A stretch of DNA of 7,397 nucleotides from a virus. How positions within the stretch are numbered: position 1 is the first letter of the stretch; every line of letters starts with the position of its first letter. The notes below the pieces were generated by a model. That model had not been told where the DNA came from, made no database searches, and saw nothing but the letters and a program-made list of their open reading frames with translations. This document shows positions 1 through 7,397 of the stretch, piece after piece. Made by a program: the position numbers and the translations under genes. The stretch lies in UHGV virus genome UHGV-0204592. One strand, 5' to 3'.

Positions 1-261
1 ATGGTATATCATGTTTTAGGTATTGAGAGGTTCGAAGGCATTGCTAAAAAGACAGGTAAGCCTTATGATTTTACCCGTTTTTATTCTGTTCCTTCCCGTC
101 AGCCGGATAAGGTCCGTGGTGTCAGGGTGGAAAATGTGGATGTTTATAACGGTCAGTATGCGCCGGATATTTCCGATATCCATCCTGAGGACTATGTGGA
201 TTTCAGTTTTAACCGCAGGGGTTATGTTGATGCTGTCCAGATAGTTGATTCCCCTAATTAG
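1..261 (+). CDS. Gene-V-like ssDNA-binding protein (86 aa)
   Basis: 86 aa, the same size as M13 gVp (87 aa). From memory, it shares motifs with M13 gVp: 'TGKPYDF' versus 'QGKPYSL', and 'NGQYAPDI' versus 'GQPAYAPGL'. There is no upstream sequence in a linear reading, but the window's last bases (GTGAGGA at 7385-7391) would be an ideal SD 6 nt before this ATG if the sequence is circular. The stop is TAG at 259-261. Confidence 0.7.
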   Translation: MVYHVLGIERFEGIAKKTGKPYDFTRFYSVPSRQPDKVRGVRVENVDVYNGQYAPDISDIHPEDYVDFSFNRRGYVDAVQIVDSPN

Positions 262-274
262 TGTATGCACGATT

Positions 275-306
275 CCCCGGCCCCAGGTATTATCTAGGGG
301 CCGGGG
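275..306. other. GC-rich hairpin (10-bp perfect stem CCCCGGCCCC / GGGGCCGGGG, 12-nt loop) in a 173-nt GC-rich non-coding island
   Basis: Read directly from the sequence. No U-tract follows on either strand, so it is not a typical terminator. An overlapping alternative hairpin GGGGA-TACTCCT-TCCCC spans 303-319. Confidence 0.6.
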
Positions 307-434
307 ATACTCCTTCCCCTTGATTGCTGATTGGTGCCAGGTTCCTGGCGGTCGCGGTTCATCATGTCCCGGATGCACCTACGGTGTCGCGGATATGGGA
401 AATGTGTTACAGATTATAAGAAAGTAGTGGTTGG

Positions 435-656
435 ATGAAAATTGAACTTACGGAACGTGAATTACGATACCTTAACCGGGTAGTAAACGTCCGTCTGGAT
501 GAATTATTGGAACGTTGCGCCAGGATATGCCGTATTCGTTCCCTTGATGATATAAACACGTCAGAGCGTTTCAGCATTGCGGAATCTGAAATCAAGGTTT
601 TGAAATCAGTTCATGATAAGGTTGCTGATGCTCTTTCGGATTCTTCTTTGTCATAA
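435..656 (+). CDS. Hypothetical helical protein (73 aa)
   Basis: Intact ORF beginning at an ATG. It is predicted to be all-helical and charged, with no signal peptide or TM segment. The SD is weak (GGTTGG). It lies between the GC-rich island and the pIII-like gene. Function unknown. Confidence 0.5.
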   Translation: MKIELTERELRYLNRVVNVRLDELLERCARICRIRSLDDINTSERFSIAESEIKVLKSVHDKVADALSDSSLS

Positions 657-717
657 CAGATGTACTATCCACTTAATAAAATAAAGTAACTATTCCTAAT
701 AAGTCTAGTTTAACGAA

Positions 718-725
718 TAGTTAGT
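718..725 (+). repeat. TAGTTAGT motif, copy 1 (upstream of the pIII-like gene)
   Basis: An exact 8-mer. The context is AATAGTTAGTTAC. Confidence 0.6.
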
Positions 726-783
726 TACAAATTAAGCATTGATTAGTACATCTTTTAACAATTTGTTAGGGGGTGTATTTTTT

Positions 784-2055
784 ATGTTTAAGCGTGTCGT
801 AACAATCATTTTAGTATCTCTCATATCATTGACTTGTGCTTTTGGTTCGTTCGCGTCTGAAATTGCTACATCCTCTAGTGCCCAATTAAATATTGCCACA
901 TCTAGTAATGCAATGCCTTCAGATGATTTTGATACGTTGGATGCTCCTGTACTCATGTCCTCTGGTGATTTACCATCTGTATCTAATACTGTTTATCGGT
1001 CTTATATGAAATTAGGCTGTTTTTATTATAATATGTCTGGTGTGACAAAAACTGCTGTGGTCGGCTTTGATTCTGGTGGTTATGCTTCTTTGCCTTTGCC
1101 TTCGGATGCTGCTAGCGTTCGTAAAATTTTTATTATTCTTCCTAGAGAATCCTTGCCCTCTCCAGGACGTTATAATGTATCCATCCGTTTTGCTTCTAAT
1201 ACTGGTGTTACTTATAAGGATTGCTTATTATATACAGAAAAGCAAAGTGTAAATACATCTAATGAATCAACGACGGATTATATATCCTATTCCCAATTAT
1301 CTGGCGATTGGTATGCTACTACTGTTGTTGATTTGAATAGTGTAAGTAAATTACAATTTGAGCTGGCTCTGCAATCTGTTTCAACGTCGAATTTGCCTTA
1401 TGGTGGTTATGTTAATGTTTGTTTTAAGAAAACCAATAGTCAGGCTGACATAGTTACGGCTGGTGGTGTTTATACGTCTGATGATGCGACAAAGGATATT
1501 GCTAATAATTCCGCTCAGCAGGTCGAACAAGGTGAAACTATCATTGAATTAATCAAAAATACGATACAGACGATTAGTTCACAATTGACGGCTTTCTGGA
1601 ATCAGTTGGCTGGGGAATTTACCAATCTTTATGCAAAGATGACCCAGCAACATTCTGAACAGTTACAGGCTGACCGGGATAATACGGATGATATCATAGC
1701 TGCTGAGGAATCCAATACCACTAACATCATTAACAATAACAATGCGAATACGGATAAGTTATCGAATGGTTATGATAATTCTGGTATGAATTCCGATAAT
1801 GACCGATTGAATGGTTCACTTAAGGAATATGACCAGGCCGAAGATAACCTGATGGAGGATGTTAATACAGGGATTGGGAACATAGATTTTGATTTCAGTT
1901 TTGACAGTACATTATCCGTCATATCAACTGTTTCCGATTTCCTGCAAGGTATTTATGAACGTTCCGGTGGGTTCCAGGTGGTCATAAATGTATGTCTTAT
2001 CCTCTCCCTCGCTTCCTGCGCCGTTGGTCTGTACCGTTTAAAGGGGGGTGGGTAA
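784..2055 (+). CDS. pIII-like minor coat / adsorption protein (423 aa), secreted with a C-terminal membrane anchor
   Basis: The ORF track starts at 739, but the first ATG with an SD (AGGGGGTG at 768-775, 8 nt upstream) is 784. It has an N-terminal signal peptide (MFKRVVTIILVSLISLTCAFGSFA|SE). A Ser/Thr-rich N-terminal domain is followed by an Asn-rich low-complexity linker (NIINNNNANTDKLSNGYDNSGMNSDND). The C-terminal hydrophobic anchor is VVINVCLILSLASCAVGLY followed by RLKGGG. Its size and architecture match M13 pIII (424 aa). Confidence 0.65.
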   Translation: MFKRVVTIILVSLISLTCAFGSFASEIATSSSAQLNIATSSNAMPSDDFDTLDAPVLMSSGDLPSVSNTVYRSYMKLGCFYYNMSGVTKTAVVGFDSGGYASLPLPSDAASVRKIFIILPRESLPSPGRYNVSIRFASNTGVTYKDCLLYTEKQSVNTSNESTTDYISYSQLSGDWYATTVVDLNSVSKLQFELALQSVSTSNLPYGGYVNVCFKKTNSQADIVTAGGVYTSDDATKDIANNSAQQVEQGETIIELIKNTIQTISSQLTAFWNQLAGEFTNLYAKMTQQHSEQLQADRDNTDDIIAAEESNTTNIINNNNANTDKLSNGYDNSGMNSDNDRLNGSLKEYDQAEDNLMEDVNTGIGNIDFDFSFDSTLSVISTVSDFLQGIYERSGGFQVVINVCLILSLASCAVGLYRLKGGG

Positions 2056-2274
2056 ATGTTTAAGTTCTTTGAATCCATTGCCAATATCTTTAAGACGGTT
2101 GTTGATTTTGTCATTGACCTATTCCAGATGCTTCTTGGCCTGGTGGAACTTATTGTAAAAGGGTTTGGTTTTCTGATGCGTGTCATCAATGAACTTCCCC
2201 CGTTCCTGATACCATTTGCGCTTGGGTTTATCTGCCTGGCTATCCTGTTCCAGATTCTTAATAAAGGGAGTTGA
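2056..2274 (+). CDS. Small hydrophobic virion/membrane protein (72 aa, 2 predicted TM); pVI-like candidate
   Basis: The ATG directly abuts the TAA of the upstream gene (gggTAAATG), and a G-rich SD (AAGGGGGGTGGG) lies upstream. The protein is very hydrophobic with two predicted TM helices. Confidence 0.6.
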   Translation: MFKFFESIANIFKTVVDFVIDLFQMLLGLVELIVKGFGFLMRVINELPPFLIPFALGFICLAILFQILNKGS

Positions 2275-2278
2275 TTGT

Positions 2279-2440
2279 ATGTTAGGTTCATTCCTTCAAT
2301 TTGTTCTTGATGTATTCGGTGGTATGATTGGGCTTCTTCAATATACGGAACTTGGCGGTTTTACCTTGGAGGATGTCCTTGTTGCCATCCTTATTGTTAC
2401 GATTGTTGCCCGTACTGTGATTGTAAAGTTTGGAGAATGA
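2279..2440 (+). CDS. Small hydrophobic protein (53 aa)
   Basis: The track ORF 2216-2440 is shortened to the ATG at 2279, which has the SD AGGGAG (2265-2270) 8 nt upstream. The sequence is MLGSFLQFVLDVFGGMIGLLQY...IVTIVARTVIVKFGE, giving 1-2 TM helices. Confidence 0.55.
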   Translation: MLGSFLQFVLDVFGGMIGLLQYTELGGFTLEDVLVAILIVTIVARTVIVKFGE

Positions 2441-2441
2441 T

Positions 2442-3275
2442 ATGGTTCTTTTGATAGTGGTATTCATGCTTCTGTTCTCCTTTCCTTCCTATGCTGTTCC
2501 GGTTGCGTCTCCCTCTGAGGTAGGGAAGGTGTTGGAAGATGGTGATGTTTTGGAAAATGATGAAATTGTGGATGATGATGATATTTCTTCAGTCTTTGAT
2601 GACCGGCCCGATTTTTATTATGAATCCATGGAGGACATGAACGATGATGAGGTTCTTAAACGTATACTTGCCGAAGTTGTATCTATTAGCGATTCTATGG
2701 GTGGCCCTGTTGCTACTCCTTCAGATGCTACCAGGCCTGACAGTGATGCCTTGGAGGATGAGGAAATTTCTCCTGACGGTGAGGAGGTTGATACAGCTTC
2801 TTACACTCTGGATGCCGATTCCTTTGCACAGGGCTCTGAGGATACTTACGTTAATGTGTTGCGTTTTGATATTACTTTTAACAACCATGATTATATTTTA
2901 CTGATTCCGCCGGAATACGTGGATAATCTTTATATAGATGGTAATGACCGTCTTTGGAACATGTCTACCAGTAATATTACAGGCCGTATCGTGGATGCTG
3001 GATTTAATCCTTTGGTGACAGAGGGCAGGCTGATGTATCTCTCTCCCTGTCTTGGCAATATCTTTTCCACGGTGAATGAATACGGCAGTCCCAATTATAT
3101 GCGTACTTATTATTGGAGTTCCGGCCGTCTTACTTATTCCACATCCTATGGTGTGATTACAGTAAATAAATACCATAATCCGTTTTATGTATCCCAGACC
3201 ATGGATTATATCATGTTGTTTGTTGTGACAGGAGGTGTTTTATTCATATGTTTGAACAATTACAAACGTTATTAG
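2442..3275 (+). CDS. Secreted acidic protein with a C-terminal TM anchor (277 aa); second minor coat/adsorption candidate
   Basis: ATG at 2442 with SD GGAG (2432-2435) 6 nt upstream. The track start at 2430 is a TTG. Signal peptide MVLLIVVFMLLFSFPSYA|VP. There is a strongly acidic Asp/Glu-rich region (DEIVDDDDISSVFDD...EDEEISPDGEE). The C-terminal TM is IMLFVVTGGVLFICL followed by NNYKRY. Confidence 0.6.
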   Translation: MVLLIVVFMLLFSFPSYAVPVASPSEVGKVLEDGDVLENDEIVDDDDISSVFDDRPDFYYESMEDMNDDEVLKRILAEVVSISDSMGGPVATPSDATRPDSDALEDEEISPDGEEVDTASYTLDADSFAQGSEDTYVNVLRFDITFNNHDYILLIPPEYVDNLYIDGNDRLWNMSTSNITGRIVDAGFNPLVTEGRLMYLSPCLGNIFSTVNEYGSPNYMRTYYWSSGRLTYSTSYGVITVNKYHNPFYVSQTMDYIMLFVVTGGVLFICLNNYKRY

Positions 3276-3394
3276 GTATTACAGTTCCGGTACAGTTTGA
3301 ACCTGTCCTGATTACCATTACTGCCGTCTTGTTCCTCTGGCTTCTCTCCTTTTTTGGCGAGTTGCTTAAACTTATCATATTACGTTGGGGTTGA
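3248..3394 (+). CDS. Small hydrophobic protein (48 aa); pVII/pIX-like candidate
   Basis: Hand-translated as MFEQLQTLLGITVPVQFEPVLITITAVLFLWLLSFFGELLKLIILRWG*. It is below the 60-aa track cutoff. AGGAGG at 3230-3235 lies 12 nt upstream, which is longish. It overlaps the 3' end of the preceding gene in another frame. It has a single TM helix and a basic C-terminus. Confidence 0.4.
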   Translation: MFEQLQTLLGITVPVQFEPVLITITAVLFLWLLSFFGELLKLIILRWG

Positions 3395-3558
3395 TGTCCA
3401 TGTGGGAGGATTTCTCGATTATTTTTAATGATGGGATTCTGGTCAATGCCAAGGTCCTGATTGATTTCCTTTTAGGTGATGGTATTTATTTAGGTGCTGT
3501 TGTTATTCTCCTGCCCCTGCTTGGCAGGTTAATAAAGTTTTTTAAAAATTTATTTTAG
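3394..3558 (+). CDS. Small coat-like protein (54 aa; alternative start at 3400 gives 52 aa)
   Basis: Hand-translated as MSMWEDFSIIFNDGILVNAKVLIDFLLGDGIYLGAVVILLPLLGRLIKFFKNLF*. The start overlaps the upstream stop (TGATG coupling). It has an acidic N-terminus, one TM helix and a basic C-terminus (RLIKFFKNLF), which is the classic inovirus coat-protein layout without a signal peptide, as in Pf3. It is below the track cutoff. Confidence 0.45.
   Translation: MSMWEDFSIIFNDGILVNAKVLIDFLLGDGIYLGAVVILLPLLGRLIKFFKNLF
3521..3549 (+). promoter_or_regulatory. Candidate promoter for the major coat gene: -35 TTGGCA (3521-3526), 17 nt, -10 AAAAAT (3544-3549)
   Basis: An AT-rich tract with an A/T palindrome TTTTTTAAAAA immediately upstream of the strong coat RBS. 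The hexamers are each a 4/6 match. Confidence 0.3.
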
Positions 3559-3569
3559 GAGGTGTTTTT

Positions 3570-3860
3570 ATGTTGCAGAGAGTAAGAAATAGGTTCCAGA
3601 AGTTCATGTATGGCCTTTTTGCCGTACCGTTCCTTATGGGTATGACAGCTTTTCCGGCCTATGCGTCTGAATCTGGTGCAGGTTCTGCTTCCCTTACGGA
3701 TACACTCAGTATCTTCACGGAAGTGTTCGCCTGGTTCCTCAAGGAAGGTGGTAACCTGCTGGCCTGGATGCTTGACAAGCCCATCATCCTTCTGTCGCTG
3801 GCTGTTTTCTTTGTCGGCGCTGTGATTGGTGTCCTTGCCCGTATCTATAGCAGTTTTTAG
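3570..3860 (+). CDS. Major coat protein precursor (pVIII-like, 96 aa; about 64 aa mature)
   Basis: It has the best RBS in the window: AGGAGG at 3557-3562, 7 nt before the ATG. It has a long signal peptide ending AFPAYA|SESGAG. The mature part has an acidic, amphipathic N-terminus, a TM helix (IILLSLAVFFVGAVIGVLA) and a short basic tail (RIYSSF). An AT-rich promoter-like region lies upstream. Confidence 0.65.
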   Translation: MLQRVRNRFQKFMYGLFAVPFLMGMTAFPAYASESGAGSASLTDTLSIFTEVFAWFLKEGGNLLAWMLDKPIILLSLAVFFVGAVIGVLARIYSSF

Positions 3861-3881
3861 TGACTTATCGTTTCTTTGTCA

Positions 3882-3905
3882 GGCCGGGTTTCGCCCGGTC
3901 TGATA
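3882..3905 (+). terminator. Weak hairpin (GGCCGGG-TTTCG-CCCGGTC) after the major coat gene; possible attenuator
   Basis: A 6-7 bp GC stem 22 nt after the coat stop codon, followed by CTGATATTT, which is a weak U-tract. This is analogous to the terminator after gene VIII in Ff phages. Confidence 0.3.
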
Positions 3906-3919
3906 TTTGGAGGTATGTT

Positions 3920-4078
3920 ATGTTTGGGATTCTTCCGGTCTTTTGGGATTTCTTCTTCTCCCCTCTCCTGGCCTTTGATATAGATAGTCCTATTTTTGCG
4001 CCTATTGCTTTATGTCTGGTTGTCCTTTGTGTATTCCGCTTTGTCAGGAGGATATTTTCATGGTGTTTTTCGTTTTGA
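3920..4078 (+). CDS. Small hydrophobic protein (52 aa)
   Basis: The track ORF 3860-4078 begins at a GTG. The first ATG with an SD (GGAGG at 3909-3913, 6 nt upstream) is at 3920. The sequence is MFGILPVFWDFFFSPLLAFDIDSPIFAPIALCLVVLCVFRFVRRIFSWCFSF. The 3' end overlaps the ATPase gene start. Confidence 0.45.
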   Translation: MFGILPVFWDFFFSPLLAFDIDSPIFAPIALCLVVLCVFRFVRRIFSWCFSF

Positions 4079-4824
4079 TTATCCTGTTTTTTATTCTTTT
4101 CATTGGGTACCATTTAATTCGCTATCGTAATCCCTATAAATTAATCATGGTCATAGGTAAAAAAGGCTCTGGTAAAACCACGTTAATGGTCAAACTATCG
4201 TTGAAGTATAACAAGAGGAAACGGCCTGTGTTCTGCAATGCTCCTGACATTCCTGGTACATATTACTTTGAGCCTGAAATGTTGGGTTCTGTCGGTTTCC
4301 CGGAAAACGCAATCATTATGGTTGACGAGGCTTCCAGGTATTGGGATAACCGTGATTTTAAGAATTTTCAGAAGAAGACCTTTGACTATTTCCGTTTCCA
4401 GCGGAAATACCGTCATACGGTTTATCTATTTTCCCAAAGTTTTGATGTTGATAAGAAACTTAGGGACCTTACGGACCGAATGTATTTAGCGACTAATGTC
4501 TTTAATGCATTTTCAGTTGCCAGGGGTATTGCCAAGGCTCCCACGATTACCCATGCGGATTCTAACCAGGCTGGTGAATCTAAACTTGTGGATGATATAC
4601 ATTTTGAGAGCCTGCTTCTGTTCTGGGCCGGCTCTGTCCGTATTACTTATCTGCCAAAGTATATAAAATACTTTAATTCGTTTGACCCTCCTTATCTTCC
4701 AGAAGGTCAATTTACATATACGCCATTCATCAAGCGGAAACGAAGGGCCCCCGCCTGTGGCGGGCCCGTAGTTGAAGCGATAGAGGATAAAATGGATGAT
4801 GACTTCGGACCCCCGTCTAATTAG
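4060..4824 (+). CDS. Zot/pI-like morphogenesis ATPase (254 aa) with an N-terminal TM anchor
   Basis: Walker A motif MVIGKKGSGKTTL and Walker B motif AIIMVDEAS. The N-terminal region resembles the Zot/pI N-domain, for example M13 pI MAVYFVTGKLGSGKT. The start was chosen at ATG 4060 (SD AGGAGGA at 4046-4052, 7 nt upstream) rather than the track's ATG at 4012, which has no SD. An alternative start at 4147 would begin exactly at 'MVIGKKGSGKT' but has no SD. There is no C-terminal TM or periplasmic domain. Confidence 0.7.
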   Translation: MVFFVLIILFFILFIGYHLIRYRNPYKLIMVIGKKGSGKTTLMVKLSLKYNKRKRPVFCNAPDIPGTYYFEPEMLGSVGFPENAIIMVDEASRYWDNRDFKNFQKKTFDYFRFQRKYRHTVYLFSQSFDVDKKLRDLTDRMYLATNVFNAFSVARGIAKAPTITHADSNQAGESKLVDDIHFESLLLFWAGSVRITYLPKYIKYFNSFDPPYLPEGQFTYTPFIKRKRRAPACGGPVVEAIEDKMDDDFGPPSN

Positions 4825-4835
4825 GTCCGAAGTCC
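4801..4835. other. Perfect 11-bp hairpin GACTTCGGACC / GGTCCGAAGTC enclosing the ATPase stop codon in its 13-nt loop
   Basis: Read directly from the sequence. It is followed by a second 7-bp hairpin ACTTTGT / ACAAAGT (4850-4873), then TTT, then the rep RBS. Confidence 0.6.
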
Positions 4836-4891
4836 TGAAAAATTCTTTCACTTTGTAGTATTCTTCACAAAGTTTTAGGAGGTATTCCCTT

Positions 4892-5812
4892 ATGCTTTAT
4901 TATTACAATCCATTGATTGAGGACGGTATATTTTACTCTTGTGATTCCCTTCGGTTCTCTTTTGTTTTCCCAGATGCGGACACAGTAGAAGATTTCCTTA
5001 CCTTCCTCTCCCGCCTTCCCGGCTCCACCCATTACCAGTCCTTAAAGGATTTTGATTACAGATACCTTTATGTGTTTGGTATTAAAGGATTGAGTTTCAG
5101 TATCGGCCTTTGTATGAATGGGATTAAAAAGGAAACCGTCTTACAAGGCTTTTTGGATTTTAACCCTAATAAGATACTCGGTGATATATCCTATGGCAAT
5201 GGATTTATGGGTACGGTTCATTCCCCGTTTAGTAATGAGGAATCTTCCTACAAGGATTTAAGGTGTCAGATAAAAGAGATTCTGATGGAGGTTATGGAAA
5301 ACCTTTGGTCATGTACGGAAGAAATAAGAATCAAACGTTGGGATTTAGCTGTGGATGTTCCGTATGGTCGCGATTGTGTCCAGCTTATCAAGGATAACAG
5401 GAAATACAGTCAGTTTTATAAATCGGCTCAGGATTTTACAGAGTATTTAGGGTCTATGTCAAGTCCAGGACGTGTGAAGATTTACAATAAACAGATTGAG
5501 GCGGAATTGGACTATCCCCTCACCCGGATTGAAGTCACATTGGATAGCTTGGATTTCATTGACTGTTGCCGATGCTGGCCCAATGTCTATACCCGTAAGG
5601 TAATCGACCTGGCAGAAACCAAGGTCATTGTGCAGTTGCTTTCGGAGCAACCAGTAGATAGGATGGATTATTATCTCCGTCAGATGTCGGCCCCTACGAA
5701 ACGTAGATACAAGGCCCTGCTCCTGGAACGTCCCTTTGAGGTTACAGGTCCTGTCTTTAACAAGTTGCGGAATCAGTTATTGAGATATCAGGAGGGGGAT
5801 TTTTATGAATAG
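4892..5812 (+). CDS. Rolling-circle replication initiator, Rep_trans (pT181 RepC / CTXphi RstA) family, 306 aa
   Basis: SD AGGAGG at 4877-4882. From memory, the segment 'GRVKIYNKQIEAELDYPLTRIEVTLD' aligns with the pT181-family active-site region '...RIYNKKQERKD...WRVEIELKRD', whose Tyr is the nicking residue. Here that residue is Tyr198, codon TAC at 5483-5485. The upstream motif 'KRWDLAVDVPYG' resembles the conserved acidic metal-binding motif of the family. Confidence 0.7.
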   Translation: MLYYYNPLIEDGIFYSCDSLRFSFVFPDADTVEDFLTFLSRLPGSTHYQSLKDFDYRYLYVFGIKGLSFSIGLCMNGIKKETVLQGFLDFNPNKILGDISYGNGFMGTVHSPFSNEESSYKDLRCQIKEILMEVMENLWSCTEEIRIKRWDLAVDVPYGRDCVQLIKDNRKYSQFYKSAQDFTEYLGSMSSPGRVKIYNKQIEAELDYPLTRIEVTLDSLDFIDCCRCWPNVYTRKVIDLAETKVIVQLLSEQPVDRMDYYLRQMSAPTKRRYKALLLERPFEVTGPVFNKLRNQLLRYQEGDFYE

Positions 5813-5984
5813 ACCAGTTGGGAAAATCAAGGTCAGTGCATATCTTACTAAGAAGCAGTATAACCAGCTTTGCCGATACATGGAATATTGTGGGTGCTAT
5901 TCCACCTCTGCGGAACTGGTTACCAGGTTTGTATCGATTGGCCTGGCTGATGCCGTCAAGCGTGGGGTAATTGATGATGATTAG
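5805..5984 (+). CDS. Small ribbon-helix-helix-like protein (59 aa), translationally coupled to rep
   Basis: Hand-translated as MNRPVGKIKVSAYLTKKQYNQLCRYMEYCGCYSTSAELVTRFVSIGLADAVKRGVIDDD*. The ATG overlaps the rep stop, and SD GGAGGGGG lies 6-8 nt upstream. The predicted beta-strand (KIKVSAYL) followed by two helices fits an RHH/CopG-like fold. It is below the track cutoff. Confidence 0.4.
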   Translation: MNRPVGKIKVSAYLTKKQYNQLCRYMEYCGCYSTSAELVTRFVSIGLADAVKRGVIDDD

Positions 5985-6060
5985 TAACACATGGTTGCCC
6001 TGGCTCCAGCTGTGATGGGAAACAGCCTGCAGGAAAATTGTGTTACATAGATAAAGATAT

Positions 6061-6092
6061 CCCCGGCATAGTGCCGGGGATTTTGTTGTTAT
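6061..6092. terminator. Bidirectional rho-independent terminator between convergent transcription units
   Basis: Perfect 8-bp GC stem CCCCGGCA / TGCCGGGG with a 3-nt loop (TAG) at 6061-6079. It is followed on the + strand by ATTTTGTTGTT and on the - strand by a TTTAT-rich run. It sits exactly between the end of the + operon (5984) and the end of the - strand 77-aa gene (6089). Confidence 0.75.
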
Positions 6093-6322
6093 TCTACCTT
6101 TGGTAAAATTCCTTTAGCCTCCATTACTTCTACCAGTGTGTCCATTCCGTCATTTATGTGATGAATTTCTTTTCTGATGGAACGTTCTGAGGTTTTCATG
6201 TCCAGTCTTAGTGTATCCATCTGGATTTTTAGTTCTGATATTTGTAAGTCTATATCCTCTAGTTTGTTTGTAATCGGTGCTAATAGTGTTTTCATTGTTT
6301 CTAACATCTCTTTATCTGTCAT
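6089..6322 (-). CDS. Small coiled-coil protein (77 aa), function unknown
   Basis: Strong SD on the minus strand (AAGGAGGA, 8 nt before the ATG). The sequence is MTDKEMLETMKTLLAPITNKLEDIDLQISELKIQMDTLRLDMKTSERSIRKEIHHINDGMDTLVEVMEAKGILPKVE, predicted all-helical with a heptad-like pattern. It is co-oriented with, and downstream of, the repressor gene. Confidence 0.6.
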   Translation of the reverse strand: MTDKEMLETMKTLLAPITNKLEDIDLQISELKIQMDTLRLDMKTSERSIRKEIHHINDGMDTLVEVMEAKGILPKVE

Positions 6323-6429
6323 TTTGTTGTCCTCCTTGATATTCTACTTACATCATATCATTAAAATCCATTCTCGTCCATCCTGGTGCGTTACAGGGGG
6401 TTATTTATCTTTTGTATTGATGTAATCAC

Positions 6430-6774
6430 TTAGCCGTATAATCTTTTCTCTTCCGTGTCATTATGTTGTGTTTCTCCTTCAAGTAAGTTCATATAGGCTT
6501 CTAACAGTGCTTTTTTATTGTTATCGTATTTTCTATATTTGGATATGATTTCTTTTTCTTTTGGTGTGTATTCCGGTTTTTTTAGTTCAAATAATTCATC
6601 CGATGATATACCAATATATTGTAATACTAATACAAATTTATCCATTGCTGGTTTTGTTCCGTTTTTCCAGCTTGATAATGTTGTTTGTCCTATTCCTGTT
6701 GCTTTGCTTACTTGATATGCGGATATTCCTTTTTCTTCCATTATTTTGAAAAGTTTTGATATATAATTTTCCAT
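6430..6774 (-). CDS. XRE-family (Cro/CI-type) HTH transcriptional repressor, 114 aa
   Basis: Canonical HTH_XRE signature ISAYQVSKATGIGQTTLSSWKNGTKP. The start was set at ATG 6772-6774 (SD GGAG 6 nt upstream on the minus strand). The track's extra 4 residues begin at a TTG. It is divergent from the main rightward promoter. Confidence 0.75.
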   Translation of the reverse strand: MENYISKLFKIMEEKGISAYQVSKATGIGQTTLSSWKNGTKPAMDKFVLVLQYIGISSDELFELKKPEYTPKEKEIISKYRKYDNNKKALLEAYMNLLEGETQHNDTEEKRLYG

Positions 6775-6802
6775 GTTTTGCTCCAAAATATTGAATTAAC
6801 TA

Positions 6803-6831
6803 TTGACTGCTACAAAATATTGTAGTATACT
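6803..6831 (+). promoter_or_regulatory. Sigma-70-type promoter: -35 TTGACT (6803-6808), 17-nt spacer, -10 TATACT (6826-6831)
   Basis: A 5/6 match in each hexamer with ideal spacing. It drives the 6939 ORF and probably the whole rightward unit around the circle. The -10 lies inside the palindrome AGTATACT. Confidence 0.6.
6810..6825. promoter_or_regulatory. Candidate operator: perfect inverted repeat CTACAA-AATA-TTGTAG inside the promoter spacer
   Basis: 6-bp arms with a 4-bp centre, lying between the -35 and -10 elements. This is the classic placement for a dimeric HTH repressor site. Confidence 0.5.
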
Positions 6832-6863
6832 ATTAGTGTAAGGATAAGTAATGATTAAGCGCT

Positions 6864-6871
6864 TAGTTAGT
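6864..6871 (+). repeat. TAGTTAGT motif, copy 2 (repressor/early-promoter intergenic)
   Basis: Exact 8-mer. Confidence 0.6.
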
Positions 6872-6890
6872 ATTTATTTTACCACATTTT

Positions 6891-6898
6891 TAGTTAGT
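6891..6898 (+). repeat. TAGTTAGT motif, copy 3
   Basis: Exact 8-mer, 27 nt after copy 2. Confidence 0.6.
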
Positions 6899-6912
6899 CT
6901 ACAAGGTTCATT

Positions 6913-6920
6913 TAGTTAGT
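6913..6920 (+). repeat. TAGTTAGT motif, copy 4 (26 nt before ATG 6939)
   Basis: Exact 8-mer, 22 nt after copy 3. Confidence 0.6.
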
Positions 6921-6938
6921 TAATTGGGAGGGTTTTAC

Positions 6939-7133
6939 ATGATGGATAAAAAGCGTGTTAGAGAGACGTTAAATAGTCTTGTTGATTCCTGGTGTACAGA
7001 AAAACCTATGTATAGAGTAGATTTATCATGGATTCGTGGACAGATATTTTTTGCTTATTTGATTGAGGCTATTACCCTATCTGAGAAAGAAGAAATGCTT
7101 CAGCGTGTGTCCGAAGCAAAGGAGGGTTGTTAA
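6939..7133 (+). CDS. Hypothetical early protein (64 aa)
   Basis: ATG 6939 with SD GGGAGGG (6926-6932) 6 nt upstream. The track start at 6924 is a TTG. It is the first gene after the repressor-controlled promoter. No recognisable motif. Confidence 0.5.
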   Translation: MMDKKRVRETLNSLVDSWCTEKPMYRVDLSWIRGQIFFAYLIEAITLSEKEEMLQRVSEAKEGC

Positions 7134-7313
7134 ATGCGTAGACTTTCCAAGGCTCTCTTAGAGCAGGAACAAAATGAAACCAGCGTGGCAATCTGTCGTG
7201 CCATGGCGTTGCATGACCAGTGCCGTGTTGATGTACTACAGTATCATTTTTCCCGTCTTGAAGCCATCTTGTCTTACATAAATGAGGATTCAGACGATAT
7301 TCCGCCTGTTTAG
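7134..7313 (+). CDS. Hypothetical early protein (59 aa)
   Basis: Hand-translated as MRRLSKALLEQEQNETSVAICRAMALHDQCRVDVLQYHFSRLEAILSYINEDSDDIPPV*. The ATG immediately follows the TAA of the upstream ORF, and SD AGGAGGG lies 7 nt upstream. It is below the track cutoff. Confidence 0.45.
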   Translation: MRRLSKALLEQEQNETSVAICRAMALHDQCRVDVLQYHFSRLEAILSYINEDSDDIPPV

Positions 7314-7316
7314 GTA

Positions 7317-7358
7317 GCCCCCAGGGTATCCCTCTGTGGCTCTGCCCTGGTCTATAAT
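7317..7358 (+). promoter_or_regulatory. GC-rich dyad element (CCAGGG...CCCTGG) followed by a perfect -10 TATAAT (7353-7358)
   Basis: CCAGGG at 7321-7326 pairs with CCCTGG at 7345-7350. A consensus TATAAT lies 3 nt downstream with no good -35. It lies upstream of the window-end RBS. It shares the motif GCCCC(C)AGG(G)TAT with position 280-290. Confidence 0.35.
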
Positions 7359-7367
7359 ATAACCAAT

Positions 7368-7375
7368 TAGTTAGT
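7368..7375 (+). repeat. TAGTTAGT motif, copy 5 (30 nt before the ATG at position 1 if circular)
   Basis: Exact 8-mer. A further TTAGTT occupies the last 6 nt of the window. Confidence 0.6.
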
Positions 7376-7397
7376 TTAAAGAAAGTGAGGATTAGTT

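Follow-up and report, generated by a model that had tools for sequence, protein, structure and literature searches.

The window, i.e., the whole stretch of 7,397 nucleotides analysed here, has a GC content of 40.2% with 35% T, and 15 of its 17 genes are encoded on the plus strand. The following features were assigned, with the basis of the assignment in brackets.

1-261, plus strand: RstB-like protein, 86 aa, candidate ssDNA-binding protein and as such a functional analogue of gV (PHROG 929 and fold)
262-434, plus strand: conserved non-coding block with a 13-bp GC hairpin at 274-306 (DNA fold, conservation)
435-656, plus strand: soluble protein, 73 aa, last gene of the prophage form, position conserved in all relatives
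688-722, no strand assigned: attP, 35 bp, AACTATTCCTAATAA GTCTAG TTTAACGAATAGTT, mimic of the host 34-bp dif-like site
784-2055, plus strand: protein with signal peptide and C-terminal membrane anchor, 423 aa (hydropathy, signal of the AFG/SFA type)
2056-2274, plus strand: protein with two membrane segments, 72 aa (hydropathy)
2279-2440, plus strand: membrane protein, 53 aa (hydropathy)
2442-3275, plus strand: protein with signal peptide, acidic linker and C-terminal anchor, 277 aa (hydropathy)
3248-3394, plus strand: single-span protein, 48 aa, coat or minor coat candidate (hydropathy)
3394-3558, plus strand: hydrophobic protein with basic C-terminus, 54 aa, coat candidate (hydropathy)
3570-3860, plus strand: precursor with signal peptide (AYA/SE), acidic N-terminus and one membrane helix, 96 aa (topology, SD)
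3860-4078, plus strand: ORF with two hydrophobic segments, GTG start and no SD, 72 aa (uncertain gene)
4060-4824, plus strand: Zot/pI-type assembly ATPase, 254 aa (PF05707)
4892-5812, plus strand: rolling-circle initiator Rep with divergent Rep_trans fold, 306 aa (family profile, AF2, Foldseek)
5805-5984, plus strand: small protein with SD, 59 aa (ORF)
6059-6081, no strand assigned: bidirectional intrinsic terminator between convergent genes (hairpin and T run)
6089-6322, minus strand: coiled-coil protein, 77 aa (weak coiled-coil Pfam matches only)
6430-6774, minus strand: Cro/CI-type HTH repressor candidate, 114 aa (HTH_3)
6803-6831, plus strand: sigma-70-like promoter of a long rightward operon (TTGACT-17-TATACT, 10/12)
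6844-6924, plus strand: palindrome and three TTAGTTAGT repeats, candidate operators (sequence)
6939-7133, plus strand: small protein, 64 aa (ORF)
7134-7313, plus strand: small protein, 59 aa (ORF)
7385-7391, plus strand: SD GTGAGGA of the first ORF, across the junction of 7397 and 1 (sequence read)

The original prediction of a Zot/pI ATPase is borne out by a PF05707 score of 28.3 bits (cut-off 20.3); the protein carries an N-terminal membrane helix, a Walker A (GKKGSGKT) and a Walker B motif (IIMVDEA), it matches PHROG 25712 (E 7e-26), PHROG 197 'Zot-like' (4e-10) and PHROG 1675 'protein I of M13' (3e-4), and the Zot genes of bajarodino viruses are recovered by blastn. By hydropathy, one or two membrane segments are present in each of six small proteins, in line with the about six expected; for the 2056-2274 product no Pfam match was found, and the ORF at 3860-4078 is uncalled in near-identical contigs. 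The anticipated coat-type protein with a signal peptide is present as the 96-aa precursor, which is preceded by the best SD of the window (TAGGAGGTG). It belongs to no homologue family found in Pfam or PHROG, and its topology and position make it the best major-coat candidate. For the proposed pIII-like protein there are two candidates, again by topology and position, namely the 423-aa and the 277-aa protein, both without a family match in Pfam and PHROG. The start of the former was taken from the genes called in contig L018, and its central part is common to tip-like genes of neighbouring elements.

The 86-aa product of the first gene had been described as a gV-like ssDNA-binding protein. It stands as a ssDNA-binding candidate but not as a member of the gene V family, since the Pfam profile search gave no match to PF02303 and the protein is RstB-like (PHROG 929 'RstB', E 2e-5; Pfam CTX_RstB, E 0.07). 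The AF2 model (pLDDT 90) shows five beta strands, and its best Foldseek matches are OB-fold SSBs at a non-significant level (E of 0.18 or above). Members of its nr cluster are named 'RstB-like protein [Inoviridae sp.]', and for the E. bolteae homologue an HHpred match to CTX_RstB of 99.5% was reported (Table S5 in PMC10061712). Similarly, the predicted Rep_trans initiator was recovered by its fold and not by the Pfam cut-off of PF02486, as the single sequence reaches 12.7 bits compared to the 29.6 bits needed. Its family profile matches the staphylococcal RepD-type structures 4CWE/4CWC (E 6e-9) with the motifs FNPNK, RxDxAxD, TEYLG, YNKxxE and TRxE aligned, and the AF2 model (pLDDT 88) has 4cwe, 4cwc and 4cij as top Foldseek matches (E 2e-11 to 6e-8). 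Together, profile and modelled fold support its membership of the Rep_trans-type initiators, with Tyr198 in KIYNK as the predicted catalytic residue; by hhalign against a single canonical Rep_trans sequence the probability is 28%. The pT181-family initiators RepC/RepD (4CWC, 4CWE, 4CIJ) share its fold and its motifs, FNPNK and the Tyr in (I/V)YNK among them, whereas the identity is only 15-17% and the Rep of the window is phage-encoded. Downstream of the RstB-like gene, the non-coding block at 262-434 folds as DNA with -29.4 kcal/mol (z -2.15) and contains long invariant runs among relatives with only 74% overall identity, and may be an origin or a packaging signal.

The CI-like repressor of the original prediction was confirmed as a Cro/CI-type protein (HTH_3 38 bits, cut-off 23; PHROG 3, 8 and 4 'repressor', E 1e-10), with an additional weak match to NCBIfam phage_RstR (E 8e-5). 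The sigma-70 promoter proposed at 6803-6831 was found again in the divergent intergenic region, and its assignment rests on this position because the consensus scan shows no excess of promoter-like sites over chance (18 found, 20.2 expected). A fourth TTAGTTAGT copy lies at 7367. The terminator claimed at 6061-6092 corresponds to the strongest terminator-like structure of the window, a hairpin at 6059-6081 of ten pairs, seven of them GC, followed by a T run on the plus strand. Strong SDs (AGGAGG, GGAGGG, GGGGGTG) precede most genes. The TATAAT box at 7353-7358 is present on direct reading; in the consensus scan no -35 hexamer partnered it. With respect to the small genes, the 435-656 product has no family match in Pfam and PHROG, and the 5805-5984 product has no Pfam match and is possibly a ribbon-helix-helix regulator as judged by eye only. 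Relatives carry inserted cargo beside the position of the 6089-6322 gene.

The window had been proposed to be a complete, circularly permuted inovirus-type genome, and prophage copies of this unit support this. Copies of 7,433 bp with 99.9-100% identity are present in at least four gut metagenome contigs (L015-L018). Window positions 688-7397 correspond to L018 3292-10000 (99.94%) and positions 1-724 to L018 10001-10724 (100%), and the arrangement in the other three contigs matches. Hence base 7397 is directly joined to base 1 in independent assemblies, as it is in 74%-identical relatives, and the SD GTGAGGA is continued over TTAGTT (7392-7397) to the ATG at position 1. The unit length is exact, as 7,433 equals 7,397 plus the 36 of the repeated att sequence (BLAST identity over window positions 688-724). 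Because the junction is contiguous in the prophage contigs and the attachment site is uninterrupted within the window, the sequence reads as a closed circle opened at the ATG of the first ORF. Searches of the window for a secretin, an integrase, tRNAs and Rfam families were all negative. The absence of secretin and integrase thus agrees with the earlier description, but a purely episomal life does not follow from the missing integrase, given the integrated state of the near-identical prophage copies and the dif-like attP of the window. The attachment site at 688-722 had been overlooked in the original prediction. The Firmicutes host can be named as Enterocloster, given the protein records of Enterocloster citroniae and aldenensis and the presence of the att site in Lachnospiraceae genomes. 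We consider it likely, with good confidence, that a temperate filamentous phage (Tubulavirales, inovirus-like) that infects Enterocloster (Lachnospiraceae) is represented here by its entire circular genome, opened to a linear form at the ATG of the RstB-like gene.

The att sequence is duplicated at both prophage ends, and the 14 integrated copies examined all have the canonical sequence of the host at attL and the left arm of the phage at attR. The right arm and the 6-bp centre of attP are identical to the host site, which consists of 34 bp with 14-nt inverted arms around a GTCTAG centre. Each of 46 Lachnospiraceae species has this site once and with an invariant sequence, in loci that are mostly empty and with flanks that are not conserved. 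In the chromosome of Lacrimispora sinapis it is located at 50.1% of the length, and in the 6.37-Mb sequence of Enterocloster aldenensis at 49.8%. With the loci arranged in the orientation of the site, GC skew is positive on the left flank in 42 of 45, and among the 27 loci that extend 1.5 kb or more to each side it is higher on the left than on the right in 24. Host genes converge towards the site. It is well supported that this is the chromosome dimer resolution (dif) site. Moreover, a Xer-family gene lies near the site in 37 of the 46 loci, to its right and on the same strand in 28 of these, mostly 34-1000 nt away, and on the opposite side in eight. The best model for the encoded protein is XerS (213 bits, NCBIfam cut-off 267) and the best PDB matches are XerD and XerA. 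The phage thus appears to enter the chromosome via a mimic of the host dif-like site and without an integrase of its own, which suggests, judged from sequence, a CTX/VGJ-style exploitation of Xer in a Gram-positive host.

It is possible, though rather unlikely, that the inovirus integrates without the neighbouring Xer-like recombinase, by another host enzyme, by a factor of the phage (for example, Rep or a small ORF) or by homologous recombination over 21-22 bp of identity, and that the 34-bp site is the target of a resident recombinase module and not a dimer-resolution site. In favor of this, the part of the recombinase in the integration reaction is a predicted one, in some loci its gene is separated from the site (in the host of the window by about 3.4 kb, with an intervening GGDEF/EAL gene), the protein scores below the XerS cut-off, and two of the four long chromosomes carry the site at 11% and 24%, in records whose start positions are unverified. 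However, the anatomy of the site is classical for a tyrosine recombinase, the site is invariant across genera unlike its flanks, it lies at 50% of the other two chromosomes and at a switch in skew and gene orientation, the crossover always falls within the centre or the right arm of att, and one relative with matching arms is altered only in the 6-nt centre. Improbable, in our view, is a window that represents an assembler-cut unit of a head-to-tail tandem prophage or a defective prophage that forms no particles. A tandem array would yield an identical attP-like junction and a circular-looking contig, the retrieved close copies are all integrated, and the virion data stem from relatives and not from the exact window sequence. 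However, a unit of such an array would still be a complete genome, the 16-17 ORFs are all intact and 99.9-100% conserved over many samples, with the protein of the first ORF in 148 blocks of the collection, and for related Enterocloster prophages DNase-protected DNA, filaments seen by EM and circular-junction products in qPCR were reported (PMC10061712). We regard it as very improbable that the window is a small plasmid or satellite, integrative and with rolling-circle replication, that has a Zot-like ATPase and takes its coat from a helper phage. The structural assignments all stand without homology, and other filamentous elements adjoin window-type prophages in arrays as possible helpers. 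However, the inovirus module is complete, with several small membrane proteins besides the signal-peptide coat candidate and two tip-like proteins, in the order of circular GenBank inovirus genomes (Zot, Rep, minus-strand repressor, RstB-like and structural genes), L018 and L012 hold the window-type prophage as sole filamentous element at the site, and a plasmid collection gave no match to the window.

For the temperate filamentous phage favored here, the following life cycle can be proposed. Rep, which belongs by family to the initiators described above, would nick a plus-strand origin, perhaps at 262-434, via Tyr198 to start rolling-circle replication, and the RstB-like beta protein might coat the plus strands. 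The membrane-anchored Zot/pI ATPase would extrude the DNA through the single membrane, for which no secretin is required, and the exiting DNA would gain the helical coat protein, of which the 96-aa product is the best candidate, and the two putative tip proteins; this step draws on the gene content of the window and on virions of the related Enterocloster phages only (PMC10061712). The minus-strand repressor faces the promoter at 6803-6831 and may control it, and transcription from there would read about 6.6 kb over the junction to the terminator at 6059-6081. The XerS-like tyrosine recombinase of the host, encoded beside the site, would integrate the double-stranded replicative form. As attL is regenerated as a perfect host site, further elements could stack there in arrays.

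This kind of phage is already known. Burckhardt et al. (2023, Microbiome; PMC10061712) described inoviruses of Enterocloster and Hungatella as prophages of 6.5-8.5 kb between direct repeats. These phages share with the window the host genus and the size range, and likewise encode an RstB-like protein, a RepD-type 'replication initiation protein' and a pI/Zot ATPase. The RstB-like protein of E. bolteae is clearly homologous to that of the window (about 70% identity by eye). The window represents a variant of the E. citroniae/aldenensis type, whereas the detail in that study is mostly on the E. bolteae type, and recombinase, Xer or dif are not mentioned in it. Furthermore, the Zot, Rep, 96-aa and 423-aa proteins are identical to nr proteins of a TPA 'Inoviridae sp.' record (DAF82166.1, DAF82167.1, DAF82171.1 and DAF82180.1), already named there as zonular occludens toxin and replication initiation protein; this record, which carries no att or dif annotation, probably matches the window over the whole genome. 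The bajarodino viruses and Dulem virus 72 (PQ006128, PQ006179, PP511697), circular inovirus genomes from rodent faeces and lemur saliva, have the gene order of the window but are only distant kin, with Zot DNA 70-82% identical over short stretches. The Rep of Dulem virus 72 is 36% identical to that of the window, and this virus also contains the TTTAACGAATAGTT arm.

With regard to mechanism, the closest parallels are phages of the CTX/VGJ type, which like the window are filamentous and integrase-less, encode a Rep_trans initiator (RstA), RstB, a divergent RstR-type repressor and Zot, carry an attP that resembles the host dif, integrate at dif and form heterologous arrays there. The VGJ type in addition shares the single double-stranded attP and the restoration of a functional dif on one side. 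In contrast, the window has a Gram-positive host and no secretin, Rep follows Zot in its gene order, its site comprises 34 bp (14+6+14) instead of 28 bp, and the candidate enzyme, in a role predicted for it here, is one XerS-like recombinase with a gene linked to the site instead of XerC and XerD. Single-recombinase Xer systems are XerS/difSL of streptococci and lactococci, XerH/difH and a system of Legionellales that was found via a mobile element (PMC9765430). Compared to difSL, the host site is unrelated in the details of its sequence and has a centre of 6 bp instead of 11 bp, and the recombinase, known here from its sequence, stays below the cut-off of the XerS equivalog. However, it has about 350 aa with XerS as best NCBIfam model, and as in these systems the gene adjoins the presumed site in most of the host genomes and the site lies at the terminus.

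The original prediction had described a complete, circularly permuted genome and had named contigs spanning positions 7397 to 1 as the check. In four independent contigs with near-identical prophage copies (L015, L016, L017 and L018), window positions 688-7397 align to 3292-10000 at 99.9% identity and positions 1-724 align to 10001-10724 at 99.9-100%. Since the two alignments abut, base 7397 is directly followed by base 1, and all four contigs cross that junction. The same contiguity was found in relatives that are only 74% identical (L005-L007). A 24-mer across the 7397/1 junction was not found in IMG/VR, and the junction was proven in its place via contigs encoding the exact ORF1 protein, which is present on many metagenome contigs (148 index blocks). 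The integrated element measures 7,433 bp, i.e., 7,397 plus the repeated att sequence, so that the window is neither short nor long of one unit. Moreover, the window joins the 73-aa gene to the 423-aa gene via an intact attachment site, attP, which the prophages do not, and this arrangement requires either a circle or a head-to-tail tandem. The window is circularly permuted, which had before only been inferred. Its start exactly at an ATG fits a record that was rotated to a gene start by a pipeline or a curator.

The window has a GC content of 40.2%, contains 35% T and is 89% coding, with 15 of its 17 genes on the plus strand. Gene starts were refined from the genes called on near-identical contigs.

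Genes of the window (coordinates, strand, product)
1-261, plus strand, ORF1, 86 aa
435-656, plus strand, 73 aa
784-2055, plus strand, 423 aa
2056-2274, plus strand, 72 aa
2279-2440, plus strand, 53 aa
2442-3275, plus strand, 277 aa
3248-3394, plus strand, 48 aa
3394-3558, plus strand, 54 aa
3570-3860, plus strand, 96 aa
3860-4078, plus strand, 72 aa, uncertain gene (GTG start, no SD)
4060-4824, plus strand, Zot, 254 aa
4892-5812, plus strand, Rep, 306 aa
5805-5984, plus strand, 59 aa
6089-6322, minus strand, 77 aa
6430-6774, minus strand, HTH protein, 114 aa
6939-7133, plus strand, 64 aa
7134-7313, plus strand, 59 aa

A small circular genome (about 5-15 kb) with nearly all genes on one strand and a pI/Zot-type morphogenesis ATPase, as expected for Tubulavirales, were both found. 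The Zot protein that had been recognized exceeds the Pfam cut-off (PF05707, 28.3 bits; cut-off 20.3) and PHROG matches to Zot-like and M13 protein I families concur. This ATPase is short (254 aa) and its sole membrane helix is N-terminal, ahead of Walker A (window 4060-4140); in Gram-negative pI proteins the membrane segment follows the ATPase domain. Hydropathy agrees with the predicted six small membrane proteins, and it assigns a signal peptide and a C-terminal anchor to each of two larger proteins and an AYA/SE signal peptide and one helix to the 96-aa protein (3570-3860). The candidate coat and tip proteins gave no homology matches and their topology fits the filamentous type; among three major-coat candidates (3570-3860, 3248-3394 and 3394-3558) the 96-aa protein was chosen on signal peptide, topology and SD. 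A plasmid origin was rejected after a search of the plasmid collection had given no match.

Regarding the gene content of relatives, close ones have an additional gene of the DUF2726 type (196-208 aa, 44 bits), located between the repressor gene and the small gene on the minus strand (L004 8343-8969, L005 6764-7390, L010 11860-12450), and some have a 110-aa ORF after Rep; the window has neither, and the region looks like a cargo hot spot. The 59-aa ORF at 5805-5984 overlaps the end of Rep and is without a Pfam match; by eye it has a beta-alpha-alpha pattern like ribbon-helix-helix regulators.

The assignment of the initiator to Rep_trans holds by PDB profile and fold, but not by the Pfam cut-off. 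As a single sequence, Rep scores 12.7 bits against PF02486 (cut-off 29.6; E 0.097), none of 68 Rep homologues has a precomputed Pfam match, and an NCBIfam search with Rep gave no match. An alignment of 26 homologues revealed the invariant motifs FNPNK, RxDxAxD, TEYLG, GxxKxYNKxxE and TRxE, and the family profile matches 4CWE/4CWC, which are staphylococcal structures of the RepD type, at E 6e-9 with these motifs aligned. The AF2 model (pLDDT 88, pTM 0.85) has 4cwe, 4cwc and 4cij as its top six Foldseek matches (E 2e-11 to 6e-8, TM 0.55/0.61), followed by TATA-binding proteins; the RepD fold has been described as TBP-like. Aligned by hhalign to one canonical Rep_trans protein of a neighbouring element, the Rep family reaches 28% probability with the same motifs aligned, and the assignment relies on the PDB profile match and the fold rather than on this result. 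Profile match and modelled fold thus identify Rep as a divergent Rep_trans-fold initiator, with Tyr198 as the predicted catalytic residue. In IMG/VR a single-sequence search with Rep gave no confirmed relative and an alignment-based search gave 14.

For ORF1, which had been taken for a gene V-like ssDNA-binding protein, the gene V profile PF02303 gave no match at E <= 1, and RstB, the ssDNA-binding protein of CTXphi, was matched instead (PHROG 929, E 2e-5, residues 1-34 only; Pfam RstB profile, 13.9 bits, cut-off 26.2). It is modelled with confidence (pLDDT 90) as a beta protein of five strands, and its nearest structures in Foldseek are OB-fold SSBs (Rim1, RPA, PriB, SsbA), none of them significant. 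Members of the ORF1 cluster are named "RstB-like protein" in nr, and for the E. bolteae homologue an HHpred match to CTX_RstB of 99.5% was published (PMC10061712). ORF1 appears to resemble RstB weakly and is not a gene V protein.

The predicted CI-like repressor is borne out by the 114-aa protein, which matches HTH_3 with 38 bits (cut-off 23) and PHROG repressor families. Its minus-strand gene faces the promoter at 6803-6831 and is divergent from the main operon. This sigma-70 promoter was retrieved by a consensus scan (TTGACT-17-TATACT); promoter-like sites are not enriched in the window (18 found, 20.2 expected), so that it is credible because of its position and not by statistics. The TATAAT at 7353-7358 is present in the sequence, but it was discounted as a promoter for want of an acceptable -35 hexamer and was missed by the scan. 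The SD at the junction can be read as described (GTGAGGA at 7385-7391, TTAGTT, then the ATG at 1), and the window's best hairpin followed by a T run lies at 6059-6081 between the convergent genes, in agreement with the proposed terminator. No structure above shuffles was found in 7305-7397. The non-coding block 262-434 shows no less conservation than the genes on either side and is the leading candidate for a replication origin or a packaging signal; its 13-bp GC hairpin (274-306) has an AT-rich loop and no T run and is therefore not a terminator.

The sole 9-mer with four copies in the window is TTAGTTAGT (6863-6871, 6890-6898, 6912-6920 and 7367-7375); further positions of note are 717-725 and 7392-7397. 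The hexamer TTAGTT occurs 11 times on the plus strand and not at all on the minus strand. The copies accumulate 3' of the promoter at 6803-6831, immediately ahead of ORF1 and right next to attP, and they may be operators or binding sites of an accessory protein; within 6844-6924, both the palindrome and the TTAGTTAGT repeats are operator candidates. In a variant whose Rep is 100% identical (L014), an insertion sequence of ~1.8 kb (L014 2124-3909) lies at window ~6920, exactly within the third TTAGTTAG repeat; it encodes a 494-aa DDE-type transposase (weak PF01609 match) and ends in 15-bp perfect terminal inverted repeats (ATAATCTCTCGGAAT) with a TTAG duplication.

The absence of a secretin and an integrase had been claimed, and Pfam and profile searches of the window's ORFs gave no match to either family; family searches found no integrase or transposase in any window ORF. 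The phage is not purely episomal, however, but temperate, with an attP resembling dif. tRNA and Rfam scans of the window were empty, so that integration is not into a tRNA. The repeat at the prophage ends corresponds to window 688-722. The host site reads AACTATTCGCGAAA GTCTAG TTTAACGAATAGTT, with inverted 14-nt arms that agree at 12 of 14 positions and enclose a 6-nt centre. The window's attP reads AACTATTCCTAATAA GTCTAG TTTAACGAATAGTT, i.e., centre and right arm are those of the host site, and its left arm is degenerate, 1 nt longer and shares 8 nt with that of the host. In all 14 integrated copies examined, attL matches the host site perfectly and the phage left arm is found in attR, which places the crossover in the centre or the right arm and shows that integration regenerates a perfect host site.

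Related arm sequences were seen in distant relatives. One of them (L078, 4879-4912) has identical 14-nt arms around the centre CCCAGG in place of GTCTAG, and a change of the centre alone would be expected if it were a spacer flanked by arms that bind a recombinase. The 29-nt terminal repeat of a circular contig (L079) includes the TTTAACGAATAAT arm, and Dulem virus 72 from lemur saliva (L003) has TTTAACGAATAGTT at 2992-3025. Furthermore, other elements that resemble filamentous phages form stacks with the window-type prophage at the 34-bp site (L005 9524-15718; L016 1-3290 and 10723-17500; L015 1-3290; L017 1-3290), some of them inverted and on the left side. Their initiators include one canonical 347-aa Rep_trans and one REP_ORF2-G2P, and window 1492-1732 has a segment in common with their tip-like genes. 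The "16 kb inovirus" that was reported for E. aldenensis (PMC10061712) is probably explained by stacking as well.

In a pattern scan of one genome per species, the 34-bp site was found in 46 species, once per locus, nearly all of them Lachnospiraceae (Hungatella, Enterocloster, Lacrimispora, Acetatifactor, Lachnoclostridium and others). Unoccupied sites are identical, bar G/A at one left-arm position in seven loci, and their flanks are not conserved. The site lies at 1,880,863 of 3,753,647 in Lacrimispora sinapis (50.1%) and at 3,169,750 of 6,369,821 in Enterocloster aldenensis (49.8%); two further long sequences, in which it lies at 11% and 24%, are uninformative. With loci oriented by the site, GC skew is positive in the left flank in 42 of 45 loci and higher on the left than on the right in 24 of the 27 loci with enough sequence, and host genes converge on the site. 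The site resembles difSL and the dif of B. subtilis too weakly for any similarity to be claimed.

A tyrosine recombinase of 350-354 aa is encoded in 37 of the 46 loci. Its best NCBIfam match is XerS (213.4 bits, below the cut-off of 267), followed by XerC, XerA and XerD, and its best PDB matches are XerD and XerA. The gene lies right of the site on the same strand in 28 loci, with its start 34-1000 nt from the site in 26, and on the opposite side in 8. In the window's own host (L015-L022), a GGDEF/EAL (cyclic-di-GMP) gene intervenes between the 34-bp site and the gene for the Xer-like recombinase. Several contigs have it called as two ORFs (718 aa and 135 or 188 aa) as opposed to one 904-aa ORF, possibly because of a frameshift in this allele. 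In L010-L012, where it adjoins the prophage, the recombinase could be read as a phage integrase. This was rejected: the circle is without such a gene, empty sites in more than 30 species retain it, and it stays put when other elements occupy the site.

The data fit a dif-like site with a linked single Xer recombinase, and judged from sequence comparison we consider it fairly probable that the integrase-less phage would exploit both for its integration. More tentatively, and with a little less than even confidence, AACTATTCGCGAAA-GTCTAG-TTTAACGAATAGTT and the XerS-like recombinase might constitute a previously undescribed system by which much of the Lachnospiraceae (Enterocloster, Hungatella, Lacrimispora, Acetatifactor and others) resolves chromosome dimers, and this phage and the unrelated stacked elements might be the first Gram-positive IMEXs, exploiting a single-recombinase Xer system. 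No description of a 34-bp dif or of Xer exploitation here was found in the searchable literature, although this absence is not proof. Neither PMC10061712 nor the main text of Roux et al. (2019) mentions a recombinase or Xer, a dif survey of 2011 included no Lachnospiraceae, and reviews of single-recombinase systems and IMEXs list proteobacterial IMEXs only.

The kind of phage is already known from the description by Burckhardt et al. (2023; PMC10061712) and from identical proteins in nr. These authors reported inovirus prophages of 6.5-8.5 kb with direct-repeat flanks in Enterocloster and Hungatella. They detected DNA protected from DNase, observed filaments (500-800 nm) by EM and amplified the circularisation junction by qPCR. 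A filamentous virion that contains single-stranded DNA and leaves the cell without lysis, a further hallmark of the group, has been shown only for these related Enterocloster prophages. The Zot, Rep, 96-aa and 423-aa proteins are identical to DAF82166, DAF82167, DAF82171 and DAF82180 ("MAG TPA ... Inoviridae sp."), and the window sequence has very probably already been deposited. ORF1 and the Rep cluster also occur in Enterocloster citroniae and E. aldenensis records, and IMG/VR holds relatives of 7-8 kb cut from isolate genomes. The order of Zot, Rep, repressor (minus strand), RstB-like and structural genes is shared with circular inovirus genomes in GenBank that originate from rodent faeces and lemur saliva.

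As a summary, the original observation is confirmed and its interpretation stands with three corrections, i.e., the RstB-like ORF1, the basis of the Rep_trans assignment and the temperate lifestyle with a dif-like attP. As annotation the genome is ordinary, given that Gram-positive gut inoviruses of Enterocloster are published and its proteins are in nr; it is a member of that published group, and its integration mechanism may be the one new part. The value thus lies in the mechanism of lysogeny. If the reading of attP and dif is true, it would explain how integrase-less inoviruses integrate and build up arrays in abundant gut Clostridia, Xer exploitation would reach beyond Proteobacteria, and one 34-bp motif would flag both the terminus and the site of dimer resolution in many genomes of Lachnospiraceae. 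Such a motif could help to orient genomes and to delimit prophages, and genetic tools for these bacteria, which are hard to engineer, would gain a natural landing pad.

Compared with known systems, the linkage of the recombinase gene to the site is the arrangement of XerS/difSL, where a site is likewise accompanied by a linked single recombinase. As in the CTX/VGJ type, attP resembles the host site at which integration takes place and the element does not encode a recombinase; the VGJphi type of Vibrio is also an integrase-less element exploiting dif, and the stacking at the 34-bp site recalls the CTX/RS1/TLC arrays.

What the first reader, a model, noticed from the sequence alone, without database searches (positions are those of the whole stretch)
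262..434. GC-rich structured non-coding island after gene V; candidate (+) origin or packaging signal with a pT181-like 'TACTCCT' loop
This 173-nt island is far more GC-rich than the genome. It contains a perfect 10-bp stem CCCCGGCCCC/GGGGCCGGGG (275-306). An overlapping alternative hairpin GGGGA-[TACTCCT]-TCCCC (303-319) has a loop resembling the pT181-family nick loop CTACTCT|AAT. A direct repeat GTCGCGG occurs at 351-357 and 384-390. No ORF has translation signals here. This is a natural candidate for the double-strand origin nicked by the Rep_trans protein, or for the packaging signal, or both.
Basis: partly seen in the sequence, partly recalled or inferred. Interest (0 to 1): 0.7.

Follow-up and report, generated by a model that had tools for sequence, protein, structure and literature searches.

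The report
Portable single-strand DNA hairpin module
The GC-rich non-coding stretch after the DNA-binding-protein gene of this gut filamentous phage is real and conserved, but it is not where the replication protein nicks; it is a portable hairpin module, shared with very common 1.5-kb mini-plasmids, that most likely starts second-strand DNA synthesis.

Summary
There is an 11-bp perfect hairpin at 274-307, a possible small hairpin at 303-319, and a GTCGCGG repeat whose second copy lies at 386-392, not 384-390. GC is 54% against 40% for the genome.

The (+) origin reading fails. A pT181-type nick hairpin lies elsewhere, at 4801-4834, 58 nt upstream of the Rep_trans gene. Its loop, CCCGTCTAATTA, is conserved as YTGTCTAATAA in relatives that carry ten different compensating stems. 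An inverted repeat follows it.

The island (262-~400) follows the gene V-like gene in at least six Lachnospiraceae inovirus lineages. Its first hairpin covaries, and its 3' half is conserved in sequence.

The same cassette sits just after rep, on the same strand, in very abundant 1.5-1.7 kb circles. These encode only an unrelated HUH Rep and a small RHH protein.

It is not the attachment site, a tRNA, an Rfam family, a terminator or ssoA.

Best reading (about 0.45, inferred): a new type of single-strand (minus-strand) origin used by host priming enzymes. The first hairpin may also serve as the packaging signal. A packaging signal captured by satellite plasmids is the main rival (about 0.25).

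The parts
262..400 (+). The conserved island proper (the intergenic module after the gene V-like gene). Positions 401-434 are a scar plus a linker to ORF73.
   Evidence: nhmmer and covariance-model hits cover about 255-396. In the L042-type phage, homology with the mini-circle starts 10 nt after the gene V stop and ends before the next gene.
274..307 (+). Hairpin H1: arms 274-284 and 297-307, loop AGGTATTATCTA
   Evidence: Covariation: (pairs 4, 5, 6 and 8 change on both sides across lineages); 94% of cells paired, 4 of 11 pairs with double changes, covariation score 0.166 against 0.067 in shuffles (0 of 500 shuffles as high).
303..319 (+). It overlaps H1 by 4 nt.
   Evidence: Present in the sequence but not in the minimum-energy folds. 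Relatives can form small hairpins here, but in different registers, so it is not established.
306..327 (+). Conserved unpaired motif RATAYCC...CCCTTGAYTRC (GATACTCCTTCCCCTTGATTGC)
   Evidence: Alignment A3. Also kept in L014/L057, L015 and the second prophage of L077, where the rest of the island differs.
336..349 (+). Hairpin H2, GCCAGG-TT-CCTGGC. It is specific to some lineages.
   Evidence: One double change, in L077 (GCCAGA/TCTGGC), and G-T wobbles in L065 and L072. Paired in 82% of cells, with no double change among the 5 modelled pairs. Absent in L003 and the L042 type.
344..392 (+). Sequence-conserved 3' half: imperfect direct repeat CCTGGCGGTCGCGG (344-357) and CCTACGGTGTCGCGG (378-392), flanking CATCATG (360-366)
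   Evidence: Conserved as CGR..CRTCAW.....GG...CTAYG..GCGR in phages and mini-circles. No consistent helix covers it.
397..410 (+). Scar GGGAAATG|TGTTAC. The near-identical relative L077 carries a 56-nt insertion here, which is part of a 61-nt hairpin element.
4801..4834 (+). Outside the finding: the likely (+) origin nick hairpin, GACTTCGGACC-CCCGTCTAATTA-GGTCCGAAGTC. The predicted nick is between T4818 and A4819, by analogy with pT181.
   Evidence: (z -5.2).
4850..4873 (+). Outside the finding: inverted repeat ACTTTGT-N10-ACAAAGT downstream of the nick hairpin. It is a candidate Rep-binding site, like ICRIII.
   Evidence: Read. Every relative has a different inverted repeat at this position.

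Best explanation
The island is a cis-acting module that works in the single-stranded (+) form of the genome. Most likely it is the complementary-strand (minus-strand) origin, the counterpart of a plasmid sso or of the Ff (-) origin.

Proposed mechanism:
1. After infection, or after rolling-circle displacement, the (+) strand folds here.
2. Folding gives a very stable GC-rich hairpin (H1, 274-307), in some lineages a second hairpin (H2), and unpaired motifs of conserved sequence (CCCTTGAYTRC, CATCA, CTACG, the GCGR repeats).
3. Host enzymes recognise this fold and lay down a primer. The enzyme could be RNA polymerase, primase or a primosome; which one is unknown.
4. The single strand is then converted to the double-stranded replicative form.
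5. H1, whose shape is conserved but whose sequence is not, may in addition serve as the morphogenetic (packaging) hairpin, as in the Ff intergenic region.

Shown here: the structure, its conservation, the covariation of H1, the constant strand and position, and the sharing of the module with unrelated rolling-circle replicons. The nick site is shown to lie elsewhere.

Inferred: the priming function itself.
For: 1. The Rep_trans nick site is elsewhere, so the phage still needs a (-) origin and a packaging signal.

2. The island follows the gene V-like gene in at least six phage lineages whose flanking proteins are only 30-50% identical. These are the window group, L012/L069, L051, L055, L042/L063 and the second prophage of L077. 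It is always on the coding (+) strand.

3. H1 is kept by compensatory changes and folds significantly in six lineages (z -2.8 to -5.5).

4. The unpaired motifs are conserved in sequence across lineages whose phage proteins have diverged. This fits recognition by a conserved host factor.

5. The same cassette lies directly downstream of rep, on the same strand, in 1.5-1.7 kb circles.
- These circles encode only an HUH Rep (PF23343) and an RHH protein.
- One such Rep is indexed in 524 blocks of the collection, nearly all on contigs under 2 kb.
- Such minimal rolling-circle replicons need a dso, a rep gene and an sso.
- sso cassettes are known to be shuffled among unrelated plasmid families and to be host-specific (PMC5703833).

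6. In the commonest mini-circle type, H1 is weak but the 3' half is kept. This points to the sequence-conserved part as the shared function.

7. L014, L057 and L015, which come from other genera, keep the 5' motif but carry a different GC-rich 3' module. This resembles the host-specific sso types.
Against: - There is no functional test.
- No promoter-like -35/-10 arrangement is visible in the folded strand, and no RSB or CS-6 is present (sequence). The priming enzyme therefore cannot be named.
- Folding energies show no preference for the + strand over the - strand.
- The island is 2.9 kb from the nick site, not next to it as in Ff and many plasmids.
- Everything listed in favour also fits a packaging signal captured by satellite plasmids.
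- The imperfect direct repeats could be binding sites for a protein on duplex DNA.
Confidence: 0.45

Rival explanations
1. The island is a packaging (morphogenetic) signal. It, or its hairpin H1, is the hairpin left free of the gene V-like protein and recognised by the phage assembly proteins. On this reading the 1.5-1.7 kb circles are satellites that captured it in order to be exported by the phage.
For: - H1 is a stable (+)-strand hairpin whose shape, not sequence, is conserved, as for Ff-type packaging signals (own knowledge).
- There is one (+)-strand copy per phage genome.
- The mini-circle type L073 carries a copy 95-97% identical to that of the L042/L063/L078 phages, while nothing else is shared.
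- A rolling-circle plasmid acting as an inovirus satellite has been described (bioRxiv 10.1101/2023.11.28.569023).
Against: - The commonest mini-circle type has a weak, AT-rich H1 but keeps the 3' motifs.
- L015, whose Zot-like assembly ATPase is the closest to the window's among these loci (73%), lacks a strong H1 (z -0.3) and has a different 3' half.
- The mini-circles appear in far more samples than the phages.
- The larger relatives of the mini-circle Rep that were examined (49-54% identical) sit on elements with an integrase and FtsK-like or DUF87 proteins, not in phages.
Confidence: 0.25
2. One reading: the island is the double-strand (+) origin, nicked by the Rep_trans protein in the TACTCCT loop or in the H1 loop.
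For: - The island contains hairpins in a phage whose Rep is a true Rep_trans protein. The profile hits RepD-type structures 4cwc and 4cwe at E 2e-8, and the catalytic motif VKIYNKQIE aligns with IRIYNKKQE.
- TACTCCT weakly resembles CTACTCT.
Against: - The H1 loops and the small-hairpin loops are not conserved and lack TCT/AAT.
- A hairpin with loop YTGTCTAATAA lies 28-76 nt upstream of rep in 21 of the 33 loci examined. Among them there are ten different stems. The loci without it include the most distant relatives.
- The closest match to the pT181 sequence CTACTCTAATAG, verified, is at that hairpin and not in the island.
- The island also occurs in replicons without any Rep_trans gene.
Confidence: 0.03
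3. The island acts at the RNA level, as a structured part of the gene V to ORF73 transcript (processing site, stabiliser, or translational control of ORF73). Alternatively, it is a duplex-DNA binding site for a regulator that uses the imperfect direct repeats.
For: - The structure is on the coding strand, so it is also present in the mRNA. The RNA fold has z -2.2.
- Two conserved direct repeats lie 34 nt apart.
- In the mini-circles the island lies between the rep stop codon and a terminator hairpin, so it would be a 3' untranslated region.
Against: - No Rfam family matches, even at E up to 1.
- No terminator-like site lies in the island.
- The neighbouring genes differ between phages (gene V and ORF73) and mini-circles (rep and a terminator). 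A role in controlling a particular gene is therefore unlikely.
- No DNA-binding protein is shared by both kinds of replicon.
Confidence: 0.17

Closest known systems
Single-strand origins (sso) of rolling-circle plasmids of Gram-positive bacteria (ssoA, ssoU, ssoT, ssoW, ssoL)
   Same: - About 130-160 nt, non-coding and strongly structured on the displaced strand.
- Fixed orientation.
- Variable position relative to rep.
- Moves as a cassette between replicons with unrelated Rep proteins.
- Variants appear to follow the host (PMC5703833).
   Different: - No RSB (TTATGCCGAGAAAATTT): 0 matches with up to 3 mismatches.
- No CS-6 (TAGCGT) in the window.
- No blastn similarity to any PLSDB plasmid beyond chance.
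- Found in filamentous phages of Lachnospiraceae.
- The priming enzyme is unknown.
Ff (f1/M13/fd) intergenic region: packaging-signal hairpin followed by the (-) origin hairpins
   Same: - A stable hairpin conserved in shape is followed by a stretch conserved in sequence, in a non-coding region of the (+) strand of a filamentous phage.
- The order of the elements resembles packaging signal then (-) origin (own knowledge of Ff).
   Different: - The (+) origin is not adjacent. It lies 2.9 kb away, upstream of rep.
- There is no sequence similarity.
- The Rep protein is Rep_trans, not gpII.
- No -35/-10-like hairpin promoter is recognisable.
pT181/pC221 double-strand origin (ICRII nick hairpin plus ICRIII Rep-binding repeat)
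   Same: This matches the element at 4801-4873, not the island.
- The hairpin presents TCT/AAT at its tip.
- A variable inverted repeat follows it.
- The Rep protein has the RepD-like catalytic motif (PMC4797284).
   Different: - The island has no such loop.
- In the phage the origin lies upstream of rep, whereas in pT181 it lies inside the rep gene (PMC5703833).
pDolos, a rolling-circle plasmid that is a satellite of Shewanella inovirus Dolos
   Same: A small rolling-circle replicon with its own Rep coexists with an inovirus. The cited work proposes that such a plasmid could gain packaging simply by acquiring a short packaging-signal region (10.1101/2023.11.28.569023).
   Different: - Packaging of the gut mini-circles has not been shown.
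- The hosts are Gram-positive.
- The shared region here is the whole intergenic module, 150-159 nt at 95-97% identity.

Membership tests
pT181-type double-strand origin (Rep_trans dso) | A hairpin whose loop presents the conserved nick core (CTCT/AAT in pT181) | tested here: not met
   The island loops are AGGTATTATCTA and TACTCCT, and they vary among relatives. The feature is met instead at 4801-4834, with loop CCCGTCTAATTA, which is conserved with ten different stems. The pT181 sequence was checked.
pT181-type double-strand origin (Rep_trans dso) | Always occurs together with a Rep_trans gene | tested here: not met
   The island also occurs on circles whose only Rep is an HUH protein of family PF23343.
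pT181-type double-strand origin (Rep_trans dso) | Nicked or relaxed by the cognate Rep protein | not testable with these tools
   This needs purified Rep and DNA substrates.
ssoA-type single-strand origin | Conserved RSB sequence TTATGCCGAGAAAATTT (PMC4598088) | tested here: not met
   0 matches in the window with up to 3 mismatches.
ssoA-type single-strand origin | CS-6 (TAGCGT) in a terminal loop | tested here: not met
   There is no TAGCGT or TAGCGA in 262-434. Some relatives have TAGCGA in place of GTCGCGG, but not in a loop.
Single-strand origin in the general sense (any type) | A structured non-coding element on the displaced (+) strand, in fixed orientation relative to rep | tested here: met
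   All phage and mini-circle copies lie on the strand that encodes rep and gene V. The H1 fold is significant and covaries.
Single-strand origin in the general sense (any type) | Removal or inversion causes accumulation of single-stranded DNA; the element supports primer synthesis on single-stranded DNA | not testable with these tools
   Requires experiments.
Filamentous-phage packaging signal | A single stable hairpin on the packaged strand in a non-coding region | tested here: met
   H1 at 274-307. There is one (+)-strand copy per phage genome. This feature is not specific to packaging signals.
Filamentous-phage packaging signal | Necessary and sufficient for encapsidation, in one orientation only | not testable with these tools
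   Requires experiments.
Phage attachment site (attP) | Lies at the phage-host junction of integrated copies | tested here: not met
   The junctions fall after GTCTAGTTTAACGAATAGTTAG (window 703-724). This sequence is a direct repeat at both ends of the L015 prophage. The published junction primers map there (PMC10061712).
Intrinsic terminator, Rfam RNA family, or tRNA | A hairpin followed by a T run; or a match to a covariance model | tested here: not met
   No terminator-like site lies in the island. There are no Rfam hits at E up to 1 and no tRNA or tmRNA.

The most novel reading that the evidence does not exclude
The very abundant 1.5-1.7 kb HUH-Rep circles of the human gut are satellites of Lachnospiraceae filamentous phages. 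On this reading they have captured, and still exchange, the phage's whole intergenic module, which combines the second-strand origin and the packaging hairpin. This lets them be exported in phage particles. The island would then be the handle by which plasmids hitch-hike on Gram-positive inoviruses.
Probability: 0.2. Interest if true: 0.75.

Novelty: new variant of a known kind. Interest (0 to 1): 0.55.

Why it matters
Filamentous phages of Gram-positive gut commensals such as Enterocloster were shown only recently to be produced in culture and in the gut (PMC10061712). That paper does not mention intergenic regions, hairpins or a packaging signal, and I found no description of these elements elsewhere.

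This work places three of these elements:
- the likely (+) origin, upstream of rep;
- the attachment site, in the AT-rich region;
- a third conserved element after gene V, which is the best candidate for the (-) origin and/or the packaging signal.

The third element matches no described sso type. It is shared, at up to 97% identity, with a family of tiny rolling-circle replicons seen in hundreds of metagenome assemblies.

If it is an sso, it is a new class that could extend rolling-circle vectors to Lachnospiraceae. If it is a packaging signal, it identifies natural phagemids in the gut. Either way the question can be tested directly with a 140-nt fragment.

Tried and rejected
- tRNA fragment or attP in the island: ARAGORN finds nothing, and the prophage junctions lie at 703-724.
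- Known RNA family: no Rfam hit at E up to 1.
- Similarity to deposited phages or plasmids: megablast of the whole genome finds nothing. blastn of the island gives only chance hits of 27-45 nt.
- ssoA: no RSB and no CS-6.
- Ordinary promoter or terminator: nothing on the + strand in the island. One promoter-like match on the minus strand at 441-413 is not conserved in relatives and is within chance expectation.
- Coding potential: rejected because close relatives differ by frame-breaking insertions and deletions.
- Consensus folding of a plain MAFFT alignment failed because the arms of H1 were out of register. It was replaced by a hand register and a covariance-model alignment.
- Helices in the 3' half (CATC/GATG, CACC/GGTG): no consistent covariation.
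- The small 303-319 hairpin: relatives can form small hairpins here, but with the conserved RATAYCC sequence in different structural positions. The apparent compensatory change between the window and L001 comes from slippage in a run of T and C.
- Strand asymmetry of folding energy: uninformative. The mean difference is +0.25 kcal/mol, and 10 of 25 sequences favour the + strand.
- First pattern scan of viral contigs: one position was mis-specified and it missed the L001 group. It was corrected for the metagenome scan.
- Larger elements with a related HUH Rep (L100, L102-L106): they carry an integrase and FtsK-like or DUF87 proteins and have no island.

Full report
**What the window is**

The 7,397-base window is a complete or nearly complete genome of a filamentous phage (inovirus) of Gram-positive gut Clostridia. 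Its main genes are:
- a gene V-like gene at 1-261, with a weak match to the RstB single-strand-binding family (phrog_929, E 1.9e-5);
- a Zot/pI-like assembly ATPase at 4060-4824;
- a 306-residue Rep at 4892-5812;
- a divergent HTH repressor at 6430-6786 on the minus strand.

Pfam alone barely sees Rep_trans in the Rep protein (E 0.097). A profile of 27 homologues hits the RepD-type structures 4cwc and 4cwe at E 2e-8. In that alignment VKIYNKQIE lines up with the catalytic IRIYNKKQE, and FNPNK lines up with FNPNK.

Relatives at 75-88% Rep identity are the prophages of Enterocloster and Clostridium porci. [quoted passage not shown] That paper does not mention intergenic regions, hairpins or a packaging signal.

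**The observation**

- The perfect inverted repeat is 11 bp (274-284 and 297-307) with a 12-nt loop.
- The small hairpin at 303-319 exists but overlaps the first by 4 nt. The minimum-energy folds do not use it.
- The GTCGCGG repeat lies at 351-357 and 386-392.
- GC is 0.54 for the island against 0.40 for the genome, which puts it in the top 0.7% of windows.
- The genome has three perfect inverted repeats of at least 10 bp, against 0.15 expected by chance.
- The region is not coding. Close relatives differ by single-base insertions and deletions along its length.

**The (+) origin is elsewhere**

A hairpin lies 58 nt upstream of rep: GACTTCGGACC-CCCGTCTAATTA-GGTCCGAAGTC (4801-4834; z -5.2). It was found in 21 of the 33 loci examined. 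These include a relative with only about 30% Rep identity; the loci that lack it include the most distant relatives (24-28% identity).

In those relatives the stem sequence changes completely. Ten versions were seen, among them TGTTTGCCCC, CATTGCCCCT, GACTTACCC, AATGAAATCCCG, CGGCCCC and TGTTACCCC. The loop stays YTGTCTAATAA.

This is the architecture of the pT181 origin, whose sequence AACCGGCTACTCTAATAGCCGGTT I checked against pT181 itself (NC_001393). There the nick falls in CTCT/AAT at the tip of the ICRII hairpin, and a plasmid-specific repeat, ICRIII, binds Rep just downstream (PMC4797284; the exact nick position is from my own knowledge).

In the phage, a different inverted repeat follows the hairpin in each lineage. 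In the window it is ACTTTGT-N10-ACAAAGT at 4850-4873.

The island has nothing equivalent. Its loops vary and lack TCT/AAT.

**What the island is**

The island follows the gene V-like gene in the window's own group and in at least five more distant lineages. In those lineages gene V is only about 30-40% identical and Rep 45-50% identical. They are L012/L069 (Enterocloster lavalensis), L051, L055, L042/L063 and a second prophage in L077.

Its anatomy, from 5' to 3', is:
1. a stable GC-rich hairpin, H1;
2. an unpaired pyrimidine-rich motif, RATAYCC...CCCTTGAYTRC;
3. in some lineages, a second hairpin, H2 (336-349);
4. a sequence-conserved stretch with two imperfect direct repeats (CCTGGCGGTCGCGG and CCTACGGTGTCGCGG) around CATCATG.

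H1 is a real conserved structure.
- It folds significantly in six lineages (z -2.8 to -5.5).
- When the arms are put in register from the 3' arm, pairs 4, 5, 6 and 8 change on both sides between lineages. Single changes give G-T wobbles.
- On a covariance-model alignment, 94% of cells pair and 4 of 11 pairs show double changes.
- The covariation score there is 0.166 against 0.067 in shuffles (0 of 500 as high). Versions with the partner slid by 1-3 columns fall to 0.006-0.096. That alignment was fitted to the structure, so it leans towards it.

H2 is weaker. It shows one double change (L077) and two wobbles, and it is absent in L003 and the L042 type. No helix explains the conserved 3' half, so it is probably read as sequence.

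Three more distant phages (L014, L057, L015) keep the 5' motif. They replace the 3' half with another GC-rich module.

**What it is not**

- It is not the attachment site. Integrated copies end after GTCTAGTTTAACGAATAGTTAG (window 703-724), which is repeated at both ends of the L015 prophage.
- It is not a tRNA or an Rfam family.
- It is not a terminator.
- It is not an ssoA, because it has no RSB and no CS-6.
- It has no similarity to deposited phages or plasmids beyond chance.

**The key clue**

A pattern scan of metagenomes found the island on tiny contigs as well as in phages.
- L066, L073 and L082, and by profile search L089-L096, are circles of about 1.5-1.7 kb. Their terminal repeats of 30, 115, 141 or 270 nt show that they are circular.
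- They encode only a 309-310 residue HUH Rep (PF23343; motifs WHLHGFL and YVTKYITK) and a 72-84 residue RHH protein.
- The island lies directly after rep, on the same strand, before a terminator hairpin.
- In the L073 type it is 95-97% identical to the island of the L042/L063/L078 phages over 150-159 nt, and nothing else is shared.
- In the phage, this shared stretch begins 10 nt after the gene V stop codon.
- In the commonest type (L092), H1 is weak and AT-rich, but the 3' motifs are kept.
- These circles are very common. One Rep sequence is indexed in 524 blocks of the collection, almost all on contigs under 2 kb.
- The larger relatives of that Rep that were examined (49-54% identical) sit on elements with an integrase and FtsK-like or DUF87 proteins, and these have no island.

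**Interpretation**

The cassette is shared by replicons with unrelated initiators. It is always on the displaced strand. It is retained in a replicon that has room for little beyond a dso, a rep gene and an sso. Its unpaired motifs stay constant while phage proteins diverge. All of this is what a single-strand (minus-strand) origin read by host enzymes should look like. sso cassettes are known to move between plasmid families and to be host-specific (PMC5703833).

By analogy with the Ff intergenic region, the shape-conserved H1 could also be the packaging hairpin, and the sequence-conserved half the (-) origin proper. That analogy rests on my own knowledge.

I give the sso reading about 0.45. 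It is an inference. No promoter-like fold is visible, the priming enzyme cannot be named, and the folding energies show no strand preference.

The main rival, at about 0.25, is that the island is the packaging signal and the mini-circles are satellites. A rolling-circle plasmid acting as an inovirus satellite is known (10.1101/2023.11.28.569023). Against this reading:
- H1 is weak in the commonest circles;
- L015 has the most similar assembly ATPase (73%) but no strong H1;
- the circles are found far more widely than the phages.

RNA-level or duplex-DNA regulatory roles together get about 0.17.

**Novelty**

The phage family is known, and so is the general kind of element (sso or packaging signal). 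This particular module fits no described sso type, and I found no description of it. Its sharing with an abundant family of mini-replicons also appears to be new. I rate it a new variant of a known kind, of moderate interest.

Noticed in passing
window 4801-4873: Likely (+) origin of the phage. A hairpin with loop CCCGTCTAATTA (a pT181-like TCT/AAT core) lies 58 nt upstream of rep, and an inverted repeat ACTTTGT-N10-ACAAAGT follows it. Relatives carry ten different compensating stems with the same loop.
   Followed up: yes
window 5984-6046 (remnant at 397-410); L003, L008, L013, L005, L065, L077 and others: A 61-nt hairpin element, (G)TAACAC...GGCTCC...GTGTTA(C), occurs up to four times per related genome with differing interiors. 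The window has one full copy after ORF59. Where the near-identical relative L077 has a 56-nt insertion flanked by GGGAAATG, the window has only a scar. The element may be a mobile or unstable palindromic element, or a repeated protein-binding hairpin.
   Followed up: partly
window 657-783 (core 703-724): An AT-rich intergenic region with the inverted repeat AACTATTC...GAATAGTT contains the attachment core GTCTAGTTTAACGAATAGTTAG. Prophages end exactly here, and the core is repeated at both ends of L015. The phage encodes no integrase, so a host recombinase, or integration of a folded single strand as in CTXphi, may be involved.
   Followed up: partly
L066, L073, L082, L089-L096 (whole contigs): A very abundant family of 1.5-1.7 kb circular replicons in gut metagenomes. 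They encode only an HUH Rep (PF23343) and a small RHH protein, and they carry the island after rep. They may be plasmids or inovirus satellites.
   Followed up: partly
window 423-436; L073 1687-1700: GTAGTGGTTG[GA]ATG follows the island both in the phage, where it overlaps the ORF73 start, and in the 1.7-kb circle. GTAGTGGGATGCC recurs in L014, L015 and L057. There is no obvious Shine-Dalgarno sequence for ORF73. The meaning is unknown.
   Followed up: no
window 435-656 (ORF73): This small protein with no family match is about 85% identical across the Enterocloster phages. That is higher than gene V (74-78%) and Rep (about 80-83%) in the same loci. It is always the last gene before the attachment site.
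   Followed up: no
L077, reverse-complement coordinates 6045-6440: A second, divergent gene V homologue (32% identical) lies 5.3 kb from the first on the same contig, followed by its own island variant (H1 stem GCTGGCTG/CAGCCAGC). This suggests two different inovirus prophages close together.
   Followed up: partly
L015 8770-8800: A stretch resembling the 3' end of a tRNA (GGCTGGTTCAATTCCGGCCCTCGCCA) lies between gene V and the island-like motif of this prophage.
   Followed up: no
window 6059-6081: A perfect 10-bp hairpin, ATCCCCGGCA-TAG-TGCCGGGGAT, followed by a T run, lies between the convergent ORF59 and ORF77. It is probably a bidirectional terminator.
   Followed up: no

What the first reader, a model, noticed from the sequence alone, without database searches (positions are those of the whole stretch)
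718..7375. The 8-mer TAGTTAGT occurs five times, always on the + strand and only in intergenic DNA upstream of operon starts
Copies lie at 718, 6864, 6891, 6913 and 7368, with a partial TTAGTT at 7392-7397. A given 8-mer is expected about 0.1 times in 7.4 kb. Three copies are spaced 27 and 22 nt apart between the repressor gene and the first early ORF. One lies 30 nt before the (circular) gV start and one 66 nt before the pIII-like start. A tandem direct repeat (TAGT-TAGT) suits binding by an RHH protein such as the small ORF at 5805-5984, by one of the unknown 64- or 59-aa early proteins, or by another regulator. It could also be a phage-specific promoter element. It is not explained by any annotated feature.
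Basis: seen in the sequence. Interest (0 to 1): 0.65.

Follow-up and report, generated by a model that had tools for sequence, protein, structure and literature searches.

The report
Conserved TTAGTTAGT boxes in inovirus leader
The repeated 8-mer is real: four of its five copies belong to a strongly conserved regulatory leader and ribosome-binding region in a family of filamentous prophages of gut Clostridia, most likely a translational control site, and the fifth copy is part of the phage's chromosomal attachment site.

Summary
TAGTTAGT occurs 5 times, all on the + strand and all non-coding (0.27 expected; 0 of 200 shuffles reach 5).

The copies are not one class.
- **Copies 6864, 6891 and 6913.** They lie downstream of a strong sigma-70 promoter (6803-6831), so they sit in the 5' leader of the early operon. 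This ~95-nt leader is 81-88% identical among relatives whose repressors, operators and first ORFs differ. Neighbouring genes show only 40-62% identity at third codon positions.
- **Copy 7368.** It lies 7-10 nt 5' of the Shine-Dalgarno of the gV/RstB-like gene. It is conserved there in most relatives, in a context that mirrors copy 3.
- **Copy 718.** It is the outer end of a dif-like attP arm and is not conserved as an 8-mer.

Best reading (~0.35): a box of UUNN units with a 4-nt period, read in mRNA or + ssDNA. It would act as a translational operator for a phage single-strand-binding factor, probably gV itself, as with T4 gp32 and Ff gVp.

Main rival (~0.25): dsDNA operators over a conserved leftward promoter inside the leader, which faces the early promoter as in P2/186.

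A promoter-element role is not supported. The RHH-operator idea is unsupported rather than excluded. Overall: a new member of a known kind, of moderate interest.

The parts
6863..6871 (+). Box 1, TTAGTTAGT. It forms the 3' arm of the predicted 5'-terminal leader hairpin and overlaps the palindrome TAAGCGCTTA (6856-6865). On the other strand it covers about +1 of the leftward promoter.
   Evidence: Exact in 13 of 16 distinct leaders.
6890..6898 (+). Box 2, TTAGTTAGT. On the other strand it fills the 17-nt spacer of the leftward promoter.
   Evidence: Exact in 13 of 16 leaders; the other 3 have TTAGTTGGT.
6912..6923 (+). Box 3, TTAGTTAGTTAA. It continues as UUNN units up to the Shine-Dalgarno of the first early cistron.
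   Evidence: 13 of 16 leaders have TTAGTTAG here; 3 have TTACTTAGT.
7367..7376 (+). Box 4, TTAGTTAGTT, lying 8-10 nt 5' of the Shine-Dalgarno of the gV/RstB-like gene.
   Evidence: TTAGTTAGTT is found at this place in most relatives. It shares a 10-12-mer with the box 3 region.
718..725 (+). Fifth copy, which is not the same element. TAGTT(A) is the outer end of the right arm of the dif-like attP, and the remaining bases are not conserved.
688..722 (.). dif-like attP: AACTA-TTCCTAATA-AGTCTAG-TTTAACGAA-TAGTT. Relatives have TTCGCGAAA as the inner left arm.
   Evidence: The site is duplicated at the prophage ends in L013, L010 and L212. A XerS-like recombinase gene lies next to it in L004-L007.
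6803..6831 (+). Early promoter, TTGACT-17-TATACT.
   Evidence: 10 of 12 consensus matches.
6810..6825 (.). Probable operator of the HTH repressor: palindrome CTACAAAATATTGTAG in the promoter spacer. A second CAAAATATTG lies at 6784-6793.
   Evidence: The region differs completely in relatives that carry other repressors.
6838..6938 (+). Conserved early-operon leader, running from about +1 to the start codon at 6939.
   Evidence: Alignment A5 has 90% mean column identity. The leader is 81-88% identical between relatives, against 40-62% at third codon positions of the flanking genes.
6842..6882 (+). Predicted 5'-terminal hairpin of the leader RNA, with 17 pairs including three G.U pairs.
   Evidence: 97.8% of cells are paired, but there is almost no covariation and the energy z-score is about 0.
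6876..6904 (-). Leftward promoter-like site facing the early promoter: TTGTAG-17-TGgTAAAAT. It would transcribe the repressor operon.
   Evidence: The same site reads TTGTGA-17-TAAAAT with an upstream TG in relatives. Analogous sites occur in other leader types.
6926..6941 (+). Shine-Dalgarno GGGAGGG and start codon of the first early cistron (64 aa).
7321..7350 (+). RNA hairpin between the 59-aa early gene and gV.
   Evidence: compensatory A-U to G-C and G-C to A-U changes, with G.U pairs that work only in the + sense.
7385..7397 (+). Shine-Dalgarno (GTGAGG) and spacer of gV. The ATG is window position 1 (circular genome).
1..261 (+). gV/RstB-like gene for a putative ssDNA-binding protein, the candidate reader of the boxes.
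   Evidence: PHROG 929 'RstB', E 1.9e-5, covering residues 1-34 only. Its position and size are as in other inoviruses.
6430..6774 (-). XRE/Cro-CI-type HTH repressor.
   Evidence: HTH_3, E 1.6e-9.

Best explanation
TAGTTAGT is the core of a conserved box, TTAGTTAGT(T). It is better described as a short run of UUNN units with a 4-nt period.

Four copies lie on the transcribed strand. Three are in the 5' leader of the early operon, and one lies just 5' of the Shine-Dalgarno of the gene for the gV/RstB-like single-strand-binding protein.

I propose that the box is read in single-stranded form, in the mRNA and in the identical + strand ssDNA. It would act as a translational operator. As the phage single-strand-binding factor accumulates (most likely gV itself), it would bind the boxes cooperatively. 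Binding would start next to a 5' hairpin and spread over the adjacent ribosome-binding sites, turning down translation of the first early cistron and of gV. T4 gp32 does this on its own mRNA, and Ff gVp does it on gene II mRNA.

**Shown here:** existence, enrichment, strand, position relative to promoter and Shine-Dalgarno, conservation, and purifying selection.

**Inferred:** that the box is read as RNA, which protein reads it, and that the effect is repression.

The fifth copy (718) is a separate thing: the end of a dif-like attP arm.
For: 1. **Same strand, all transcribed.** All four conserved copies are on the sense strand of one rightward transcription unit, downstream of the only strong promoter. 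Across 27 related loci the strand count is 93 to 0.
2. **Matching positions next to two ribosome-binding sites.** Boxes 3 and 4 occupy the same place, 5-10 nt 5' of a Shine-Dalgarno. Their contexts are about 82% identical (TTAGTTAGTTGA..AAGGAGG..TTTTATTATG against TTAGTTAGTTGA..AAGAGAGG..TTTTGATTATG). In the window this TIR pair shares the longest block that does not include the Shine-Dalgarno itself.
3. **The box changes by lineage in both TIRs together.** The forms are TTAGTTAGTTGA (window type), TTAGTTGATT (L001 and L004), TTGTTTGATT (L010) and TTGATTGAGGA (L212). This fits a phage-encoded reader. gV is only 27-32% identical between these lineages. It fits a fixed host factor less well.
4. 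**Pattern of variation.** Variants keep T1 T2 A3 T5 T6 T9 and vary at positions 4, 7 and 8. The tract continues as UUNN units up to the Shine-Dalgarno. Ff gVp saturates ssDNA at 3-5 nt per monomer (PMC9231167).
5. **Architecture resembles the gp32 operator.** That operator has a structured 5' element followed by more than 40 nt of unstructured RNA with UUAAA/UAAA repeats running into the RBS (PMC535899). Here there is a 5' hairpin followed by a leader with no significant fold (z = -0.02). Before gV there is a covariation-supported hairpin followed by box 4.
6. **Purifying selection.** The non-coding leader is 81-88% identical, against 57-81% for neighbouring genes and 40-62% at their third codon positions.
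7. **Precedent.** Ff gVp represses gene II translation at an mRNA operator (PMC5405960).
Against: - There are no binding or expression data of any kind.
- Boxes 1 and 2 lie 40-70 nt from the Shine-Dalgarno.
- Boxes 1-3 coincide with the +1 region, the spacer and about -47 of a conserved leftward promoter. A dsDNA-binding regulator would explain that directly.
- L004-type phages have degenerate boxes although their gV is about 92% identical to gV of L059-type phages, which have perfect boxes. Box sequence therefore does not track gV closely within the group.
- The whole leader is conserved (non-box columns 0.92, box columns 0.96), so the box is not singled out by conservation.
- Predicted accessibility of the boxes is no higher than background.
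- The identification of gV as an SSB rests on a weak partial PHROG hit plus synteny.
- In Ff the target of gVp is the Rep mRNA. Here the Rep TIR has no box.
Confidence: 0.35

Rival explanations
1. The boxes are double-stranded DNA operators for a small phage regulator. The leader holds a leftward promoter that faces the early promoter and would drive the repressor operon. A Cro/Cox/Apl-like early protein would bind the three direct repeats over it and shut off repressor synthesis, as in the P2 and 186 switches.
For: - A leftward TTGTGA-17-TAAAAT site with an upstream TG is called in relatives. It is present as TTGTAG-17-TGgTAAAAT in the window.
- The variable leader column is exactly the 'n' of the TGn extension, and the variable -35 positions are the last two.
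- Other leader types have the same face-to-face layout, with start points about 30 bp apart. L013 has TTTACA-17-TATAAT facing TTTACT-18-TGcTATAAT. L010 has TGCTATAAT and L212 has TGTTATAAT.
- Boxes 1, 2 and 3 fall on about +1, the spacer and about -47 of this promoter.
- There is no room for a repressor promoter between 6775 and 6803.
- Cox and Apl bind direct repeats and also bind next to attP (my own knowledge). The window has a copy next to attP.
Against: - Box 4 has no conserved promoter on either strand to regulate.
- The att copy is not conserved.
- The 27-nt and 22-nt spacings do not share one helical phase.
- A tandem 4-bp unit is too short for two dsDNA-binding subunits.
- The first early protein is a three-helix bundle with no HTH-type match.
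- The first ORF after the leader differs among phages that share the boxes.
- The co-variation of the box between the two TIRs is not explained.
Confidence: 0.25
2. The boxes are a factor-independent or host-read RNA element. They could be a U-rich standby site or translational enhancer just 5' of strong Shine-Dalgarno sequences. Alternatively they could be a processing and stability determinant cut by a host endoribonuclease (RNase Y type, which cuts after G in A/U-rich single strands) that sets the ratio of early to gV expression.
For: - Boxes 3 and 4 abut Shine-Dalgarno sequences.
- More distant relatives have U-rich tracts in the same place, for example TTTTTTTGTTTTTAGGAGG in L012 and TTTTTTTGTTTAGGAGG in L213.
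- Both contexts follow an RNA hairpin.
- Ff mRNAs are known to be processed into a cascade of species (my own knowledge).
Against: - Exact 9-10-mers are conserved at four places, two of them far from any Shine-Dalgarno. That is more specific than general U-richness or the loose preference of RNase Y.
- The box differs between lineages that infect the same host genus, Enterocloster.
Confidence: 0.17
3. The boxes are iterons: binding sites for the Rep_trans-like initiator at or near the replication origin. Rep would also autoregulate early transcription through them.
For: - The copies are direct repeats in one orientation with about 22-bp spacing.
- The boxes occur only in phages whose Rep is 77-100% identical, and are absent where Rep is 42-48% identical.
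- Rep has the RVKIYNK tyrosine motif typical of pT181-type initiators (plus my own knowledge).
Against: - The best origin candidate is a GC-rich hairpin with a conserved GGTATT loop at 275-306. It lies about 300 nt from box 4 and more than 700 nt from boxes 1-3.
- L007 has a swapped Rep module (77% identity) but identical boxes.
- Iterons would not need to sit next to Shine-Dalgarno sequences.
Confidence: 0.07
4. Antisense seed. The leftward transcript would begin with the complement of box 1 (ACUAACUAA...). It could pair in trans with boxes 2-4 and mask the two ribosome-binding regions.
For: The predicted leftward start falls inside box 1. All other boxes are identical to box 1 and are in the sense orientation.
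Against: - A 9-nt A/U-rich duplex is weak.
- The start point is only predicted.
- No terminator defines a small RNA.
- The palindrome near the 5' end pairs less well in the antisense orientation, because G.U pairs become C-A mismatches.
Confidence: 0.05
5. The copies are a promoter element, a chance match or a compositional artefact. Under this reading the 8-mer is part of a phage-specific promoter, or a low-complexity or slippage product without function that is carried along in a recently exchanged module.
For: - (TTAG)n microsatellites and unrelated TTAGTTAGT repeats are common in other viral contigs.
- Unit number varies: one TTAG unit before gV in L004 against two elsewhere.
- The right att arm looks like a GTTA duplication.
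Against: - Enrichment is far above chance, even within non-coding DNA alone.
- Four positions are conserved, while synonymous sites of neighbouring genes are near saturation.
- The copies lie downstream of the promoter, not in it, and have no partner element.
- The motif is under-represented in bacterial DNA.
Confidence: 0.06

Closest known systems
Autogenous translational operator of T4 gene 32 (gp32)
   Same: It has a structured element at the 5' side. This is followed by an unstructured A/U-rich stretch with several short repeats (UUAAA/UAAA there, UUAG-UUAG here) that runs into the ribosome-binding site of an ssDNA-binding protein gene (PMC535899).
   Different: Here the largest cluster (three boxes) is on the leader of the early operon, not on the SSB gene, which has only one box. 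The 5' elements are simple hairpins, not a pseudoknot. The protein is a small inovirus gV/RstB-like protein. Binding is untested.
Ff gene V protein and the gene II/X mRNA operator
   Same: An inovirus SSB doubles as a translational repressor through a leader sequence in mRNA (PMC5405960). Its site size of about 4 nt per monomer matches the 4-nt period of the box (PMC9231167).
   Different: The Ff operator is a single G-rich sequence on the Rep (gII) mRNA. Here the Rep TIR has no box, and the boxes are U/A-rich and repeated.
Cox boxes (P2) and Apl sites (186) in face-to-face promoter switches
   Same: Two promoters face each other with start points about 30 bp apart. Immunity-repressor operators lie on the lytic promoter. 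Direct repeats lie in one orientation over the lysogenic promoter, and one copy lies beside attP.
   Different: No Cox/Apl-like protein was found. The spacing is not in helical phase. A fourth conserved copy sits at a ribosome-binding site with no promoter. The att copy is not conserved. The phage has no integrase or excisionase and appears to use a host Xer.
UAG/GAG-repeat RNA sites of HutP and TRAP
   Same: These are short trinucleotide-containing repeats on the sense strand of a 5' leader, read by an oligomeric RNA-binding protein (my own knowledge).
   Different: Those sites have 3-11 triplets with 2-4 nt spacers in one cluster and act on a terminator/antiterminator. Here there are pairs of UUAG units in four separate places, and no terminator follows the leader.
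dif-like attP of Xer-exploiting elements (IMEX; CTXphi, VGJphi) and difSL/XerS
   Same: This applies to copy 718 only. The site has inverted arms around a short central region and is duplicated at prophage ends. There is no phage integrase. A single XerS-like recombinase gene lies next to the host site, as xerS lies next to difSL (PMC5357621).
   Different: The hosts are Lachnospiraceae. The recombinase scores below the XerS curated cut-off (213 against 267 bits). The site sequence differs from difSL.

Membership tests
Translational operator of a phage ssDNA-binding protein (gp32 / gVp type) | Lies on the sense strand within the 5' UTR or TIR of the regulated mRNA. | tested here: met
   All four conserved boxes lie downstream of the early promoter and upstream of start codons on the + strand. 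Boxes 3 and 4 lie 5-10 nt from a Shine-Dalgarno. Transcript ends are inferred from consensus promoters, not measured.
Translational operator of a phage ssDNA-binding protein (gp32 / gVp type) | A structured nucleation element followed by an unstructured repeat-bearing tract that reaches the RBS. | tested here: inconclusive
   The hairpin before gV has compensatory changes. The leader hairpin is kept in 97.8% of cells but has almost no covariation. The leader as a whole has z = -0.02. Accessibility of the boxes was not distinctive.
Translational operator of a phage ssDNA-binding protein (gp32 / gVp type) | The phage encodes the ssDNA-binding protein that reads it. | tested here: inconclusive
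   ORF 1-261 matches PHROG 929 (RstB) at E 1.9e-5 over residues 1-34 only. There is no Pfam or NCBIfam hit. Gene order fits gV.
Translational operator of a phage ssDNA-binding protein (gp32 / gVp type) | The protein binds the site specifically and represses translation. | not testable with these tools
   This needs binding assays and reporter fusions.
Cox/Apl-type operators in a face-to-face promoter switch | Two convergent promoters with overlapping transcripts between the repressor and early genes. | tested here: met
   Met by consensus matches only. The early promoter scores 10/12. The leftward site with a TG extension is found in relatives and in the window. L013 has the same layout.
Cox/Apl-type operators in a face-to-face promoter switch | A small HTH or winged-helix early protein that binds the repeats. 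| tested here: not met
   The 64-aa early protein model (pLDDT 89.7) is a three-helix bundle. Its best, non-significant matches are ribosomal protein bS20 and designed bundles. There are no family hits for the 64-aa and 59-aa proteins. The 59-aa protein was not modelled.
Cox/Apl-type operators in a face-to-face promoter switch | The same boxes are conserved beside the attP core. | tested here: not met
   After CGAATAGTT(A) the sequence differs among relatives: TAGTTAAT, TAGTTAAG, TAGTTGAC, TAGTTTAG and others.
Cox/Apl-type operators in a face-to-face promoter switch | Repeats in helical phase. | tested here: not met
   Centre-to-centre distances are 27 (26 in L090) and 22 (23 in L059 and L063).
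Iterons of a rolling-circle origin | Direct repeats adjacent to the nick-site hairpin and specific to the cognate Rep. | tested here: not met
   The nearest origin-like GC hairpin (275-306) is at least 300 nt away. L007 carries a Rep of 77% identity with identical boxes. The nick site itself is unknown.
Promoter element (sigma-70 or phage-specific) | A fixed position upstream of a transcription start, with a partner element at a constant distance. | tested here: not met
   The boxes are at about +26, +53 and +75 of the early promoter. Sequences 15-20 nt upstream of the boxes share no element.
   The ORF 5805-5984 model (pLDDT 77) has an extended N-terminus followed by helices 16-26 and 35-52, which is compatible with RHH. 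There is no fold match (best E 3.2) and no Pfam or PDB sequence hit. The gene is the last one of the Rep operon and is far from the boxes.
dif-like attP of a Xer-exploiting element (copy 718 only) | Inverted arms around a short central region, duplicated at prophage ends, with no phage integrase and a host Xer recombinase. | tested here: met
   The 23-bp repeat GTCTAGTTTAACGAATAGTTAGT flanks prophage L013. Similar repeats flank L010. The window has no integrase. A XerS-like gene lies beside the site (213 bits against a cut-off of 267). Recombination itself was not tested.

The most novel reading that the evidence does not exclude
The leader may be a dual-coded switch module that moves between phages. 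Read rightward, its 9-mers would be RNA operators next to the ribosome-binding sites of the early cistron and of gV. Read leftward, the same bases would form the start region, spacer and upstream part of the repressor promoter. That promoter's transcript would begin with the complement of the box (ACUAACUAA) and could pair in trans with the other boxes. Immunity, early translation and SSB level would then be tied together by one short repeated word. The module is shared by phages that carry at least six unrelated repressor/operator sets.
Probability: 0.08. Interest if true: 0.7.

Novelty: new member of a known kind. Interest (0 to 1): 0.4.

Why it matters
These are uncharacterised filamentous prophages of common human-gut Clostridia (Enterocloster, Clostridium porci and other Lachnospiraceae). 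Almost nothing is known about how Gram-positive inoviruses control lysogeny, replication and assembly.

The finding points to a compact, strongly selected control region that is easy to test. It is a ~95-nt leader shared by phages with different immunity repressors. It carries a repeated word that recurs at the ribosome-binding site of the single-strand-binding protein gene.

If the SSB reads that word, the gp32/gVp type of translational feedback extends to this group. The leader would then be a handle for predicting or engineering prophage activity.

If instead a DNA-binding protein reads it over the leftward promoter, these phages have a P2/186-like face-to-face switch.

In either case the result is a modest advance, not a new principle.

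Tried and rejected
- **Whole-window megablast against GenBank phages:** no match.
- **Rep search in IMG/VR:** no relatives.
- **Rfam at E <= 1 on the whole window:** nothing.
- **Pattern TTAGTTAGT-N10-30-TTAGTTAGT in IMG/VR:** more than 120 hits, all (TTAG)n microsatellites or unrelated repeats, and no related phage. This scan was uninformative.
- **Full-text search for the 9-mer:** only primers and unrelated sequences.
- **Pfam, PHROGs, NCBIfam and PDB profile searches of the 64-, 59-, 59(RHH)- and 73-aa proteins:** no usable hits.
- **Leader as a structured RNA or ssDNA origin:** rejected. Energy z-scores were about 0 for both RNA and DNA folds.
- **Box accessibility by partition function:** low everywhere and inconsistent.
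- **LytTR-type response-regulator site (9-bp direct repeats, 21-22 bp apart):** considered because of the 22-nt spacing. Dropped because the pair lies inside a transcribed leader with no downstream promoter. This idea comes from memory and was not tested.
- **Complementarity of UAGUUAGU to 16S rRNA around position 505-512 (GCUAACUA in Firmicutes):** recalled from memory only. No host rRNA was available, and that region is buried in the 30S subunit, so I did not pursue it.
- **Three-frame stop signal (TAG, TAG, TAA/TGA in three frames at box 3):** true for some copies only, so it is not the general explanation.
- **Box 5 as an arm-type recombinase site related to the others:** rejected, because only the 5-6 outer bases are shared with the att arm.

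Full report
**What the window is.**
The 7,397-base window is a complete, circularly permuted genome of an inovirus-like phage. Its genes are:
- a Zot-type assembly ATPase (4075-4824; Pfam Zot, E 1e-6);
- a 306-aa replication initiator with an RVKIYNK motif (4892-5812). Its relatives are labelled 'replication initiation protein [Inoviridae sp.]' and occur in Clostridia;
- an XRE-type HTH repressor on the minus strand (6430-6774);
- an 86-aa protein at 1-261 with a weak PHROG match to RstB, the ssDNA-binding protein of CTXphi.

Relative L007 shows that the window's end and start are contiguous (...gaggattagttATGGTATATCAT). Related prophages lie in Clostridium porci, Enterocloster lavalensis and other Lachnospiraceae. 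Homologues of the small proteins occur in E. bolteae, E. clostridioformis, E. citroniae and E. aldensis.

**Checking the observation.**
TAGTTAGT occurs exactly five times, at 718, 6864, 6891, 6913 and 7368, always on the + strand. Dinucleotide shuffles give 0.27 copies on average, and none of 200 reaches five.

The word contains TAG in two frames, so its absence from + strand genes is partly trivial. I therefore simulated only the 908 nt of non-coding sequence. This gave a mean of 0.08, P(>=3) = 1.5e-4, and no run with five copies in 20,000.

Four copies extend to TTAGTTAGT. One-mismatch variants are not enriched. The word is under-represented, not common, in 358 kb of bacterial contigs around distant relatives (6 against 15.5 expected).

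**Anatomy around the three clustered copies.**
A strong sigma-70-type promoter, TTGACT-17-TATACT, lies at 6803-6831. Its spacer holds the palindrome CTACAAAATATTGTAG, and CAAAATATTG recurs 30 bp upstream. These are the natural operators of the HTH repressor.

The three copies lie 26, 53 and 75 nt downstream of the expected start. They are therefore inside the 5' leader of the early operon, not in front of its promoter.

**Relatives.**
I fetched DNA around Rep homologues. I also scanned public contigs for a leader-specific pattern. This gave 28 loci with the same leader, 16-18 of them distinct in sequence.

Upstream of the -10 element these loci carry at least six unrelated operator sets and different repressor genes. 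Downstream they have different first ORFs. In between, the ~95-nt leader has 90% mean column identity.

Between the window and seven relatives the leader is 81-88% identical. The flanking genes are 57-81% identical at the nucleotide level and only 40-62% at third codon positions. The non-coding leader is therefore under purifying selection.

Each of the three boxes is exact in 13 of 16 distinct leaders. The variants are TTAGTTAAT, TTATTTGGT, TTAGTTGGT and TTACTTAGT. They keep T1, T2, A3, T5, T6 and T9 and change only positions 4, 7 and 8. The rest of the leader is almost as conserved (0.92 against 0.96). The 8-mer is thus one feature of a larger element.

**The copy before gV.**
In most relatives TTAGTTAGTT stands at the same place, 7-10 nt 5' of the gV Shine-Dalgarno. 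Its context closely resembles that of box 3:
- box 3: TTAGTTAGTTGA-TTAAGGAGGGTTTTATTATG
- box 4: TTAGTTAGTTGA-GAAAGAGAGGTTTTGATTATG

Among all 105 pairs of translation initiation regions in the window, this pair shares the longest block that does not include the Shine-Dalgarno itself.

The shared block changes with lineage, and it changes in both regions together:
- TTAGTTGATT in L001 and L004;
- TTGTTTGATT in L010;
- TTGATTGAGGA in L212.

Written in register, the tracts are runs of UUNN units that end at the Shine-Dalgarno. The window reads TTAG TTAG TTAA TTGG GAGG. L212 reads TTGT TTGT TTGA TTGA GGAA.

Twenty nucleotides upstream of box 4 is a hairpin (7321-7350). It has compensatory A-U/G-C exchanges and G.U pairs that work only in the + sense RNA. 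No promoter is conserved before gV, so gV is most likely read from the early transcript.

**The copy at 718 is something else.**
Window 688-722 is an inverted-repeat site with a short central region. In prophages L013, L010 and L212 the same site flanks the element. In L013 the 23-bp repeat GTCTAGTTTAACGAATAGTTAGT sits at both ends.

The window has no integrase. In L004-L007 a 350-354-aa recombinase gene lies next to the site, and its best match is XerS (E 4e-63, below the curated cut-off). This is how xerS is linked to difSL in streptococci (PMC5357621).

The phage therefore appears to be a Xer-exploiting element. TAGTT(A) at 718 is the outer end of the right arm. After it the sequence differs among relatives. 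I treat this copy as a lineage-specific or chance extension. One chance copy in 7.4 kb is not unlikely.

**A second reading of the leader.**
On the minus strand the leader carries a promoter-like site, TTGTGA-17-TAAAAT preceded by TG. The scan tool calls it in relatives. It is present as TTGTAG-17-TGgTAAAAT at 6904-6876 in the window.

The one freely variable column in that part of the alignment is the 'n' of TGn, and the variable -35 positions are the last two. Two other leader types in more distant relatives have the same layout:
- L013 has TTTACA-17-TATAAT facing TTTACT-18-TGcTATAAT.
- L010 and L212 have TGCTATAAT and TGTTATAAT on the minus strand.

Start points would be about 30 bp apart, as in the P2 and 186 switches. 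Boxes 1, 2 and 3 fall on about +1, the spacer and about -47 of this promoter. This is the basis of the main rival explanation.

**Weighing the mechanisms.**
I favour an RNA-level (or single-strand) reading at about 0.35, for these reasons:
- All four conserved copies are in the sense orientation of one transcription unit (93 to 0 across relatives).
- Two copies abut ribosome-binding sites in matching contexts.
- The box co-varies between those two sites by lineage.
- The 4-nt period suits a single-strand-binding protein of small site size better than a duplex-binding dimer. Ff gVp saturates ssDNA at 3-5 nt per monomer (PMC9231167).
- The architecture of a hairpin, then an unstructured repeat-bearing tract, then the RBS is that of the T4 gene 32 operator (PMC535899).
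- Ff gVp is a known translational repressor (PMC5405960).

The evidence against is real:
- There are no binding data.
- Boxes 1 and 2 are far from the RBS.
- Boxes are degenerate in L004-type phages although gV is nearly unchanged.
- Accessibility predictions are uninformative.
- The SSB assignment is weak.

The dsDNA-operator model (about 0.25) explains boxes 1-3 well. It does not explain box 4, the spacing or the co-variation, and no HTH-like early protein was found.

The remaining probability is divided as follows:
- a host-read enhancer or processing site: about 0.17;
- Rep iterons: about 0.07;
- an antisense seed: about 0.05;
- no function or a promoter element: about 0.06.

- The ORF at 5805-5984 gives a model with an extended N-terminus and two helices (pLDDT 77). 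This is compatible with ribbon-helix-helix. It has no fold, Pfam or PDB match. It also ends the Rep operon, far from the boxes.
- The 64-aa early protein is a confident three-helix bundle (pLDDT 89.7). Its best matches are non-significant: ribosomal protein bS20 and designed bundles.
- The 59-aa early protein has relatives in phages that lack the boxes.

None of the three can be tied to the motif.

**Verdict.**
The interpretation needs three corrections:
1. The copies lie in a transcribed leader and a translation initiation region, not in promoters.
2. One copy belongs to the attachment site.
3. The motif is part of a larger conserved switch module.

It is a new member of a known kind, namely phage regulatory repeats, probably a translational operator. 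Interest is moderate, mainly because it gives a defined and testable entry point into the regulation of Gram-positive gut inoviruses.

Noticed in passing
window 688-722; L013 3197-3233 and 11296-11323; L010 ~3818-3855 and ~12055-12100; L004 12422-13486: The phage has no integrase. It carries a dif-like inverted-repeat site that is duplicated at the ends of related prophages, and a XerS-like single recombinase gene lies next to the host site. This looks like a Xer-exploiting (IMEX) inovirus in Lachnospiraceae. A search of the held papers for 'inovirus' with 'XerS' found none.
   Followed up: partly
window 6876-6904 (- strand); L013 9590-9619; L010 ~10788-10796; L212 ~8990-8998: An extended -10 promoter on the minus strand of the early leader faces the early promoter, with start points about 30 bp apart. 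It is present in three unrelated leader types, giving a P2/186-like face-to-face layout.
   Followed up: partly
window 7321-7350: The hairpin between the 59-aa early gene and gV has compensatory base changes and G.U pairs in relatives, but no U-run follows it. It is a conserved RNA structure of unknown role (attenuator, stabiliser or nucleation site).
   Followed up: partly
window 262-434, especially 275-306: This is a GC-rich, ORF-free region with a strong hairpin (CCCCGGCCCC-loop-GGGGCCGGGG). The loop GGTATT and the downstream TCCCCTTGATT are also seen in L010. It is a likely site for the replication origin and packaging signal.
   Followed up: no
L007 5627-6716 versus window 4892-5984: L007 is 98-100% identical to the window in all proteins except Rep (77%) and the RHH-like ORF (70%). 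This is a clean swap of the replication module between otherwise identical phages.
   Followed up: no
L059 6493-6732 and homologues; window 7063-7161: In many relatives a 79-aa paralogue of the 64-aa early protein ends ...ECADFPRLS and overlaps the start of the 59-aa gene by 26 nt in another frame. The window keeps only the short form.
   Followed up: no
L001 6764-7390; L004 9860-10450: Some relatives carry a DUF2726 (nuclease-related) gene in the leftward operon between the repressor and the 77-88-aa coiled-coil gene. It is possibly a defence or exclusion cargo gene.
   Followed up: no
L059 5539-5650 (- strand): A small hydrophobic ORF (MENIINGIIGLTTNKAFWCCGAIALTMFLFRKFKD) lies after the leftward terminator in eight relatives. 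It contains the only coding occurrence of the motif's complement (Leu-Thr-Thr).
   Followed up: partly
L007 313-1311: A Viral_Rep (CRESS-type) gene lies directly left of the window-like prophage, at the same att site. This suggests tandem integration of different elements at the dif-like site.
   Followed up: no
window 4836-4891: The Rep ribosome-binding site is preceded by an inverted repeat, CTTTGT-N10-ACAAAG. It shares CACAA(A)G with the leader but has no TTAGTTAGT box.
   Followed up: no
IMG/VR loci L093-L211: (TTAG)n microsatellites and unrelated iteron-like repeats such as TTAGTTAGTGCTTACTAAC are frequent in other viral contigs. Pattern searches for this word alone are therefore not specific.
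   Followed up: partly
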